Source: an uncultured Nitrososphaerota archaeon
GTDB lineage: Archaea; Thermoproteota; Nitrososphaeria; Nitrososphaerales; Gagatemarchaeaceae
Length of the DNA stretch: 64,000 nucleotides
Assembly: GCA_963838925.1 (NCBI GenBank)
Contig: CAWISW010000003.1
Span: 96,001 to 160,000 of the forward strand
Direction: 5' to 3'
Shown here: piece by piece, positions 1 through 64,000 of the stretch
Layout: every line of letters begins with the position of its first letter
How positions within the stretch are numbered: the first letter of the stretch is position 1
Position numbers and translations under genes: made by a program
The notes under the pieces: generated by a model
Database searches by the model: none
Told to the model about the DNA's origin: nothing
The model's input: only the letters and a program-made list of their open reading frames with translations

Positions 1-329
1 TCAAGGTCGGCTGGGAGGTCGAGACCCTCGCCCTGTCTGACGTCCCCAAGACGGCGAGCATGAGGAGCATAGGGATCGTCAGGGAAGCGGCGCACCAGAA
101 GAACGCGGAGCGCTTCGTCGACCACCTTCTGTCCGCCGAGTGGCAGAACTCGATGGGCAAGAGCTACGAGGGCCTGGTACCGACGAGGCCGGGAGCGACG
201 ATGAAGTACAACGCCCCGTTCAAGAACCCGACGACCGCCATGAGGTACTTCCCGGACGAGAAGGGCGTGAGGGACGCGTTCTCGCCCCATTCGCTGCTAG
301 AGAAGTTCAAGTCCGTCGGGCTCCCATAG
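1..329 (+). CDS. ABC substrate-binding protein, C-terminal part (5' end outside window)
   Basis: 'IGIVREAAHQKNAERFVDHLLSAEWQ' matches the C-terminal 'A.HP.AA..F.D.LLS.EGQ' motif of Fe3+/thiamine-type binding proteins. Confidence 0.7.
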   Translation, partial: KVGWEVETLALSDVPKTASMRSIGIVREAAHQKNAERFVDHLLSAEWQNSMGKSYEGLVPTRPGATMKYNAPFKNPTTAMRYFPDEKGVRDAFSPHSLLEKFKSVGLP

Positions 330-378
330 GGCCTGTAGCTAGCCGCTGTTCTACCCGCCTCAAGCGAGGGTAGGCCCT

Positions 379-1404
379 CTACTTCTTCCCGAAGAGCTCC
401 GCTAGGGTTGCGATGGAGTCGGGGGCGGTGCGCAGCGCCTCCTCGTTGGGGAAGGGCGTGAGCTTCTCCTTGTGGACGAGCTTGTCGAGCGCGTACGGCG
501 AGTCGACCCCCTTCCTAGACGGTATCCGCAGGTAGGTCCTCCCCACCACCTCTTGCCCCTCCTTCGAGAGGAGGTAGTCCATGAGGAGCTCCGCGGCGGC
601 CGGGTGCCTTCCAGCGACCGTCTTCGCAATCGCGTTGAAGGTGAGAAGCATCGGGACGTCCGTCAGCTTCAGGCGCTCGATCGTCCTCTTCGCTTCCTTC
701 GCCTTCACGTAGTCGTGAAGCAGGACCGTCAGCCCGATCTTGCTCTCTCCGTTTGCGACGGAGTCTACGACTGGGTCGTAGAGCGGGGACATCTTGGCCT
801 CGTTCTTGGCGAGCCCCCGGACGAACTTCTTCCACTCGCTCTCGCCCAGGATGGGCCTCAGCGACGCGAGCCAGTAGGCGCCCAGCGTCCCGACGGACAG
901 GTCGTGCGAGATGATGGTCCCCTTCCACTTCGGGTCAGTCAGGTCCATGGCTGTCTTGGGCAGCTCGCGCTTTGTCACGAGCTTGGGGTTGTAGACCTGG
1001 ATCATGCCCAAGGAGACGATGGGGAACCAGTAGCCCTCCGGCTGGAGGACGTCTTTCGGATAGCCCGCCGTCTCCTTCAACTTCGTCCTTGCCAGCAGGC
1101 CAAGGCCTCGGAACTGCATCAGAGGGGGGACGGCCACTATGACGGCGTCCGCGGTCTCCCTCCCGGCCTTGACGTCGTCCATTATCTTCTGGGCCATCGG
1201 AGGCGGGGTCCCGGGGACGTACCTCCTCTGGTACTCTATCTCGATTCCCGGATATTTCTTCTCAAAAGATTCTTTCCAGCCCGCGAACTCGTCTATCTCG
1301 ACGGTGCCGAAGACCAGGACGCGCCCTTCTTTCTTGGCCTTCTTGACGACCGAGTCGCTAGCGGTCATGGAATCGTCTCCCGTTTCGTTCGCGGCCGCGT
1401 GCAT
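379..1404 (-). CDS. ABC substrate-binding-fold protein (FbpA/AfuA-like), no signal peptide; start 1404 or 1368
   Basis: 'KAKKEGRVLVF', 'YNPKLV', 'DLTDPKWKG', 'HPAAAELLMDYLLSKEGQ'. Confidence 0.85.
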   Translation of the reverse strand: MHAAANETGDDSMTASDSVVKKAKKEGRVLVFGTVEIDEFAGWKESFEKKYPGIEIEYQRRYVPGTPPPMAQKIMDDVKAGRETADAVIVAVPPLMQFRGLGLLARTKLKETAGYPKDVLQPEGYWFPIVSLGMIQVYNPKLVTKRELPKTAMDLTDPKWKGTIISHDLSVGTLGAYWLASLRPILGESEWKKFVRGLAKNEAKMSPLYDPVVDSVANGESKIGLTVLLHDYVKAKEAKRTIERLKLTDVPMLLTFNAIAKTVAGRHPAAAELLMDYLLSKEGQEVVGRTYLRIPSRKGVDSPYALDKLVHKEKLTPFPNEEALRTAPDSIATLAELFGKK

Positions 1405-1439
1405 AGATATGGCTTCCCGCGGGCGCCGGCGAGTCCAAG

Positions 1440-3143
1440 TCAGATCCCCCGTTTCCTCCCCCAAAAGTGCAGGAAGATGGCACCCAGCGTCAGGAAGAGG
1501 CCGATCATCCCCGTGAAAATCACGGAAGCGGCCGCGACGACGTTGATGTCGGAGAAGAGCGTGGCAGTGTTGTAGTAGTGCAGGAGGAGCACCGTGAAGG
1601 GTACGCTCTGCGCGGTCACGAGAAGGATGACGCCGCCGAGCTCCCTGAGCGAGTCGATGAAGGTGTAGACGAAGCTGTTGAATAGGCCGGCCCGTGTGAG
1701 TGGGAGGAGTATCCTCGTGAAGGTCCTTAGGAAACCAGACCCGCTCACCTGAGAGGCTTCCTCGAGCTCGTTGGAGACCTGGACCATGTTTCCGGAGACT
1801 ATCCTAGTCGAGAACGGAAGCCGGATGAAGACCAGCGAGATCGCGAGAGGCCAGATGGTCCCGTAGATGCTGTGGAGCCCCGGGACGAGGAGGAAGGTCC
1901 AGAAGAGGGCGACCCCGTAGACCACTCCGGGGAAGGCAAGAGGCAAGGCCGAGATGTATTCAGCCAGCCTCGCGCCTCGCGACTTGACCTTGTAGGCGGC
2001 GTACGACAACAGAGACCCGACGACGGTGGCCGCTATCGCGGCGATGAGCCCGAACTCGATCGAGGTCTGGAGGGAAGAGAAGAGCCCGGGGATCTCGAGA
2101 GCGCTGATGTACGCGCCGGGAAAATTGAACTTGAGGTTTACCAGCTGGCTCCCATAGATGTTGGAGATGGACATCAGGAAGAGGGTAAGGAACGGAAGGA
2201 TGAACTCGAAGAATACTATCCCGAAGCAGATCAAGAGGGCCAGCGACCTCATGCGGCCGAGCTTCTGGACGCCGCGAGAGACTGAGCGCCCTGTCACTAC
2301 CTGGAATCTAAAGGCCCGCCGCGTAGACCAGATGTAGATGGTCACCGCGACAAGGGTGATGAGGGCGTAGAGTATGCTGACCTCGGCCGCGGTCCCGTAG
2401 GCCGGAGGGACGCTCTCCTGGGTCCAGAAGAGGATCTCCGTCGCAAGGACGTGCACATGCCCCGGGAGCCCTAGGAGGTACGGGAACTCGAGCGTCCCCA
2501 CCCCGCCGATGACGGCGAGCACGAAAGCCGAGAACACCGCGGGCCTGATGATTGGGAAGGTCACGTCCCTAAACGTCGCGAGGATTCCCTTTCCGGCGAT
2601 CCTCGAGGCCTCCTCCAGGTTGGCGTCCATTGATTTCATCGCCGGCAGGATCACGAGGTAGGCGAGGGGGACGTTGGTGAAGGACTGGGCGAAGATTAGC
2701 CCCCCCATGGAGTAGATGTCGAAGTTCAGGACGCCGCGCCCCAGGATGTGGTTCAGGAGGACGTTGATTATACCCGCGTTAGGGTTGAGGAGGTAGGACC
2801 ACGCGAAGGCCTTGAACAGGAGGGGCACGCTGAGCCCGAGCACGGGGAGCAGCTCGAGGAACCGCTTGCCGTAGACGTCCGTCCGCGCGATGAACCAAGC
2901 GTAGAAGACCGCGAAAATCGTTGTGAAGACGGCGGCTGTTATGCTGAACTCGAGAGTGCTCTCGACCAGGGAGAGGGTGCTGGGCAACGTGAAGTAGCCG
3001 ATGAGCGAGTAGTTCGTCTTCCCGAGGGCGGGAAAGAAGGATAATCCGACGAGGAGAGCGAAGACAGGGATGAGGAGGAGCAGGAATACGGCGACGACGA
3101 CGATGACGAGTAGCTTGCTCTTGTACATCCCTCGGCCCGACAC
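1440..3143 (-). CDS. ABC permease, FbpB type (two fused TM domains)
   Basis: Two EAA loops ('LEEASRIAG', 'LEEASQVSG'); about 12 hydrophobic segments. Confidence 0.92.
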   Translation of the reverse strand: MSGRGMYKSKLLVIVVVAVFLLLLIPVFALLVGLSFFPALGKTNYSLIGYFTLPSTLSLVESTLEFSITAAVFTTIFAVFYAWFIARTDVYGKRFLELLPVLGLSVPLLFKAFAWSYLLNPNAGIINVLLNHILGRGVLNFDIYSMGGLIFAQSFTNVPLAYLVILPAMKSMDANLEEASRIAGKGILATFRDVTFPIIRPAVFSAFVLAVIGGVGTLEFPYLLGLPGHVHVLATEILFWTQESVPPAYGTAAEVSILYALITLVAVTIYIWSTRRAFRFQVVTGRSVSRGVQKLGRMRSLALLICFGIVFFEFILPFLTLFLMSISNIYGSQLVNLKFNFPGAYISALEIPGLFSSLQTSIEFGLIAAIAATVVGSLLSYAAYKVKSRGARLAEYISALPLAFPGVVYGVALFWTFLLVPGLHSIYGTIWPLAISLVFIRLPFSTRIVSGNMVQVSNELEEASQVSGSGFLRTFTRILLPLTRAGLFNSFVYTFIDSLRELGGVILLVTAQSVPFTVLLLHYYNTATLFSDINVVAAASVIFTGMIGLFLTLGAIFLHFWGRKRGI

Positions 3144-3227
3144 CCCTAATGCAGGCCGCAGCTAAAAGAGCGCGGCGGCCCGGTCGCTGGTCGTCAACTT
3201 GGACAGCTCACCGGGCGGTCTCGCAGG

Positions 3228-4454
3228 CTAGGCCCCGAATATGTTCTTGAACAGCAGGCTCCAACTGGCCGTGTCCGTGAGGAGCGCCGTGTTCGCGTAT
3301 GCGTTCGTGAGCCGGTAGTCGGACGGCAGGTATCCCAGGAGCGAGCTCGAGAGCTGAGACTGATACGGGTCGTGGTTGGTGCACAGCACGCCCAGCTGGC
3401 CAGGGATCGAGATGTACCAGGCCTCGAACAGCTTCGCCATGTTGGGGTGGGGCGCTCCCGCCGTTATGGTGACCACTCCCGGCGTGTAGACGACGGGCTC
3501 GATGTCGTCGAACGCGAGCTGGCTCGGGCTCACGCCTCCCTTCAGGTCGGAGACGTAGTCGTCGAAGGTGGCGACCCCTAGGGCGTCCTGCCCGCTTATG
3601 ACGTCCTGCTCTGCGTTGCCGGCCGTCTGCTCGATCTTCGGGTTGTTCGCGGCGATTCCCTGCATAAGCGTCGTCCAGCTCGAGTTGGTCATCTGCGTGG
3701 AGAGGTAGTAGAACTCAGCCGTAGTTATGCCCAGGGCGGTCGCCGTCTGGAAGGCTATCTGGTTCTTGTAGATGGGGTTCGCCAGGGCAGCCCAGGTCGT
3801 CGGGATCGGGAGCTTGTCGGCTGCCATCACAGACGGGTTGTAGATCAGGTGCACGATGGCGATGTTGGTCGTGATCCAGTTTGGCCCATACGCGGATGAC
3901 GAGTAGTTCATCAGGGCGAGCTGCGGACTCGTGTAGTTGATGACCGTACCCGCCGCGATGGCTGGCTCGAGGCCCGCCAAGGTGCCCGTGGCGACGTCAG
4001 CCTGGACGGAGTGCGCCTGGTAGTTGGATATCAGCTCGGTGGTCTCCGCCGCGGTCGAAAGGCTCGTGTAGGTCACCTTACCATTGGCCCAGGGATACGT
4101 TTGATAGAATGACGGACCGTAGCAGTTTGCCCAGTTTGTGGCTGACTGGGTAGTGAGTATCGTGAGGCAGTTTGACCCGGCGGCTGCGCATTCAGCCTGA
4201 GCTGCTGTCGCCAGGTCTTGGAGCTGGGTCGTGGTCGACGTGGCGGTGGTGGTCGAGGTCGCGGTCGACGTCGAGACAGACGTAGCCGTCGAGGTCACGG
4301 TTGAACCGGTTCCTGTGATGGTAGTCGTCGCCGTGGACGTCGTCGTTGATCCACCCGTCGACCGGATGAACCCGTAGCTCGCCGCGGCCGCGAGGATGAC
4401 AACGAGTATTACCAGAGCGGTGACGGTTTGAGAGACCCCGGGCTGTCTGTGCAT
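3228..4454 (-). CDS. Membrane-anchored ABC substrate-binding protein with Ser/Thr linker
   Basis: N-terminal hydrophobic helix, Thr/Ser-rich linker, 'APHPNMAKLFEAWYISIPGQ'. Confidence 0.88.
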   Translation of the reverse strand: MHRQPGVSQTVTALVILVVILAAAASYGFIRSTGGSTTTSTATTTITGTGSTVTSTATSVSTSTATSTTTATSTTTQLQDLATAAQAECAAAGSNCLTILTTQSATNWANCYGPSFYQTYPWANGKVTYTSLSTAAETTELISNYQAHSVQADVATGTLAGLEPAIAAGTVINYTSPQLALMNYSSSAYGPNWITTNIAIVHLIYNPSVMAADKLPIPTTWAALANPIYKNQIAFQTATALGITTAEFYYLSTQMTNSSWTTLMQGIAANNPKIEQTAGNAEQDVISGQDALGVATFDDYVSDLKGGVSPSQLAFDDIEPVVYTPGVVTITAGAPHPNMAKLFEAWYISIPGQLGVLCTNHDPYQSQLSSSLLGYLPSDYRLTNAYANTALLTDTASWSLLFKNIFGA

Positions 4455-4588
4455 GGGGCTCCAAAACGAGGCGGGGGATACTTATCCGTTCGGTTCGGAT
4501 TATCCTAACTAGAGGTCCCGCGGCGAACGGGGCATGCTGGCTGGGAGTCGCTCGAATTATATACTGAGACGATGTCGAAGGTCACGAC

Positions 4589-5695
4589 GTGTCAGGCAGC
4601 GGGGCCCCCAAAATCCAAGTCCAGAAGCTCGTGAAGCGCTTCGGGGGCGTGTTGGCGGTCAACGGCGTGACCTTCTCCGTTGGCGACGGAGAGATCTTGG
4701 GGCTGCTCGGTCCGAGCGGCTGCGGCAAGACGACCGTCCTTCGAAGCATCTCCGGCCTGGAGGAGATAGACTCTGGAAAAATCGTCCTGGACGGTACGAC
4801 CGTGAGCTCGCCGGAGGAGAAGGTCTTCGTCCCTCCAGAGAAGCGGAGGCTCGGTTTCGTCTTCCAGAGCTACGCGCTCTGGCCCCACATGACAGTCAGG
4901 CAGAACATCGACTACTGCCTGAAGGGGTTCTCAAAGCAGGAGAAGAAGACGAAGATAGAAGGAGCCCTCGAGCTCGTCGGCCTGGGCGACGTGGCGGAGC
5001 GCTATCCCTCACAGCTCAGCGGAGGGCAGCAGCAGAGGGTCGCGGTCGCAAGGAGCGTGGCGTATGAGCCGAAGGTGATACTTCTCGACGAGCCGCTCAG
5101 CAACCTGGACCAGAAGGAGCGGGAGCGGGTCCGGGGAGAGCTCAGGCTGCTCCTGAAGAGGATCGGGATAACGACCGTCTTCGTGACCCACGACCAGGAG
5201 GAGGCCTTCATCATCTGCGACAGGGTCATCCTGATGAACCGCGGGAAGATAGAGCAGGAGGGATCGCCGGAGAGCCTCTACGCGTCCCCCGTCAACCTCT
5301 TCGTCGCCGAGTTCATCGGTAGGGGCAACATACTCAAGGCCGAGCTCAAGAGCCTGGACACGGCGAAGCACACGGCGATCCTCAGGATCCCCGACGTGGA
5401 CGCGGACATGACCTGCGAATACGGGGAGGAGTTCCCCGAGAAGGTCTCCTCTGTGGTGATAAGGCGCAACGAGATAGGCCTCAGCAGAGCCAAGCCGGGC
5501 TTCGGGGAGAACGTGCTCGCGGGGAAGGTGGTTGCCAGGGAGTTTAGGGGCGCGGTGACGGACAGCAGGATCCGCGTTGGGAGCGCGGAAGTCATCGTCA
5601 CGAAGCACAAGTTCGAGAGCGATTCGGAGACCAGTGACGGGGAGGACATCTACCTTCACGTGCCTCCACGGGCGATCAAGCCGATAGCGGACTGA
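4589..5695 (+). CDS. ABC ATP-binding protein (FbpC/PotA type)
   Basis: Walker A GPSGCGKT, LSGGQQQR, LLDEP, VTHDQEEA. Confidence 0.95.
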   Translation: MSGSGAPKIQVQKLVKRFGGVLAVNGVTFSVGDGEILGLLGPSGCGKTTVLRSISGLEEIDSGKIVLDGTTVSSPEEKVFVPPEKRRLGFVFQSYALWPHMTVRQNIDYCLKGFSKQEKKTKIEGALELVGLGDVAERYPSQLSGGQQQRVAVARSVAYEPKVILLDEPLSNLDQKERERVRGELRLLLKRIGITTVFVTHDQEEAFIICDRVILMNRGKIEQEGSPESLYASPVNLFVAEFIGRGNILKAELKSLDTAKHTAILRIPDVDADMTCEYGEEFPEKVSSVVIRRNEIGLSRAKPGFGENVLAGKVVAREFRGAVTDSRIRVGSAEVIVTKHKFESDSETSDGEDIYLHVPPRAIKPIAD

Positions 5696-5716
5696 GGACG
5701 GCCCTTCCCTGCCTGC

Positions 5717-8143
5717 TCACTGCTTCTTGCGGTGAGCTTTGATCAAGGTCCAGAGCTTGGAGGGTGTCAGCGGAACGTCAGTGACCTTGACGCCAAAGTC
5801 CGAGAGCGCGTCCTCCACCGCGTTGGCGATCGCCGGGAAGACCGGGATCGTAGGCCCCTCCCCGACGGCCTTGCCGCCGGTGGCCGTGAAGGGCGAGGGA
5901 TACTCCAGGTGCCCGACCTCGATGTCTGGCGTGTCTGCGGCCGTGTTCTTCAGATAGTCGGCGAAGGTCGCGGTGAGCATCTGCCCTTCCCCGTTCCATA
6001 CCATCTCCTCCCTCAGGGCCGCCGAGATTATGTGCGCGACGTGGCCGTGTATCTGCCCCTCGACGACGGCCGGGTTGATCAGGACCCCGATGTCGTGGGC
6101 GACAACGTACCTCAATATGGTCACCCTGCCCGTCTCCACGTCCACCTCCACTACGGCGGCGTTGGCCTGGCTCCCGTAGTTGTTGTGGGCCGCGACCCTC
6201 CTTTCCTTGTCGGGCAGGTCGGCGTGCGGATAGAAGTAGTACGCGGTCTCGTGCAGCCCGGGCTCGACTCCGGGCGGGAGGGTCTCTGCCCTCACCCGGT
6301 CGTATGCCGCCTGGGCCACGTCTGCGATGGTGACCGACCTCTCGGTCTCCGGCACGAAGGCCCTCCCCTCGTCCAGCTGTATGTCCTCGGGTTCGGCGTC
6401 CAGCATGTGGGCGGCGAACTTCTGGATCTTGGCCCTGACCTTCCTCGACGCAGCGACTATCGCGCCCATGTCTATGCTCGTGAAGGAGTCGGCGCCCGTG
6501 CCGGAGGTGCTCGACCAAGGGTTGCTGGAGCTGTCGAAGACCGAGGAGACCTCGATGTCGTCGGGGGAGATCCCCAGCTCGTCCGCAACGACCTGGGACG
6601 TGGTAGTCTCGTGGCTCTGCCCCCAGTTGGTCGCCCCTATCTGGACCGTGACCCTCCCCAGCGGGTTCATCCTCACCGTGGCGCCCGCGAGCCGCTGACC
6701 CGGGAGGTTTGGACCGCCCCTTACCATCTGCTCCCTGCCTGGATTCGCGCCTCCTGGGTCCACGTTGCACGCGATCCCTATCCCGACGTACCGTCCCTTC
6801 CGTCTCAGCTTCTTCTGCTCCTCCCTCCAGTGCTTGTAATCGACCATTTCCAGCGCCTTTTCCAGCAGCTCCCGGAAGTTCCCTGCGTCTATCAGGTTCC
6901 CGCTCGGGGTGCGGTAGGGCAGCTCGTCCGGGGGGACGAAGTTCCTGAACCTTATCTCCGCTGGGTCGAGCTTGAGCTCCTTCGCCGCAAGGTCCACCAT
7001 CCGCTCGAGCACGAAGCCCATGTGCGGCTTGCTGAGCCCCCTGTTGGACCCTCCGGGCCCCTTGTTGGTGGCGACGGCGTAGGCCTCCAGCGAGACGTTC
7101 TTCATCTTGTAGAGGCCCGTGATGTTCGTCAGCTTGACCGTGTTGTAGTAGCCCGCGTAGTAGGCGGAGCCGCCCTCGTTCGTGATGTCCTTGAGCTTGT
7201 GGCCGAGTATCGTGCCGTCCTTCTTCAACGCCATGTCCATGCGGTAGACGGCGTCCCTCGCGCCGTTCGTCCCGGCCATCAGCATCTCCCTCCTGTCCTT
7301 GACGTACTTCACTGGCCTCCCCGCCTTCCAGGAGAGAAGGGAGGCTATCGTCATGTCCATCAGGGACACGCTCCACCTTTCTCCGAACGTGCCCCCCGTG
7401 TCGGGGATGACGAACCTGACCTTCACGTCCTTTACAGGAAAGCCGCTCGTCCGGGCTCTCAGCGACCCCGACCCGGTCGCGTTGCAGTAGAAGGTGAGCG
7501 TGTTCTGGGCCTGGTCGTAGTGCGCCGTGACGGTGTCGGGTTCGAGGGGGGTCGAGCTGTACCTGTGCACCGAGAAGCGCTCGCTCAGCACCAGGTCTGC
7601 GTCACGGAAGGCCGACTTTACGTCGCCGTACTCCAGGTTGATGGAGGAGAAGGTGTTGTTCTCGACGTCCTTGAATATCCTGGGCGCCCCCGGCTTCATC
7701 GCCTCCTCGGGGTCCACCACTACCGGGAGCTCCTCGTAGTCGACGCGGATCAGGTCGAGGGCGTCCTCGGCTATGCCCCGGCTCTCGGCGGCGACGGCCG
7801 CGACCCCCTGTCCAGCGTAGACGGCCTTGTCCACTGCCATCGCGTACTCCTTGATGGGAAAGCCCGTCCTGCTGGTCATCGGGTTGGTGAGGGAGGGTAG
7901 CTCCGCCCCTGTCAAGGTGGCCACGACGCCCTTCAGCTTCATCGCCTTCGAGACGTCGATGCCCTTGATCCTGGCGTGGGCGTGGGGGCTCCTGAGGACC
8001 GCCGCATGGAGCGTCTGCTTGAGCTGGATGTCGTCGGAGTAGAGACCCTTGCCCTGCACGAACCTCCCGTCCTCCTTGACCCTGATTGGCTTGCCGACCC
8101 ATCGCCTCGCGGCGGGCCGACCTTGTCGGCTCTCGGCTGGCAC
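5717..8143 (-). CDS. Xanthine dehydrogenase/CoxL-family molybdopterin-binding subunit
   Basis: 'EDGRFVQGKGLYSDDI', 'RSPHAHARI', 'GQSHET', 'NPAVVEGQIHG', 'GKAVGEG'. Confidence 0.92.
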   Translation of the reverse strand: MPAESRQGRPAARRWVGKPIRVKEDGRFVQGKGLYSDDIQLKQTLHAAVLRSPHAHARIKGIDVSKAMKLKGVVATLTGAELPSLTNPMTSRTGFPIKEYAMAVDKAVYAGQGVAAVAAESRGIAEDALDLIRVDYEELPVVVDPEEAMKPGAPRIFKDVENNTFSSINLEYGDVKSAFRDADLVLSERFSVHRYSSTPLEPDTVTAHYDQAQNTLTFYCNATGSGSLRARTSGFPVKDVKVRFVIPDTGGTFGERWSVSLMDMTIASLLSWKAGRPVKYVKDRREMLMAGTNGARDAVYRMDMALKKDGTILGHKLKDITNEGGSAYYAGYYNTVKLTNITGLYKMKNVSLEAYAVATNKGPGGSNRGLSKPHMGFVLERMVDLAAKELKLDPAEIRFRNFVPPDELPYRTPSGNLIDAGNFRELLEKALEMVDYKHWREEQKKLRRKGRYVGIGIACNVDPGGANPGREQMVRGGPNLPGQRLAGATVRMNPLGRVTVQIGATNWGQSHETTTSQVVADELGISPDDIEVSSVFDSSSNPWSSTSGTGADSFTSIDMGAIVAASRKVRAKIQKFAAHMLDAEPEDIQLDEGRAFVPETERSVTIADVAQAAYDRVRAETLPPGVEPGLHETAYYFYPHADLPDKERRVAAHNNYGSQANAAVVEVDVETGRVTILRYVVAHDIGVLINPAVVEGQIHGHVAHIISAALREEMVWNGEGQMLTATFADYLKNTAADTPDIEVGHLEYPSPFTATGGKAVGEGPTIPVFPAIANAVEDALSDFGVKVTDVPLTPSKLWTLIKAHRKKQ

Positions 8144-8451
8144 TAGTGGGTCGCCACCGGGGCCGACCCGTCTATCATGATGGCGGTGTAGTCGCCGCCC
8201 CTGAAGCGGTGCTGGCTCGCCTCTTTGTAGTCTGGGTCGGAATACCAGGCCTTGGCGTCGGCGAGCGTGGGGAACTCGAGGATGCTCACGCCCTCGACCC
8301 CAGGACCCTCGAGGACCTCGAAGGGGGTCCCCCAGCGCACGAGCGACTTTACGTTGTGTGCGGTCGAGAACTTGGGTCGGGCTTCGGCGTACATCTTGAT
8401 CTGCTCGGGGTCGCGAGTTCGGACGCGCGTGAAGACGATGTAGGCTGGCGT
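8143..8451 (-). CDS. DUF1330-family protein (start uncertain; homology extends to an ACG at 8451)
   Basis: '(T)PAYIVF...EVLEG...ILEFPTLADAKAWYSDPDY...HRF'; its TAG overlaps the GTG start of the molybdo-subunit gene. Confidence 0.8.
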   Translation of the reverse strand, partial: TPAYIVFTRVRTRDPEQIKMYAEARPKFSTAHNVKSLVRWGTPFEVLEGPGVEGVSILEFPTLADAKAWYSDPDYKEASQHRFRGGDYTAIMIDGSAPVATH

Positions 8452-8585
8452 CTTTCGACTCTCCGAGTAGTTGAGCGGAGGCAGATTATTTCTCTTTTTC
8501 CCCAGACGCAGAAATGGGTTCTATTGCATTTGACTGTGCATAGACCTAAAACCAAGTAGACCGAGAAACCAAACGAAGACTGCAG

Positions 8586-8969
8586 TTGAACAAATCGACG
8601 GTCTCGGGAATGGTGGTCCTTCTCTTGCTCGGGCTGGCCTTTGGCTCGGTCTTCTTTCCGCGGACCATCACGCAGACTACTACGAGCGTCACCACCCTGA
8701 CCATAACCGGCAGTTCTTCAGCTATAGGATCATATCCTGTTGTCACCGCCACAGTCGTAACAATCCTCGTGGTTCCGGTCGTGGCTACGTGCACGACGGT
8801 TTCTGGCACACAGTCGATAGTCTACACCTACGCCGTGGGCGGACAATCCACCACTCTGACAACAGTCTATCCTCCGCATCTTCCGCAGGAGTATCAGGTC
8901 ACGCTAGTCACGGATTCAACCGTCACCGGCAGCAACCGGACCTATGTCCAAGATACCGACACATGCTGA
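8586..8969 (+). CDS. Hypothetical Thr-rich membrane or secreted protein
   Basis: N-terminal hydrophobic helix, Thr/Val-rich body; fills the intergenic gap. Confidence 0.55.
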   Translation: MNKSTVSGMVVLLLLGLAFGSVFFPRTITQTTTSVTTLTITGSSSAIGSYPVVTATVVTILVVPVVATCTTVSGTQSIVYTYAVGGQSTTLTTVYPPHLPQEYQVTLVTDSTVTGSNRTYVQDTDTC

Positions 8970-9042
8970 GGGTGCGCAGGGACCCAACGTAACCCAGAAA
9001 TGCGAGGCTACGCTTATATCGCTACGCGGTTTGAAATCGTTC

Positions 9043-10395
9043 ATGCCAAAGGTCGCCGTGGTGGGGGGTGGCTTCGGCGGCGTGAGCGCTGCAGCGTGCG
9101 CCCGCAAGGCGGGGGCCGAGGTGACCTTGGTCGAGCGGACCGACGAGCTCCTGGGCGTCGGGCGCAACTCCGGCATCTTCTACAACGACGGGCGCCAGGC
9201 GGGCAGCGAGGAGCTGAAGGCCATGGGAGGGGGATACATCCTCGACATCATCGAGACTGCGCCCGTCCTCACGCATCCCCGCACCGACATGAACTGGAAC
9301 GCTCCGGAGGACCTGAAGCAGCAGATCCACACGCAGGCCATCTTCCACTGCATGAGGGCCGAGACCCACATCAGGAAGTACCTGCGAGACATCGGCGTGG
9401 AGCTCATCTTCGCCAACAGGGCCGTCGACGTGGAGGTGGGCAGGTCGCAACAGGCCAAGGGGGACCTCATCCTCAAGGTCGTGCTGGAGAAGGGCCAGAG
9501 GCTCGAGGTCGACGCGTTCGTCGACACCTCGGGCGGGGCCGGGGGGGTTCAAATCTGCAAGCAGTACGGTTACGGTTGCGTCGAGTGCCTGCTCCGCTGC
9601 AACACATTCGGCGACAGGGTTAGCATAGCGACAAAGGCGGGCGCGCCCGAGCTGAGGAAGATACGTGACTCGAAGCACGGGGGCGGCTTCGGGGGGCTGA
9701 GCTCCGCCTGCGCTTTCCACGACGACTCGATAGACTCCGAGCTCCTAGCCAACGTGAAGAGGGAGGGGAGCTGGAAGGTGCCCATCCCCGAGGAGGTCCA
9801 GCAGATGACAAAGATCGGCCTGAGCACCAACCTTCCCTACGACCCCTCGCACGTAAAGTCGATGAAGGTGGCATACCCCGGCTTCTTCAAGGCAAACGGG
9901 ATGGTCTTCATGCCCCTGGAGGACGTCAGGAAGATTCCGGGGTTCAAGGACGCCAGGTACTCCGACCCTCTTGGCGGGGGAGTGGGGAACGCCGTCCGCT
10001 TCATGTCGATGGCCCCGAGGGAGAACTCCATGAGGGTGCAGGGCTTCAGGAACCTCTTCGTGGGAGGGGAGAAGGGCGGCCCCACCGTCGGGATTCAGGA
10101 GTGCATGATCACGGGCGCCTTGGCGGGGCACAACGCAGCCCGCGTCGCCTTCGGCAAGGAGCCCCTGGTCCTCCCCAGGGAGACCCTCATCGGCGACTTC
10201 GTGGCCTATGTCGGGGAGATGATGCGGAGCGAGAAGGGCCTGACGGAGACCTACTCCATGACGAAGCCTCCCTACAGGACGAGGATGGCCGAGAGGGGCT
10301 GGTGGTCAAAGACGGTGCCCCAGGCGGTCGAGGAGGCCAAGCGCAGGGTGGAAGCCGCTGGCCTCACTGGGATGATGGCCAAGAAGCTCGGCTAA
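9043..10395 (+). CDS. GidA-related FAD-dependent oxidoreductase with Cys cluster
   Basis: Rossmann 'KVAVVGGGFGG', 'CKQYGYGCVECLLRC', 'NLFVGGEK...ITGALAGHNA'. Confidence 0.8.
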   Translation: MPKVAVVGGGFGGVSAAACARKAGAEVTLVERTDELLGVGRNSGIFYNDGRQAGSEELKAMGGGYILDIIETAPVLTHPRTDMNWNAPEDLKQQIHTQAIFHCMRAETHIRKYLRDIGVELIFANRAVDVEVGRSQQAKGDLILKVVLEKGQRLEVDAFVDTSGGAGGVQICKQYGYGCVECLLRCNTFGDRVSIATKAGAPELRKIRDSKHGGGFGGLSSACAFHDDSIDSELLANVKREGSWKVPIPEEVQQMTKIGLSTNLPYDPSHVKSMKVAYPGFFKANGMVFMPLEDVRKIPGFKDARYSDPLGGGVGNAVRFMSMAPRENSMRVQGFRNLFVGGEKGGPTVGIQECMITGALAGHNAARVAFGKEPLVLPRETLIGDFVAYVGEMMRSEKGLTETYSMTKPPYRTRMAERGWWSKTVPQAVEEAKRRVEAAGLTGMMAKKLG

Positions 10396-10431
10396 GCGCG
10401 ATGACGCCGTGTCTCGGATGGACACTCGCCG

Positions 10432-11277
10432 TCATTCCAGCCAGACAGAGTCAGCTCGCTTGACGTTGCCACCCCGTTCGACAGAAGCATATACCCCGAC
10501 GACTCCCTTGTTGTGGCGGGCGGCCGTGCGCAGGACGCCCATGTCGCGGGGCAAGTCCCCCTGGGCGAGCGTCGTCATCACGCACCTGCCGCAGGGGCTG
10601 CTGACCTTCAACCGAACCTCCTCTCCCACCCTAAGGGTTCGGCCGACCCAACCGTTCTCCACGAAGTCCTTCACGTGCTGAGACGGTTCAACCACTATGT
10701 TCGGCCTGAACCGCCTGGCTTCGAAGCGGCCTTCGGGGTGTAGCTCCCGAAGTCGGTCCGTCGTTGCGGTCGTAAGGACGTGGACGGAGGCGCCGTCGAA
10801 GAATGTCTGTGCGGGCATGAATTCCTCCGTGACTTTCTCCCTGTTGGCGATCCCCTCCATGTCCGGCCAGTACTCCTCGTAACTGTGCTTCTCCAACGAT
10901 GGCGTCATGAGCCTGACCTGAGCGCCGAGCGCTTCCGACAGCACGCCGTCGGCCCCGGGCTGGCCTGCCATCACCGACCTGCCGTCCGGAAGGGAGATCC
11001 GAACGTCAGGGAGCGGTTCGCCAGACTTGGGAGGGTCGACGAACGAAGCCCGAAAATCGAAGAGCCTCCCCCACTTCCGAGGGTTCTTCGCGCTCGCCAC
11101 CTTTCCGGTAGCTTGGTCGACGAGAGCGCGGGTGCGATCGCCGAGCAGCCCGCGTTCCGTGACATACGAGGCGTTGAGCTCCTCTCCCATCATTGACTTT
11201 ATGGGGTACCGCCAGAGAGAAGCCACTGAGCCGACCGGGGCCAGAGCCCCTTTGGACGTGGTCTCGGTTTGTTCCAT
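10432..11277 (-). CDS. MOSC-domain protein
   Basis: 'LWRYPIKSMMGE', 'RRFRPNIV', 'PCGRCVMTT'. Confidence 0.92.
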   Translation of the reverse strand: MEQTETTSKGALAPVGSVASLWRYPIKSMMGEELNASYVTERGLLGDRTRALVDQATGKVASAKNPRKWGRLFDFRASFVDPPKSGEPLPDVRISLPDGRSVMAGQPGADGVLSEALGAQVRLMTPSLEKHSYEEYWPDMEGIANREKVTEEFMPAQTFFDGASVHVLTTATTDRLRELHPEGRFEARRFRPNIVVEPSQHVKDFVENGWVGRTLRVGEEVRLKVSSPCGRCVMTTLAQGDLPRDMGVLRTAARHNKGVVGVYASVERGGNVKRADSVWLE

Positions 11278-11360
11278 CGATGCTCCTGGGCAATCCAATC
11301 CTGGCGCATTTAAGACTGGTTGTCCTAATCTTCGGATACACCCCGAACAGCTAGGGACGT

Positions 11361-11861
11361 CTACGAGCGAGCCTTGCGCTTCTTTGTGGGAGCCATCTTC
11401 TCAGCCGCGGCTTGGACCGACCTCACGATGTTGACGTAGCCCGTGCACATGCAGAGGTTCCCCGATAGCCCCGCCCTGATCTCCTCCTCGGTGGGGCGGG
11501 GGTTTCTCTGGAGGAGGTCGTAGGCTGTCAGAAGCATCCCCGGGGTGCAGTAGCCGCACTGGAGGCCGTGGTGCTCCCAGAAGGCCTCCTGTATCGGGTG
11601 CAGCTGCGAGCCCTTCGCCAGGCCCTCGACGGTCAGTATCTCGGCCCCCTCGGCCTGCTGGGCGAAGATCAGGCAGGACTTGACGGCCTTGCCGTTCAGG
11701 ATGACCGTGCACGCGCCGCACTTTCCGACGATGCAGCCTATGTGGGTGCCGGTGAGCCCGAGCTCCTCCCTGATGAAGTGGGAGAGCAGGGTCCTGGGCT
11801 CGGCGCTGCCGGAGCACCTCTTGCCGTTGACTGTCAGGTCGACCTGCTTCAGCGAGCCCAT
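11361..11861 (-). CDS. 2x[2Fe-2S] small subunit (CoxS/CutS-like)
   Basis: 'GCIVGKCGACTV', 'QCGYCTPG', 'GNLCMCTGY'; true start is ATG 11861, not the 12464 ORF extension. Confidence 0.93.
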   Translation of the reverse strand: MGSLKQVDLTVNGKRCSGSAEPRTLLSHFIREELGLTGTHIGCIVGKCGACTVILNGKAVKSCLIFAQQAEGAEILTVEGLAKGSQLHPIQEAFWEHHGLQCGYCTPGMLLTAYDLLQRNPRPTEEEIRAGLSGNLCMCTGYVNIVRSVQAAAEKMAPTKKRKARS

Positions 11862-11869
11862 CCCCCGTC

Positions 11870-12730
11870 TCAGATTCTGTCCAAGCTCTGCTTTATGGCT
11901 CTCCTCACGTAGACCTTGACCATCTCGCGCTTGTACTCTGCGTTCCCCCTGATGTCGGAAGCCGGCTCGGACATCTCGGCGGCCCTCTCCCCTGCCTCGG
12001 CCACCGCGTCGTCGCTGGGCTTCCGCCCCCTCAGCGCGTCCTCGGCTTTCATGGCTCTCAGCGGGGTCGGACCTACCCCCGCCAAGCCGAGCCTCGCGTC
12101 CTTGCAGACCCCGGCCTTGTCCAGGGTCACGACCGCCGCCACCCCGACCGTCGCCAGGTCGCTCGCGCCTCTCGAGAGCTTGACGTAGGCCCCCGCGGTC
12201 CTGGGCGGGAGGACGGGGACCCTGACCTCGACGAGGATCTCGCTCTTTCGGAGGCTGGTCATGAGGATGCCGCGGAAGAAGTCCCTTGCGTCGATCGTGC
12301 GTTCGTTGGAGGGGCCTTTCACCCTGAGCTCCGCCCCTAGCGCGAGCACGGTGGCGGGGACGTCTCCCGCGGGGTCGGCCTGGCAGATTGTGCCTCCGAT
12401 CGTTCCCTTGTTCCTGACCTGATGGTCGCCGATGCTGCCAGCGGCCTCGGACAGGACGCCGCACCTTTCGTTGACGATTGGTGACGAGGCCACGTCGTTG
12501 TGGGTCGTCATCGAGCCGATGAGAAGCTGGTCCTTCCCCTTCCTCACGTAGGAGAGCCCGGATATCCTCCCAAGGTCGACGACGTTCTCTGGGCTCACGA
12601 GCCTCAGCTTCATGAGCGGGACGAGGCTCTGGCCCCCCGCCAAGACCCTGGCGTCACTCATCTTCTTGAGCATCGACGTTGCTTCTGTGACGGTCGAGGG
12701 CGAGTGAAGTTCGAAAGGGCGGGGAATCAT
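11870..12730 (-). CDS. FAD-binding medium subunit (CoxM/CutM-like)
   Basis: 'LAGGQSLVPLMKLR', 'QVRNKGTIGG', 'ADPAGD', 'AEYKR'. Confidence 0.93.
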   Translation of the reverse strand: MIPRPFELHSPSTVTEATSMLKKMSDARVLAGGQSLVPLMKLRLVSPENVVDLGRISGLSYVRKGKDQLLIGSMTTHNDVASSPIVNERCGVLSEAAGSIGDHQVRNKGTIGGTICQADPAGDVPATVLALGAELRVKGPSNERTIDARDFFRGILMTSLRKSEILVEVRVPVLPPRTAGAYVKLSRGASDLATVGVAAVVTLDKAGVCKDARLGLAGVGPTPLRAMKAEDALRGRKPSDDAVAEAGERAAEMSEPASDIRGNAEYKREMVKVYVRRAIKQSLDRI

Positions 12731-12780
12731 GCCCAGTCTTCGGACTCTTGAAAAGTAGATATGTCTTTTGCGCGTGAAAA

Positions 12781-13209
12781 TTGCTCTGGAAGGCCAGACT
12801 CCTGCTCAAGTGGCTAGACTTGCCCCGAAGCGCTGGATGGATTATTGGCACAAGCCTTAGAAGCTTCTATGGGCTGAATTTCCTCGGAGCCTTGAAACGA
12901 AGAACCAAGGCCTTGTTGCCCGCTTTCTTTGGGGTTGTAATCCTCGGGGCATTGCTCGTTCCCATTCTCCCCACGCAACCCGAGATATGCATCGGCCGGT
13001 GCACGACGATTGTTACCCAAGCGAACGAATCCATTTCATTGAAGTATCTCGGGTATGGCTTCATGTCCTCAGATGTCCAAGTCATGAATAACGCGACTGC
13101 TTCGCATTGGGAGTACTGGTGGTGTTACCCTTTACCGCCTCAGCCTGTTAGATTACTCTACAACTTCCAATGCGCTGACCCTTACAGCATTGACAACATA
13201 CATTTGTGA
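12781..13209 (+). CDS. Hypothetical membrane-anchored protein in a lower-GC stretch (start uncertain)
   Basis: Hydrophobic 'LLPAFFGVVILGALLVPIL' followed by a Cys-containing region. Confidence 0.45.
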   Translation: MLWKARLLLKWLDLPRSAGWIIGTSLRSFYGLNFLGALKRRTKALLPAFFGVVILGALLVPILPTQPEICIGRCTTIVTQANESISLKYLGYGFMSSDVQVMNNATASHWEYWWCYPLPPQPVRLLYNFQCADPYSIDNIHL

Positions 13210-13321
13210 GTGCCGTCGTCACCCGCGGTGCAACATGGTCAGAATTCATCCCGAAGATGCAACAGCACCAGAAAATTGGTGGCCAGGCGCCCTGCGGCGT
13301 GCGCCTGACGCTTTGGGTCCC

Positions 13322-13717
13322 CTAGTTCTGCCTTGGAATGGTCGCGAATGCGACGGCCTTTTCATCGGTCGCCTTCGAGCCGATGTCCAAGACCTCGTCT
13401 ACCGATGAGACGAAGATCTTCCCGTCTCCGACGGACTGCGTAGAGGCACTGGCCATGATCGCATCGATTACGCCCTTTGCGTTGCTGTCCTGGACAAGGA
13501 TCTCAAGCTTGAGGTGCTTGATGTACTCTTCCTCGTAGTTCCATCTGCCCTTCGCTAGGACCGTTGTCGTGTGCCTGGCGCGTCCCCTTCCTGCGACTTC
13601 CTCGACTGTGAGTCCGCTGACTCCAAGCCTCTTCAAGGCTGCGTCGACTTCGGGGAACTTTTCCCTTCTGATTATCGCTTCAATCTTCTTCAAGATTGTT
13701 TTCGCCTGCGTAGTCAA
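13322..13717 (-). CDS. P-II family protein (divergent)
   Basis: 'KKIEAIIR', 'GVSGLTV..V.GRG', 'GDGKIFVS.V'. Confidence 0.88.
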   Translation of the reverse strand: MTTQAKTILKKIEAIIRREKFPEVDAALKRLGVSGLTVEEVAGRGRARHTTTVLAKGRWNYEEEYIKHLKLEILVQDSNAKGVIDAIMASASTQSVGDGKIFVSSVDEVLDIGSKATDEKAVAFATIPRQN

Positions 13718-13892
13718 TGGCCCCGCTTTTACTTAAGCGTTGTGCCTAATCCTTACGATTGGATTTTTGCTATATATAGTCTCCAAACGTTTGGATTTTA
13801 GCTATAAGAAGTTCAAACTCAATCGCCCCTGGACTATTTATGGCGAGCAAACATACGTCCAAGGGCCGTTTTCGTCTCTCGGTCCGATGCGC

Positions 13893-15344
13893 TTAGCCTT
13901 GGGCAGGCTCGCCCTTCGCCACCGCCCCTCGGCGTCGCGAAGGACCCCTCAGCACGGAGGGGATGATTCCGAGGAGCAGGAAGATCGTGGACAGGTAGTA
14001 GACGGTGTGGATGGAATCGATGAAGCTGCCGATCCAGGGCGCCGTGCCTAGTGCCGTGCCTCCGACGAAGATGTTCTGGAGGTCTGCTATCGGGACGCCA
14101 GCCGTCAGGACGTAGAACGCGATGCCGAGGCTGAAGCTCGCGCCGGCTATGAAGACGGTCGTGCTGGTCCCCGTCGCGATTCCCCTCGCCCAAGGAGGGA
14201 CAGAGTTCATCACTGACGCCCTGTTGGGGGACTGGAAGAGCCCTATCCCCGCACCCACGAGCGACAGCGGGAGGGCGAGCTGCCAGAAGGTAATGGTCCT
14301 TCCGATTGTCGCCAGGAGGAGGAAGCCCATGCTCGAGACTATGAGCCCCGCCGTCGCGAAGAACCTCGGTCCGCGCTTGTCCGATAGGTACCCGCTGAGG
14401 GGACCGAGGAGGGCTATCGAGACCGAGATGGGGATGAGGAAGATCCCGGCGGAGAGGGCGTCCAGGCCCATCGACGGCCCCTGGAGGTAGAACGTCAGGA
14501 CCAGCGTCACGGCGCCTCTCGCCATCGAGTTGAGGAGGCTGGCGACCGTCCCGGCCGTGAAGAGCCTTATCTTGAAGAGCGAGAGGTCGAGCATCGGGTC
14601 CTTCTCCCTTCGCTCTGTGAAGACGAACGCCGCGAGGAGTGCCGCGCCCGCGCCGAGGAGGAGGACGAACTGTTCGGGTTGCAGCAGCGAGACCGCGTCG
14701 AGCGTTATCGCCACGAGCACGGTGGCGAGGCCGCCCGCGAAGGTGACGTTCCCGAGGACGTCTATGCTCTGCCCCTTCCTTATCACGGCGAGCTCCTTCA
14801 GCTTGTAGTGAGACCAGATAGTCGCGAAGATCCCGATGGGGATGTTGACGTAGAAAATCGACTGCCAGCCGGCCACGGAGGTCAGGACCCCTCCGAGGAC
14901 GAGCCCCATCAGGGAGCCGATCACGATGGAGACCTGGTTGATCCCGAGCGCCTTTCCCCGCTCGTCCTCCGGGAAGGCGTCCGTGATTATGGCGCCGCTG
15001 TTCGAGAAGAGGAAGGCCGAGCCTACTCCCTGGAGGAGCCTGAACGCTATGAGCTGCTCGCCCGTCTGGGAGAGGCTGGAGAGCGCCGAGGCCGCGGTGA
15101 AGAGGGCGAAGCCGAACGTGTAGAGCCTCACCCGCCCGAACATGTCCGAGAGGCGCCCGAAGTTCACGAGCAGCGAGCCGTTGACGAGCTGGTACCCGAG
15201 TAGGATCCACAGGAGGTCGAAGAAGGACGTGGCGCGGAGCTCCCTCGAAATCGTTGGTAGCGCTATGAGGACGATGTTGGTGTCGAGGGACGCCATCAGG
15301 GTCCCGAGGGTCGTGTTGGAGAGGACGACCCACTTGTACTGCAA
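13893..15344 (-). CDS. MFS transporter, DHA2/EmrB type
   Basis: 'LDTNIVLIALPTI', 'GRLSDMFGR', 'WQSIFYVNIPIG'. Confidence 0.92.
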   Translation of the reverse strand: MQYKWVVLSNTTLGTLMASLDTNIVLIALPTISRELRATSFFDLLWILLGYQLVNGSLLVNFGRLSDMFGRVRLYTFGFALFTAASALSSLSQTGEQLIAFRLLQGVGSAFLFSNSGAIITDAFPEDERGKALGINQVSIVIGSLMGLVLGGVLTSVAGWQSIFYVNIPIGIFATIWSHYKLKELAVIRKGQSIDVLGNVTFAGGLATVLVAITLDAVSLLQPEQFVLLLGAGAALLAAFVFTERREKDPMLDLSLFKIRLFTAGTVASLLNSMARGAVTLVLTFYLQGPSMGLDALSAGIFLIPISVSIALLGPLSGYLSDKRGPRFFATAGLIVSSMGFLLLATIGRTITFWQLALPLSLVGAGIGLFQSPNRASVMNSVPPWARGIATGTSTTVFIAGASFSLGIAFYVLTAGVPIADLQNIFVGGTALGTAPWIGSFIDSIHTVYYLSTIFLLLGIIPSVLRGPSRRRGAVAKGEPAQG

Positions 15345-15459
15345 ATCGATCTTGCACCGAGCCCCTCGAGATTCTTGACTCCGGCCCTCAGGCCAGAGGT
15401 ATTAACGATAGTGATGCCCTAGCACTCGAAGGCGCCCGTCCTTGCCGGAAGGCGCGTGC

Positions 15460-15960
15460 CTAGCAGTAGGTCGCGGAGAGCGTCGTATTGATCACGATAC
15501 TGGTGGAGTATGTCGTGCCGTCGCTGAACTCCACTTCCGCCTTGATCGTGTACGGCGCCGCGGTGGGCATGACCGTGCAGGGGATGGAATTGCCGGCCTT
15601 GCACAGGATCTGCTGTTGCGGTTGGATGGTGTCGGTGACGCAGGCTCCAAGCGAGACTCCGTTGACGTACATGGTTGTGTTCTGGACCTTCACCGCCGCG
15701 TTGTTGAGGATGTACGCGGAGACGCCCAGGCCGACTTGCCCGTCCTCGATGCTCGGTTGGTCTGTCAGCGTGGCGTTAGAGAGCGTCACCGTGTCCTGCG
15801 GCGTCGAGGAGGACGGGGAGGAACTGTTGGTGGCGCTCGACGTCCCTGGGGAGCTCCTCAAGACGCTGAACCCGATGAGCGCGCCGGCGACCACCACAAC
15901 TATCGCCAATGCCAGATAGAGCCTGCCGCGGCTCTTCCGCCTCTTCCTCAGGGATGCCAT
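15460..15960 (-). CDS. Hypothetical membrane-anchored surface protein
   Basis: Basic N-terminus, TM helix, Ser/Thr linker, beta-rich domain with 4 Cys. Confidence 0.7.
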   Translation of the reverse strand: MASLRKRRKSRGRLYLALAIVVVVAGALIGFSVLRSSPGTSSATNSSSPSSSTPQDTVTLSNATLTDQPSIEDGQVGLGVSAYILNNAAVKVQNTTMYVNGVSLGACVTDTIQPQQQILCKAGNSIPCTVMPTAAPYTIKAEVEFSDGTTYSTSIVINTTLSATYC

Positions 15961-16070
15961 GGGCCTGAGGCCGCCCGTGCGTGGGCGCCATTCTTAAGCG
16001 CGATGACGGACTTAATATCCCTGGCCGCCGGTAGACATAGAGACATGACCCCGCTCGGAGGCCGGCCGGC

Positions 16071-16310
16071 TTGACCCTTCTCGCCTTCGTCATGATCAAC
16101 GTCCAGGTGGGCAGCGACAGGGACGTGGTCAGCGAGCTTAGGGCGCTCAAAGGGGTGAAGGAGGTCGACGAGGTCTACGCCGTCTACGACATCGTCGCGA
16201 TTGTCGAGGCCGAGAGCATGCACGAGCTCACAGAGCTGGTGAACTCGCACATCAGGAAGATCAGCAGCGTCACCAGCACCAACACGATAATCGCCGAGAA
16301 GTATCCGTAG
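16071..16310 (+). CDS. Stand-alone Lrp/AsnC ligand-binding (RAM) domain protein
   Basis: 'AFVMINV...GVKEVDEVYAVYDIVAIVEA...IRKISSVTSTNT'. Confidence 0.88.
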   Translation: MTLLAFVMINVQVGSDRDVVSELRALKGVKEVDEVYAVYDIVAIVEAESMHELTELVNSHIRKISSVTSTNTIIAEKYP

Positions 16311-16376
16311 GAATCGCGGCAGCCGCCGGGCGACCTTATTAGACACCCGAGGCGCCTCATCTGTCAGGCGAGAGGC

Positions 16377-16706
16377 GTGAAGAGGATCGGGCTGGGCATC
16401 GGACTCATAGTGACCGTGCTGGTGCCGATAGCCCTCGTTCTCTTCGGGGTCCTAAGGCCAGTGGCCGCCCTCTCCGCGATCCTCCTGCTCAGCGGCCTGT
16501 GGACGTTCGCGTTCGGGCTCTTCATGGAACCGAAGACGGACAGGCTCTACTACTCCGGCTTTGGGGTCATCGTGGCCCTTCTGTCGACGTTCCACTTCAT
16601 CGCCTTCCGATACACCGCCGGGCTGGTCGTTGTCGCGATCGTCGTGCTGGCCCTGATATCTGCAGTCTTCAAGCCGGGCGCGACGCCGGCCCCGAAGAAG
16701 CCCTAG
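16377..16706 (+). CDS. Small four-TM membrane protein
   Basis: Four hydrophobic segments; host-like codon usage. Confidence 0.75.
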   Translation: MKRIGLGIGLIVTVLVPIALVLFGVLRPVAALSAILLLSGLWTFAFGLFMEPKTDRLYYSGFGVIVALLSTFHFIAFRYTAGLVVVAIVVLALISAVFKPGATPAPKKP

Positions 16707-19206
16707 GGGCAGAAGTCAGGATCGCGCCGGGGATGAAGCCCTCGAGGTCGGCTCGCCTTCGCCTCGTGCGTATCCAAAGCGCGCCCGTGAGGATGAGCAC
16801 GACGGCCGCGGCCGCAATGCTGCCCAGGAGGACTGTGAGGTTGTATGACGACGTCCCCGTGACGGCGGTGGGAGACCCTACCACGAGCGCCAACGAGGGG
16901 TTGGTAGCCTTGGAGACGCCCGTCCCCGACCAGGCGGAGAACGAGTAGAGGAAGAGCGAGGGCGACTCCTTGAGGGTCACGTTGCTGCCAGGAGGGACGT
17001 AGAGGTTCTCAGAGGTCCCGGGTTGCACCAAACCGGACTCCACGCTGCACGAACCGAAGATGACTTTGAGGAACACGAAGCATGAGGGGTCAGGATTGAA
17101 GGAGTAGGCTATGTCCGTCCGCGAGTCGGCCGAGACAGTGAGCCGGACGTAGAATGTGGCGTTCTCGGTCAAGGGCGATGTCACGTTGACATCGATGGAA
17201 GGGCTTGTGCCGGTGTAAGCTCCCGCTCCCGAGCCGTCCCAGCCCTCGAACTGCCACCCCTGGCTGGCGGAGGCTGTCGAGTTGAAGACGCTTCCGGAGT
17301 CGAGCCACCCCGAGCCCGAGGATGTGGAGCCGCCGCTCTGATCGTTCACCCCGAGGCCGACGTGGTACTGGTGGGTGTAGTCCTCAGTGAGCACCGCGTC
17401 TGGAGAGAACGGTGGCGACCCCTTTGCCTCGGAGCCGGTCCACCTCTCAGCCGGCGTCGAGCCGTTGAGGACGCTCGTGAATGAGTAGCCGCTGCCGACG
17501 TCGAACCAGCCTGTCTTCATGCCCGCGGGGAAGCTCGAGCAACCCGTCTGCGGGCAACTTGGAATCACGAATGGGCCTGAAATCTGGAGCGTGGTTGGGC
17601 TGCCGAACGCGGTAGACGTGAACTCCGGAATCTGGGGAGGGGTCCCGCCTCCGACAACGTTGTAGGCTGCGGTGACCTGGTACTGCTGGTAGTATTGGAT
17701 TGGACTTGGAATCACGCCGGGACCGGAGATGGTCCAGTTCTGTGCGATGGTGGCCCAGCGGTAGGAGTCAAGCTGCCCCGCGCCCGCGATCGTCCCCGTG
17801 ATGCTGGCGTTGGATCCCAAGAGCGCGAAGATCGCGACTGGCGTGGGGCCGAGCACCTGAGTAGCAGTCAGCTGAGTCGGCGAGGATACCGGGGTGGGCC
17901 AAGGCACCTCGTAGGAGAGGGTGGGATACGAAGGCAGGGACGCGCCCGGGCTGACGACTTGGACGGAGAGGTTCTCCTGCACGAGGTGGTAGTAGACGTA
18001 GGTGGCGTTCGTGCCGGCGGGGAACGAGACCTCCGTGCCCGAGGCGCCGTCGAAGACCCACCTGTCGAAAGTGCCGACATCAGAAGCGTTGACCGCTAGG
18101 GCGATTGTGGTGCCGGGGTCGGCCTCAATCATAGTGCCGGGTCCGGCCGCCACGTCAGCGGTCTGCTGAAGGCCCGCGAGGGTGTACGACGCGACGAAGC
18201 TCGGGGAGGCCGCCTCCGCGAAGGCCGGCGTGAGCGTCACCCGCGACGAGGCGGTGTTCAGCAGCCCGGTGATGAACTGGTGCGCCGAGCCGTAGATGGT
18301 TATGCCGTTGGATGCGAACGGGTAGACCTGCTGATCATTGGAGAAGGAGACGGGCGTCTGTGTCTGGTTGATGAACACGGTCGTGCCGGAGCTGGAGGTG
18401 TCGAACTCGTCGTCCCAGAGCCAGGCGGAGCTGAGCGCCACGGCCTCGTCGGTGTATGTCACCTTGCCCTCGTTCCCGGTGAAGAGCGAGACGTGGTACC
18501 ACTCTGTCATCAGCCCCGTGAAGAAGCCCTGAGAGCTCGCCGGCCTCGAGGGGTTGCCGACGAAGGTGGACGCCCCCACGCTGCTGTAGCTCGCCTTGGC
18601 GGTCGCGCCGGTGATCCAGTCCTGAGCGAGCATCTGGACCGTAGTGCCCACGAACGTGAGGCTCAGGAGGACGCTGTCCCCGGAGTGCACGACCTTGGAG
18701 AACGAGCCCAAGCCCGCCCCGCCGTTGGCGGGATACACCGGCTTGTCGTTCGGGCCGTACACCTGGTAGCTGAACCCGAAGCTCGGGTCGTAGCTGCCGC
18801 TCGAGCTGGGCCAGTGGTAGGAGATCCCCACCTGGTACCAGTAGCCCGCGGAGGTCAGACCGTTCAGTATGTAGGCTGGGCCGTAGCCGTCGGCGTCGGT
18901 CTGGGCCAGGGCGGTGACGTTGAACGTGAGGGAGCTGAGGTTTTGGGTGAAGGTCGCCCCGAGCTGCTCGTCGTAGATGGGGTTGGAGGCCGCCGCCCCG
19001 ATCAGTGGAGACGAGGAAGCCGTCGCGGATGGGCGGGGGGCGGCCGCAAGCGACCTCTGCGCGGCCCCGCCGTGCGGGAATTGGGCCGAAGCCAGTAGTA
19101 GGAGCGCCGCGACCAGGATGGCACCGGACGCGCCGCCCGTCCTGGCTGAGCGCGGGCCTGCGAGGGACCTCAATTGCCTTCCGATGGTGACGGGCGGCAG
19201 GCTCAC
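16669..19206 (-). CDS. Large cell-surface protein with signal peptide, beta-rich repeats and C-terminal TM anchor
   Basis: N-terminal hydrophobic segment; 'GWQFEGWDGSG' and 'YSFSAWSG' InlB-B-like repeats; C-terminal TM followed by RRRR. Confidence 0.8.
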   Translation of the reverse strand: MSLPPVTIGRQLRSLAGPRSARTGGASGAILVAALLLLASAQFPHGGAAQRSLAAAPRPSATASSSPLIGAAASNPIYDEQLGATFTQNLSSLTFNVTALAQTDADGYGPAYILNGLTSAGYWYQVGISYHWPSSSGSYDPSFGFSYQVYGPNDKPVYPANGGAGLGSFSKVVHSGDSVLLSLTFVGTTVQMLAQDWITGATAKASYSSVGASTFVGNPSRPASSQGFFTGLMTEWYHVSLFTGNEGKVTYTDEAVALSSAWLWDDEFDTSSSGTTVFINQTQTPVSFSNDQQVYPFASNGITIYGSAHQFITGLLNTASSRVTLTPAFAEAASPSFVASYTLAGLQQTADVAAGPGTMIEADPGTTIALAVNASDVGTFDRWVFDGASGTEVSFPAGTNATYVYYHLVQENLSVQVVSPGASLPSYPTLSYEVPWPTPVSSPTQLTATQVLGPTPVAIFALLGSNASITGTIAGAGQLDSYRWATIAQNWTISGPGVIPSPIQYYQQYQVTAAYNVVGGGTPPQIPEFTSTAFGSPTTLQISGPFVIPSCPQTGCSSFPAGMKTGWFDVGSGYSFTSVLNGSTPAERWTGSEAKGSPPFSPDAVLTEDYTHQYHVGLGVNDQSGGSTSSGSGWLDSGSVFNSTASASQGWQFEGWDGSGAGAYTGTSPSIDVNVTSPLTENATFYVRLTVSADSRTDIAYSFNPDPSCFVFLKVIFGSCSVESGLVQPGTSENLYVPPGSNVTLKESPSLFLYSFSAWSGTGVSKATNPSLALVVGSPTAVTGTSSYNLTVLLGSIAAAAVVLILTGALWIRTRRRRADLEGFIPGAILTSAPRASSGPASRPA

Positions 19207-19252
19207 TTAAGCATCGCCTAGCTTTGGTCGGAGATGGTGTGGCCTGGAGGGC

Positions 19253-20074
19253 TCAGTAGAAGCTGTCCATCATCTGCTTTTCCTCGTCCGAGACGTGCTT
19301 CGCGCCTACTGACCTGGGGGCGACCTCCCGGACGACCTTCCCGTCCCTGATCGAGTAGACCCTGTCGCACCTGGCGACCACGAAGGGGTCGTGGGTCACG
19401 AGGATGAAGGTCACCTTCTTCTCCTTCCTGAGGGCCCATATCAGGTCCATCAGCGCCTTCGCGGACTTGGAGTCGAGGTCTCCCGTCGGCTCGTCTCCGA
19501 GTATCACCGAGGGGTTGTTCGAGAGGGCTCGGGCGACCGCGACCCTCTGCTGCTCGCCGCCGCTCAGTTCCTCCGGCATGTGGTTGACCCTCATCTGGAG
19601 CCCCACGGTCTCGAGCAGCTCCCTCGCCCGCTCCTCGCGCTCCTCCCTCGGGACGTTCGCGAGGCCCATGGGAAGCTCGACGTTCTCGAGTGCGTTGAGG
19701 GTCGATATGAGGTTGTAGAACTGGAAGATGAACCCGATCTTGTTCAGCCTGTACTCGGCGAGCTTCCCGTCGTCGAGCCCTGCGAGGTCGATGCCGTCAA
19801 CCATCACCTTGCCCTGGGTGGGCCTGTCCAGCCCTCCGATGACGTTGAGTAAGGTGGTCTTCCCCGACCCCGAGGGGCCGATTATCCCGATGATCTCTCC
19901 CTTCCCGATGGTGATGTTGACGCCGGCCAGCCCGTCCACGGCTATCCTCCCGCGCCTGTACCGCTTCGCCAGGTCGACAGTTTGGACGACGACCTGCCTG
20001 CCGTCCTGGGTGGTCGCGCCCTTCGCCGTGGGCTCCTCGGCCCCGACGCTGGCGCCGCCCTTCTTGCTAGACGT
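19253..20074 (-). CDS. ABC ATP-binding protein, LolD/MacB type (start uncertain)
   Basis: GPSGSGKT, '[10 protein letters not shown]', LSGGEQQR, 'DEPTGDLD'. Confidence 0.92.
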
Positions 20075-21371
20075 GCCTGAGCGCCTCCACCGGATCCATC
20101 TTCGAAGCCCGCCACGCCGGGTAGATGCCCGAGAGGACGCCCACCACAACGCCCAGCCCGAGGCTGAGCAGGAGGGTTCTGAGCGTCAGCGTCGGCGAGA
20201 GGGCTCCCCTGAAGAGGCCCCCAAGCCCCGCGCCTCCTGCGGTGCTGGTAGTCGCGGCCCCGGTCAGGTACGGGAGCGCAAGTGTGACTCCGACCCCTAT
20301 CGCGGCGCCGATGACGGCGCCGATGACCCCGATGAGGAGGGCCTCGCTGAGGAAGATCCTCATGATCTGCCCCTTCTTCGCTCCTATCGCCTTCATCGCG
20401 CCTATCTCTCGTGTCCTTTCGCTGATGGACATCATCATGGTGTTTACCACCCCGAAGCCCCCTGCGAGGAGGGCCGCCAGCCCTATGATCGTGAAGAACG
20501 AGGTGAGCGTGCCAGAGAGCGAGGCCGCGGCGCTTGTGAAGGTCGAGGGGGCTATAGCCGAGACCCCAGGGAACGAGGCCGTGATCTCAGCAGTGACCTG
20601 GGCCACCTGGTTCGGGTTGTCTGCCTTCACGAAGACCTCAGATATCTGCCCTGTCTTGTTGGCGATGGCCTGCGCGTTGGTCAGCGGGATGTAGGAGAAC
20701 CTCTCGGTGAAGGTGTTGCCCGTCGAGTAGATGCCGACCACGGTGTACGGCGAGCCGCCCGTGGTGTTGGACCCGACGTTGACGACGGACCCGACCGTGA
20801 TGCCGAGGTTCGTGGCGAGGGTCTGTCCCACTACTATCTGGCTGCCGGATGTCGAGTTCGCGAGGTTTGTCCCGTTCACTATGTTGAGCCCGCCCGTCGC
20901 CTCCTTGTAGGTGGCGGGGTCGATGCCCGTGAGGAAGGAGGCCGTCCCGTTGACAAAGCCCGTTGTCGAGAGGGTGGGGGAGGCCACAGAGACGCCCGTC
21001 AGGTTGCCCACCGCTGGGGCGACAGCCTGCTCGAGCGTGGTGGAGTCCCCGAAGAGCGACCCGAAGGTCGCGGTCGCGCCGGCCGCTCCGCCGCCGCGGA
21101 ACCCTCCGCCAAAGCCCGCGCCTCCGCCTCCGCGGAAGACGAACGCCCCGCCGCTAGTGGTCGCGGCGGTCCTGCCCGTCGCGTTGACCACCGTGATCTG
21201 AGCGGGAGACAGCGTGTTGATGAGCCCGCCTGTCCGCGCGGACGTCCCCGCCGTGAGGGAGAGAAGGACGAGGATGAGAGCGACGCCAACGACGATGCCC
21301 GACACGGTGAAGGCGGTCCGGACCTTGCGCCTTCGAAGGCTCTTGAACGCCATTCCCATCGACGAGGACAT
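20067..21371 (-). CDS. ABC permease, MacB/FtsX type
   Basis: 'RRKVRTAFT..GI.VG', 'SISERTREIGAMKAIGA', 'YPAWRASKMDPVEALR'. Confidence 0.93.
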   Translation of the reverse strand: MSSSMGMAFKSLRRRKVRTAFTVSGIVVGVALILVLLSLTAGTSARTGGLINTLSPAQITVVNATGRTAATTSGGAFVFRGGGGAGFGGGFRGGGAAGATATFGSLFGDSTTLEQAVAPAVGNLTGVSVASPTLSTTGFVNGTASFLTGIDPATYKEATGGLNIVNGTNLANSTSGSQIVVGQTLATNLGITVGSVVNVGSNTTGGSPYTVVGIYSTGNTFTERFSYIPLTNAQAIANKTGQISEVFVKADNPNQVAQVTAEITASFPGVSAIAPSTFTSAAASLSGTLTSFFTIIGLAALLAGGFGVVNTMMMSISERTREIGAMKAIGAKKGQIMRIFLSEALLIGVIGAVIGAAIGVGVTLALPYLTGAATTSTAGGAGLGGLFRGALSPTLTLRTLLLSLGLGVVVGVLSGIYPAWRASKMDPVEALRHV

Positions 21372-21597
21372 GATTCTTTCGATACACCTTTTTGAGCGGT
21401 TGAGAACTTGACTTTCGTCCCGAGTGCCGGGGCTGGAGCGCTCGAGCCACTTTCAATATATAATGAGATTGGTGCATTAGCCTATGAGGGAGCCTCAGAA
21501 TGAGCAGGACCGAGACTAAGAGACCTGAGGTGAGGGTCAGGAGGGGCGCTTCCCCGCGACCCAGGGCAGTGCGCAGAGCTGGGTGTTCTCTGCAGCC

Positions 21598-23232
21598 CTA
21601 CTCAGGGCCCAGGCAGACTAGCTTGTTGGGCGCCCCGCCCCTCCCGCTAACAGGGATGTAGGCCCGGACCTTTCCGTCCCGGGTCGAGCCAAGCGATGCG
21701 CCGGCCCGGCCGTAGCCCTTCAGGTCGAGCTCCTTGACCTGCCTGCCGGTCTCCGCGTCGAGCAGGTGGAGCACGCCTCCCCTCTCGATGGCAAAGACGA
21801 GCCCTCCGCCAACGGTTATCGCCGCGCTCTGGAACGTGGTCTTCATGAAGTGCGTCCACTTCACCTCCCCCCTGGCGGCGTCGATGGCGTAGAGGGTCGA
21901 GTACTCCGGGGTGTCCTCGTGCTTCAGGTGCACCCCCTTGACCTTCCTGCCGTCGTAGACCGCGTCATAGTACCTCGCGACCTGGTCCAGCCTCTGTGAG
22001 GCCGCGAAGATCGTGTTGTATGCGAAGGCCAGCGGCGAGTTGATCCCTCCGAGGTGCCCTGGCGAGTAGAGGCCCGGCTTGAGGACGCTCTCCATGTCCG
22101 CGCGGTTCTCCAAGTCGGAGTTGAGGGGCGTCGAGGTGTAGCCGACCCTTATCGGCGCGTAGAGCGGCTTGCCCGTCTTTGCGTCGAGGACGTAGACGTG
22201 GTTGTTCTTCGAGCCCGCGACCACCGCGCGCCTCTTCCTCCCTCCCACGTCGATGTCCACGACCATCGTGTTCCACCCGATGTCCCAGCCGATGAGGTCG
22301 TGGGGCGTGGCCTGGTAGTACCACAGCATATTGCCGGTCCTCGCATCGAGGCACACTAGGCAGTCCGTGAACAGGTTGGGGCCTGGCACGTCCAGGTCGG
22401 CATAGACGAACAGGTCGGAGTTGCCAGTCCCCAGGTAGACCCTCTGCGCTGCCTCGTCGACGGCGGCCGTCCCCCAGAGACCGCCACCGCCGATGCGGTC
22501 GGAGGCGCCCCAGTCGCGCGGGTAGGGGAGAATGTTGCCCTTGCGCGCCTGCTTGTCCCACCGCTTGGGGCCCTTCTTTGCCGGTGGCACCGAGAACCAC
22601 ATCCAGTTGAGCTTCCCCTGCTCGAGGTCGAGCGACCCTACGAACCCCCTGGCCGAGGCCTGGTAATAGTTCTCGCTCACGCCCCTCCCCGAGAACTTCG
22701 GTACCGTGATCCCTTGGGTCGACGCCCCGAATATCGCGGAGCCCTCGAAGAACGCGGGAGCCGACTCTCCCGAGTATCCCGCGTCCGCCGCGACCCCGGG
22801 CACCCTGTCTGCGAGGCCGGGGAACCTCTTCTCGACCTTCCCGCTCTTCGGGTCGAGGGCGTAGAGCGTCACGTCGGCCGCGATGAAGTAGATGAGCCCG
22901 TCCCTGAAGTTCAGGGTAAGGAGGGCGGTCTGGTGCCTCTCCACCTTCGCCATCGAGTCGAACGACCAGAGCTTCTTGCCGGTCTCGGCGTCGAAGGCGT
23001 GGACGATGTGGTACCCGTCCCCCAGGAAGACGCTCCCGTCTATGACGAGGGGCGTGGTCTGGACCCCGACCTGCTTCTGGTTCCACATCCGCTCTGGCTC
23101 CGGGACGGAGGGGCTGATCTCAGCGGTCCAGACGACCCTGAGCTTCGACGCGCTCTCACGGGTGATTTCCTCCTGAGGGCTGAAGTTGGTGTTGCAGGTG
23201 TCGGAGTAGGGGTGCAGCCACTCTCGTTTCAA
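21598..23232 (-). CDS. PQQ-binding beta-propeller dehydrogenase-like protein
   Basis: 'QTTPLVIDG', 'AFDAETGKKLW', 'VYLGTGN', 'WYYQATPHD', 'YVLDAKTG'. Confidence 0.85.
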   Translation of the reverse strand: MKREWLHPYSDTCNTNFSPQEEITRESASKLRVVWTAEISPSVPEPERMWNQKQVGVQTTPLVIDGSVFLGDGYHIVHAFDAETGKKLWSFDSMAKVERHQTALLTLNFRDGLIYFIAADVTLYALDPKSGKVEKRFPGLADRVPGVAADAGYSGESAPAFFEGSAIFGASTQGITVPKFSGRGVSENYYQASARGFVGSLDLEQGKLNWMWFSVPPAKKGPKRWDKQARKGNILPYPRDWGASDRIGGGGLWGTAAVDEAAQRVYLGTGNSDLFVYADLDVPGPNLFTDCLVCLDARTGNMLWYYQATPHDLIGWDIGWNTMVVDIDVGGRKRRAVVAGSKNNHVYVLDAKTGKPLYAPIRVGYTSTPLNSDLENRADMESVLKPGLYSPGHLGGINSPLAFAYNTIFAASQRLDQVARYYDAVYDGRKVKGVHLKHEDTPEYSTLYAIDAARGEVKWTHFMKTTFQSAAITVGGGLVFAIERGGVLHLLDAETGRQVKELDLKGYGRAGASLGSTRDGKVRAYIPVSGRGGAPNKLVCLGPE

Positions 23233-23342
23233 GCGGTCTGGTGCCCGCGAGAGGCCCGTTCGCTATTTATCCCTTCGAGGGCCGTCGCGTTCCAAATCAG
23301 GAGGGAATGTTTAAACTCGAAAGGGGGACAAACAGACGACGA

Positions 23343-24491
<1,149 letters not shown>

Positions 24492-24540
24492 AATAAAACT
24501 AAATGAACTCTTATATAAAAGAGGAGCGCCGAAGGGCTAC

Positions 24541-25785
24541 ATGCGAACAAGGCGCGGGGTTTCCACCAATGCCATGATTGCGGTCGTTGTCGTAGTCGTC
24601 ATTATCGCTGTAGCAGCAGTCGTACTGGTGCCTTCGATGAGCTCGTCAACGAGCTCGTCGTCAAGCACTTCTTCTGGCACTTCTTCAAGCACGTCGTCTA
24701 GCACGACGACTTCGACGACCCTGCCTGTGACGACCTCAAGTTCCCCGAGCACGACGACTTCGACGACCACCACGACCAAGTCGACCGACACCGACGTCGC
24801 GCTGTACCAGGCGGCCCTCAAGGAGGGCAGCGTGGTGGTCTACGGAAGCCCCACCGCGGTCCAGTTCCAGAACATCACGGCGGCGTTCAACGCGGTCTAC
24901 CCCGGGATAACGGTCCAGTACACGTCGCTGCAGCCTCCGCAGGCGGTCCCCCAGGTCGAGTCTGAGGAGTCCGCCCAGGGCCACAGCGCCGACGTCATGC
25001 TCCAGGCCGCGACGACCATGTACACGCTCGAGCCGACTGGGAGCGCCTGCTCGTGCGTTTCCCCGTATGTCTCTCAGTACGCGAGCGGCTTCCCGAAGGC
25101 CGTCCTCGACCCGCTGAACGAGAGCACGCCGATCATCGAGCTCGCGTTCGGCTGGGCATACAACACGAACATGATCAGCCCGGCTAACGTCCCGACGACG
25201 ATGGCGCAGGTGGCCAACGCCCAGTTCAAGGGCGAGGTCGTGATGAACGACCCGACGACCGGGACCGCCTTCACGCAGTACTGGGCGTCCCTCGAGGGAG
25301 CGCTGGGCAACGCGACGGTGACGAACTTCCTGCACAACCTCAAGAACGCGACCTCCCCGGTGATCGTCCCGACGACCACCAGCTGCATGAACGACGTCGC
25401 GAGCAGCGCCTACGCGATCTGCCTTGGTGGATACATGCAGGACGCGGCCCCTGACATCCAGCAGGGCGCCCCGATGAAGTTCCTCAACATCACGGGCCTG
25501 CCCCTGATGCTCACTCCCTCCAACGCCGCGATACTCAAGAACGCGCAGCACCCCAACGCCGCGCAACTTCTCATCGACTTCATGGCCTCCCCTGCGGGAC
25601 AGACGGCGTGGGGAAACATCAACGTCAGGACGCCGGTGAGCCAGACGGTGACCGCAAAGTGGTCGCTCACGTCTGAGATTGCGACTTTCTATCCGGGCGC
25701 AGGGACCCAGATCTACTTCCCCACGGTCGCGGTGGCTACGTCGGCCTCCGCCTGGGCGTCGACCTTCGCCTTCCTGAAGTCGTAG
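24541..25785 (+). CDS. Membrane-anchored ABC substrate-binding protein with Ser/Thr linker
   Basis: 'MRTRRG|VS' plus hydrophobic helix, S/T linker, 'AALKEGSVVVY', 'AQHPNAAQLLIDFMASPAGQ'. Confidence 0.9.
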   Translation: MRTRRGVSTNAMIAVVVVVVIIAVAAVVLVPSMSSSTSSSSSTSSGTSSSTSSSTTTSTTLPVTTSSSPSTTTSTTTTTKSTDTDVALYQAALKEGSVVVYGSPTAVQFQNITAAFNAVYPGITVQYTSLQPPQAVPQVESEESAQGHSADVMLQAATTMYTLEPTGSACSCVSPYVSQYASGFPKAVLDPLNESTPIIELAFGWAYNTNMISPANVPTTMAQVANAQFKGEVVMNDPTTGTAFTQYWASLEGALGNATVTNFLHNLKNATSPVIVPTTTSCMNDVASSAYAICLGGYMQDAAPDIQQGAPMKFLNITGLPLMLTPSNAAILKNAQHPNAAQLLIDFMASPAGQTAWGNINVRTPVSQTVTAKWSLTSEIATFYPGAGTQIYFPTVAVATSASAWASTFAFLKS

Positions 25786-25807
25786 ACCGCGGGAGACCCC
25801 AGCGTGG

Positions 25808-27550
25808 CTGAGCCGCCTTGGCAGCTACCAAGAGGCGGTCGTTCCTGCCCTTCAGCTCCTCCTCTTGGCCCTCGCGGCCGGGGTTGGGGTGCTCGCGGTC
25901 TTCATCCTCTACCCCGTCGTCTTCACGCTCACGAGCAGCTTCTGGAGCGGCGAGCCCGGCCTCGCCGGGCACTACACGCTGGGCAACTACGAGGCTCTCC
26001 TCGGGAGCACGGGCACCTACGTCACCGTGGCCAACACTTTCTTCCAGGCGGGAGGCGCCTCGGTCATCGCGATCGCGCTTGGGACGCTACTCAGCATCAT
26101 CACGGTGAGGACAGACACCCCGTTCCGGCGCGTCCTCTTCTACCTGCCGTACTTCCCCCTCGCGTTCCCCGTCCTAATCGCCAACCAGGCCTGGATCTAC
26201 CTCTTCGAGAAGAGGGCGGGGCTGCTCAACATCGTGGCGGGGCACATTGGCCTCTCGACGTCCACCTTCAGCATCTACAGCTGGCCCGGGCTGATATTCG
26301 CGAGCGCGATGGCCCTCACGCCAATCTCCTACGTCACCATCTCCGCCTCGATGCGCGGCATGGACTCCTCCCTCGAGGACGCAAGCAGGGCGTCGGGCTC
26401 GGGCGTGCTGAGCACCCTGCGGCGAGTCTCCATCCCGCTCATGGCCCCGAGCATATTCTCCGCGTTCCTTCTCTGCTTCACCCTCTCGGCGGGCTCGTTC
26501 GAGACGGCGACGATGATAGGCCTCCCCGCTGGGATCACGGTGATGATGTCGTCGGTCTACGACAACGTCTACGGCGGGACGCCGAACTACGCCGCCGCGA
26601 GCACAGAGTCGGTGCTGCTGCTGGCGATAGTCATGGCCATGGTCTTCCTCTACAACCGCTCCCTCCGCCGGACTAGGAGGTTCGAGGTGGTCACCGGGAA
26701 GGGGTACTCGAGCGGGAGGGTTCTCTCGCTCGGGCGATGGAGGTATCTCGCGTTCGCCGTCATCGCGGCGTACCTAGTCGTGGCGATCGCACTCCCCCTC
26801 TTCACTATCACGCTGCTCTCGCTGGAGCCGATCTGGCTCCCGAACAACCTCTTCGGGAGGCTCACGCTGAAGAACTTCCAGTTCATGCTCTCTAGCAGCT
26901 CGGGCGCGTACCCTGCCCTGGCGAACAGCCTCGTCGCGTCCGTGGTGTCGGCGAGCGTCATACTGGGCGTCGCACTGGTCATCATCTTCGCGGCGCGGAG
27001 GACGAACATCAGGGGGCGGGGGCTCCTCGAGGCCCTGGGGATGTTCCCCATCTCGGTGCCCGCGCTGGTCCTCAGCTTCGGGCTGCTCTGGGCGTTCCTG
27101 ACGATACCCACCGGCCTCTACGGGACGCTGGGCGTGATGGTGATCGCGCTCTGCGTGAGCCTCCTGCCGCAGGGCATCAGGTCGATAAGCGGCGGGGTCA
27201 TCCAGGTCCAGATGGAGCTCCAGGAGGCGGCCCGGGCCTCGGGCGCGAGCCTCGCGACCACGATAAGGCGGATCTTCCTCCCGCTGGTGAGGCCCAGCCT
27301 CGTCGGGGCGTGGCTCTACGTCTTCATCGGCAGCTTCAACGCGCTCGGCGCGGTTCTCCTCCTCCAGTCAGCCAAAAACCAGCTCTTCTCGACCCTACTG
27401 TGGAGCTTCTACTCGAGCGGGCAGCTGCTCTCCACCCAAGCGTTCGCGGCGGGCTGCGTCATGCTCTTCCTCATACTCCTGTGCGCGATCTCCGTGATGG
27501 TGGTGGCCCAGCGCTTGCTCGAGAGGGGGCAGCGCCGGACCGAGGGCTAG
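25808..27550 (+). CDS. ABC permease, FbpB type (start CTG 25808 or TTG 25865)
   Basis: Two EAA loops ('LEDASRASG', 'LQEAARASG'); multiple TM segments. Confidence 0.92.
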   Translation: MSRLGSYQEAVVPALQLLLLALAAGVGVLAVFILYPVVFTLTSSFWSGEPGLAGHYTLGNYEALLGSTGTYVTVANTFFQAGGASVIAIALGTLLSIITVRTDTPFRRVLFYLPYFPLAFPVLIANQAWIYLFEKRAGLLNIVAGHIGLSTSTFSIYSWPGLIFASAMALTPISYVTISASMRGMDSSLEDASRASGSGVLSTLRRVSIPLMAPSIFSAFLLCFTLSAGSFETATMIGLPAGITVMMSSVYDNVYGGTPNYAAASTESVLLLAIVMAMVFLYNRSLRRTRRFEVVTGKGYSSGRVLSLGRWRYLAFAVIAAYLVVAIALPLFTITLLSLEPIWLPNNLFGRLTLKNFQFMLSSSSGAYPALANSLVASVVSASVILGVALVIIFAARRTNIRGRGLLEALGMFPISVPALVLSFGLLWAFLTIPTGLYGTLGVMVIALCVSLLPQGIRSISGGVIQVQMELQEAARASGASLATTIRRIFLPLVRPSLVGAWLYVFIGSFNALGAVLLLQSAKNQLFSTLLWSFYSSGQLLSTQAFAAGCVMLFLILLCAISVMVVAQRLLERGQRRTEG

Positions 27551-27551
27551 G

Positions 27552-28187
27552 CTAGTTGGTCAGAGTGAAGTCCGCCTCGGCCATCAGCTCGGTCGCAGCG
27601 TTCAGCCCGTTGGCCGGGATCTTCACTTCTACGCTGACCTGGTAGGTTCCCGCCTGCGGGGTAACCCCATCATATGCGGTGCCGGAGTTCCAGAACCCGC
27701 TCCCCGCGACGTAGTGGCCCTGCTGCAGGGTCCCGTTGATGGTGATCGCCGGCGTCCAGACTGTGACCGTCCTGCCCTTCGAGTCCGTGACGTTGAGCTG
27801 CTGGGTGATCGCCTGGGCGCTGGGCGCGCCCCCGCTGACGTTTTGCACCACCAGGCCTATGCATACGCTCCCCCCGACCTTCGTCGAGTTCGAAAGGTAG
27901 ACGTCGACCGAGTAGCCTTGGTCGGACACGGTCGTGGTCAGGGCGCAGCCCGGAGGCATGCTAGCCGCGCTCGTAGACGCGCTCGACGTGGTGGTCGAGG
28001 GCGCAGAGGAGGAGCTGTGGGTCTGCTGGTGGGTCAGGCCGGTGCTCGAGAAGAGTCCCGTGGAGTACGCCGCGCCCACGCCTGCCACGAGGAAGACCAG
28101 AATGACGCCGAGGACGATGATGGAGTTGCGCGACCTGGGCGGGCTGGGCGGCGCCTGCCGTGAGCTCGCGTATTGTCCTGCCCTCAA
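27552..28187 (-). CDS. Hypothetical membrane-anchored protein with an Ig-like domain
   Basis: TM helix, S/T linker, beta-rich C-terminus 'GTYQVSVEV'. Confidence 0.7.
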   Translation of the reverse strand: MRAGQYASSRQAPPSPPRSRNSIIVLGVILVFLVAGVGAAYSTGLFSSTGLTHQQTHSSSSAPSTTTSSASTSAASMPPGCALTTTVSDQGYSVDVYLSNSTKVGGSVCIGLVVQNVSGGAPSAQAITQQLNVTDSKGRTVTVWTPAITINGTLQQGHYVAGSGFWNSGTAYDGVTPQAGTYQVSVEVKIPANGLNAATELMAEADFTLTN

Positions 28188-28255
28188 CTCCAGCCCTTCA
28201 ACCCCGGGACGGCGTGCTGCCTGTCGATATTAAAGCAGGCCTAGGGGTCAGTCGC

Positions 28256-29284
28256 CTATCGCGCCCGCGTCCTGGCGCTCGCCCTCTTCAGTGACGACCT
28301 CATCCGCCCGACGAGCCGGCCGTCGGCTTCCACCCCCGCCCTCCTGAGGAGGAGGACGACCGCCCCGCACGCGGGCGGGAGCCTCGGCTCGACGAACCTA
28401 GCCGACGGGGCCGCTGCGTGCACCTCCGCCTCGAGCGGTCCGAGAACTGGCTTGCCTGCCTTGAACACGCCTCCGTTGAGGGAGACCCCGAAGCGGGCGT
28501 CGAGCATGCCGAGCCTGGCTGCGGCCGACACGACGAGCCCCCCGAGGACCTTGCCCTTCTCGTTGAGTATCTTCGCGGCGACCTCGTCGCCGCGGGCCGC
28601 CGCCTCGCTGACGAGCGCCGACAGGGAGGCGACCTGCGAGACGGTCATGTGGCCCGCGTAGACCCGCGCGATGATCCCCTGAGGCTCCTCGGCCCTGAGC
28701 CTCCGCATGATCAGCCCGAGGAGCATGGTCTTGGGGCCGCGGCCGTCGTAGTCTCTCATCGCCGCGTACATCGCGTCCCTCCCGATGTCGTAGGCGCTCC
28801 CCCGGTCGTCGACGATGTGGCCCCAGCCCCCGACCCTGACGACCTTCCTCCCGCCCTCGCGCTGGGCCGCCGCCACGCACCCCGTCCCCGCGATCAGGGC
28901 GACCCCGGGCTCGTCGATGAAGGCGCCCGCCACGGCGGTCCTCCAGTCGTTCACGACGAGGTCGCTGCGCCTGGCCGCCGCGCCCAGCTTGAGCGACCGG
29001 ATCCCTCTCTTCATGGTCGCGATGTCCTGGGGCGAGTCGAGCCCGGCGAGCCCGAAGCACGCCTCGAGGCCCAGCCTACCCTCCGCCAGCCCCGACTGGG
29101 AGAGCGCCCCCTCGAAGGACCGCCGCAGCGACGCTAGGGCGTTTCGCATCCCCGTGTTGTGGTAGTTTGATCGGCCCCCCGTGCCCACTCCGAGGATGGC
29201 GCCCTTGTGGTCGCAGAGCACGCAGGTCGTCCGAGTCCCGCCGCCGTCGAAGCCGGCGTAGACGCGGGTCCCAGCCGCCTCCAC
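28256..29284 (-). CDS. BadF/BadG/BcrA/BcrD ATPase-family sugar (GlcNAc-type) kinase
   Basis: 'GFDGGGTRT', 'GLAGLD', 'VVND', 'IAGTG', 'RVGGWG..D.GS'. Confidence 0.9.
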   Translation of the reverse strand: MEAAGTRVYAGFDGGGTRTTCVLCDHKGAILGVGTGGRSNYHNTGMRNALASLRRSFEGALSQSGLAEGRLGLEACFGLAGLDSPQDIATMKRGIRSLKLGAAARRSDLVVNDWRTAVAGAFIDEPGVALIAGTGCVAAAQREGGRKVVRVGGWGHIVDDRGSAYDIGRDAMYAAMRDYDGRGPKTMLLGLIMRRLRAEEPQGIIARVYAGHMTVSQVASLSALVSEAAARGDEVAAKILNEKGKVLGGLVVSAAARLGMLDARFGVSLNGGVFKAGKPVLGPLEAEVHAAAPSARFVEPRLPPACGAVVLLLRRAGVEADGRLVGRMRSSLKRASARTRAR

Positions 29285-29290
29285 GGGCAG

Positions 29291-30697
29291 CTACGCCGCC
29301 TCCACGTACTTCCCGGGGTTCATGATGCCCTCGGGGTCGAAGAGCTTCTTGATCTCCTTCATCAGCCTCAGGGCCTCCTCGCCTTCGTGGGCCTCGAACT
29401 GCTCGCGTAGGAGCCCCGCCTTCTGGGCCCCGACCCCGTGCTCCCCCGTGACCGAGCCCCCGACGCTTATCCCGAAGCGGCAGATCTCCTCGAAGGCCCG
29501 CTTGGCCGCCGCGCGGCTCCCCTTGTCTCCCTCGTCGTAGAGGATGACGGGGTGGACGTTCCCGTCCCCGGCGTGGCCGTTGACCAGGATGAGCAGCCCG
29601 TGCTTAGAGGCGGTCTCCTTCACCATCATCAGGTACTCGCCCAGCCTCTCGATGGGGACGACGATGTCCTCCACCTGCACCGCCTTGCCGAGGCCACGTA
29701 TCGCGAGGTACGCCATCGACCGGATCTGGTAGAAGTCTTCGGCCTCGTCCTCGTCCTTCGCGATGAGGACCTTGCTCGGCTCGCTGCGGCTGAAGATCTC
29801 CATGGCGGCCCCGAGCGACTGCTCTTCGATGTCGACTATCAGAGTGGCCTCCGCCTCCTCGAGGCTCATGCCCATGTTCTTGTTGAGGGCCTGGACGGTC
29901 TCCTTGTCCAAGAACTCGAACATGTGGGGCATTATCCTGGACTCCCGGAGCTCGCAGATGGCGTCGCTCGCGGACGTCCAGTCGTCGAATGTCAGGAGGA
30001 GGCGCTTCGGCCTGGTCTGGGGGAGCGGGATGATCTTGAGGCACGCCTCCGTGACGACTCCGAGGGTCCCCTCGCTCCCCACCATCAGGTGGACGAGGTC
30101 GAACCCGGCCCGGTTCTTCGCGAGCGGCTCCCCGAAGTTGGAGGCCCTGCCGTTGGGGAGGACGACCCGCAGCGCGACGACCCAGTCCTTGACGGTCCCG
30201 TACTTCACGCAGCGGAGCCCCCCGGAGCCCTCCGCGACCGCGCCGCCCACCGTGCAGAGCGAGCTGCTCGCGGGGTCGGGCGGGAAGAAGAACCCGTCCT
30301 TCTGGAGCCGCTTGTTCAGGTCCTCGAGGGTGATGCCGGCCTGAGCCCGCGCGTACCAGTTCACGGTGTCGACCTTCAGCACGGCGTCCATCCTCCGCAT
30401 GTCGAGGATGATCGCGCCCTTGGACACCGACGCCCCCGTGAGGCTGGTGCCCGCGCCTCTGGGCACGATCGGGACCTTCCTCCTGGCGGCGAGCGCGACT
30501 ATCCTCCTCACCTCGTCCTCGTTTCCAGGCCTCACCGCGACGGCCGGCGTGGCGCGGTAGCCCGCCATGTCCTCGGAGTACACCTCCAGCTGCGAGGCCC
30601 CCGAGAGGACGTTCTGCGCGCCGCTTATCCCGGCAAGCTCGGCCGCGAGGCCCGTCCCCGGAGCGGACCGGCTCCTGCTGCTCGCTCTCTTGGGCAA
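29291..30697 (-). CDS. FAD-linked oxidoreductase, GlcD/D-lactate dehydrogenase family
   Basis: 'PRGAGTSL', 'FFPPDPAS', 'GSEGTLG', 'HAGDGNVH', 'GEHGVG', 'DPEGIMNPGK'; likely TTG start at 30697. Confidence 0.92.
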   Translation of the reverse strand: MPKRASSRSRSAPGTGLAAELAGISGAQNVLSGASQLEVYSEDMAGYRATPAVAVRPGNEDEVRRIVALAARRKVPIVPRGAGTSLTGASVSKGAIILDMRRMDAVLKVDTVNWYARAQAGITLEDLNKRLQKDGFFFPPDPASSSLCTVGGAVAEGSGGLRCVKYGTVKDWVVALRVVLPNGRASNFGEPLAKNRAGFDLVHLMVGSEGTLGVVTEACLKIIPLPQTRPKRLLLTFDDWTSASDAICELRESRIMPHMFEFLDKETVQALNKNMGMSLEEAEATLIVDIEEQSLGAAMEIFSRSEPSKVLIAKDEDEAEDFYQIRSMAYLAIRGLGKAVQVEDIVVPIERLGEYLMMVKETASKHGLLILVNGHAGDGNVHPVILYDEGDKGSRAAAKRAFEEICRFGISVGGSVTGEHGVGAQKAGLLREQFEAHEGEEALRLMKEIKKLFDPEGIMNPGKYVEAA

Positions 30698-30711
30698 GCA
30701 GGTCACCCCGG

Positions 30712-31707
30712 CTACGCGAATATCCCCAGGACGGCGTCGTCGGCCAGGGCTACCGCGTAGCCCGCAATGCCCCGGATGTCCCTGAGTATGAGCGAGAGGC
30801 GGTAGGCGTTCTTCTCCTCGTAGGCCGCGGGAAGCTTGTACCCGCTCTCGTAGAGCTGCCTCACCTGGGGCATCTTCTGGAAGACCGAGTTCGCGGAGAC
30901 GATGTCCTTCGAGAGGAGGGCCTTCAAGGCGAGCCCCTGCATGTCCGCGGTGGTCTTGGACATCCTCTGGACTATGGACACGAAGTTCCTGTCGGGCCTC
31001 TGCGTGAGCGCGGCGACGTGCTGGCCCACCCACATCGCGTAGTAGGCGATGCGCCCGAGCTCCCTCGTGGCGATGGTCATGACTATGACCTGCGAGACGT
31101 CTGAGAGGTTCATCTCATCCCTCAGCTTCCTGCTCTTCGCCGCCTGGAAGGCGAGCCTCATCATGAGCCTGTAGACCTTGGTGCTCTGCGCTCCCCTCGA
31201 GGCGGCGTCCTGGGCGAGGGTGGCGTCTCCGCGGTCGAGGGCGGCCACGGCGTCGCTCAGGACGGCCGTGGACGTGGCGGAGAACCTCCCGATGGTGTCG
31301 AGGAGGCTGAACTTCGCGGGGTCGATGAGGTTGATGAGGTCGACGTGGTCCGCGTAGTCCTCGGAGACCTCCACTCCCATTATCCCCTCGAGCGTCTGGC
31401 GGATCATCTGCTTGTGGTGGGGCTGCATCTTGTTGCTCGAGGAGTAGATTCTCGTCACGTCGTTGCCCTGGATGTACGACGCGGTGATGCCGAGGTCGAG
31501 GAACCTCTGGTCCTTGAGCTGGTCGATGTCGATGGTCCTCGAGTGCCCTGTGTGCTTGGGCGCCGTGGGGGTGATCACGAGGCTCCCCTCGTCCAGCTCG
31601 GTCGAGACGAGGTCTCCCTTCTTCAGCTGGAGCTGCTCGACCCACTCCTTGGGCACCGTAATCATGAAGGTGCCACCCGCCGTTGCCTGAATCTTGCGGA
31701 CTTGCAC
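30712..31707 (-). CDS. AbrB-PhoU archaeal transcriptional regulator
   Basis: 'RKIQATAGGTFMITVPKEW' AbrB domain followed by two PhoU-like helical repeats. Confidence 0.88.
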   Translation of the reverse strand: MQVRKIQATAGGTFMITVPKEWVEQLQLKKGDLVSTELDEGSLVITPTAPKHTGHSRTIDIDQLKDQRFLDLGITASYIQGNDVTRIYSSSNKMQPHHKQMIRQTLEGIMGVEVSEDYADHVDLINLIDPAKFSLLDTIGRFSATSTAVLSDAVAALDRGDATLAQDAASRGAQSTKVYRLMMRLAFQAAKSRKLRDEMNLSDVSQVIVMTIATRELGRIAYYAMWVGQHVAALTQRPDRNFVSIVQRMSKTTADMQGLALKALLSKDIVSANSVFQKMPQVRQLYESGYKLPAAYEEKNAYRLSLILRDIRGIAGYAVALADDAVLGIFA

Positions 31708-31765
31708 ATTACTGCTATTCTCCCCGCAGATTATAAAATTTCTGGAAAAATCGATAGAATACGTG

Positions 31766-31814
31766 TTCTACGAAGAATATCGATACTTCGTAGGTGATGT
31801 ATGTATTCTACGAA
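31766..31814. promoter_or_regulatory. Putative operator in an AT-rich divergent promoter
   Basis: Inverted repeat CTACGAAG (31768-75) / CTTCGTAG (31786-93); TTCTACGAA repeated at 31766 and 31806. Confidence 0.6.
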
Positions 31815-31849
31815 AATCCTTAAAGCGCGCCCGGCCCCCGTTTCCCACC

Positions 31850-31972
31850 ATGAGTCAGGAGCTCGACGGCAAGCGCAACGCGCGCGCGCCGCTCAACGAA
31901 GAGGAGTCAGCAGACGTTCGAGCAAAGGCCATGTCCTACGCGCTCGTGAACAGGCACTCGCCACCCTTCTGA
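31850..31972 (+). CDS. 40-aa hypothetical microprotein (MSQELDGKRN...HSPPF)
   Basis: ATG about 27 nt after a CCTTAAAG TATA-like box; host-like codons. Confidence 0.45.
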   Translation: MSQELDGKRNARAPLNEEESADVRAKAMSYALVNRHSPPF

Positions 31973-32034
31973 GAGCAGCGCTCTCGCGGACGGATTTCGC
32001 AGTATAAGCCAGCTAGCGTAGCGGCCGTTCCGGC

Positions 32035-33123
32035 TCACTTCGTCAGAACGCCCTTGGGCAGCACGGCCATTATGTCAGGGTGCTTGCTCTTAATCGACTG
32101 CTCCGAGAGGGGGAAGAGGCCCGACTTCAGCGCCCTCCTCACGTTGTAGCGGATGAACTGCTTGTACCGCGAGTCCCCGATGTATGCGACCACCGCGTCG
32201 GTGGCGGTGGCCTCGTCCATGCCCCTCACGGTCGTGAAGTAGGGGGCGAGGATTAGCCAGATGACGCGGTGCCTCCCGTCCGTTATCGGGTTCTCCAGAA
32301 GGCGCTTGATGTAGTCGAACTGGTTCTGTTGGCGGGGCGGGGGCCTTGGGATCTGGGGCCTGAACTCCTCGACCAGAGACTGGACGAACTCGGGGACGGG
32401 CGCAGACCTCAGCGACCTCATTCCCGAGATCATCAGGCCCTGGACAAGGGCGGCGAAGAGGTCCCTGACGTCGTTGACCGAGAAGTAGACGAGCCCCCCG
32501 CTCAGCCGCGTGTTGACGAGCTGCCACCTGGCCTCCCGCGTGAGCTCGTACTCGGTGGTCACCTCGAGGTACTTCTCGAACGGGCAGGTTATCACCGCGG
32601 CCCCGCCTCCGCCCCGCTCCGTCCCGGGCTCGACCCCGAGTTCGAGCCCCGCGGCCTCCTTGAGCAGGCCGATCATCTGCTGGGGGGCCTCCTTGACGAA
32701 GAAGGTCTTGGCGCGGGCGGCTTCCGTCCTCGCGAGGGCGAGGGTGAGGAAGGGCTCGTTCTTCGACGCGAGCACCGCGACGAAGTAGCTGTAGAACTCT
32801 ATCACGTCCTCCGGGTTGTTCGTGTCCCCCGTCCGCCTCTCGTACTGCTCGTAGCCCAGCATGCGCACGTTCTGGACGTCGAAATTGGGGTTCTTCACGG
32901 CGAGCGCGAGGCGGTAGCGCGCCTGGTCGAGTATGGGCCTGTTGACCGACTTCACGACCTCGTCGAGCGGGTAGTTGAGGAGGAAGTCCCTCGCGGACCT
33001 GAGGAAGGGGTACTTCACCAGCTTCGGGTCGACGTTCAAGGCGAGCTTCGGTTCCTCTCGGAGAGGAGCCTCAGATAACGCTATGTTTTCTTCCTGGTTT
33101 CGTCCGCCCGGGGATGGGATCAA
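32035..33123 (-). CDS. Primase accessory subunit: PriL N-terminal domain fused to a PriX-like domain (start uncertain)
   Basis: 'KYPFL..A', 'WQLVN..L..G.VY' (PriL); 'YIKRLLENPITDGRHRVIWLILAPYF..VRG', 'GLFPLS' (PriX); no Fe-S Cys set. Confidence 0.75.
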   Translation of the reverse strand: MIPSPGGRNQEENIALSEAPLREEPKLALNVDPKLVKYPFLRSARDFLLNYPLDEVVKSVNRPILDQARYRLALAVKNPNFDVQNVRMLGYEQYERRTGDTNNPEDVIEFYSYFVAVLASKNEPFLTLALARTEAARAKTFFVKEAPQQMIGLLKEAAGLELGVEPGTERGGGGAAVITCPFEKYLEVTTEYELTREARWQLVNTRLSGGLVYFSVNDVRDLFAALVQGLMISGMRSLRSAPVPEFVQSLVEEFRPQIPRPPPRQQNQFDYIKRLLENPITDGRHRVIWLILAPYFTTVRGMDEATATDAVVAYIGDSRYKQFIRYNVRRALKSGLFPLSEQSIKSKHPDIMAVLPKGVLTK

Positions 33124-33226
33124 GCCTCTGCGCCGATGACAGGTTCGGAGCGCCTATATCCCCCGATGCGCTCGGAGGGGAGGCGACCAGGCGAGGTATA
33201 TAGCGGGCAGGCGGTTCTGCCGTACG

Positions 33227-33379
33227 ATGGCCAGGGGACCGATCAGGTGCGCGGAGTGCAACTGCCACCCGGCGATATGCCTGGCCGCCGAGACGGCGAG
33301 GGATTGCAAGGGGTGCTCGCAGGCGGCGAACTCGTTCGCCGCGGAGTGCTGCTGGCAGGCCGCCCACGGCCTCGCGTGA
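33227..33379 (+). CDS. 50-aa Cys-rich microprotein (metallothionein-like)
   Basis: MARGPIRCAECNCHPAICLAAETARDCKGCSQAANSFAAECCWQAAHGLA; TATATA about 25 nt upstream. Confidence 0.65.
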   Translation: MARGPIRCAECNCHPAICLAAETARDCKGCSQAANSFAAECCWQAAHGLA

Positions 33380-33430
33380 GCACGGACCCTTGCTAGTGCT
33401 TATATTCGAATCCCGACGCATTGCTGAGCC

Positions 33431-34075
33431 ATGGCGGCGCTTTCCCAGGCCAAGACGCTCGGCGGGGTGGGGTCGATTCTCATCTTCATCCCGTTTGTCA
33501 GCATAATCGGATACGTCCTCCTTGCGGTCGCAGTGAAGGAGGTCTCCGACGACCTCGGGGACCCGAGCATCTTCAGGAACATCCTGATCGCTGTCGGCAC
33601 GGGGATCGTCGGAGCCCTGGCGGGGGCAGGAGTGATCTTCCTCGGAGTGATGGGGTCCGGCTTCACCTTCGGCGCCTCCGCGATCGCGGGGCTGCTGGGA
33701 GGGCTGTTCATAGTCTGGGTGTTCCTCGTAATCTCGGCGGTCTTCCTCAGAAGGGCGTACGACACGATGGGCACGAAGCTGAACGTCGGGACCTTCAAGA
33801 CGGCCGCGACGCTGTATCTGATAGGCGCCGCCCTGACCATAGTCCTCGTCGGGTTCATCCTGCTTTTCGTCGCGGAGATCGTGCAGGCGGTCGCGTTCTT
33901 CTCGATCCCCGACCAGCCTCCGTCGCAGGGCGGGGCGGCCCCCATGGGTCCATCGCCCGCGCCCTCCTCCTCGATGCCGCCCGCCGCCGACTCCTCGAAG
34001 TTCTGCACGAGCTGCGGGACCAAGATATCGCCGACGGCGACGTTCTGCTACAAGTGCGGCTCGAAGCAGCCGTAG
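33431..34075 (+). CDS. DUF996-family membrane protein with C-terminal zinc ribbon
   Basis: 'AKTLGGVGSIL', 'FKTAATLYLIGA.LTIVLVG', 'FCTSCG...FCYKCG'. Confidence 0.85.
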   Translation: MAALSQAKTLGGVGSILIFIPFVSIIGYVLLAVAVKEVSDDLGDPSIFRNILIAVGTGIVGALAGAGVIFLGVMGSGFTFGASAIAGLLGGLFIVWVFLVISAVFLRRAYDTMGTKLNVGTFKTAATLYLIGAALTIVLVGFILLFVAEIVQAVAFFSIPDQPPSQGGAAPMGPSPAPSSSMPPAADSSKFCTSCGTKISPTATFCYKCGSKQP

Positions 34076-34084
34076 GTCCGCGGG

Positions 34085-34810
34085 CTAGAGGCTTGCGGCG
34101 GACACGCTGGCGGTCGTGGCCGTCGCCTGGGACTGGACGCTCACCAGGTCGCAGTTCTGGAGGTAGATCTGGTGCCCGACCACCGGCGAATAGACCACTC
34201 CCTCGACCAGGCACTTTGCGAGCACGGTCGCCCCCTGGACGAGCTGGCCCACCTGGGTCTGGGTGCTCCAGACCAGGATGACGGTCCCGGAGTTGACCGA
34301 GGAGAAGTACTGGCCGGTGCTAAAGTCCTGGCTGACACCGAAGTCGAGGCTGTCCTGGATGAAAAGCGTCTTGTTCGTGTACGAGGCGTCGGCCTGGGTC
34401 TGGTTGGACGCGTAAGCGGCGTAGAGCTGCTGGCCCGTGAAGGGGCTGCTCGCCGAGTTCACCGTGGGGCTGCCGCCTGGCCCTATCCCCAGCATCCCCG
34501 ACTCGAAGGTCGTCGCGACGAGGAGGACCGCCAGGATCACGATGACCGCGAGGAGGAGGCTCCTCCTCCCCCTCGACGAGGAGCGCCCGCTCTCCTCGGG
34601 AGAGGGCGGGGGGGGCGGCGGGACTGCGAACCCGCCTTCGTCGGAGGGAGCCGTCACCAGAGGGGGCGACGTGGAGGTCATCCCGGAGTTGAAGTGCGAG
34701 GGGGACATGTCAGACTGCGCGACGGTGAAGTCCATGGACTTGGCCCCGCAGTCGGGGCAGAAGAGGGCGTCCGCGGGGAGCTCCCGGCCGCAGCTCGCGC
34801 AGCTAGTCAA
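34085..34810 (-). CDS. Zinc-ribbon + TM + putative OB-fold protein
   Basis: 'CASCG...FCPDCG', Pro-rich linker, TM, 'LYAAYASNQTQADASYTNK'. Confidence 0.75.
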   Translation of the reverse strand: MTSCASCGRELPADALFCPDCGAKSMDFTVAQSDMSPSHFNSGMTSTSPPLVTAPSDEGGFAVPPPPPPSPEESGRSSSRGRRSLLLAVIVILAVLLVATTFESGMLGIGPGGSPTVNSASSPFTGQQLYAAYASNQTQADASYTNKTLFIQDSLDFGVSQDFSTGQYFSSVNSGTVILVWSTQTQVGQLVQGATVLAKCLVEGVVYSPVVGHQIYLQNCDLVSVQSQATATTASVSAASL

Positions 34811-34872
34811 GAGGGTCTTCGAGCGCGAGCGTCGATATAAATCGCGTGGAACGACCGTCTATGACCTGTTGC

Positions 34873-35115
34873 CTACTTTGTGTGGGCGGGCTTGAAGACG
34901 AAGCCGTCGAGGATCTGGCGGAGGTCCTTCTTCTCCTTCTGCGACTGCTTGAAGAGCTCGTTCCTCCTGGCCGGAGGCAGCTTGTTCCAGTACTTCGCCA
35001 CCTCGTCCTTAACTTCGAAGACGTAGAAGTCTCCCTGCTTGAACGGGACGTCCCGCCCCTTCTCCACTGTGGGAGCGACGCCGGACTTGTCGTCGCTTAC
35101 CCTAATCGAGGTCAT
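34873..35115 (-). CDS. Hypothetical protein (80 aa)
   Basis: Host-like codon usage; CTTAAAG about 25 nt upstream. Confidence 0.65.
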   Translation of the reverse strand: MTSIRVSDDKSGVAPTVEKGRDVPFKQGDFYVFEVKDEVAKYWNKLPPARRNELFKQSQKEKKDLRQILDGFVFKPAHTK

Positions 35116-35312
35116 GTCGCCGTGTCCCCGGAGGCGTCCTCTTTAAGGAATGAGTCGCGGCCGAAGGTGGAGGCGGTCCCGGGGGTCAGGGGAGCCTGTC
35201 CCTGCTGAGGCCGAGCGCGAACAGCAAAAGGCCTGCGCCCAAGACGGGGAGGAAGAGGGGGCTCGGGAAGCCGGAAATTCTTAAATGCAAAGCCAAAACG
35301 CACTCCCGCGCA

Positions 35313-35393
35313 ATGTCAGCCGAAGACGGCGAAACCGACGACGACTTCGAAGACGACTTTGAGGACAACGACGATTCCGACAACGACGAGTGA
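35313..35393 (+). CDS. 26-aa hyper-acidic micropeptide
   Basis: MSAEDGETDDDFEDDFEDNDDSDNDE; TTAAAT at 35281. Confidence 0.45.
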   Translation: MSAEDGETDDDFEDDFEDNDDSDNDE

Positions 35394-35447
35394 CAGGCCA
35401 GCCTTTATCGCCTGAGGTCAGCCGCGCTGGCACGGCCGTGCCCGTGC

Positions 35448-35759
35448 CTAGCCTGTCCTGCGGGTCAGGTTGAACATGTAGCGGTTTATGCAGTCGACGT
35501 CGCTGTCGATCCTTTCGACTGACATCTTCTTGAACCTCGAGAAGATGTCCTTCAGCGCCTCCTCGTCGAGCTGGTTGACCATCTGAGGGTTGGAGAGGAA
35601 CTGCACCCATCCTATGTTGCTCTGCCTCATGAAGTCTATGCACTGGAGTATCCTGCTGGCCGCGTCGAGCCTGTCCTTGGCCTCGGCGCCCTCAAGCTCC
35701 TTCTTCAGGAGGATAATTGAGTCCCTCACGTCCTGTATGTTGGTGTCCCAATTGCTCAT
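35448..35759 (-). CDS. DUF2153-family protein
   Basis: 'DRLD...CIDFMRQSNIGWVQFLSNP..V...DEE.LK'. Confidence 0.75.
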   Translation of the reverse strand: MSNWDTNIQDVRDSIILLKKELEGAEAKDRLDAASRILQCIDFMRQSNIGWVQFLSNPQMVNQLDEEALKDIFSRFKKMSVERIDSDVDCINRYMFNLTRRTG

Positions 35760-35928
35760 CGGTCTCGAGCTGTTCGGGACCGCGCCCGGCTTTAACGGTT
35801 TCACGCTCGAAGGCCCGGAGGACGGTGGCAGGCGAGCCCTGACGCCCAGCGTCCCGAAACGGGCTTGCAATTATGTATCGGAAATTCATTAAAACTTTAT
35901 ACATCTTTCAACAGTTCGAAGCTCAGAT

Positions 35929-36288
35929 TTGAGCCTCGCGCAGCCCGCAAGCGAAGAGAACGCCTTCAAGGACGTGCGCAGGATGTTCCTCGAGGGAAGG
36001 AGGCTCCTCGTCTCGGGAGGGCTGCTCGCGCTGGCGTTCTGCTTCGCGATAATCCTCATCGTCTACTACGGGACCGGGCACGACCAGAACCTCGGGTTCA
36101 TCGTCGGGGACTACGTGGTCACGCTCGGGATCGCTGTGCCGGGGTTGACCCTCTACCTCCTCCGCCAGTACACCGAGCGGTCGATAAGGAGGGGCAACGC
36201 GAAGGTTTTCAGCAAGACCGCGAAGCTGGGGCTGGTCTCCATCAGTTGGGTCGTCCTGCTCGTAGTCGTCATCCTGCTTGTGGTGTAG
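35929..36288 (+). CDS. Hypothetical three-TM membrane protein
   Basis: Three hydrophobic segments; AT-rich promoter upstream. Confidence 0.7.
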   Translation: MSLAQPASEENAFKDVRRMFLEGRRLLVSGGLLALAFCFAIILIVYYGTGHDQNLGFIVGDYVVTLGIAVPGLTLYLLRQYTERSIRRGNAKVFSKTAKLGLVSISWVVLLVVVILLVV

Positions 36289-36394
36289 CGCGGATTGCCG
36301 TCCACGGCGGCAGTGCGGATTCCAGAACCCGTCCCCCGGGAGCTTCTGGAAACGGCAAAATCGGTCAATAGGAGCCCGGGGCCATGAGACCGCC

Positions 36395-36631
36395 ATGAGC
36401 GAGTACCAAGTCAAGCTCGAGGCGATAGGGGAGTACACCGACGCCCTCCGCTACAAGATGATGAACGAGGAGCTGTGCAACTCGCTCCTTGGCCTGCTGG
36501 GCCAGCTTTCGAACTACTACGAGAAGAACGGGATGGAGCTGCCCACGGAGGTCTCGAGGATAATGCAGAAGGCCTCAGATGTCCTCGACGCGAGGATCGA
36601 CGCCTCTCCGATCGCGGTCACAAACGGCTAG
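36395..36631 (+). CDS. Hypothetical helical protein (78 aa)
   Basis: Host-like codon usage from ATG 36395. Confidence 0.65.
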   Translation: MSEYQVKLEAIGEYTDALRYKMMNEELCNSLLGLLGQLSNYYEKNGMELPTEVSRIMQKASDVLDARIDASPIAVTNG

Positions 36632-36736
36632 CCGCTGCCGCCTTTTCGACGCTTTGCGTTACGGACCTGAAACACTGACTCCGACTTCATAACGCTGTTA
36701 TTAGAAAAACCGGCTCTCAAGCTCGGCGCTAGCTAG

Positions 36737-37444
36737 GTGTCCTCATCGACCAAGACTGACTTGGAGAAGCCGGTGAAGATCGCCGACCTCTTCTCAAAGT
36801 GCTCTCAGCTCGCTGCCCAAGGAGAGAAGGAGTTGGGCAGGGTCGCGAGCACGATGCTACCCGTCCTAGCCTACCTCAACGAGCCCATCGTGCTGCGGCC
36901 CGGCGCGCTCGGGGAGTCCTTCCGGGACGTCAGGACCGCCGCAATCCACTCGGGCGCGCTCGTGGTCACCACCGACTTCCATGGGAGGGTCTGGTCGAAG
37001 CCCCTTTCAAAGTTCAGGACCGCCGACTGCCTTGCGATTCTCAAGGACGCCTTCCCGGAGCTCCAGAGGCTGGTCGCCGACAAGAAGCGCGCGGCCCAGG
37101 TCAAGCCCATGCTCTCGATGCAGGTGGTCCTGGGCGGCCAGCGATTCATCGTCGACATGCGCAGCTACAGGCTCGTCGTCTCCAACTCGGGAGGGGACTG
37201 CAGGGGGCTCCGCTTGTCGATGAAGCTACCCGACGGCAGGACCAAGCCGTATCGCGAGCGCGACCTTGGCCGCGGCATGCGCGTGGAAGTCGACCTCGGG
37301 GTGTTCAAGGAGGTGGACGGGGCGGAGCGCGTCGAGCTCGGAGCGGAGTGCGAGGACGTGGACGGGCGCAAGCTCCTGGGAGGCGAGCCCGTGCCGCTGA
37401 ACGGCACGTCCCTGCAGGAATTCGTCCTGAGCAGGAAGAGCTAG
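36737..37444 (+). CDS. Hypothetical protein
   Basis: 235-aa ORF with host-like codons; shares a CTAG stop with the convergent gene. Confidence 0.7.
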   Translation: MSSSTKTDLEKPVKIADLFSKCSQLAAQGEKELGRVASTMLPVLAYLNEPIVLRPGALGESFRDVRTAAIHSGALVVTTDFHGRVWSKPLSKFRTADCLAILKDAFPELQRLVADKKRAAQVKPMLSMQVVLGGQRFIVDMRSYRLVVSNSGGDCRGLRLSMKLPDGRTKPYRERDLGRGMRVEVDLGVFKEVDGAERVELGAECEDVDGRKLLGGEPVPLNGTSLQEFVLSRKS

Positions 37445-39021
37445 ACGATCACGAGCTGCAGGCCGGCCTCCTTCATGAGGCGGACGCCCAGCTGGTCCGG
37501 GTACGCGGAGGACGCGACGACCTTCATGATCCCCGCGTTGATTATCATCTTCGAGCAGTAGGTGCACGGCGAGTGAGTCGAGTAGAGCGTGCAGCCCGAC
37601 GTTGGGATGCCGTTCTTGGCCGCCTGGACGATGGCGTTCTCCTCGGCATGACAACAGTTATGCGAGATGATGTTCGAGACAAGGTAGGTGTTGTCGGCAG
37701 GCGCTTCTAAGTTGTAAACTGGTCCTTCAAAGTGCTCCCTCGTGACTGCTCTGATTGGGAGCATGAAGAAGAGGTGATTCTCTTTCTCGTAGACCCGGAT
37801 GTTGCTGTTCCTGGGGGAGAACCTGACCGTGTACGCTTCGTTGACGTCCACTGCCCTGCCCTGAATCGTGCTCTTGCCTGCGTGGTGGTTGTTGTAGACG
37901 GCGGCGTAGCGGCCCAGCCTCGCGTACGCGAGCTGGACCTGCAAGGCGAGCAACCTCGAGGTCGTGCTAATTTGAAGCTGGTCTGGCTCGGTACTCTTGC
38001 CGCTAGTGCGGGCCCATCCGCCATCGCCTCTTGAGTAACCATCAAGAAATGCTTCCAGGATGCTCAGGTCCTTGTGGTATAGGACAAAATCAGGGATTCT
38101 CTTGTTCGGGGCTAGATGACCGCACCAGGCAGGCAGCGCCCGCGCCAGTACTGTCGAGCAACAGTCGACTACTATGCCTTCCTCTCCTTTCTGTTTCTTT
38201 GTAGTGCTAGGAACGCCGAAGGATTCCAGGATGGTCTTGATCTTCTGAGCGAGTGCTGTCTCCTTAGAGTGAAGTGCGAAGTAGATCCGTCTGCCATTCG
38301 AGTAACCCTCGGCCACGTAGATTCCCAGGAGCCAGGCAGTCAGGCAGTCGAGAGGGAACCGCGTGATCTTGTACTTGAAACCCCGGCTTGAAGCCACTCT
38401 GCTCAGGTCGAGCTCCTTGATGTCAATCGTCCCGGAGATTCGCGGGAGCAGAAGATAGTCGCCTTTCGAGTAGGATGGCCTGTTGTGCCTCTCCTTCAGG
38501 TCTCCGGCGTGCTTCCATTCCGGCCGGAGGTTGGGGCTTCTGCGGTTCGGTCTGTTGTCGGCCGTTATCACGAGCAGCGGGTGATCCGGCGTCAGAGAAA
38601 TGGGAAGCACGCCCTTTGCTTCCACCTTAATCATGTCGCCGTCGTATTGCCTCTCGAAGGTCTCCCCGACCCGGTTCAGCTGGTGCATGCCCACGACGTT
38701 GTCGCCCACAACATATTCTGAAATTGGTTTATTATCGCCCAGGAGAATTGTGTCACCTCTCAGGCAAGCGCAGTTGCCGAGGTCCTGACCTGACTTCAGC
38801 CTGCCCTCCTTGACGGCGAGGCACCTCGCGCAGCCCCCCTCGTCGCAGTGCCTTGTCCCCGCCGGGGTGCCGTTGTACCCGGTAGAGATGATCTGCCTGC
38901 CGCTGACCAGGACGGCGCCCTTCGCCGAGGAGAGGCAGGTAGATCGGGTCTTCACAACGTTCGCGACCTGCATGAAGTACTCGTCCCAAGAGGGCCGCTG
39001 CGACTTGCGCTTCCTGTCCAA
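37441..39021 (-). CDS. dCMP deaminase (ComEB-like) containing an intein
   Basis: 'RPSWDEYFM..A..V..RSTC', 'TGYNGTP', 'HAEENAI', 'PCTYCSKMIINAGI'. Confidence 0.93.
   Translation of the reverse strand: MDRKRKSQRPSWDEYFMQVANVVKTRSTCLSSAKGAVLVSGRQIISTGYNGTPAGTRHCDEGGCARCLAVKEGRLKSGQDLGNCACLRGDTILLGDNKPISEYVVGDNVVGMHQLNRVGETFERQYDGDMIKVEAKGVLPISLTPDHPLLVITADNRPNRRSPNLRPEWKHAGDLKERHNRPSYSKGDYLLLPRISGTIDIKELDLSRVASSRGFKYKITRFPLDCLTAWLLGIYVAEGYSNGRRIYFALHSKETALAQKIKTILESFGVPSTTKKQKGEEGIVVDCCSTVLARALPAWCGHLAPNKRIPDFVLYHKDLSILEAFLDGYSRGDGGWARTSGKSTEPDQLQISTTSRLLALQVQLAYARLGRYAAVYNNHHAGKSTIQGRAVDVNEAYTVRFSPRNSNIRVYEKENHLFFMLPIRAVTREHFEGPVYNLEAPADNTYLVSNIISHNCCHAEENAIVQAAKNGIPTSGCTLYSTHSPCTYCSKMIINAGIMKVVASSAYPDQLGVRLMKEAGLQLVIV
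37657..38766 (-). mobile_element. Intein (370 aa) with LAGLIDADG homing endonuclease
   Basis: Block A 'CLRGDT', block B 'LTPDHPLL', 'WLLGIYVAEG', 'FLDGYSRGDG', 'VYNLE', terminal 'SHN|C'. Confidence 0.95.
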
Positions 39022-39075
39022 AAGTAGCTTCTCGTCAGGATGGGGGCGGGTCCTAAGAAAAGTCTTTGGTGTGTC

Positions 39076-39204
39076 TCATGGGCTGTAGGGACAGTCTGGT
39101 GGGAAGCAAATCTTCTCTGGAGGGGCTAGTATCCAAATCACCGCTATCACGACAATCAATGCCGCCACGACGGCAACAATGGCGAGCTTCTCCTGTCTCT
39201 CCAT
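39076..39204 (-). CDS. 42-aa single-TM microprotein
   Basis: MERQEKLAIVAVVAALIVVIAVIWILAPPEKICFPPDCPYSP; CTTAAG about 27 nt upstream. Confidence 0.55.
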   Translation of the reverse strand: MERQEKLAIVAVVAALIVVIAVIWILAPPEKICFPPDCPYSP

Positions 39205-39313
39205 TCGCAGAAGAGAATCGAGTTGCTTGGCTTAAGGATTTCTTAGATTATTTTATCGCCGGGTTCGACTCAACTTTATCAGTGGGACAATATTCGGACT
39301 GTGCGCAGCCCCC

Positions 39314-40378
39314 TTGAGCGCGAAAGCCCGCCGCAGTCCGAGACTCCCGATCAAGGTAAACAGGAAGACGCCTCCCCCTGCCCTCCAGCCTTTCACCGAC
39401 TACTTCAAGGGGTTCGAGAAGGTCGGGGCCGTGAGGAAGGTCTTCGGCGACGAGACCGAGGCGGTCCTCAAGCGGCTGAAGATAGGGTTCATCTCAAACA
39501 GGAGGATGTACATGGGGATCAGGGACGACGACGGGAACATCGCGGTGGGGACATACCACCTGAGGCACAGCACCGACCGGGTACTCTACCTCGACATAGT
39601 CCACGAGCTCTTCCACATCAAGCAGTGGATGAACGACAAGGAGTGGTTCACGAGGGAGCACGAGAAGTTCATGGGGAACTTCGAGCTCTACTACTCGAGC
39701 CCGCTCGAGCTCCCCGCCTACGCCCACACGGTGAGGGAGGCGGAGAGGCTCGGGATGTCGAGGAAGGAGATAGCCAAGTACCTCGAGATGATGCCCGTCT
39801 CGCAGAAGATCTGGAACCGCTTCCTCAAGGAGATGGCGATCAAGCCGCTCGAGGGGCCGAGGGCCAAGAGCGGGGAGAAGCTCCCCGTCAGGATCAACCG
39901 CGAGCCCAAGCTCGTCCTGCACCCGTTCACCGACTACTTCAAGGGGTTCGAAGACGCGCCGGCGGTGCAGGCCCTCTACGGCAAGGGGGCCAAGAATGCC
40001 TTGGGCGCGCTGAGGGTCGAGTTCCTGGAGAGCTTCTTCGGCTCGGTGTTCCCGAGCGAGGAGGACGGCCACCTGGTGGTCAACAACAGCTACATCAAGA
40101 AGGCCGACCTCGAGTCGATATACCTGGACGTCATCCTTTCGCTGAACTTCCTCCGGCGCGCCGCCGAGGCGGGCCCAGGGGCGTTCGGGTCGATGGAGGC
40201 CGAGTTCGGAGACAGCCCCGTGGTCATGGAGTCGTACAAGGCGATGGTGAAGGAGGCAAGGAGGATTGGGACCCCCGACGCGAAGATCATGGGGCGCCTT
40301 GAGCTCCCCGAGTTCATGATGAGCGACTCGGCGTTCAAGGAGTTCGTAGGGGCCCTTGGGCTGAGGCCCGCCGAATGA
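39314..40378 (+). CDS. Internally duplicated zincin-like (HExxH) protein
   Basis: Two copies of 'PFTDYFKGFE'; HELFH with downstream 'PLELPAY' only in repeat 1. Confidence 0.75.
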   Translation: MSAKARRSPRLPIKVNRKTPPPALQPFTDYFKGFEKVGAVRKVFGDETEAVLKRLKIGFISNRRMYMGIRDDDGNIAVGTYHLRHSTDRVLYLDIVHELFHIKQWMNDKEWFTREHEKFMGNFELYYSSPLELPAYAHTVREAERLGMSRKEIAKYLEMMPVSQKIWNRFLKEMAIKPLEGPRAKSGEKLPVRINREPKLVLHPFTDYFKGFEDAPAVQALYGKGAKNALGALRVEFLESFFGSVFPSEEDGHLVVNNSYIKKADLESIYLDVILSLNFLRRAAEAGPGAFGSMEAEFGDSPVVMESYKAMVKEARRIGTPDAKIMGRLELPEFMMSDSAFKEFVGALGLRPAE

Positions 40379-40402
40379 TGCCAGCCCTATACTTTTCTCT
40401 GA

Positions 40403-41044
40403 CTACCCGGAGACGGGGACGGGAATCTCGACAGGCCGCCCCTCGTCCTTCTTCACGAGCATCGAGAGTGCGGTCGTGAGCTCCTCCCTCTCCTTCCTGT
40501 TCCTGGCCTTCATGGCGGCGCAGCGCTCGTTGACCACCCCGTAGGACGCCTCGCTGATCTCCCCTGACATGAACTGGATGTTGACGTTGACGAGGAACCT
40601 TGAGACGGCCTCGTCCTGCTGGTCGACCTCCTCCGCCCTGCCCTTCAGCTCCTGCAGGAGCTTCTCCGTCGACTCCTCCGTCTTCGAGACCCTCGCCTCG
40701 TACTGGGCTCTGAGCTGCTCGTACTGAGCGGCTGGGGCGGCACCGTCTTCCTTCGACTGCCTCTCCAGCTCGCGGAGGGCCGAGATCCTCTTGCGAAGGA
40801 CGGCCGTCTCTCCGGTAATCCTGGCGACGTCGGCCTTCCACATTGGGAGGACCACGAGCGCCTGCTCGTGGAGGATGAGCCTGCTCGACTTTACCTCAGC
40901 GAAGGAGCCGCTGCCCCGGTCCAGGCCCACGGACTCTACGTCGCCGTTGGTCTTCAGGGAGAAGCCGACCACGACACCGACGCTCCTCCCGTAGAGGTCC
41001 TCCACTGGCTTTCCCAGGAACCCGACAGCCTCGCTAGATTGCAT
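40403..41044 (-). CDS. cdvA: CdvA-like cell division protein (PRC barrel + coiled coil)
   Basis: 'FLGKPVEDLYGRSVG.VVG', 'W..D', long coiled coil, 'IQFMSGEISE..Y'. Confidence 0.72.
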   Translation of the reverse strand: MQSSEAVGFLGKPVEDLYGRSVGVVVGFSLKTNGDVESVGLDRGSGSFAEVKSSRLILHEQALVVLPMWKADVARITGETAVLRKRISALRELERQSKEDGAAPAAQYEQLRAQYEARVSKTEESTEKLLQELKGRAEEVDQQDEAVSRFLVNVNIQFMSGEISEASYGVVNERCAAMKARNRKEREELTTALSMLVKKDEGRPVEIPVPVSG

Positions 41045-41208
41045 GCCAAGGCCGGATGGCCGCGGGCGTTCTTTATCGGCGGGGTGAAAACCAGTTCCTC
41101 AACCTGTCAACTATCTTGGAAGTCGCTCTCCTGGTCGCGCCGGGATGGATTTCCAGTCGATATTCGGGGTTCGCAACCGCTTATTACTTCGGCGAGGCCG
41201 ATTTGCCC

Positions 41209-41385
41209 GTGACTCAGCTCTGCGGCAAGGCGCTGGTAGGCCAGACCTGGCACGTCCACCACTGCGTCAACGACAGGGATGACCTCCACGGCCAGAGCCA
41301 CTCCTGCCCCTGCGGCCACGAGTGGACCAACGAAGAGCAGCTCACCCTCGCTCCGTACCTCAAGGTATACGCCGAAGCAGGCTAG
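41209..41385 (+). CDS. Small Cys/His-rich putative metal-binding protein (58 aa)
   Basis: 'LCGK...HVHHC...LHGQSHSCPCGHEW' from GTG 41209. Confidence 0.55.
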   Translation: MTQLCGKALVGQTWHVHHCVNDRDDLHGQSHSCPCGHEWTNEEQLTLAPYLKVYAEAG

Positions 41386-41465
41386 GCCCCCTGCACGCCA
41401 GGGCAAAGATTGTAAGGCGGCGCACGCACGAAGCTTCGTTCTACTTGTTCTACAAGGGAGGCAAG

Positions 41466-42086
41466 ATGGCTGCGACGTCCCCGAACACCGACCTGCACGG
41501 CTACGGTGACGCGATCAGGAAGGAGCTGGGAAGGCGCGTCCCCCGGGACAAGAAGCTGAAGGTCCTCGACGTGGGGACGGGGTTCGGGATCAACGTCGCA
41601 TATCTCGCGAAGCGGCTCTCGAAGGGGAGCGAGATCTGGACGGTGGACCCCTCGACGGAGGTCCTGGTGAACGTGAAGGCGGACCTCGCCGAGGCGGCGG
41701 CCCGCGTGAACTTCGTGGAGGCGACCGCGGACGACATGGACTTTGGCGACGGGTTCTTCGACCTCGTCGTGTCGGTGATGGTGCTCCACCACATCGAGAA
41801 GCTCCGGCCCGCCCTGAGGGAGATGGCGAGGGTCACGAAGCCCGGGGGGAGCATGGTGATAGTCGACTACAAGCCCGAGGCGTCGCGCGAGCTGGAGTTC
41901 AAGACGCTCCACGAGGAGGAGGACTTCTTCACGCCTCGGGCCGTGAGCGAGACGCTACGCGAGCTGGGGCTGTCGCCCAAGCCGTCCGACTTCGGGGTCT
42001 GGTATCTGGTCGAGGCGAAGAAGCGCGCTAGCGCTCGGCCTGCAAGGGCGCGGGGCGGACGCGCGAGAGCGCGAGCGGCAAGATGA
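41466..42086 (+). CDS. Class I SAM-dependent methyltransferase
   Basis: 'VLDVGTGFG', 'FDLVVS..VLHH', 'EMARVTKPGG'. Confidence 0.9.
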   Translation: MAATSPNTDLHGYGDAIRKELGRRVPRDKKLKVLDVGTGFGINVAYLAKRLSKGSEIWTVDPSTEVLVNVKADLAEAAARVNFVEATADDMDFGDGFFDLVVSVMVLHHIEKLRPALREMARVTKPGGSMVIVDYKPEASRELEFKTLHEEEDFFTPRAVSETLRELGLSPKPSDFGVWYLVEAKKRASARPARARGGRARARAAR

Positions 42087-43290
42087 AGACCGCGGTGTAC
42101 AGGCCCCCCGTCAGCCAAGCCAGCGGATAGCCGTAGTTGACGACGACATAGGAGAAGAGGTAGGGCGCCCAGAAGCTGAACATGAGCTGCACGCAGTTCA
42201 CCCAGCTTAGGGCGATCGCCCTTTCGTTCCTGTCCTGGGCCGAGTGCCAAGCCGTCCCGAACGCGATCGTGTAGCCGACCCCGCTCGCGAGGCCGACGGT
42301 GACCGCGGAGAAGGCGACGGCCAACGGGGTGGCCAAGGCTGCCGCCGCGACGGCGAAGCCCATGGCGAGGCCCGCCAGGGCCAGCACCAGCTTGACCCTG
42401 ACGACCCTGTCGTGGAAGTGGCCGGCCAGCGGCGCCGTGAAGAGGCCCGCCAGTATCACCAGGCTCCCCAGCCCGCCCGACATCCCCGCGGAGAGCCCCA
42501 GGCTGTCGTGGAGATAGACCTCCGCGAAGGTCGCCACGAGGGTGTTCGCGATGTTGTAGGAGAGGAGGACCCCGCCGACCAGCAGGAGCCACCTGTCGAG
42601 GAGGAGGCGCTTCAACGCGGGGATGCGGATCGCGGACTTGCCGGGGGGCGGGTCGCGCGGCACGACCAAGAGGAGGAAGAGGGTCGCTATCATGCCCAGC
42701 CCGCCGATGATCACCATGCTCGACCTCCACCCCACCGCGTCGGCCACCAGCGCCCACACTCCGAGCCCTATCCCCCCTCCGAGGGACGCGGTCGCGTTGT
42801 TAATCCCGAGGACGAACCCGGCGCGGCCCGGGCGCGAGTGGTTGGTCATCAGGGATATGCTCGCCGGGAAGAAGAGCGCCATCCCCATGCCGCTGAAGAA
42901 CCTGAGGACGGCGATGGCCTCGATGCTCTGCGCCGCCGCGATGAGCAGGCCGGAGCCCGACAGGAGGGCCATCCCCAGGATGCAGAGCCTCTTCGGGCCG
43001 TACCTCGCGGAAAGGATGGCCCCGGGCACCTGGAAAAAGCCGATGCCCACGAGGAACGTCGAGGAGATGAGGCCCAGGCCGGAGACCTGCTCGTGGAGGT
43101 CGAGCGCGATGAGGTAGAATATCGGGGGTATCGAGAACCAGTTGATCGAGTAGAAGAGCCTGTTCGCCAGCACCGTTGCGACGGCCAGGCGGTCCTGAGA
43201 CTCTTCTACCAATTTGGCGGCCCGGGTGCGGCTGCCCACGCTATGCCTCTTTAGGTGTTGGGAGCGGGAATCTGGATGAAGCGTGGCCAA
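42028..43290 (-). CDS. MFS transporter
   Basis: About 12 TM segments; 'GAILSARYGPKR', 'LRFFSGMG'. Confidence 0.88.
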   Translation of the reverse strand: MATLHPDSRSQHLKRHSVGSRTRAAKLVEESQDRLAVATVLANRLFYSINWFSIPPIFYLIALDLHEQVSGLGLISSTFLVGIGFFQVPGAILSARYGPKRLCILGMALLSGSGLLIAAAQSIEAIAVLRFFSGMGMALFFPASISLMTNHSRPGRAGFVLGINNATASLGGGIGLGVWALVADAVGWRSSMVIIGGLGMIATLFLLLVVPRDPPPGKSAIRIPALKRLLLDRWLLLVGGVLLSYNIANTLVATFAEVYLHDSLGLSAGMSGGLGSLVILAGLFTAPLAGHFHDRVVRVKLVLALAGLAMGFAVAAAALATPLAVAFSAVTVGLASGVGYTIAFGTAWHSAQDRNERAIALSWVNCVQLMFSFWAPYLFSYVVVNYGYPLAWLTGGLYTAVFILPLALSRVRPAPLQAER

Positions 43291-43344
43291 GGCGGAGGTT
43301 GCGGCTCCGCCCTGGGCGCTTCGTAAGGTCTGGGTTCTCTGGGC

Positions 43345-43686
43345 CTAGTTTCCAACGACCATGGCGCGCATCGCCCGGATGGCTTCGCGGTCCTGGTCTG
43401 CCGCCGACTGGAACGACTGGAGGGGCGAGACCGTCCATCTCATGGCCCCCCAGAACGGGAGGGTCCTGAGCAGCCTGCCTACCTCGGCGTTCGAGTCCAC
43501 GTCGATGATGAAAGCTGCCTCCCTGGCGCCGGAGACGACGCCGCCGACGATCTTCTTCTCCTCGGCGTGCTTCGACAGCGCCTCGAGGCTGGGGCTCACG
43601 ACCTGCTGGACGTACATGGCCGACTCCTCGGGCGTCTTGCCCGCGAGTATCTCCTCGATGAATTCGCCCTTGACTAGGTAGTGCAT
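43345..43686 (-). CDS. Muconolactone-isomerase-like dimeric alpha/beta barrel protein
   Basis: 'FIIDVDSNAEV..LL.TLPFW..M.W.V.PL'. Confidence 0.6.
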   Translation of the reverse strand: MHYLVKGEFIEEILAGKTPEESAMYVQQVVSPSLEALSKHAEEKKIVGGVVSGAREAAFIIDVDSNAEVGRLLRTLPFWGAMRWTVSPLQSFQSAADQDREAIRAMRAMVVGN

Positions 43687-43800
43687 TTGGGACGGAACTG
43701 CCGCGATTCGCATTTACGCCTTGGCGAAGTGGAAACGGTCGCAGGGGTGAGGCGACGGCGGCCTATTGTAGGCGCCGGGTTCCACGGTTTGTCAGTCGGC

Positions 43801-44334
43801 TCAGACCTCCATCCACTTGATGCTGCAGCCGAACGGCCTCGTGTCCGCGACCGTGGGGGCCCTCCCCGTCAGCATCTGGTCGAGGGCGTTCCTCAGGTCG
43901 TTGGACTTGACAGCCGACGGGTCCCTCGAGTCGTCTATCCTGCCCCTGTAGCGGAGCCTCCTCTCCTTGTCGAACGCGAAGACGTGCGGGGTGCAGACCG
44001 CGCCGTACGCCTCGGCGACCTTCTGGTCGGGGTCCCTCAGGTAGGGGAAGTTGAAGCCCTTCTGCTTCGCCCTCTTGACCATCTCCGGGTAGCCGTCCTC
44101 TGGGTAGGCCTTGTCGTCGTTAGCGTTGATCGCGACGAGCTGGACTCCCCTGCCCGCGTAGTCCCTCTGGATCGCGACCATGCGATCTTCGTATGCCTGG
44201 ACGTAAGGGCAATGATTGCAAGTGAACATGACGACCAATACAGGCTTGTCGCCGAACGAGCTCAGGGAGTAGGCCTTCCCGTCCGCTCCCTTGAGCTGGA
44301 GGAAGTCCGGCGCCGTGGCCCCTAGCTCGAGCAC
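43801..44334 (-). CDS. Thioredoxin-fold (AhpC/TSA-like) protein
   Basis: 'APDF', 'FTCNHCPYV', 'TPHVF', 'YRGRIDD', 'GCSIKW'. Confidence 0.92.
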   Translation of the reverse strand: MLELGATAPDFLQLKGADGKAYSLSSFGDKPVLVVMFTCNHCPYVQAYEDRMVAIQRDYAGRGVQLVAINANDDKAYPEDGYPEMVKRAKQKGFNFPYLRDPDQKVAEAYGAVCTPHVFAFDKERRLRYRGRIDDSRDPSAVKSNDLRNALDQMLTGRAPTVADTRPFGCSIKWMEV

Positions 44335-44392
44335 GGGGGCGCGGCGCTCTTCCCACGACTTAACCGTTTGCGGCTTGCCTGTGCGGGTCGCG

Positions 44393-45051
44393 TCAGAACC
44401 CTATCGGCTCGCGGACGAGGACGACGGTGGAGCGCCCGGGCCAGTCCCCGTTGACTATCAGGAACTTCAGCAGCGCGCTGGGCATGCCGTACTTCTCCCT
44501 CGCCCGGATGTCTTCCTTCGGATAGGCGTAGAATTGCACCCTCGCCATGGCCGAGTCGAGGTCGGACACTATCTTCTGCGAGCCCACGACCCAGATCACC
44601 TTGCCGGCGCTGCTCGCGTACGGGCCGAGCTGGCTGCCGCTTGCGGACGCGGCGACGACCCTCCCGTCCTCGGTGATTGCGTGGACGCTTCCGACCACGA
44701 CGTCGGGGGAGGCGGAGAGCCTTCTCATCTCGGCCCTCTGGGTGTTCCTGTCCATCTTCTCCAGCTGCGGCATGACGGCGTTGAACTTGCCCGACCTGTT
44801 GATGTCGTCGAAGAGGCCCAGAGCCTCACGGTCTCGCTCGAGGCGGTAAGGATCGACTGGTCCTTGGGGAGGATCGAATTGACGTAGGCCCGGGCCTGTG
44901 CCGGGGTGTCGACAACTTCGACGGCGAAGTTGTGCGCCCTGAGGGCGCTCGCCGCCTTCTGGATCCTCTCCTCGGAGGCTGGCTTTGCGAACGACTCGTC
45001 TATCGGGAGCCCGAACTCGGTCTTGGTCTGAATCTGCTCTGTTGTGGTCAT
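44393..45051 (-). pseudogene. LUD-domain (LutC/YkgG-like) protein with a 1-nt frameshift near 44820
   Basis: '...ASSETVRL' continues in another frame as 'GLFDDINRSG...GSVHAITEDG...SGSQLGPYA..A.KVIWVVG.QKIV'. Confidence 0.75.
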
Positions 45052-45069
45052 ATCAATATCGGATATCCC

Positions 45070-45087
45070 ATATTGGGAGCCCAATAT
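45070..45087. promoter_or_regulatory. Palindromic operator over the LUD-gene TATA region
   Basis: ATATTGGG-AG-CCCAATAT, 19-36 nt upstream of ATG 45051. Confidence 0.5.
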
Positions 45088-45237
45088 AAGGGTGTTGGGA
45101 GGATCTTGGCTGCCGGCGGAGCTGTCCCGGCTCACCTGTTAGGTTTTGCGTTATTTCAACATAGTCTCTATAGCCCACATCGAAGTATAGAGGAGCCTTC
45201 GGGCTGGTTCATTATCCCGGGAGCCCTCTCTAGAGGT

Positions 45238-45687
45238 ATGCCACGCGTCAGAGATTTGATGACCGTAGACGTGCCGCTTACCACCTTGAACACCCCCGTC
45301 AGCGACGCCGCAAGGCTGATGAGGGCGACCGACAGGGACAGCCTGATAGTCTTCGACCTCGGGAGGGCGATAGGAATCGTGACCGAGAGGGACATCATCA
45401 GGAAGATTACCGCGGAGGGAAGGGACCCTATGAAGGTTCACGTGGGAGACATAGTGTCGTCGCCGCTCATCACCATCCACCCCGACAAGTCCGCAAGGCA
45501 GGCCGCCGTGCTGATGCTCGGGAATAAGATCAGGCACCTTCCGGTCGTCAAGGAGAACCGGCTCCTGGGGATAATCACGCTCCAGGACTTTGCGAAGCAC
45601 ATGAGCAAGAAGGGCGTCAAGGACGAGATCCTAGAGTCCTTGGGGAAGGACGCCGACCAGCCGCTCGCGATGCTGCAGTCAAGCTAG
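45238..45687 (+). CDS. CBS-pair protein
   Basis: 'VRDLMT', 'GIVTERDI', 'IRHLPVV...LLGIIT..D'. Confidence 0.92.
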   Translation: MPRVRDLMTVDVPLTTLNTPVSDAARLMRATDRDSLIVFDLGRAIGIVTERDIIRKITAEGRDPMKVHVGDIVSSPLITIHPDKSARQAAVLMLGNKIRHLPVVKENRLLGIITLQDFAKHMSKKGVKDEILESLGKDADQPLAMLQSS

Positions 45688-45760
45688 TCGCACGAGCCCT
45701 AGTCGGGCACCCGGAAGCAATAAGCCGGGGCAATATCTCAGAGCCCATTGGTAGCTCTCG

Positions 45761-46717
45761 ATGTCCGTCACACATCCCGAAAGGGAAGCTTTTCGTCTTT
45801 GGATGAGCTCGGGCGAGAAGGTCGGCCAGGAGAGGATAGCCACGCAGAAGGAGGCCGTTGCGAAGCTGAAGGCGATCGTCGACGACCATGGCTACGACGA
45901 GGGGTTCCGGCTCTTCCTCACGGTCACGCTCAGGAAGTGGAACGGGATGGTGGCGACGGAGGAGGGCGACTGGATCAAGGCGCGGTTCGAGTTCTCCCAG
46001 GGCAGGAGGCTCGCCGAGACGCACGACCCCGGGAGCCTCCCCTGGTTCGACGCCGCCATAGAGGAGACGGAGGTCTGGACGGCCCTCACGTCGACCCGCC
46101 TCTCCTTCGACTCGCTCGAGGGCCTGTCGAAGAGGCTCGAGGAGGTCTCGATACTCTACGCCGCGGGCTCAGACCGGTCCAACGCGGAGTTCACGAGCGA
46201 CTGGAGCCAGTGGCTCAAGCTCTTCCTCGAGCCGGCCGTCCCTCCACAGGGCCTCTCCGAGAGGATCCTGACCTACGTCGAGACACGGATGCCTGAGGGA
46301 GAGCCCGGCGCGGAGCTTCCCGTGAGGGAGGTCCCGCTGGCCAAGGACGCGTTCGAGTGGAACTTCTTCTGGCTGTCGAGGCTTGCGCGGGAGACCACGA
46401 ACTCTCTGAAGGAGGTTCTCGGGGAGGAGGCGCCCCTCGAGGCCCTGGCGCGGGGCGCAGCCGTCCTAGCCGCCCCTCCCGGAGACCTCGCCCTGCTGCT
46501 CAAGCTGGACCTCTCGAGGGAGCGCGAGATCCCGCCCCCGCAGTCCTACGCGGAGCTGCTCCACCGTCTGAAGACAGACCTGGAGAACTTCAGGAGGGCG
46601 GAGGAGAGCTGCAAGGACTATCTCGCAGAGGTCAGGAGGCAGTGGGCGTCCTCCCCCCAGAAGAGGAAGGAGCAGGTGGCCAAGGCCGTCTTCCCCGAGA
46701 GGAAGCTCGTGCCGTGA
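45761..46717 (+). CDS. Hypothetical helical protein
   Basis: 318-aa ORF with host-like codon usage. Confidence 0.75.
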   Translation: MSVTHPEREAFRLWMSSGEKVGQERIATQKEAVAKLKAIVDDHGYDEGFRLFLTVTLRKWNGMVATEEGDWIKARFEFSQGRRLAETHDPGSLPWFDAAIEETEVWTALTSTRLSFDSLEGLSKRLEEVSILYAAGSDRSNAEFTSDWSQWLKLFLEPAVPPQGLSERILTYVETRMPEGEPGAELPVREVPLAKDAFEWNFFWLSRLARETTNSLKEVLGEEAPLEALARGAAVLAAPPGDLALLLKLDLSREREIPPPQSYAELLHRLKTDLENFRRAEESCKDYLAEVRRQWASSPQKRKEQVAKAVFPERKLVP

Positions 46718-46739
46718 AGGTTGCGGTCTTCAGCCAGGC

Positions 46740-47192
46740 TTAGAGCTTCCTCACCATCTCGACCGCGTCGTCCCCGTCCGGGTAGTAGCCCTTGATGGTC
46801 TTGCCTGTCTCGACGAAGGCGAGCTTGCGGTAGAGGTTCCTCGCGCTGCCGTTGTTGGCCGCCACGAAGAGATAGAGCCGGCGGAACCTCCCCGAGAGGT
46901 GGGCGATGGCGGAATTCATCAGCATCTCGCCGACTCCCTTCCTCCTGAACTCGGGCGACACCGCTATGGACTGGATCCAGCCCTCGCCCTCGTGGGGCAT
47001 CGCCACGACGTATCCTATCACGGCGTCTTCTTTGCACGCGACGACGAAGCCCTTGCCCGCGACCAGAAGGAAGTAGAGGAAGTCGCGCTTCTTGTACGGC
47101 CGCTTGGGGAAGGAAGTCTTCTCTATCTGGGTGACGACGTCCAGGTCCCTGAACTCACAGGCCCTGAGCTCAGCGCCGCTGAGCGGCATCAC
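46740..47192 (-). CDS. GNAT acetyltransferase, RimI-like
   Basis: 'IAVSPEFRRKGVG', 'N..A..LY', 'YYPDGDDA..M'. Confidence 0.9.
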   Translation of the reverse strand: MMPLSGAELRACEFRDLDVVTQIEKTSFPKRPYKKRDFLYFLLVAGKGFVVACKEDAVIGYVVAMPHEGEGWIQSIAVSPEFRRKGVGEMLMNSAIAHLSGRFRRLYLFVAANNGSARNLYRKLAFVETGKTIKGYYPDGDDAVEMVRKL

Positions 47193-47228
47193 TCGCTCGA
47201 CCCGGCGTCAGACAGCCCCAGAGGCGAA

Positions 47229-47816
47229 CTACCACGCCCGCGACAGGCCATGGGAGCGGGCGGCGCGGTTGTTGCGCCTTGCCTTTGCGGTTGAAAGCGC
47301 GGCTATTATCTCTCCGCAGAAGGCGGGGAGGTCGTCCGGGACGCGCGAGGTGATGAGGTCCCCGTCCCTCACCACGGCCTTGTCAACGTACGTTCCGCCC
47401 GCGTTTACCACGTCGTCCTTGATCGACTTGTAGCAGGTGACGGTCTTCCCCTCGAGCACCTTCGCGGAGACCAGCATGGACCCGGCGTGGCATATCGCGG
47501 CGACGACCTTCCCCTCGTCGTTCGCGTCCTTCACGAACTTCACCATCGCCTCCGACCTCCTCATGTAGTCGGGCGCGAAGCCGCCGGGGATGACGACCGC
47601 GTCGAACTGCTTCGCCTTCGCGACGTCCGCGGAGAGGTCGGCCTTGACCTCGAGCCCGTGCTTGCTCTTGTAGGTCTCGCCCGCGGTCGGGGCCACCACC
47701 GAGACCACCGCCCCTGCCTCCCTCAGGCGAATTAGAGGGTACCAGAGCTCCAGATCTTCATACATATTCTCTGCGAGCACGGCGACTCGCTTACCTTCCA
47801 GCGGCGCGTCCATCAA
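47229..47816 (-). CDS. pfpI: PfpI/DJ-1 family protein
   Basis: 'EDLEL.YP', 'VIPGGFAPD', 'AAICHA', 'ITSRVPDDLPAF'. Confidence 0.9.
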   Translation of the reverse strand: MMDAPLEGKRVAVLAENMYEDLELWYPLIRLREAGAVVSVVAPTAGETYKSKHGLEVKADLSADVAKAKQFDAVVIPGGFAPDYMRRSEAMVKFVKDANDEGKVVAAICHAGSMLVSAKVLEGKTVTCYKSIKDDVVNAGGTYVDKAVVRDGDLITSRVPDDLPAFCGEIIAALSTAKARRNNRAARSHGLSRAW

Positions 47817-47924
47817 ATCCCAGCTCCCTCTTCAGGAATTTAAGATTTGAGGGAGGAGGGCGCCCCGTTCTGAAGGGTTCCGGACAATATTAAATAATCG
47901 CGGGTTAGGTTTTTCCCTCGGGCC

Positions 47925-48767
47925 ATGGCAAAGAACATCTTCTCCGAGGTAGAGAAGCAGGCCGACGCCGGGGGCGCGTCCAGGGCGTCTTGGCGCGGGG
48001 TCCTGAGCCTCAACATCCCCACGCTGGGCCTGGGGGCGGTCGAGTACCACCTAAGGGCGGCCAAGGCCCACGGCGACCTCAAGCCCGTCAACTTCGTGAA
48101 GCTGGACAAGAAGACCGGGAAGGAGGTCGTGAGCCGGGAGGTCCCGAGGATGTACCGCTACAAGGAGGGCCCCGAGGGGGAGCGCATCGACGTGGAGGAG
48201 ATCTCTCCCGAGGACGCGAAGAAGAAGGTGAGGTACGACGGCAAGTACATGGTCTCCGTCCGGACTGAGAAGAGGTACTTCCTGAAGCACGAGCTCGAGA
48301 TGTCGGGCCACTGGGTCGAGGTGCCCGTCGACCGCCTCGTGGACAAGCAGGACGGCGAGGAGATAGAGCCCTTCGAGCGGACCACGCGCGTCGAGGTCGA
48401 CAAGGACGGGTTCGTGCCCATCGAGAGGCTCGAGGAGTACAAGTTCAAGGAGGTCTACCAGCTCTCGCCCGACACCGACAAGAGGGTGAAGGAGACCACC
48501 GCGAGGGTCAAGCAGCTCGCGCGCTACCTCCTGGAGAAGCACACGGCGCTCGTCGCGTTCTTCTCGTGGGGGAGGGGCTACCAGTTCTACACGGCGGTGA
48601 TCTACCCGTACGAGCGCAAGGACGGGAAGCTCTGGCTCCTGATGGGGATGAGCGAGGGCATCCTCAAGCTCGACACCGCGTGGGCGCTGGAAAGCGAGCA
48701 GGAGGGCGAGGGCCTCCCGCCTGTGCCGCAGGCTAGGAAGAAGCCCAAGGTCACGATATCGAAGTAG
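47925..48767 (+). CDS. Divergent Ku-like DNA end-binding protein (putative)
   Basis: 'RASWRGVLS', 'VNF..L.KKTG..V', 'RVEV...FVP.E.LE.Y....Y.L.PD', 'LVAFF...R...A.I.P....L.L' are colinear with prokaryotic Ku motifs; basic C-terminal tail. Confidence 0.65.
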   Translation: MAKNIFSEVEKQADAGGASRASWRGVLSLNIPTLGLGAVEYHLRAAKAHGDLKPVNFVKLDKKTGKEVVSREVPRMYRYKEGPEGERIDVEEISPEDAKKKVRYDGKYMVSVRTEKRYFLKHELEMSGHWVEVPVDRLVDKQDGEEIEPFERTTRVEVDKDGFVPIERLEEYKFKEVYQLSPDTDKRVKETTARVKQLARYLLEKHTALVAFFSWGRGYQFYTAVIYPYERKDGKLWLLMGMSEGILKLDTAWALESEQEGEGLPPVPQARKKPKVTISK

Positions 48768-48788
48768 CGTTGTCGTCAGGGTTCCCCG

Positions 48789-49616
48789 ATGAGTGACCTG
48801 CCGGAGTACGTCGCCGAGCACTTCGCCCACGCGGTCAAGCAGGACCTCGCGACCTGGCTGCTGAAGAATCCGTTGCCCTGTCTGGTCGAGCCAAAGATCG
48901 ACGGCATCAGGGTCTTCCTCTTCAAGAGCGGGGACAAGCTCGTCATCTCCAGCAAGCACGGGGCGATGTACACGCCGCAGTCGAGCCCCAAGGTCTTCGC
49001 AACCGTTCCCGAGTTCCTCCACGCCCCACACCAGATGATCCTCGACGGGGAGTACGTCGCGAAGAAGGGGGCGCTGTTCCTCTTCGACGTCCTCAACGTG
49101 GACGGCAGGGACGTCCGCTCGCTCCCCCTGACGGAGAGGAAGAAGATCCTCCGGGAGATACTCGAGGGGACGGGCCTCGAGGTGCCCTACAAGCTCGCAA
49201 AGTCCACGCAGGAGGTCCTCGCCCTCAAGGAGAAGTTCGTCAAACAAGGATACGAGGGCATACTCGCGAAGAATCCCCAGTCGGCGCACGGGCAGCCGGG
49301 CTCGTGGCTGAAGATGAAGAAGTACGACACGCTGGACGTCTTCGTCATGGGCTATGAGAGGACGCAGGACATGGAGATGACCGGCGTCCCCCGGTCCTGG
49401 TTCGTGGGCGTCTATGACGAGGACGGGCACCGCGTCCCGCTGGGCAAGGTGGGGGCCTTCGTCGAGAAGGTCGACCCGCGCAAGGTCGTGAAGGGCGCGG
49501 TCGTCGAGGTACGGTACCAGGAGCTGACCGAGGACAAGAAGCTCCGCGGCGCGTTCATCCTGAGGGTCAGGCACGACAAGCTGCCGAACGAATGCTCGGT
49601 CGCGCAGCTAAGGTGA
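48789..49616 (+). CDS. Minimal ATP-dependent DNA ligase (adenylation + OB domains)
   Basis: Motifs I 'EPKIDGIR', III 'LDGE', IIIa 'FDVL', IV 'EGILAK', V 'WLKMKK', VI 'RVRHDK'. Confidence 0.92.
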   Translation: MSDLPEYVAEHFAHAVKQDLATWLLKNPLPCLVEPKIDGIRVFLFKSGDKLVISSKHGAMYTPQSSPKVFATVPEFLHAPHQMILDGEYVAKKGALFLFDVLNVDGRDVRSLPLTERKKILREILEGTGLEVPYKLAKSTQEVLALKEKFVKQGYEGILAKNPQSAHGQPGSWLKMKKYDTLDVFVMGYERTQDMEMTGVPRSWFVGVYDEDGHRVPLGKVGAFVEKVDPRKVVKGAVVEVRYQELTEDKKLRGAFILRVRHDKLPNECSVAQLR

Positions 49617-49629
49617 GCTGTGGAGACCC

Positions 49630-50163
49630 TTGAAGAAAGACCTCGACCTGAAGTTCGCAAAGGAGGTCGCGGCGGACTTTCAGAAGAAGACCGCCGACCT
49701 ATACGCTAGGTGCGAGTTGGCCGGGAGCGCTCGCCGCAACTCTCCCACAGTCCACGACGTCGACTTCGCGGTCATCCCCCAGGGCGACGACTTTGGCAAG
49801 TGGAAGGCCGAGGTGACGAAGCGCGTCGAGAAGATCGGGGGCGCCGTGGCCACTTTCGGGGAGGTCATCTCCAACTTCACCTACAGGGGCGTGCAAATCA
49901 ACCTCTTCCTCTGTCCCGGGCCGGACTCTTGGGGCGTCACGCTGATGTGGGCGACCGGGCCGACTGGCCACACCATCGGGATGACGATTAAGGCCAAGAA
50001 GAAGGGTCTGCTGATCAACTCGAGGGGCATATGGACTCTGGCCGAGCCCCCGAAGCTGGTGCCGGCGAGGACGGAGCACGACGTCGGGAAGATTCTCGAC
50101 TGGAAGTACAAGCCCCCCGAGACGCGCGGGAAGGACACCAAGAAGGAGCCTGCCTTCTACTGA
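49630..50163 (+). CDS. Minimal family X DNA polymerase-like protein (palm + thumb only)
   Basis: 'AGSARR....HDVDF', 'QINLF', 'WATGP', 'AKKKGLLINSRGI', 'TE.DV...L...Y.PPE.R'. Confidence 0.85.
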   Translation: MKKDLDLKFAKEVAADFQKKTADLYARCELAGSARRNSPTVHDVDFAVIPQGDDFGKWKAEVTKRVEKIGGAVATFGEVISNFTYRGVQINLFLCPGPDSWGVTLMWATGPTGHTIGMTIKAKKKGLLINSRGIWTLAEPPKLVPARTEHDVGKILDWKYKPPETRGKDTKKEPAFY

Positions 50164-50182
50164 GCGACTTGCGTCGGCTGCG

Positions 50183-50317
50183 TCACCAGACCGTCATCAT
50201 CATGCGACTTACCTCTTGGTTGGCCCTCTCCCAATACTTGTAGTAGCACTCGGCGCAAAGAGTGGGGTGGATTCTTGAAGCGGGCTGCCCGCACAAGTCG
50301 CACAGTTTGATGGCCAC
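50183..50317 (-). CDS. 44-aa C4 zinc-finger microprotein
   Basis: 'CDLCG...LCAECY' from GTG 50317; AT-rich box upstream. Confidence 0.5.
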   Translation of the reverse strand: MAIKLCDLCGQPASRIHPTLCAECYYKYWERANQEVSRMMMTVW

Positions 50318-50433
50318 GCTTGCCCCAACCGATGTCCAAGAAAGAGGCGCCCCGAATATTATTCTTTTTGGGCGGGGCTCCACGAGTTCGTCTAACGGTG
50401 GATGCCCCGGCCGGGGCGCGATGAACCCTACGG

Positions 50434-50871
50434 TCAGGCGCCAGGGATTCTGGCCGCCATCAGCTCGAGCGTCTTGGCGAGCCTCGCCCGCCTTCCATTC
50501 AAGGCGTCCGTCTGGGCCTCCAACCCCGCGACCCTCTCTTTCATGACGGAGATGTCCCCCTCTGCCCTGCACTTCTCGATCTCCGCGCCGAGGCGCTGGG
50601 ACCTGGCGGCCATGGTGTCGAGCAGCGTCTTCATCTCTGCGTTGACGCGCTTCGCCTCATCGAGGTCGGCGACGAGGGCGGAGAGCTTCTTGTCTGTGAC
50701 AAGCGTGTAGTTGCGCCTCCCCCTGACGGCGGGAAGGTCTGCCCCGCAGCGATTGCAGTTCATGAGGTCGACTGTGACGGCGTACGACGCCGATCCGAGG
50801 AGAGGTTCGCTGGCCGTCTTGAACGAGCTCCGCTCGGAGAAGCTGTCCCCGTTGCAGCCGGGGCACAGCAT
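50434..50871 (-). CDS. Zinc-ribbon + coiled-coil protein
   Basis: 'CPGC...CNRCG' followed by heptad-rich C-terminus. Confidence 0.7.
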   Translation of the reverse strand: MLCPGCNGDSFSERSSFKTASEPLLGSASYAVTVDLMNCNRCGADLPAVRGRRNYTLVTDKKLSALVADLDEAKRVNAEMKTLLDTMAARSQRLGAEIEKCRAEGDISVMKERVAGLEAQTDALNGRRARLAKTLELMAARIPGA

Positions 50872-50937
50872 GGCTGCTGCAGGTCGCCTCGAGGGCGTGG
50901 CAGTGGGCAAGGCGCGGGACCGCGTCCTAACTGCGTC

Positions 50938-51201
50938 CTAGTTCGAAGGGACAGATGGAGTGGATTGGTCGTGCTCGAGCGCGGGCTTTCCTTCCGCCAG
51001 CGACCGTAGCATGTCCCTGACGAGGCTGAGCGAGTTGTTCCCCGATTCCAGGAGCGTTGCGTACCTGGACATCTCCAGTATGGGAATCTGCTCCACGAGC
51101 ACCGAAATCTCATTTTCCAACGACGACTTCTTCTGCTCTAGGTCGTGCAACCGTGCCTCTATGTCTTCCTTCCTTCCCTGCGTTTCGCTCATGGATTCCA
51201 T
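50938..51201 (-). CDS. Small coiled-coil hypothetical protein
   Basis: 'IEARLHDLEQKKSSLENEI'. Confidence 0.55.
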   Translation of the reverse strand: MESMSETQGRKEDIEARLHDLEQKKSSLENEISVLVEQIPILEMSRYATLLESGNNSLSLVRDMLRSLAEGKPALEHDQSTPSVPSN

Positions 51202-51358
51202 AGGTCTTCCGTGGCCGGGCGAGTATGTCTGGGGGACAAACCAAATGTGTTGAGCGGCTGGTGAACTTTGGTGCAGTGCTGCGAAATGTGCGGGCGGGAG
51301 GCGGCCAGCTGACGGCGTGGCTCAGCTTATATCTGGAAAGCGCAGAGCCGGCGTCCGG

Positions 51359-51763
51359 ATGGTCCGCACAAGAAGAAGAGGGACGGCCATCGTCGAGACC
51401 CCGAAGGGGATACTGTTGGTCAGCCTGGACGGCACCAACTTCACCTTGCCGGGTGGCGGCGCCAAGCTGCACGAGAGCAGGAGGGACGCCGCCATCAGGG
51501 AGCTGATGGAGGAGACCGGAATGAAGGCGGTCAGCCTCACCCCGCTCTTCGAGTTCCTGGGAGGGATACACGAGGGCCCCCGGGGAGGCTCGTTCAGGAA
51601 CGCCCACGAGGTGTTCCTCGTGACAGCGACGGGGAGTCCCAAGCCGGGGCAGGAGGTGAAGGCGGTTGCCTACCTCCATGGATCTGGCCCGACCCTCACT
51701 CCTTCCGCGAAGAAGATCATCCAGAGGTACAATTCCATGAAGGGTCCGTCGCAGCTCGCCTAG
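51359..51763 (+). CDS. NUDIX hydrolase
   Basis: Nudix box 'PGGGAKLHESRRDAAIRELMEETG'. Confidence 0.9.
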   Translation: MVRTRRRGTAIVETPKGILLVSLDGTNFTLPGGGAKLHESRRDAAIRELMEETGMKAVSLTPLFEFLGGIHEGPRGGSFRNAHEVFLVTATGSPKPGQEVKAVAYLHGSGPTLTPSAKKIIQRYNSMKGPSQLA

Positions 51764-52465
51764 CCGCCGTCCGAAGAGTTGGAGTTGCGCAGATGCCTGA
51801 AACGCTTCAGTGACACAGCCACCCTCACTCGCGCATTACGAAGCGCCCTCTCCGCTGGCGAGTAGAAGTTGCCCAGGGCGACCTTGGCCTCTTCTTCCAA
51901 GGATATTTCGGCAAAGTTACCAAGCTGGAACGCCCCCGGATTCGCGATCACCGTGCTGCCGACCCTGTCGATCGCAACCGATTCGTGTATGTGACCGCAC
52001 ATGACCAGCCTGGGCTGTGTCCTCTTGATGTATTCGAGGACGGCCTTCGAGCCCGCGTGCCTTCCGCTGTAGAGCACGTCCACCTTCGTGCCGAACGGCG
52101 GCTCGTGTGAGAGGAGGATGTCCACCCTCCCGAGCTTCTCCAGGGCGGTCTCGTATCCGGCCTCGTCGACCTCAAACGGAAAGCCGCCGGAGGGCAAAGC
52201 ACCTCCGAGCCCTCCGACCGTGTACCCGCCAAGCTCCACCGCCGTGCCGTGGAGTATCCTGGCGCCGGTCTGTGGATTGTCGTGGTTGCCGAAGACGGCC
52301 ACAACGTTGTCGAAGCTGGAAGCGAGCGCGACAATCTGCGCCTGGATTTCCGCAGGTCCGTAATCTCCGCCCAGCGCCACCATGTCGTGAGTCTTCACCG
52401 CGCTTTGGATCCAGCCGGAGAAGTTCCGGCTGCCGTGAATGTCAGTCGCGAAAGGCAATCCTCAT
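51760..52465 (-). CDS. Calcineurin-like metallophosphoesterase; 1-nt insertion near the 5' end (TTG 52458 could rescue)
   Basis: 'DIHG', 'GGD', 'GNHD', 'SHEPP', 'CGHIHE', 'NPG'; ATG-AGG-ATT-GCC-TTT (MRIAF) is one base out of frame with ATDIHG. Confidence 0.85.
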
Positions 52466-52585
52466 GCGCTACGGAGCCTCCATCGTTGAAGGATCTGATG
52501 CTCGCGACGACCGGAGCCCGTCATCGGTATGTTCGCCAGCCTCTCTGTCATTTCAAGGTTTTGCACTCGACGGGTCTAATGCCCC

Positions 52586-53467
52586 TCAGGCGTAGCCCCT
52601 GTCTCTGAAGAAGGCCTTCGCCGCTGCGGCCTCCGCCTTGTGGAAGCCCTCCGTGTCTCCGCGCATCATGTCGTCCATGTGCTCCTGCATCAGCCTCGCC
52701 GAGACCGTCCGGTAGAACTCCCTGCACACCGCGATTGCCTTCACCACCTGCTCGTCGTCTGCGTACACGCCGCGCTCCTCGATCTGGTATCCCGTCTTCC
52801 TCAGCTCGTCGATGAAGCCCGAGAAGTTGCTGTCGGGGTCCCGGATCGCTTTGACCTTGGCCTCCGAGATGGTGATGACCTCTGGCCTCGACTTGCGGAT
52901 GAACTCGACCATGCGCGACATCGACTGCAGGACTCCTGGTGCCGGGTTGATTATCCGCGTGTAGACCTCCTTCTGCATCTCCTGCATGTAGTCCACGTCC
53001 ACGTCGAGGAGCCACGACTCGGTCTTGGCCATGCGGCCGACGAGGCTCTGGAGAGCCCTTGGGGGGCTGCGGTACACCTCAATCCCCATCGTCTCGGACA
53101 GGAAGCCCACCGCCGAGGAAATCGACTGCTCTTGGTCGGAGATCCTGAGGGAGCGCGGCAGCCTCGACTCGATGTCCTGGACGTGCCTGACTAGCATGGC
53201 CTCGGGGATGACGACGACGAGCTCCGGGGCCCCCGCCTTTCGCTTGCTCCCATTGAGCGCGGAGAGGCCCCCGGTGAGATTGCGAAGGGCCGAATGGGCG
53301 CCCGTCCGGCCGACGATGACCCGCAGCTCCTTGGGGTAGATGCTGTCGTCGCCTCCGAGGGAGACGTCCAGGTGGGAGTCCATGCTGACTATCGCGTCGA
53401 ACCGCTCGCCCAGCTCGGCGACGGTCTCAGGGACCTGCGAGTGGATGCTGTGGATTATCGCTCGCAT
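52586..53467 (-). CDS. Hypothetical protein, possible arginase/deacetylase (UPF0489-like) fold
   Basis: 'H..H', 'MDSHLD', 'LLDVDVDY', 'ITISE'. Confidence 0.55.
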   Translation of the reverse strand: MRAIIHSIHSQVPETVAELGERFDAIVSMDSHLDVSLGGDDSIYPKELRVIVGRTGAHSALRNLTGGLSALNGSKRKAGAPELVVVIPEAMLVRHVQDIESRLPRSLRISDQEQSISSAVGFLSETMGIEVYRSPPRALQSLVGRMAKTESWLLDVDVDYMQEMQKEVYTRIINPAPGVLQSMSRMVEFIRKSRPEVITISEAKVKAIRDPDSNFSGFIDELRKTGYQIEERGVYADDEQVVKAIAVCREFYRTVSARLMQEHMDDMMRGDTEGFHKAEAAAAKAFFRDRGYA

Positions 53468-53484
53468 CTTCGGCTGCCCGCTCG

Positions 53485-53958
53485 CTAAGGGCTCTCGCTC
53501 GCGTACAGGTTGGTCAATGCCCGGAAGCCGTTCTTGTGGTAGAACGCCACCGCGAAGTGGTTCGAGGCTGGGAACTCGGCGGTCATGAGCTTCGCCCCCT
53601 TTGATGCGAGCCTCTTCTTGGCCTCCTCGAGCATCTTCCTCCCCAGCGCCTTCCTCCTCGCCTCCGGGAGGATGTAGAGGTCGGTCACGTGCCCCTCCTT
53701 CGACGGCTCGTAGAACCTCCTTTCCCTGAGCTCGGCCCTCAGCACCCCGACGACCCTCTCGCCGCTGGTCGCGACCAGGAGAACGGTGTTCTTGGCGCCC
53801 ACGGAGTCGGCGATGTACCTTGAGGCCTGCCGGCCCACGTCCTTTGCGACGTTGAGCAGCGGGTCGAACTCGGCGTTGAACCGCTTCATCCTGGCGAGAA
53901 GCTCGGCGGCCTGGGCGACGTCGCCGCGCGTTGCCGGCCGTATCTTGGGCTCCACCAC
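53485..53958 (-). CDS. GNAT acetyltransferase
   Basis: 'IRPAT..D', 'LYILPEARRKALG', 'N..A..FY.KNGF'. Confidence 0.9.
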   Translation of the reverse strand: MVEPKIRPATRGDVAQAAELLARMKRFNAEFDPLLNVAKDVGRQASRYIADSVGAKNTVLLVATSGERVVGVLRAELRERRFYEPSKEGHVTDLYILPEARRKALGRKMLEEAKKRLASKGAKLMTAEFPASNHFAVAFYHKNGFRALTNLYASESP

Positions 53959-53971
53959 TTGCGACCGGCTC

Positions 53972-55309
53972 CTATCGCGCTGACGGAGGGCTCGGTATTA
54001 TGCCCTGCGCTATCATCGCCCGCACCGTCTCCTTCGACCGGTCGATTATCGTCTTGGCCCTGTGCATCAGCTCGCCCCTGCTCATGCTCTTGCCGGCGAG
54101 CCCCTCCTTCTGGGCGCTCAGCCCGATGGCTGCCGCGACCCGCGGGAAGACCTCGGAGTCCAGCATCGTCGGCACGATGTTCGTCGCCGTCAGACCCTTC
54201 TCCTTCGCGAACCGCGCGAGCTCCCTCGCCGCGGCTATCGCCATCGGGTCGGAGATCGTCCTGGCCCTCACGTCGAGGACGCCGCGGAACACTCCCGGGA
54301 AGAAGATGCTGTTGTTCACCTGGTTCGGAAAGTCCGACCGCCCCGTCGCTACCACCGCAGCCCCCGCCTCCGTGGCGTCACTCGGCCACATCTCTGGGGT
54401 GGGGTTCGCGAGGAGGAAGACTATCGACCTCTTCGCCATCGCCCTGACGTCTTGCTTCTTGACGGTGCCGGGCCCGGGCTTCGACGCGGCTATGAGGACG
54501 TCCGCCCCCCTCAGGGCGTCCCTGATCCCTCCCCTCACCTTCCCGGGGTTCGTCTTGAGGGCCAGCTCGTACTTCCACCTGTTCCTTAGCAGGAGCCTGT
54601 CCATGTCCTCCCGCTCGGAGTGGAGCGCCCCTTTGCTGTCGACGATGATGATGTTCTCGGGGAGGGCGCCGGCCTCGATTAGGAGGCGGCAGGTGGCGGT
54701 GTTCGCGGCGCCGGCCCCGCAGAAGACGATCTTGGCTTCGCGCAGGTCCCGCCTGGTGAGCTCGAGAGAGTTGTAGAGCGCCGCGAGTATGATTCCCGCG
54801 GTCCCCTGCTGGTCGTCGTGCCACACGGGTATCTTCATCTCACCCCTCAGCCGCTCGAGGATCTCGAAGCACTTGGGGGAGGAGATGTCCTCGAGGTTTA
54901 TCCCTCCGAAGCTGGGCTCCAGCGCCTGCGCTATGCTGATGAACTCCTCCTCGGACGAGGCCCGCACGGGGAGCGGGAACGCGTCCACCCCTCCGAGGTA
55001 CTTGTAGATGAGTGCCTTCCCCTCCATCACGGGAAGGGCCGCCTCAGGCCCGACGTCCCCGAGGCCGAGGACCCTCGTCCCGTCGGTGAGTATCGCCAGG
55101 GAGTTCCACCTGTTGGTGTACTCGAACGCCAGGTCGTGGTCGCCCTGGATCCGCTTAGAGACCGCGGCGACGCCCGGCGTGTACCAGATCGAAAAGTCAG
55201 CGAGAGACCTTATGGGGACCTTCGGGACGGTCCCGACCTTACCGCCGTAGAAGGACGAGTACTGCAGCGCCAGCTTGGAAGCCTCGTCTCCCTCGCCTTT
55301 CGATGCCAT
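53972..55309 (-). CDS. NAD(P)-dependent malic enzyme
   Basis: 'YTPGVA', 'DGTRVLGLG', 'PVMEGK', 'INLEDI', 'HDDQQGT', 'TGRSDFPNQVNN'. Confidence 0.95.
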   Translation of the reverse strand: MASKGEGDEASKLALQYSSFYGGKVGTVPKVPIRSLADFSIWYTPGVAAVSKRIQGDHDLAFEYTNRWNSLAILTDGTRVLGLGDVGPEAALPVMEGKALIYKYLGGVDAFPLPVRASSEEEFISIAQALEPSFGGINLEDISSPKCFEILERLRGEMKIPVWHDDQQGTAGIILAALYNSLELTRRDLREAKIVFCGAGAANTATCRLLIEAGALPENIIIVDSKGALHSEREDMDRLLLRNRWKYELALKTNPGKVRGGIRDALRGADVLIAASKPGPGTVKKQDVRAMAKRSIVFLLANPTPEMWPSDATEAGAAVVATGRSDFPNQVNNSIFFPGVFRGVLDVRARTISDPMAIAAARELARFAKEKGLTATNIVPTMLDSEVFPRVAAAIGLSAQKEGLAGKSMSRGELMHRAKTIIDRSKETVRAMIAQGIIPSPPSAR

Positions 55310-55376
55310 GCGGGTTCAGGGCGGCTTAATCTATTAAGTGTGAGCGCCTCTTTTTGGCGCTGGATTCTTCCGTCGG

Positions 55377-55643
55377 CTAGATCGCGATGGACGCGATCAT
55401 CTTGCCGGTGGTGTCGTCCGTGATGTTGATCTGCTGTGGGTGCTTCGCGAAGACAACGCGCCTCATGCTCACGATGAACTCTGCGCCTTCCTTGCTGTCC
55501 AGCTTCAGCGCGGTGCCCGAGGCGACCATGTCCCTGAACTCGCCCGTGCGCTTCGGGATGCCGACGGTCTTGATGTATCTGATTACCGAATCGCTTGTGT
55601 AGAATTTGGTTCTCGCTTCTTGACCCTTTGTCTCGTCGACCAT
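55377..55643 (-). CDS. Hypothetical protein (88 aa)
   Basis: ORF with TTTTATA about 33 nt upstream. Confidence 0.6.
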   Translation of the reverse strand: MVDETKGQEARTKFYTSDSVIRYIKTVGIPKRTGEFRDMVASGTALKLDSKEGAEFIVSMRRVVFAKHPQQINITDDTTGKMIASIAI

Positions 55644-55839
55644 GAAATGTTCAATTGTTCGCTCCGAGGGCACTATAAAAGCTGGTCAAGCCTGAATTTG
55701 CAGTCCCGGACGTGGGCGAAAGCTCCTGATTCTCGACTGGTCCATTCGTTCTGAAGTCTTAATAGGCTCCGTGTGGACTAAAGTCTGAAGGTCCTAGAAA
55801 GCGGTAAACAACGGATATCTCTGGAAGGCTGACGAGCAT

Positions 55840-56013
55840 CTGAACCACATAGCGAAGATCAGGTATGCGCACGGCGACGAATTGACCGACCTGCCAGGCG
55901 TGACCGGAATCGGGATGGGTAAGGACCACATAATCGTCTACGTCTCGGGCGAAGAGGTCGAGGTCCCCGGGATGCTGCAAGACGTCCAAGTAGTCAAGAT
56001 ACGCAGACGTTGA
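55840..56013 (+). CDS. Small protein or gene remnant resembling a serine-protease N-terminal domain (start uncertain)
   Basis: 'ELTDLPGVTGIGMG..IIVYV...VPGMLQDVQV'; no ATG before the motif, CTG at 55840. Confidence 0.35.
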   Translation: MNHIAKIRYAHGDELTDLPGVTGIGMGKDHIIVYVSGEEVEVPGMLQDVQVVKIRRR

Positions 56014-56027
56014 TTCCGAGGCGGGCA

Positions 56028-56522
56028 CTACTGGAGGATGCCTGCGGGACCCACCGCCGCTGACACCGTTGTCCCGTCCGTCAGGTATACCACCACTTGC
56101 CCGTTCGCCATTGGCGACGCGGTCCCCCCTACGTCCGGGATGCTCGCGCCGTTCTGGTCCTTGAATGGCGCGGGGACGGAGGCCACGATCGTGACGGAGG
56201 CGCCTGTGGCTTTGATCGTAGGGGTCGTTACGGTGTCGTTGATCTGGACAGACTTTATGTCGGCGACGGTGATGGTCGACCCCTGCCTCGCATCGAGGAC
56301 GATGGTGCATGTCATCGTGTTCCCTCCCGACTTGCACGAGCTCTGGATCGGGTCGACGTAGACGGTCTTGCTCGGGGTGGTGGGCAGGAGCGCGATGACG
56401 ACGGCGACGACGATGAGCACGGCGACGACGTAAGCGGCGCGCCTGATGTTCTGCTTCCTCCGCGCGGCGCGCGCTCGGTCCTCTGGAGAGTCGCCTATGG
56501 CATGCGGCTCTTCGAGCGTCAT
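56028..56522 (-). CDS. Hypothetical membrane-anchored protein
   Basis: Basic stretch, TM helix, beta-rich domain with a Cys pair. Confidence 0.7.
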   Translation of the reverse strand: MTLEEPHAIGDSPEDRARAARRKQNIRRAAYVVAVLIVVAVVIALLPTTPSKTVYVDPIQSSCKSGGNTMTCTIVLDARQGSTITVADIKSVQINDTVTTPTIKATGASVTIVASVPAPFKDQNGASIPDVGGTASPMANGQVVVYLTDGTTVSAAVGPAGILQ

Positions 56523-56756
56523 GGCCGAGAGAGGCAGAGGTGCGCCTCTCTTATGAACTCTCGGTTAGCGTCATTCTAACACAAGATGTCGAACTCCGTC
56601 CTGACGGAGGGGCCTTGGACACCAGTATTGTCGGGCGGCCCTCCGGCGTGGTCCGCCAATCGCCAGTCCTCGAATCGTCGTCTGCGTACCCTTACGAAAC
56701 CTGGTCTTCAGCAGAAATCCATAGCGTTAATATGACCGAACTCGCAATGTTTTCCC

Positions 56757-57533
56757 GTGTTTCCTACCAAGCCAAGGTACTATCCCCGAAACATCGGCGT
56801 CTCGTCGCCGCCGGGCGACAACGTCCATGAGTTCGTCGTGGTCTGGGAGCACGAGTTCGGCTCGCTCGCAAGGATACTGGACGTCTTCGCCAGGCACAAG
56901 GCGAAGGTGCTCCTGACGCACTCGCAGCTCGAGGCGCACACGCAGACGGTGGTCGGCACATACTTCTGCGACATGGCCCGCGCCGACCAATCGGTCGACA
57001 GTCTGCGGAGGGAGATCAAGGGGCTGAGCTTCGTCAAGGCGGTGGAGTCAGCGAGCGCCGAGCACTCCCTCTTCGACAAGTTCCTCTTCCCCATCACGGT
57101 CTGGGGAGCTGACAGGGTCATCGTGATGAGGCTGTACTCCCTGCTCAGCATCGAGAAGAGGCTGTCGGAGGAGCTTGGCTTTGCTGGGAGCGCGATAATG
57201 TTCAGGGAGGGCGAAGGATACGCCGCCGAGACCGCCAACCAGTACAGGAAGGCCCTACCAGGCGCGCCGGTCGAGTCGCTCCTGGAGAGCATGAAGGACG
57301 GCTTGCGCGCCATGGGGTGGGGGCTCTTCGAGTTCAAGGAGTCGAAGAACGGCTACGACGTGACGGTCCATGACTCGGCGATGCTGGAGGGCGCGACTGA
57401 GCCGAACAGGTTCCTCTGTGGGATAATCGCCGGGATCCTCGAATCGGTCCTGTCGGTGAAGATGAAGATCGTCGAGTCCAAGGTGGATGCCGAGAGCGGG
57501 ACCGTGTCAGTGAGGCTGTCGCAGACGCTCTAG
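56757..57533 (+). CDS. ACT + V4R-like small-molecule sensor protein
   Basis: 'GSLARILDVFARHKAKV' ACT-like; 'LRAMGWG', 'FLCGIIAGIL' V4R-like. Confidence 0.75.
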   Translation: MFPTKPRYYPRNIGVSSPPGDNVHEFVVVWEHEFGSLARILDVFARHKAKVLLTHSQLEAHTQTVVGTYFCDMARADQSVDSLRREIKGLSFVKAVESASAEHSLFDKFLFPITVWGADRVIVMRLYSLLSIEKRLSEELGFAGSAIMFREGEGYAAETANQYRKALPGAPVESLLESMKDGLRAMGWGLFEFKESKNGYDVTVHDSAMLEGATEPNRFLCGIIAGILESVLSVKMKIVESKVDAESGTVSVRLSQTL

Positions 57534-57534
57534 C

Positions 57535-57855
57535 TTACAGCGGACGGGCGTAGCCCTTGGTCGTGAGGTCGTAGGTCTTGCCGTAGGTCCTCGTCTCGCC
57601 CTTTGCGAGGACGGTTACCGTGATCCTTCCCTCCAGGAGGCTGATGAGCTCGTAGACCGCGCCGCACTTCGGGCACGGGAACTTCTTGCCCACCTCCTTC
57701 TCGAAGTTGTTGAGGGCTATCCTGGTCGTGAAGTTGCCGGAGCACTCCGCGCACACCAGGTTGGCGTCCTGTCCGGACCCTGTGGCCTTCGCGGGCTTTG
57801 CTGCCTTCGCCTGACGTTTCGCGGCCTGCTTCGGTTTCGACTTCTTGCTGGGCAA
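57535..57855 (-). CDS. Zinc-finger protein with basic N-terminal tail
   Basis: 'CAEC...CPKCG'. Confidence 0.7.
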   Translation of the reverse strand: MPSKKSKPKQAAKRQAKAAKPAKATGSGQDANLVCAECSGNFTTRIALNNFEKEVGKKFPCPKCGAVYELISLLEGRITVTVLAKGETRTYGKTYDLTTKGYARPL

Positions 57856-57932
57856 TCCGAACGCTCGGCGAGTGCCGCGTGGCGTATTTATTGATATTTC
57901 GTAAAACGGAGGCGCACAGCCGCAATACGCGG

Positions 57933-60119
57933 CTATGCCAAGAGGGCGGCCAGCTCGCTGGCCTGGTTCAGGAGGCTCTGCCCCTGGGATATCAGCGACG
58001 TGACTTGGCCGTCGTCGATGTGGTGGCCGTTCCCGAGGGCCGCGGACTGTAGTATCGCGTTCATCTGCGACGCGATCGTGTTGCGCTGGGTGCCCATTGA
58101 GGTGAGCTGCGCCTCGAGGCTTGCGTAGGTCGCGTCCCCTGGGGTGTTGCTCGCGAGCGCGTGCGTCGAGATCGCGAGCGTGCTGAGGCCGAACTGCCCG
58201 GTCGGGGCGTTGATCTGGTCGTACATCTGAGCTAGGCTGTTGAACTCATCCAGCTGGTTGGGGTCGTGGAGCGACTGCGGGAGGGCGTTGTTGGCGAACG
58301 CCTGGGCGATGATGTGCCCGTCGTAGGCGTAGTCGTCCGTGAGCCCTAGGAGCGCCATCATCGTCGGCCTGATGTCGGTGTGGTCGGTCCAGGTCACGGA
58401 GTCAAGGCCGCTGTTGGCGACCCCGGGGCCCGCCATCCCCAGCCAGGTCGTGGTTATCACGGGCTGGACGTCGCCGTGGTTCCAGGCGTACCCGGTGTCG
58501 AGGCAGACGTAATCAGTTGGAGTGCTGCAATAGGAAGAGCCGGTGTAGAGGTAATAGTCCGGGTTCGCAAAGTCGATGAATGTGGGAGTCCGCGCCGGGT
58601 CGGCCGTGACCATATGGAGGACGTTCAACTCTACCGGGTTTGCCATGTACTGAGTGATATGGTCGGTGGCGCCGCTGATCGGGTTGACCGCGGTGAGGTC
58701 GTCCATGGCCCTCTCAAAGCTCCTCGTGATCGTCGCCGTTGGGCTGGGGTTGGTCTGGAGGTAGAGGGCGGGTGCAGAGTCGAAGTGGGCGCTGAAGGGC
58801 GTCGTTATCCCTTGCTCGCTCGCGAGGAGGCCCGTCGAAGAGGTCGCCGCTAGGTCCGTGTCCACCTCGCCAACCTGGCTGTAGGTGCAGGGGATGGTGA
58901 CTCCGTCGCAGTTCGAGGGCGTCGGGAGCCCGCCCACGAAGTGGTCGTTCTCGTCGGCCGTTATGACGAAGAGGGTGTTCCTCGTGGTGATGCCGTCGTG
59001 CTGGAGCCTCGCGAAGAAGGTCGCGAAGGCCTGGTTGTACGCGGCGAGCTGCGCCACGTATCCGGCCTCGCCTGGCCCGTAGGCGTTGTAGGGGTAGGCG
59101 TGGTTGTCGTGAGCGTCAGAGATGTAGGCGTACGTCACCGGGACGCCGTGCTCCTGCATGTCCGCCACGTAGGAGAGCGCCTGCGAGGCCGTTATGCCGC
59201 CGAATCCTGGGAAGCCGACGTGACCGTTCCCGTCGGTGATGACGTTGCCGCTAAGGTCCGTCATCGGCTGGCCGTTGTTGATCACCGGCGCCACGTACTT
59301 GTTGCCGAAGAGCGCGTTGTAGCCCGTGTATCCTCCAGGCTCGTTGGGGAGCACGTCCGGGACGCCGCCGTTCGCTGTCGAGCAGACCGCGTTGCCTGCG
59401 GCGCAATGGACCGAGATTCCCTCGAAGTCCGCCACGGCCTGGTAGTAGTTCGAGGCAGCCTCCGCGGCCTGTGGGGAGGTCGCGCCATAGACGGTGTTGA
59501 TGTCCGACCCGACGTTCTCCAGCTCGAGGTCGGCGGTCGCGACCGCGCCGACGTTGCATCCGGCCTCGGTGAAGGGCACCCAGGGTGCTGGTGCGTTCTT
59601 TCCTGTAGCAGTCAGAAGGTTGTAATTGCTGTCCGTCCCGCCCACCTTGTCAGTCCAGTAGGTGAACGACGAGGCGAAGCTCACAGTCCCGGTGGGGTTG
59701 AAGTAGCCGTAGCTGTTCGAGACCGCCTCGCCCAGGTTGTTGGGGTAGACGCCCGTGAGGGAGGTCAGGATGTCGTCCGCCGTGTGGGAGATGAGCGGCG
59801 TCTGCTGGTTCGCGAACAGGATGCCGTTCTGCTCCATGAAGTTCAGGAGCGCGGGCATCTGCTGGAGGTCGGAGGGGACGTTCGGGTTGTCCCGCGTGAG
59901 GTGAAGGTTGTCGAACTGGATGTAGATCACGTGCTGGATGTTTCCCTGCGCGGCGTCCAGGTTGCAGCCCCCGTTGTTCTGTCCGCCGTTCCCGTTCCCA
60001 TTGCCATAATCTGCGAAAACCGAAGGTATCGTCAAGGTCCCGCTGATGAAGGAGAGAGCCAACAGCGCTCCGATCACCAAGGCGCTTAAACCAATAGTTG
60101 TCCTGCCTTTCGAATTCAT
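57933..60119 (-). CDS. Secreted alkaline-phosphatase-superfamily-like protein
   Basis: Signal peptide; 'QHVIYIQFDN', 'SHTA', 'DAHD', 'TLFVITADENDH', 'NHG', 'DIRPT'. Confidence 0.7.
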   Translation of the reverse strand: MNSKGRTTIGLSALVIGALLALSFISGTLTIPSVFADYGNGNGNGGQNNGGCNLDAAQGNIQHVIYIQFDNLHLTRDNPNVPSDLQQMPALLNFMEQNGILFANQQTPLISHTADDILTSLTGVYPNNLGEAVSNSYGYFNPTGTVSFASSFTYWTDKVGGTDSNYNLLTATGKNAPAPWVPFTEAGCNVGAVATADLELENVGSDINTVYGATSPQAAEAASNYYQAVADFEGISVHCAAGNAVCSTANGGVPDVLPNEPGGYTGYNALFGNKYVAPVINNGQPMTDLSGNVITDGNGHVGFPGFGGITASQALSYVADMQEHGVPVTYAYISDAHDNHAYPYNAYGPGEAGYVAQLAAYNQAFATFFARLQHDGITTRNTLFVITADENDHFVGGLPTPSNCDGVTIPCTYSQVGEVDTDLAATSSTGLLASEQGITTPFSAHFDSAPALYLQTNPSPTATITRSFERAMDDLTAVNPISGATDHITQYMANPVELNVLHMVTADPARTPTFIDFANPDYYLYTGSSYCSTPTDYVCLDTGYAWNHGDVQPVITTTWLGMAGPGVANSGLDSVTWTDHTDIRPTMMALLGLTDDYAYDGHIIAQAFANNALPQSLHDPNQLDEFNSLAQMYDQINAPTGQFGLSTLAISTHALASNTPGDATYASLEAQLTSMGTQRNTIASQMNAILQSAALGNGHHIDDGQVTSLISQGQSLLNQASELAALLA

Positions 60120-60298
60120 TGCTCGCCGATTCTCTCAAATCGAATTTAGCCCTAATCGAAATCGTCTCTGTCGCCACCTTCCGGGGAAGTGACTAGCGGC
60201 GCCCTACATACCGAAAGTGATGTATTGTGATGCCCTAGGTGGGGTCACCGATACCTACTTAGTAGCACTTTACTACTGCGTTTATTAGGCTCCGTGCG

Positions 60299-61381
60299 AT
60301 GATGGAAGGCATGACAAACATCTCGGGTCTTGTCAAGGGCCTGCATCACATTAGCCTCGTAACAACCGACCAGGAGCTCAACAGGAGGTTCTACACGGAG
60401 ATCCTCGGTCTCAGGCGCGTCAAGCTCACCGTGAACCAAAACGACCCGTACCACCGCCACCTCTTCTACGCGGACGAGAAGGGGACGACTGGGACGGCGA
60501 TAACCTTCTTCGAGTGGCCTGAGCTCCCGCGCGGCTACGTCGGGCTCGGCTCTCCTCACCACCTTTCGTACTCGGTGAAGAGCGTGGACTCGCTCCCGAG
60601 GTGGGCCGCCTGGCTCGGGTCGAGGGGCGTCAGCGTTGCTGGCCCCTTCACGAGGGACGACAGGATTTCGCTATACCTGAGGGACCCGGACGGGGTCCTA
60701 GTCGAGATCACGGCGAAGAACACAGAGGGAGTCTCGCTCGACTATTTGCGCCAGCTCAGCGTCGGCGACGTAGGCGGGGTGACGCCGGACATGAAGCTAG
60801 TCAAGTTCGACCACGCCTCGCCTCTCTCGAGCGACTCCAACGTCACGCACAAGTTCCTCGAGAACCTCGTGGGCCTCGAGAGCTTCTCGGAGCGCGCGAA
60901 CCCTGACCAGGCGGGGACTTCTCTCGCTGAGGTTGGGAGCGGCGACAACCCGGGCTTCCTGAAGTACCTGACAGCGCCCGACGCCAAGACGGGCATGGTC
61001 GGGAAGGGGAACATCCACCACATCGCGGTGGCCGTGGAGGAGGACGAGGACCAGCTGAAGATAAAGCGCAAGCTCGACGACGCGGGCATCAGGAACTCGG
61101 GGGTCATCGACCGGTTCTGGTTCAAGTCGCTCTACTTCAGGGACCCTGACTACAACCTGCTGGAGATCGCCACGAAGAGGCCAGGATACGGGGTCGACGA
61201 AGCTCCCGACAAGCTGGGGACGTCCCTAGTGCTGCCCCAGTGGCTGGAGGGCTCCCGCCCGAAGATAGAGGCGGAGCTGAGGCAGACCGACCTCCAGGGC
61301 TCTCGAATATGGCCTCCGAGATACGAACCAGTCCCATCACCCCCCGAGAGCCTTCCCGCGAGGATGCGAGAAGATGACTGA
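60299..61381 (+). CDS. Ring-cleaving dioxygenase, VOC family (MhqO/MhqA-like)
   Basis: 'GLHHI', 'VK.TVNQ.DP...HLFY', 'ITFF', 'IHHIA', 'DRFWFKSLYFR.P...LEIAT..PG'. Confidence 0.9.
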   Translation: MMEGMTNISGLVKGLHHISLVTTDQELNRRFYTEILGLRRVKLTVNQNDPYHRHLFYADEKGTTGTAITFFEWPELPRGYVGLGSPHHLSYSVKSVDSLPRWAAWLGSRGVSVAGPFTRDDRISLYLRDPDGVLVEITAKNTEGVSLDYLRQLSVGDVGGVTPDMKLVKFDHASPLSSDSNVTHKFLENLVGLESFSERANPDQAGTSLAEVGSGDNPGFLKYLTAPDAKTGMVGKGNIHHIAVAVEEDEDQLKIKRKLDDAGIRNSGVIDRFWFKSLYFRDPDYNLLEIATKRPGYGVDEAPDKLGTSLVLPQWLEGSRPKIEAELRQTDLQGSRIWPPRYEPVPSPPESLPARMREDD

Positions 61382-62024
61382 CCTCGGTTTCGTCCACAAG
61401 TTCGTGCGGTCCCCCACCGACTCGACCCTCACCCTGCTTCTATTGCACGGCACGGGAGGGAACGAGACCGACCTGCTCCAGCTGGGGCGAGACCTCTCGC
61501 CGCACGCGGCCCTACTGAGCCCGCGAGGCAGGGTGCTGGAGAACGGCATGCCCCGCTTCTTTCGAAGGCTGGGCGAGGGGATATTCGACATCAACGACCT
61601 CACCGAGCAGACGCACGCGCTCGCGCGCTTCATCGTAGACGCTTCAGAGAGCTACGACGTCAGGCCCGACAAGGTGGTCGCCGTGGGATACTCGAACGGC
61701 GCTAACATTGCCGGAAGCACGCTGATCCTCCACCCCGAGGTGCTCGCCGGGGCGGTCTTGATCCGCCCGATGGTCCCGTTCGTCCCCGATGCCATGCCGC
61801 GGCTCACCGGGAAGCCCATCCTCATCCTGGCGGGGAGGCGCGACAGCACGGTCACGAGGGAGGAGACGGAGAGGCTCGCGGAACTCTTGAAGCGCGCGGA
61901 CGCAGACATCACCCTGAACTGGGCAGACGCCACCCACGGGATATCCGGCCAGGAATTGAAGGTTGGGAAAGAATGGCTGGCCGCCAAGTTCACAGAAGAC
62001 GAGTTCGCTCTCAAGAAGCGATAG
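61374..62024 (+). CDS. Alpha/beta hydrolase (MhqD-like carboxylesterase)
   Basis: 'LLHGTGGNE', 'ENGMPRFFRR', 'GYSNGANIA'; 8-nt overlap with the dioxygenase gene. Confidence 0.92.
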   Translation: MTDLGFVHKFVRSPTDSTLTLLLLHGTGGNETDLLQLGRDLSPHAALLSPRGRVLENGMPRFFRRLGEGIFDINDLTEQTHALARFIVDASESYDVRPDKVVAVGYSNGANIAGSTLILHPEVLAGAVLIRPMVPFVPDAMPRLTGKPILILAGRRDSTVTREETERLAELLKRADADITLNWADATHGISGQELKVGKEWLAAKFTEDEFALKKR

Positions 62025-62233
62025 GCCCGAGGTCAGGGGGCGGTTTCTGACCTCCGAGGTCCGCCCCCCAACTCGCCTAACTTCGATAGCGGCGCCAAAT
62101 CCGGACTGCCCCCGAATAACGCTTGTCGATGGACAGTATTGGGCTACCATACTCGAAAGCGCGGAATAGAACGGCGGTCGAATGCGTTCATTAGCCAGCG
62201 GAGGGGTCCGGTCTCTATGAGGTCAAGTTCGAG

Positions 62234-62861
62234 ATGGGGCTCAAGGAATGGATCATCCCACAAGACAAGGTCTTCTACGACCTCCTCGAAAGGGAATCGG
62301 CCAACATCGTAGTCGGGGCCCACAAGCTCGAGCAGGCAATCAGGACCTTCGACAACCTCGAGCGGCGGAGGGCGGAGTTCAAGGACATAGAGCACGCTGG
62401 CGACAAGCTCGTCCGCGAGATCTACGAGAGGATGTCGGAGAGCTTCATCACGCCCATCGACAGGCAGGACATCGCGAAGCTGGCGTCCCTGTACGACGAC
62501 GTGCTCGACCTGAGCTACTCCGTGATCAACAGGATCTTCCTCTTCGAGATCGAGGAGCCCACCCGGGCGATGGTGAGGTTCGCAGAGCTGGTCAGGGAGT
62601 CAGTTGATGAGATCGAGCTCATCTTCGTCTCGATGCGGAGGATGAACAAGGAGGAGATAGACAAGCGCCTCGTGAGGGTGGACTGGCTGGAGGCGGAAGC
62701 GGACTCGCTCCTGAACGACGAGCTCGCCTCGCTCTTCAAGGAAAGGGGACGTCCTCAGGATCCTGAAGCTGAAGGAGGTCTACGAGTACCTGGAGATGGT
62801 GACGGACAAGTGCGCGGACGTGGGCCTTGCCCTCAGGGACATGATGCTGATGCACTCGTAA
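62234..62861 (+). pseudogene. DUF47/PhoU-like phosphate transport regulator with a 1-nt frameshift near 62745
   Basis: 'IEHAGD', 'FITPIDRQDI', 'LE.EAD'; conserved tail 'ILKLKEVYEYLEMVTDKCADV...' lies in another frame ending TAA at 62861. Confidence 0.75.
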
Positions 62862-62869
62862 GGGCCGCC

Positions 62870-63862
62870 TTGTCAATCACGCCGCTGGTCCTGGCCGCGA
62901 TGGCCATGGCCTACTCGTTCGACTTCTTCAACGGCCTGCACGACGCCCCGAACTCGATCTCTACCGTCATCTCCACGCGCGTCCTGTCCCCCGGCACGGC
63001 CGTCATGATGGCTGGCTTCTTCAACCTCGTCGCGTTCCTCGTCATCGGGACCGCCGTCGCCCAGACGATAGGGGAGGGGATCGTCAGGCCGGAGGTTTTG
63101 GACGTCCGCGTCATCCTCGCGGCGCTCGTGGGCGCGATCGCCTTGGGGCTGGCCTCTTGGCGGCTCGAACTCCCGACCAGCTCGTCCCACGCGCTCATCG
63201 GAGGGCTTGTCGGCGCCGCGGTCGCGAAGGGGGGATTCGGCTCCCTCCAGGGCCCGGGGCTCGAGGTGGTCGTGCTCTTCATGTTCCTCTCCCCGATCCT
63301 GGGGTTCGTGGGCGCCGCCTCCATAATGGCCCTCGTCGTCAGGGTCTTCGCCAGGCGGCCGCAGAGTGACGTCCACAGGCAGTTCAGGAGGCTGCAGGTC
63401 GTCTCGTCGAGCCTGGTCAGCCTCAGCCACGGCGGAAACGACGGGCAGAAGACGATGGGGATAGTGGCCGCCCTCCTGGTAGCGAGCGGGAACCTGCCCG
63501 GCTTCAGCCTGCCCCTCTGGATCATCCTGTCCGCGCAGCTGACCATCGCGCTGGGCACGGTCTTCGGGGGCTGGGGCGTGGTGAGGACGATAGGGTCGAG
63601 GCTGACCAAGATGGACCCGGTGCGCGGCGTCTCGATAGAGACCTCTGCTGCCGCTGTGATCATCGCCTGCTCCCTGGTCGGAATCCCGGTGAGCACGACC
63701 CACTGCGTCAGCGGCGCCGTGATGGGCTCGGGCGCGACGATGGGCGCCTCGAGGGTGAGATGGAACGTCGCAAGGAGCATCGGCGTCGCGTGGGTGCTCA
63801 CCGTCCCGGTCGCGGCGCTGATAGCGGGGGCCGCCTACCTGCTGACCTCGCCGCTCATGTGA
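62870..63862 (+). CDS. Inorganic phosphate transporter, PiT family
   Basis: 'NGLHDAPNSI', 'PTSSSHALIGG', 'HGGNDGQK', 'PVSTTH'; TTG at 62870. Confidence 0.92.
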   Translation: MSITPLVLAAMAMAYSFDFFNGLHDAPNSISTVISTRVLSPGTAVMMAGFFNLVAFLVIGTAVAQTIGEGIVRPEVLDVRVILAALVGAIALGLASWRLELPTSSSHALIGGLVGAAVAKGGFGSLQGPGLEVVVLFMFLSPILGFVGAASIMALVVRVFARRPQSDVHRQFRRLQVVSSSLVSLSHGGNDGQKTMGIVAALLVASGNLPGFSLPLWIILSAQLTIALGTVFGGWGVVRTIGSRLTKMDPVRGVSIETSAAAVIIACSLVGIPVSTTHCVSGAVMGSGATMGASRVRWNVARSIGVAWVLTVPVAALIAGAAYLLTSPLM

Positions 63863-63919
63863 GTGAAAGTGCTCGCGAGCTTAAATCCGCAGCACGCCCG
63901 ACCGACAACCTCCTAGCAA

Positions 63920-64000
63920 ATGAAGTTCTGTCCCAACTGCGGCAAGCGCCTGAGGCTCCTCACGGGGAGGTCTAGTGGCCAGGCGATCTGCCCTAGCTGC
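63920..64000 (+). CDS. Transcription factor S/RpoM-like zinc-ribbon protein, N-terminus (truncated by window end)
   Basis: MKFCPNCGKRL...ICPSC; CTTAAAT box upstream. Confidence 0.65.
   Translation, partial: MKFCPNCGKRLRLLTGRSSGQAICPSC

Follow-up and report, generated by a model that had tools for sequence, protein, structure and literature searches.

Template-free repair of double-strand breaks in archaea is poorly understood, and to our knowledge only the Methanocella-type Ku/Lig/Pol/PE set has been reconstituted among archaeal end-joining systems. The minimal PolX of ASFV works in base excision repair and not beside a Ku. Noncanonical PolXs of prokaryotes, which have altered catalytic triads, are, in the part of the study covered here, tied statistically to NHEJ genes, and physically so in Alphaproteobacteria (Prostova et al., 2022; PMC9226535); the same part of that work shows noncanonical PolXs to be without polymerase activity, with an exonuclease in the PHP domain. 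Here we describe a locus, contained in a 64-kb window (the whole stretch of DNA analysed), in which genes for a divergent Ku, a minimal ATP-dependent DNA ligase and a very small PolX-family protein follow one another. Judged from sequence and structural models, the trio probably forms one operon encoding a dedicated NHEJ-type break repair module in two families of Nitrososphaerales (Thaumarchaeota), one of them a family of soil-dwelling archaea, a reading to which we assign a probability of about 0.65.

As the initial annotation had stated, the three genes are co-directional and closely spaced, which the list of open reading frames and the sequence itself bear out. Open reading frames and family scans place the Ku gene (280 aa, ATG start) at 47925-48767, the ligase gene (275 aa, ATG start) at 48789-49616 and the gene for the PolX-family protein, hereafter mini-PolX (177 aa, TTG start), at 49630-50163, all on the forward strand, with gaps of 21 nt (48768-48788) and 13 nt (49617-49629). 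On the same strand, a TATA-box-like, AT-rich element, AATATTAAATAAT, can be read at 47886-47898, 26-38 nt upstream of the Ku ATG, a distance that suggests a short leader or none. When 32 upstream regions (the window and 31 loci) are compared by eye, every one has a heptamer of the TTAAATA/TTATAAA/TTAATTA/TTAACTA type about equally far from the start of Ku; a scan for bacterial sigma-70 promoters gave no match, as expected for an archaeon. Of the AT-rich promoter proposed earlier, the element and its recurrence are directly visible, and AATATTAAATAAT is a putative promoter of the trio. The short gaps and the common upstream TATA-like element together argue for one operon. Three contigs of relatives, from one RNA library, cover 48290-48768 and 49287-49464 only, which are parts of the Ku and ligase genes, and may reflect DNA carry-over; this library is one run of 20, with a share of matching words of 0.05, and no run reached half. 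We count no evidence of transcription from this coverage, and the lack of a contig over PolX proves nothing. No tRNA genes or Rfam matches were found anywhere in the 64-kb window.

The Ku-like assignment of the first gene, for which presence of the Ku fold was one of the checks, holds up well. Residues 144-237 match positions 68-162 of the 190-position Ku family profile (PF02735) with 35.6 bits (cut-off 25; E 1.2e-8), and fold searches with the predicted structure return the Ku beta-barrel/bridge fold and rule out that the protein is not a Ku. This core spans approximately residues 17-260 and is accompanied by a conserved basic C-terminal tail, KKPKVxISK. A profile of the family compared with the PDB reaches Mtb Ku at E 2.2e-4, over two collinear stretches, and fails to retrieve human Ku with the limit relaxed to E <= 10. 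Furthermore, a symmetric homodimer is predicted with a score of 0.62 (best of three controls, 0.00) and 256-276 contacts, at least 87% of which agree between runs, with a partner pLDDT of at least 76. Of 30 proteins whose solved structures are pairs, 20 reach the mark for this score, as does 1 of 23 whose structures are single chains; because solved Ku homodimers exist, the score may reflect likeness to them. By analogy with the Ku family, the homodimer would bind DNA ends as a ring. The gene is under purifying selection (dN/dS), and its clade is matched by only 58 cluster representatives among 1.84 billion proteins. A search for longer, fused forms had 2,077 candidates, none of which scored, and this is weak evidence. 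The divergence of this Ku counts against our reading: on the bacterial Ku equivalog, TIGR02772, it obtains 15.8 bits, below the cut-off of 150, and hhalign gives its family a probability of only 41% (E 2.8e-4) against canonical thaumarchaeal Ku.

The second gene carries DNA_ligase_A_M (PF01068) at 79 bits against a cut-off of 26.2, together with weaker OB-domain matches, and its best NCBIfam model is NHEJ_ligase_lig (TIGR02779) at 104.2 bits, below the cut-off of 227.75. Archaeal long ligases and Mtb LigD/LigC align with it over their NTase and OB domains; with an alignment covering NTase and OB only, the N-terminal DNA-binding domain is absent from this 275-aa protein, just as had been claimed, and the protein is among the smallest ATP-dependent ligases. 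The initial annotation had further credited it with ligase motifs I, III, IIIa, IV, V and VI, and the motif I lysine, K36, and the key residues of the other five are indeed all kept: G39, R41, D86-G87-E88, F99-D100, G157, K161, K175, K177, R261, D263 and K264, like K36, do not vary in any of the 39 family sequences. The positions are taken from alignments, and the motif names follow common usage. With every catalytic motif conserved and a dN/dS of 0.14-0.28, the ligase appears to be catalytically competent.

Gene 3 is likewise a member of the PolX family, as proposed, with the PolX fold, a match to DNA_pol_B_thumb of 38.4 bits (cut-off 25) and a PolX-wide match over residues 10-170; what had gone unremarked is that its third catalytic Asp is an Asn. 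The protein consists of the palm and C-terminal nucleotide-binding subdomain only, with a D43-D45-N91 "triad", and the 8-kDa lyase, helix-hairpin-helix DNA-binding and PHP domains are all absent. Superposition of its model on Pol lambda, Pol beta and Tth PolX, each in a closed ternary complex, gives an rmsd of 2.0-2.7 A, and the structural alignment begins no earlier than residue 144 of Pol beta or residue 154 of Tth PolX. The third catalytic position is N91 in 115 of 115 and 38 of 38 sequences of two sets, and four independent alignments place N91 on the third Asp of Tth PolX, of ASFV Pol X, of the genome's own PolX and of a phage homolog that keeps the Asp; the family alignments contain no other invariant acidic residue in the palm. 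The Gly-Ser motif, R35, R36, H42, D43 and D45 are also invariant, as is the C-terminal motif of the nucleotide pocket, which looks canonical. According to the portion of PMC9226535 used here, the third carboxylate is essential in Pol beta-type enzymes.

Two simple accounts of this small protein fared poorly. That it is a decaying pseudo-enzyme is not supported, the dN/dS of 0.14-0.29 being equal to that of the ligase and the nucleotide pocket invariant. That it is a recently truncated copy of the housekeeping PolX is rejected: the genome also holds a 563-aa canonical PolX with a D-D-D triad, which aligns to mini-PolX only over its residues 162-316, at only 28% identity, and which keeps the Asp. 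Viral relatives are no closer to mini-PolX than cellular PolX is: three phage records share 23-30% identity with it, and PolX models of giant viruses share 18-23%. We lean towards mini-PolX being a non-polymerising factor that binds a gap or nucleotide, or aligns ends; that it is a weak or specialised gap-filling nucleotidyltransferase is a credible, somewhat less favoured possibility.

The conservation of the trio in relatives, raised as a check on the initial proposal, is plain. In the genome collection, 37 of 41 loci carry all three genes in synteny, and so do 17 of 19 short loci from relatives, the PolX gene lying just beyond the locus in the other two. Among 60 relatives, 22 have all three genes, 34 have none and 4 are partial, 3 of these on cut or fragmented contigs. 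Synteny and co-occurrence rule out a chance juxtaposition, and dN/dS indicates purifying selection on all three genes. The trio is confined to two families of Nitrososphaerales, occurring in about two-thirds of the genomes sampled from its own family and in a few of the second; the search for it came up empty in 12 of 36 own-family genomes, which marks it as accessory. Just 5 of 41 loci have even one of 9 flanking proteins in common with the window, and identity between homologs is 98-73% within the genus and 80-58% elsewhere in the family. Ku-like and mini-ligase pairs without PolX recur in two unrelated contexts, one such distant pair lying beside a DNA-methylase-like gene and another beside a PCNA/Rad1-like gene on a small contig. 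Metagenome scans with profiles of distant Ku-like proteins gave no match for one clade (P0256) and a single contig for a second (P0265). Within the genome, two long ligases are separately encoded and, together with the canonical PolX, suggest that the small copies are dedicated extras. The operon encodes no nuclease, phosphoesterase (PE) or AEP polymerase, and a search of the window's genome, which is 87% complete, for the LigD-type AEP domain (TIGR02778) gave no match, with a positive control in B. subtilis. A role as a defence system was set aside, none of the four proteins submitted having a PADLOC match.

In the module that we favour, the divergent Ku homodimer would form a ring that threads onto and holds a double-strand end; it would recruit the 275-aa ligase, perhaps via its basic C-terminal tail, and the ligase would seal the break, with mini-PolX as a lineage-specific accessory at the gap or primer terminus. 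If mini-PolX does not polymerise, other proteins would provide synthesis and trimming in trans, the genome's canonical full-length PolX-PHP being one candidate. A PolX without the third carboxylate, in an operon without nuclease or phosphoesterase, counts against this module. It is unlikely, in our view, that the trio is instead a complete eukaryote-style NHEJ in which mini-PolX acts as a true DNA polymerase that fills gaps in place of the AEP polymerase of bacterial and archaeal NHEJ. Such a role would suit the intact PolX fold, superposing on closed ternary complexes at 2.0-2.7 A, the invariant Gly-Ser motif, R35, R36, H42, D43, D45 and pocket motif, a dN/dS like that of the ligase and the lack of a LigD-type AEP match in the 87%-complete genome; N91, too, is invariant and not drifting, as against the many triad variants of degenerate PolXs in the covered part of PMC9226535. 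However, that Asn occupies the third catalytic position in four alignments with no other invariant palm acid to stand in, mini-PolX has neither the 8-kDa nor the DNA-binding subdomain, the genome encodes a canonical PolX elsewhere, and the replicative primase (AEP) could act in trans. More doubtful still is the strongest version, a self-sufficient archaeal Ku, ligase and PolX machine whose 177-aa protein is a working polymerase with a D-D-N site and whose eukaryotic parts list was assembled independently; if true, mini-PolX would be the smallest cellular DNA polymerase known and would break the three-carboxylate rule for Pol beta-type enzymes. The compact end-joining system with eukaryote-like parts that the initial annotation envisaged is upheld in part, by the Ku fold, the conserved trio and the lack of a LigD-type AEP match in the genome, and no special affinity to eukaryotes emerged.

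Mini-PolX shares the minimal two-subdomain architecture of ASFV Pol X and lacks the 8-kDa lyase domain, ligases without a DNA-binding domain are typical of nick sealing as well, and bacterial Ku proteins are reported, in the part of PMC4245934 drawn on here, to process abasic sites. All this would fit an ASFV-type set for base-excision or single-strand-break repair in which Ku is mainly an AP/dRP lyase or end protector; we consider that improbable, given that the core kept in distant contexts is Ku and ligase with no PolX, that no AP endonuclease or glycosylase is linked to the trio, and that the Ku ring fold and predicted dimer suit ends and the best ligase model is an NHEJ ligase domain. A further possibility concerns where the module came from. 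Some mycobacteriophages use Ku to circularise or protect linear DNA, and a viral, plasmid or other mobile origin, with a module that circularises or protects a linear element and became chromosomal secondarily, would account for flanks that differ between genomes, a patchy distribution, the homing-endonuclease-like and TniQ-like insertions that occur inside the cluster and the distant pairs near methylase-like or PCNA/Rad1-like genes; small PolX proteins, moreover, occur in phages and giant viruses. Yet neither 50,697 phage records nor the IMG/VR scan yielded a Ku relative, PADLOC gave no matches, no integrase or capsid genes were seen beside the window's copy, and the loci sit on long chromosomal contigs of up to 2.25 Mb. 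Identity that falls with taxonomic distance is as expected for mostly vertical descent, and we regard a mobile origin as the least probable of these accounts.

If the trio does perform NHEJ, it would be a second, differently built archaeal end-joining system, and one archaeal order would use two unrelated-looking NHEJ solutions in sister families. Mini-PolX would be a cellular counterpart of the minimal PolX of ASFV, and its invariant Asp-to-Asn exchange poses the question of whether a PolX fold serves as a non-catalytic end aligner or catalyses with an unusual metal site. The tiny parts (280, 275 and 177 aa) make the module attractive for reconstitution and for structural studies, and it may also be of use as a small tool for joining ends. 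The literature searched, including the covered parts of PMC11936186, PMC10640624, the main text of PMC9226535 and 10.1101/2023.09.30.560322, holds no description of an operon of Ku, mini-ligase and mini-PolX. The combination had been put forward as undescribed, which agrees with that search; links between PolX and NHEJ in bacteria, however, are already published, as the part of PMC9226535 covered here makes clear.

Of the known systems, AP-NHEJ (Ku and LigD, or the split Methanocella-type Ku/Lig/Pol/PE) resembles the trio in that the gene for a homodimeric Ku (in the trio, homodimeric by prediction) adjoins that for an ATP-dependent ligase without an N-terminal DNA-binding domain, so that both pair an end binder with a ligase of its own. 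It differs in that the core of the trio's Ku is about 45 residues longer and obtains 15.8 bits on the bacterial Ku model, in that its ligase is shorter (275 aa) and below the NHEJ-ligase cut-off, and in that a PolX-family protein takes the third position with no linked AEP polymerase or phosphoesterase. Canonical sets occur in the same order: in the sister family, a Ku_bact of 255.6 bits adjoins a 905-aa fused LigD (PE, LIG, POL), a second LigD, scored at a different locus, has 962 aa, and a canonical Ku_bact of 269.1 bits adjoins a stand-alone LIG of 325 aa; canonical ligase neighbours score 273-279 bits on TIGR02779 (cut-off 227.75).

Compared with eukaryotic NHEJ (Ku70/80, ligase IV and Pol mu/lambda), the trio has a Ku that is predicted to be a homodimer and not a heterodimer, that is without vWA, SAP and Ku80 C-terminal domains, and whose profile matches mycobacterial and not human Ku; its ligase lacks a DNA-binding domain and BRCT, and its PolX lacks BRCT and the 8-kDa domain and has Asn at the third Asp. 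ASFV Pol X (174 aa) is like mini-PolX in size and two-subdomain architecture, and residues 22-166 of the family profile cover nearly the whole viral chain (E 7.5e-8 to 2.4e-7); the sequences are distant, and the virus keeps the third Asp (yqlDLf) where the mini-PolX family has Asn (vqvNLf). Noncanonical PolXs share with mini-PolX a substituted catalytic triad. Those in the covered part of PMC9226535 are full length with PHP, a degraded pocket and variable triads, whereas mini-PolX is without PHP and keeps its pocket and Asn invariant; "DDN", "Thaumarchaeota" and a PHP-less form do not appear in the main text of PMC9226535 as far as covered. The trio is probably a variant of prokaryotic NHEJ, new, by the literature searched, as an operon of Ku, mini-ligase and mini-PolX.

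The best-supported reading of the sequences and predicted structures is that genes 1 to 3 would form a dedicated NHEJ-type end-joining module of a divergent Ku, a minimal ligase and a minimal PolX. What the initial annotation described holds as stated. The three forward-strand ORFs are gene 1 at 47925-48767 (280 aa), gene 2 at 48789-49616 (275 aa) and gene 3 at 49630-50163 (177 aa, TTG start), with gaps of 21 and then 13 nt read from the window sequence; an AT-rich string, AATATTAAATAAT, occupies 47886-47898 and so precedes the ATG of gene 1 by 26-38 nt. By eye, a TATA-like heptamer lies at a similar distance upstream of Ku in all 32 regions viewed (the window and 31 related loci), a placement that would suit an archaeal promoter and a transcript that is leaderless or nearly so. 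The operon is flanked by genes for a DJ-1/PfpI protein (47229-47816, -), a Nudix hydrolase (51317-51763, +) and a calcineurin-like metallophosphoesterase (51760-52458, -); none of these was found in the 41 related loci compared, and therefore no functional link with the operon is implied. Homologs of each of the three proteins are recorded under 'Nitrososphaerales archaeon', 'Thaumarchaeota archaeon' and similar names. Pipelines have already recognised the single parts, since gene 1 homologs are labelled 'Ku protein' in a few NCBI records and gene 3 is 'PolX' at JGI; we found no description of the combination in the literature searched, which took in the article text of Prostova et al. (2022; PMC9226535).

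Gene 1 is a very divergent Ku, a question settled by its predicted structure. It scores 35.6 bits against Pfam Ku (cut-off 25) and only 15.8 bits against the bacterial Ku equivalog model (cut-off 150). Exhaustive phmmer against 1.84 billion cluster representatives gave no more than 58 matches (E <= 0.001), many of which are fragmentary; among ten distant representatives compared with Pfam, two exceeded the Ku cut-off, one matched Ku below it, six matched nothing and one had low-complexity hits of no relation to Ku. Searched against PDB sequences, the family profile (69 members) reached mycobacterial Ku alone, in two collinear stretches (E 2.2e-4 and 4.4e-4), and did not reach human Ku; profile-profile alignment to nine canonical thaumarchaeal Ku was collinear over 162 columns and weak (probability 41%, E 2.8e-4). 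The AF2 model (mean pLDDT 82.6) retrieved 110 PDB matches at E <= 0.001 with Foldseek, and every match listed is a Ku entry, which upholds the identity first proposed from motifs. Predicted as two copies, gene 1 scored 0.62 (best of three controls 0.00; contacts agreeing at least 87% between runs; pLDDT at least 76), the score mark being one that 20 of 30 solved pairs attain, against one of 23 single chains; since solved Ku dimers exist, the predicted dimer is a likeness, not proof. With an 89%-identical homolog as query, a language-model feature search listed eukaryotic Ku clusters (0.93) after the cluster of the homolog itself, which is a lead only. Some distant Ku-like proteins (P0249 and P0245 in alignment A1) have Cys-rich core inserts (CxxC ... 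CxxC) resembling a zinc ribbon, and in one relative's Ku-like gene (G009:C3:1963263-1964108) two in-frame TGA codons may mark a pseudogene or stem from an error in sequencing.

Gene 2 is a minimal, active-looking ligase. The adenylation domain of ATP-dependent ligases is matched at 79 bits and the OB domain more weakly; its top NCBIfam model is the NHEJ ligase domain, whose cut-off of 227.75 bits it misses with 104.2, and in archaeal replicative ligases and mycobacterial LigD and LigC it aligns only with the NTase and OB parts. The motifs noted initially are all present: all 39 sequences compared retain K36, the lysine of motif I, together with the key residues of motifs III, IIIa, IV, V and VI. 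Gene 3 is, as first assigned, of the PolX family, cut down to the palm and C-terminal subdomain and altered in its active site. Its family profile aligns end to end with ASFV Pol X chains (174-178 residues; E 7.5e-8 to 2.4e-7) and with residues 180-316 of Thermus PolX (E 7e-10). Small PolX-like proteins are also encoded by large phages (L085:2719-3447, in Acinetobacter phage Ab1-TPeters, and two E. coli phage records), the closest being a 243-aa protein annotated as hypothetical, 30% identical to mini-PolX, with a canonical third Asp.

The expected conservation of the trio is borne out. Within ±1.5-kb loci it is complete in 17 of 19 relatives, PolX lying just outside the locus in the other two, and in a species-representative collection it is complete at 37 of 41 loci, all from Thaumarchaeota/Nitrososphaerales MAGs. 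At the other four, the contig ends 219 nt past Ku, the contig ends within an inserted homing-endonuclease-like ORF that follows Ku, a truncated Ku adjoins a TniQ-like gene, or Ku and ligase occur without PolX. Only 5/41 loci have any of nine flanking proteins in common with the window; the trio thus stays together while its surroundings change. Sixty relatives, a set that overlaps the 41 loci so that the two counts are not independent, include 22 with all three genes and 34 with none; partial sets are Ku and ligase only in G001 (both cut at contig ends) and G023, and ligase and PolX only in G029 and G058 (contigs cut or fragmented). The Ku-like gene occurs in 24/36 genomes of the window's family and 0/24 genomes of 19 other families in the order; a larger sample added 2/13 genomes of a second family, both with the trio, and in a phylum-wide sample only 1 of 300 other genomes matched. 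That one match, the sole one outside the order, is locus L069 (G146:C25:1-3165), where a mini-ligase, a Ku-like gene (262 aa) and an N6-DNA-methylase-like ORF follow one another in this order, with PolX absent. On L086, a 6.8-kb metagenomic contig, a Ku-like gene (39% identical) adjoins a 276-aa mini-ligase, PolX again being absent from the contig. Because of these two pairs, Ku and mini-ligase are the ancient unit and PolX a later addition. Downstream of the L086 pair lies a PCNA/Rad1/Rad9-like clamp ORF (5201-6163, +; Rad1 46 bits, PCNA_N 38.3 bits).

Several loci carry insertions. Three relatives have, between Ku and ligase, an ORF of ~160-175 aa with a LAGLIDADG-like motif (L038:5854-6375, +; L031:2507-2983; L052:3445-3951) that matches phrog_5046 ('HNH endonuclease') at E 7.2e-15 and Pfam LAGLIDADG_1 at only E 0.066, and looks like a free-standing homing endonuclease targeting the operon. 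An unannotated ORF of ~180-200 aa between ligase and PolX in two others (L040:6684-7286, +; L067:1394-1933, +), lacking Pfam or PADLOC matches and matching only phrog_5018 (E 0.0013), may be either a further selfish insert or a nuclease with an accessory role. At L063, a 518-aa TniQ-family ORF (6146-7699, -; 61.3 bits) lies beside a Ku whose match ends at residue 254, with neither ligase nor PolX after it, suggesting disruption by a transposon-like element. Between the window (47925-50163) and L028, L029, L030 and L038, pairwise identity is 94-97% for Ku, 74-88% for ligase and 76-80% for PolX, and dS is likewise lower for Ku in some of these genome pairs.

In the proposed end-joining module, a Ku dimer would bind DNA ends, the minimal ligase would seal the ends so bound, and mini-PolX would act at the gap. 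That the genes are instead an ASFV-like excision-repair set, or serve a mobile element, we rate low because no relatives of Ku were found among phage records or IMG/VR, PADLOC returned no defence-system matches, and the loci sit on long chromosomal contigs. As to the part played by mini-PolX within an end-joining module, its Gly-Ser motif and DxD pair (D43, D45) are invariant, and the third catalytic Asp position is Asn91 in 115/115 database homologs and 38/38 syntenic copies, as placed by four independent alignments (Tth PolX, ASFV Pol X, the phage homolog, and the genome's own PolX, of 563 aa with a D-D-D triad and 28% identity). Judged by its invariant pocket motif and Asn and by dN/dS (0.14-0.29, equal to the ligase at 0.14-0.28; Ku 0.05-0.10), the protein is clearly functional, though not necessarily in polymerisation. 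It is probably a non-catalytic factor for alignment or nucleotide binding at the gap, an unusual nucleotidyltransferase there being a somewhat less likely option.

Canonical, bacterial-type Ku loci occur in other families of the order (L082-L084). Ku of this kind is present in 21/40 sampled genomes of one family; in the locus scored, Ku (Ku_bact 255.6 bits) adjoins a LigD of 905 aa that combines phosphoesterase, ligase and AEP polymerase domains, and in a second, L083, a LigD built of the same domains measures 962 aa. In one genome of a further family, a canonical Ku (269.1 bits) adjoins a stand-alone 325-aa NHEJ ligase. Within a single archaeal order there are thus two quite different sets of NHEJ genes. 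The window's genome (three contigs, 1.84 Mb, estimated completeness 87%) yielded no LigD polymerase domain; at other sites it encodes two long ligases and a full-length PolX-PHP. The eukaryote-like framing of the initial annotation stands for the parts list only: the family profile found no sequence-level affinity of gene 1 to eukaryotic Ku among PDB sequences, and a PolX-NHEJ association has already been reported in bacteria, as the article text of Prostova et al. (2022; PMC9226535) has it. That text also describes prokaryotic PolXs with altered triads that are without polymerase activity and work via their PHP exonuclease. Mini-PolX has no PHP domain, and it differs from those degraded enzymes in that neither its nucleotide-pocket motif nor the Asn varies.

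Follow-up and report, generated by a model that had tools for sequence, protein, structure and literature searches.

The window studied here, that is, the whole stretch of 64,000 nucleotides (64 kb) that was analysed, carries three genes on the same strand, separated by gaps of 21 and 13 bases, which encode a divergent Ku homolog, a minimal ATP-dependent DNA ligase and a small DNA polymerase of family X (mini-PolX). The first of them is a real open reading frame with an ATG start and 280 amino acids, lying exactly at 47925-48767 on the plus strand as an earlier note on this DNA had placed it, and all the strings quoted in that note are present in its translation (SRASWRGVLSL, VNF..L...TG..V, RVEV...FVP.E.LE.Y.FKEVYQLSPD, QLARYL, VAFF and RKKPKVTISK). 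The features of the locus are as follows.

47886..47900, plus strand: A/T-rich TATA-like element, about 25-40 bases 5' of the Ku start codon, by reading of the sequence
47925..48767, plus strand: divergent single-domain Ku homolog, 280 aa, zero cysteine (ATG ORF, Pfam Ku, AF2, Foldseek, VIA, homologs)
47979..48068, plus strand: Ku residues 19-48, N-terminal barrel strands with the R.SW.G block (AF2 strands E21-31 and E36-47, pLDDT 86-92)
48069..48383, plus strand: Ku residues 49-153, enlarged bridge or pillar region (AF2 strands E67-81, E87-93 and E109-120; hhalign surplus)
48384..48668, plus strand: Ku residues 154-248, C-terminal half of the barrel and the part matched by Pfam (pLDDT 82-96)
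48714..48764, plus strand: conserved C-terminal tail LPPVPQARKKPKVTISK, following an acidic linker (conserved in 35 of 39 sequences and in distant members)
48789..49616, plus strand: minimal ATP-dependent DNA ligase, 275 aa (PF01068), 21 bases 3' of Ku
49630..50163, plus strand: mini family-X polymerase, 177 aa, triad D43-D45-N91 (PF14791), 13 bases 3' of the ligase

The TATA-like element, which lies in a region of 63% G+C, may be an archaeal promoter giving a transcript with a short leader or none. The reading frame behind it is not a chance one, because 343 homologs were found at E <= 1e-3, the best 120 of which are of near-equal length and 73-96% identical.

The earlier note had taken the protein for a highly divergent Ku homolog, and the significant profile match that it had proposed as a check was obtained: Pfam Ku (PF02735) gives 35.6 bits against a gathering threshold of 25 (E 1.2e-8), the match being limited to residues 144-237 of the protein and positions 68-162 of the 190 in the profile. 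The divergence is equally evident. Members of this Ku family score 22-36 bits on Pfam Ku over part of the profile, and E <= 0.01 is reached by 11 of 20 of them; the NCBIfam model TIGR02772 (Ku_bact) gives 15.8 bits (E 0.0075) and thus fails its cut-off of 150, and a PDB sequence search with the protein as well as with the family profile returned two chance matches at E > 1 and no Ku. PADLOC has no match for any of the three proteins, and PHROGs has one for the ligase only, with no family for Ku or PolX. A search for longer or fused forms of the protein, which counts as weak evidence, found none. The expectation that such a gene would be annotated as hypothetical proved right for all JGI names among the best 120 homologs and for five of the seven NCBI names, the other two being 'Ku protein'. 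These results place the divergent Ku at the limit of detection by sequence models, and show that Ku surveys made with bacterial-type models undercount archaeal Ku.

The Ku parallels listed in the note were recovered by profile-profile alignment with the canonical thaumarchaeal Ku, which is collinear from the N-terminal R.SW.G block through the ...Y.L.PD block, though weak (hhalign probability 13%, E 0.0022, 19% identity over 115 columns). Between the two anchor blocks there are about 125 residues in the divergent Ku versus 77 in the canonical one, and this surplus of about 48 residues, which bears out the supposed insertion in the bridge region, fits an enlarged bridge. The bridge Cys motif is missing as well: 8 canonical thaumarchaeal Ku sequences all contain W-C-P, whereas no cysteine occurs anywhere in the present protein. 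Two distant members of the family, P0129 and P0125, have C..C...C..C insertions instead of the canonical Cys segment. The short basic tail at the C-terminus (RKKPKVTISK) is present too, and its consensus LP.VP.A+KKPKV.ISK is kept in 35 of 39 Ku sequences by manual count, the other four being cut or disrupted copies; the tail is a candidate motif for docking or DNA contact.

At the level of the fold, the AF2 model of the divergent Ku has a pLDDT of 78, and all the Foldseek matches listed for it are chains of Ku-containing entries with probability 1.0, Ku80 chains heading the list. The best superposition by VIA is with Mycobacterium tuberculosis Ku (9i91_A, Z 14.5, rmsd 2.3 A, 113 aligned residues, 20% identity), followed by Bacillus subtilis Ku (9vnq_A, Z 14.2) and human Ku80 (Z about 13). 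In the first of these superpositions residue 19 onward lies on residue 1 onward of the Mtb Ku, and the same block is aligned by hhalign. The barrel by itself does not single out Ku, since the barrels of SPOC (Z 11.0) and INTS13/14 (Z 11.3) match the model too.

A homodimer model had also been proposed as a check, and it was run without DNA. A symmetric homodimer is predicted with a score of 0.56, against 0.00 for the best of three controls; contacts agree to at least 85% between runs, and the pLDDT of the partner is at least 75. The mark was reached by 20 of 30 proteins solved as one-chain pairs and by 1 of 23 solved as single chains, counts which apply only roughly here because the prediction was run on an alignment made for this analysis. 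The predicted interface consists of residues 19-48, 154-209 and 226-257, and confident contacts are found in the barrel and in residues 247-257 only, the bridge (residues 49-153) lying outside them. The pass may reflect likeness to the solved Ku homodimers and would then be no independent evidence. Thus the Ku assignment is supported by the Pfam score above threshold, the Ku chains found by Foldseek, the Mtb and B. subtilis superpositions, the predicted homodimer and the ligase gene directly downstream. The protein may close into a ring and bind DNA ends.

From the same structural data it could be argued that the protein merely shares a barrel with Ku and SPOC and serves as a protein-protein scaffold for the ligase and PolX, not encircling DNA at all. 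The rigid superposition is indeed confined to the barrel (113-127 aligned residues), where SPOC and INTS13/14 come up as well, and the bridge is enlarged, devoid of the canonical Cys and free of confident contacts across the subunits. However, Ku chains score about 3 Z units higher than the SPOC-type barrels, it is Ku80 that provides the alignments extending over the bridge (167-177 residues), the bridge is modelled as long beta-hairpins (residues 60-130, pLDDT 62-84) as expected of Ku pillars, and the extensive two-fold dimer of the prediction resembles Ku. We therefore give this scaffold explanation hardly any credence.

The second gene encodes a ligase composed of the nucleotidyltransferase domain and a probable OB domain only. 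It scores 79 bits on PF01068 (cut-off 26.2), and its nearest NCBIfam model is NHEJ_ligase_lig (TIGR02779), the ligase domain of LigD, with 104.2 bits, which is under the cut-off of 227.75. The models of the OB fold stay slightly under their cut-offs (PF04679 with 23.3 vs 27.5 bits, PF14743 with 21.7 vs 28). K36 of K.DG and the residues of DGE, EG..K, W.K.K and R.DK, blocks which we take to be the named ligase motifs, are fully or at least 90% conserved across 35 sequences, and the PDB matches are DNA ligases, including the ligase domain of Mtb LigD at E 4e-12.

The third protein consists of the palm and thumb of a family-X polymerase and lacks the 8-kDa, fingers and PHP domains. PF14791 gives it 38.4 bits against a cut-off of 25, it aligns to residues 181-317 of the 575 in Thermus PolX (E 5e-11), and its AF2 model (pLDDT 88.4) has Pol lambda (best), Pol beta and Thermus PolX as top Foldseek matches, with TMq 0.73-0.77. 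In place of Thermus D243 it has Asn91, and Asn stands there in 34 of 34 sequences, D43 and D45 being kept. The loss of the third catalytic carboxylate, together with that of the 8-kDa and fingers domains which grip gapped DNA, counts against polymerase activity; in the accessible part of PMC9226535, PolXs with altered triads are classed as polymerase-inactive, inactivity being shown for two. On the other side, the D.D, GS.RR and WATGP.GHT blocks are invariant, and the invariance of D.D, GS.RR and TG..H argues for a nucleotide site that is maintained and not decaying. A polymerase activity of mini-PolX is putative.

A small PolX next to a ligase calls to mind the short-patch pair of African swine fever virus (ASFV), and the trio might be a unit for the repair of nicks, gaps or abasic sites, in which the Ku-like protein would be a DNA clamp or the source of a lyase. 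Mini-PolX is collinear with ASFV Pol X in size and layout and has no 8-kDa lyase domain of its own, and the neighbours of the trio in the window include peroxiredoxin, DJ-1/PfpI and Nudix genes, that is, oxidative-stress genes. These neighbours are not kept in other loci, however, the conserved unit is without an AP endonuclease, and the genome also encodes a full-length PolX of 579 aa and two long ligases, which are already available for such tasks. Moreover, every Ku protein characterised to our knowledge acts at DNA ends. Against this may be set the report, in the part of PMC4245934 available, that bacterial Ku proteins process abasic sites. On balance we consider a role in nick and gap repair unlikely.

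The three genes form a unit well beyond the window. Among loci with at least 1750 bases downstream, to which these counts are restricted, 33 of 35 from genomes and 41 of 43 from metagenomes retain the trio, and the ligase is present in all 7 further loci with 900-1749 downstream bases. The flanking genes vary across the 38 genome loci, with the exception of a GNAT gene in four close relatives. The Nudix, metallophosphoesterase, DJ-1/PfpI, GNAT, coiled-coil and 318-aa ORFs were considered as further parts of the system and rejected, as they are not kept beside the trio in the 38 loci (GNAT in the four relatives). Extra ORFs found between the genes were rejected as repair parts too, being mobile or unrelated (OrfB_IS605/TnpB, TniQ, a weak LAGLIDADG match, an aspartyl protease and a membrane protein).

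Some of these intergenic ORFs bear on a further explanation, namely that the module stems from a mobile element or virus and guards or joins the linear DNA ends of that element, not those of a broken chromosome. Phage Gam and mycobacteriophage Ku protect or join the linear DNA ends of their element in this way. Mobile genes have been inserted repeatedly among the trio (TnpB/OrfB_IS605 in locus L073, a LAGLIDADG-like ORF with a weak match in L012, and a TniQ gene beside a truncated Ku in L040), the flanks are variable, and the module is patchily present within a single family, in 43 of 97 genomes. Nevertheless, the inserted genes break up the trio and do not travel with it, none of 81 pattern matches in an IMG/VR scan encodes a relative, and Ku and PolX are without a PHROG family. 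The 64-kb window is devoid of tRNA genes, and the approximately 16 neighbouring ORFs scanned, which are ordinary metabolic and stress genes, include no integrase. An origin and role of this kind is, in our judgement, very unlikely.

The family in question (f1) is the only one in Nitrososphaerales in which the module was found, and it belongs to the non-ammonia-oxidising soil Nitrososphaerales, being probably group I.1c / Gagatemarchaeaceae. Since the presence is patchy within the family, and also among its high-quality genomes (12 of 26), the module is dispensable. Canonical Ku occurs in other families of the order, a sister family among them (20 of 39 genomes in f4, 1 of 4 in f5), and there the Pfam Ku profile is matched over its full length with 139-167 bits. 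With regard to expression, three contigs of a soil metatranscriptome run (X20) match the Ku and ligase genes, at 48290-48768 and 49287-49464; they give a weak hint that these two genes are expressed, DNA carry-over being possible, and the uncovered stretches, including PolX, are uninformative.

As for other end-joining components, a search of the window's own genome for the LigD Prim-Pol (PF21686) gave no match, a negative that is limited by the 87% completeness of that genome; with no Prim-Pol of this kind detected, Ku has PolX as its only linked polymerase. The 3'-phosphoesterase (LigD_N, PF13298) exists as a stand-alone copy of 199 aa (128 bits), which is encoded on the same contig at a distance of about 445 kb, with a P-type ATPase gene and membrane-protein genes as its neighbours, and is unlinked to the trio.

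The explanation we favour is that a true, very divergent single-domain Ku heads a Ku-ligase-mini-PolX operon which is a self-contained module for end joining of the NHEJ type, and we put its probability at about 0.68. From the homology and fold of the three proteins, their gene order and the predicted Ku homodimer we infer the end-joining function itself. In the mechanism that we propose for this module, two Ku chains would dimerise by their beta-barrels, with the enlarged bridge regions closing round the duplex DNA at the break. Ku would then keep the ends and bring in the ligase and mini-PolX, possibly through the conserved C-terminal tail. Mini-PolX would bind the aligned ends or short gaps, where it would add a few nucleotides or, if D-D-N is inactive, only steady the synapse, and the ligase would close the nicks. 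More tentatively, the module might represent a third type of prokaryotic end joining, complete in itself, which combines a ring-forming Ku with enlarged bridge, a minimal ligase and a family-X polymerase replacing the AEP, with the D-D-N mini-PolX at work. Mini-PolX would in this case be no dead enzyme but a factor that bridges ends or adds nucleotides, its metal site being unusual, and we hold this joint reading to be possible but less likely than not.

According to the accessible text of bioRxiv 10.1101/2023.09.30.560322, end joining occurs rarely and in a scattered way among archaea, with genes not in one operon. Neither a Ku-ligase-mini-PolX operon nor a Gagatemarchaeaceae Ku is described in the literature searched; such genes might be listed in Data Set S1 of PMC7554672 or Supplementary Table S3 of PMC9226535. 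What we describe is a closely packed operon that encodes three proteins of very small size (280, 275 and 177 aa) in an abundant archaeal group of acid soils, with a polymerase from the family used by eukaryotic end joining, here in an archaeon of the TACK lineage. If the favoured explanation is true, the module would be among the smallest complete end-joining kits known and easily reconstituted, and it would be a natural test of what an Asp-Asp-Asn palm-thumb core of family X is capable of.

Compared with known systems, the module shares with the Ku-LigD system of Mycobacterium and Bacillus, and with the Ku, Lig, Pol and PE of Methanocella paludicola, a single-domain Ku of about 280 aa (a homodimer by prediction here), a dedicated ATP-dependent ligase, closest among the NCBIfam models to the LigD ligase domain, and a tight linkage of Ku and ligase. 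It differs in that the Ku fails Ku_bact (15.8 vs 150), has about 48 extra bridge residues and no Cys, in that the polymerase partner is of family X and not an AEP primase-polymerase, and in that the phosphoesterase is unlinked. The canonical Ku of the ammonia-oxidising Nitrososphaeraceae comes from the same archaeal order and both are Ku, but the two types were found in different families of that order and align with an hhalign probability of 13%. In the part of PMC7554672 available, the NHEJ complex of Nitrososphaeraceae is described as 'acquired from bacteria' and the printed thaumarchaeal cases are bacterial-type imports, and species with the canonical Nitrososphaeraceae Ku appear among those listed in the accessible part of PMC11936186. 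With eukaryotic NHEJ (Ku70/80, Pol lambda/mu, ligase IV) the module has in common the set of Ku, family-X polymerase and ATP-dependent ligase; it differs by the lack of vWA, SAP and BRCT domains, by a predicted homodimer in place of a heterodimer, and by a PolX of palm and thumb with Asn at the third position. Bacterial and eukaryotic Ku are not told apart by the structural scores (Z 14.5 vs about 13), which point to no specific kinship.

The Pol X (174 aa) and ligase of ASFV show the same minimal palm-plus-thumb layout and size, collinear with the present enzyme, residues 30-166 of mini-PolX aligning weakly (E 0.05) to residues 36-173 of the 174-aa chain. The viral system differs in having no Ku, and its Pol X retains three aspartates. 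PolX linked to NHEJ genes, within the genome or an operon, is reported in the accessible text of PMC9226535, in which alphaproteobacterial PolX lies beside LigD and Methanomicrobia PolX beside an ATP-dependent ligase. The noncanonical prokaryotic PolXs of the same source, as far as that text describes them, have in common with mini-PolX an altered catalytic triad and a linkage to end joining; they keep the 8-kDa and PHP domains while their dNTP sites have decayed, whereas mini-PolX is without both domains and its blocks are invariant.

An end-joining module best explains what the analysis below shows, namely the homology and fold of the proteins, a predicted dimer and a conserved order of the genes, and three genes in a row would make it up:

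47925-48767, forward strand: divergent Ku, 280 amino acids
48789-49616, forward strand: minimal ATP-dependent DNA ligase, 275 amino acids (PF01068, 79 bits), 21 bases downstream of Ku
49630-50163, forward strand: mini family-X polymerase (mini-PolX), 177 amino acids (PF14791, thumb, 38.4 bits), 13 bases past the ligase

For this module, a dimer of the divergent Ku would bind the DNA break, the ligase would seal the break held by Ku, and the mini-PolX might fill short gaps or stabilise the aligned ends.

The first of these is a real gene. The open reading frame (ORF) starts with ATG and ends exactly where the earlier note placed it, and all the strings quoted there are found in its translation, including the C-terminal RKKPKVTISK. 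Among 5.8 billion proteins a word-indexed search gave 343 homologs at E <= 1e-3, the best 120 of which share 73-96% identity at nearly equal length, but when 1.84 billion cluster representatives were searched exhaustively with HMMER only 58 clusters reached the same threshold, thus the family is conserved yet narrow. A full-length copy in a genome of the window's genus (G330:C3:1963263-1964108) carries two in-frame TGA codons and is likely a pseudogene.

As regards sequence comparison, the protein lies at the edge of detection. Against the Pfam Ku model it exceeds the curated cut-off (35.6 bits against 25, E 1.2e-8), with a match limited to residues 144-237, namely profile positions 68-162 of 190; at E <= 0.01 the model matches 11 of 20 family members, and by manual count a precomputed Ku hit is absent in 37 of 120 among the homologs listed. 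The Ku identity is not hidden from Pfam, and some copies are already named 'Ku protein' by NCBI. The protein scores 15.8 bits with the NCBIfam bacterial Ku equivalog, whose cut-off is 150, and neither the protein nor its family profile found any solved Ku by sequence. When the family was compared by hhalign with a profile of canonical Ku built from 8 genomes of a sister family, the alignment was weak (probability 13%, E 0.0022, 19% identity, 115 columns) but collinear, and it reproduced the Ku parallels which the earlier note had proposed: the N-terminal R.SW.G.(L/I)S block is paired with the canonical block, and ...EY.FKEVYQLSPD with ...I.EKSYYIAPD. The suggested insertion in the bridge region is seen as about 48 residues more than canonical Ku between these two anchor blocks, and the bridge Cys motif is indeed lacking, the protein having no cysteine at all. 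In two distant members of the family, P0129 and P0125, the bridge region contains inserted C..C...C..C motifs at differing sites, that of P0129 sitting about where canonical Ku carries conserved Cys; a zinc ribbon may have been lost from the window's copy, or gained independently in these two. After an acidic linker comes a conserved tail, LP.VP.A+KKPKV.ISK, a candidate docking or DNA-contact motif.

The Ku fold is settled by structure, in the form of an AlphaFold2 model made from a 20-sequence alignment (mean pLDDT 78, pTM 0.57). Foldseek gave 104 matches against the PDB at E <= 1e-3, and all those listed are chains of Ku-containing entries with probability 1.0. By VIA-align the top match is Mycobacterium tuberculosis Ku (Z 14.5, rmsd 2.3 A over 113 residues, 20% identity), followed by Bacillus subtilis Ku (Z 14.2) and human Ku80 chains (Z about 13), while the SPOC and INTS13/14 barrels reach Z of about 11. 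The barrel is what matches rigidly; the alignments that take in the bridge region are looser, covering 167-177 residues at about 9 A. The prediction with two copies scored 0.56 (best of three controls 0.00), with at least 85% of contacts agreeing between runs and partner pLDDT of at least 75, which supports a symmetric homodimer. Of 30 proteins whose solved structures pair two copies of one chain, 20 attain the mark used, as does 1 of 23 whose solved structures have a single chain; these counts hold only roughly because our own alignment was used, and the pass itself may reflect only likeness since Ku homodimers have already been solved. Confident contacts fall in residues 19-48, 154-209 and 226-257 and none in 49-153, so the ring is still inferred; a rival explanation is that the divergent Ku serves as a non-ring scaffold.

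The family profile was run on 301 genomes sampled evenly from the class; it matched 3, all in the window's own family and the source genome among them, and none of the 297 from 14 other families. Within the window's family, probably group I.1c / Gagatemarchaeaceae, 43 of 97 genomes have it, or 12 of 26 when only those of high quality are counted. Full-strength Pfam Ku (139-167 bits) occurs in 20 of 39 genomes of the sister family, in agreement with PMC7554672, which reports NHEJ of bacterial type for ammonia-oxidising Nitrososphaerales. Distant members (33-47% identity) are present in metagenomes, one being a 'hypothetical protein' of uncultured Nitrososphaera in NCBI. P0093, a 75%-identical Ku copy on a contig of 1735 bases, carries an NCBI label that names a Rhabdochlamydiaceae bacterium MAG as its source, and the contig is probably a misbinned archaeal one. 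Three contigs in one soil metatranscriptome run, on the Ku and ligase genes at about 89-95% identity, give thin evidence of expression of these two genes.

Among the 38 loci in one-genome-per-species contigs, the gene order is kept in 33 of the 35 where 1750 bases or more follow Ku, and in 41 of the 43 metagenome loci (80 in all) with enough downstream DNA, although these are not independent events because the organisms are related and the collections may overlap. The two genome exceptions are a truncated Ku adjoining a TniQ gene and a Ku-ligase pair; both metagenome exceptions are Ku-ligase pairs, one having its ligase pushed to the contig end by a TnpB gene. In another 7 loci, whose DNA past Ku spans 900-1749 bases, the ligase is present every time. 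The trio might alternatively be an end-protection module of a mobile element. No flanking genes are kept around it among the 38 genome loci, no tRNA gene lies in the 64-kb window, no integrase was found among the neighbour ORFs scanned, and those neighbours are ordinary genes (peroxiredoxin, LUD, CBS, GNAT, DJ-1/PfpI, Nudix, metallophosphoesterase, malic enzyme).

Several loci show further ORFs. In some close relatives an ORF of 158-171 amino acids lies between the Ku and ligase genes (L012 2510-2983, L018 5863-6375); that of L012 scores 18.6 bits for LAGLIDADG endonuclease, a weak match given the cut-off of 23.1, and may represent a free-standing homing endonuclease within the putative end-joining operon. 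In L073 an inserted TnpB/OrfB_IS605 gene (1132-2460, reverse strand, 82.6 bits) separates Ku from the ligase, and in L040 a TniQ gene (6146-7645, reverse strand, 61.6 bits) adjoins a Ku gene that breaks off after residue 254. Related ORFs of 160-190 amino acids with no Pfam family lie between ligase and PolX (L019 6717-7286, L045 1454-1933). In the window, a 318-amino-acid ORF upstream (45761-46717, forward strand) has no Pfam family and is not seen beside the trio in any of the 38 genome loci, and two overlapping ORFs of 126 and 136 amino acids (44393-45135, reverse strand) match LUD positions 67-150 and 1-47, which may reflect a frameshift in one gene or a fault in the assembly.

Across 35 sequences the ligase conserves Lys36, its catalytic residue, together with the remaining ligase motif residues. 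Its PDB relatives are DNA ligases, the M. tuberculosis LigD ligase domain among them, and in NCBIfam it comes nearest to the NHEJ (LigD) ligase domain, with 104 bits where the cut-off is 227.75. A LigD primase-polymerase was not found in the source genome (87% complete), which has a stand-alone phosphoesterase unlinked to the trio, a full-length 579-amino-acid PolX and two long ligases.

Ku has been published for the Thaumarchaeota Nitrososphaera and Nitrosocosmicus (PMC11936186), and linkage of PolX with NHEJ in bacteria and with ligase in Methanomicrobia is in print (PMC9226535). Our literature search found no account of the divergent family, nor of an operon joining it to a minimal ligase and a palm-thumb PolX with Asp-Asp-Asn; the main text of the Gagatemarchaeaceae genome paper (PMC10640624) gave no hits for six repair terms, and no mention of end joining was found there.

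The mini-PolX consists of palm and thumb only. It aligns with residues 181-317 of the 575-residue Thermus PolX (E 5e-11), and its model (pLDDT 88.4) has TMq 0.73-0.77 to Pol lambda, Pol beta and Thermus PolX. The catalytic aspartates D43 and D45 and the nucleotide-site blocks GS.RR and WATGP.GHT (TG..H) are invariant, and the third catalytic Asp position (Thermus D243) is Asn91 in all 34 sequences. The protein reads Trp-Ala at the position pair that is Tyr-Phe in Pol beta, the sugar-discriminating site, where one may speculate that a small residue might admit ribonucleotides. Its palm-thumb layout is that of ASFV Pol X (174 amino acids), with collinear sequences, and the trio could be a nick or gap repair unit of the ASFV kind rather than the end-joining module which we consider best supported. 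Prostova et al. linked an altered PolX triad to loss of polymerase activity, and by their criterion the mini-PolX, as read from its residues, has an altered triad; however, the altered PolXs they describe have decaying nucleotide sites and keep the PHP nuclease domain, while the mini-PolX has no other domain and its site is strictly conserved (PMC9226535).
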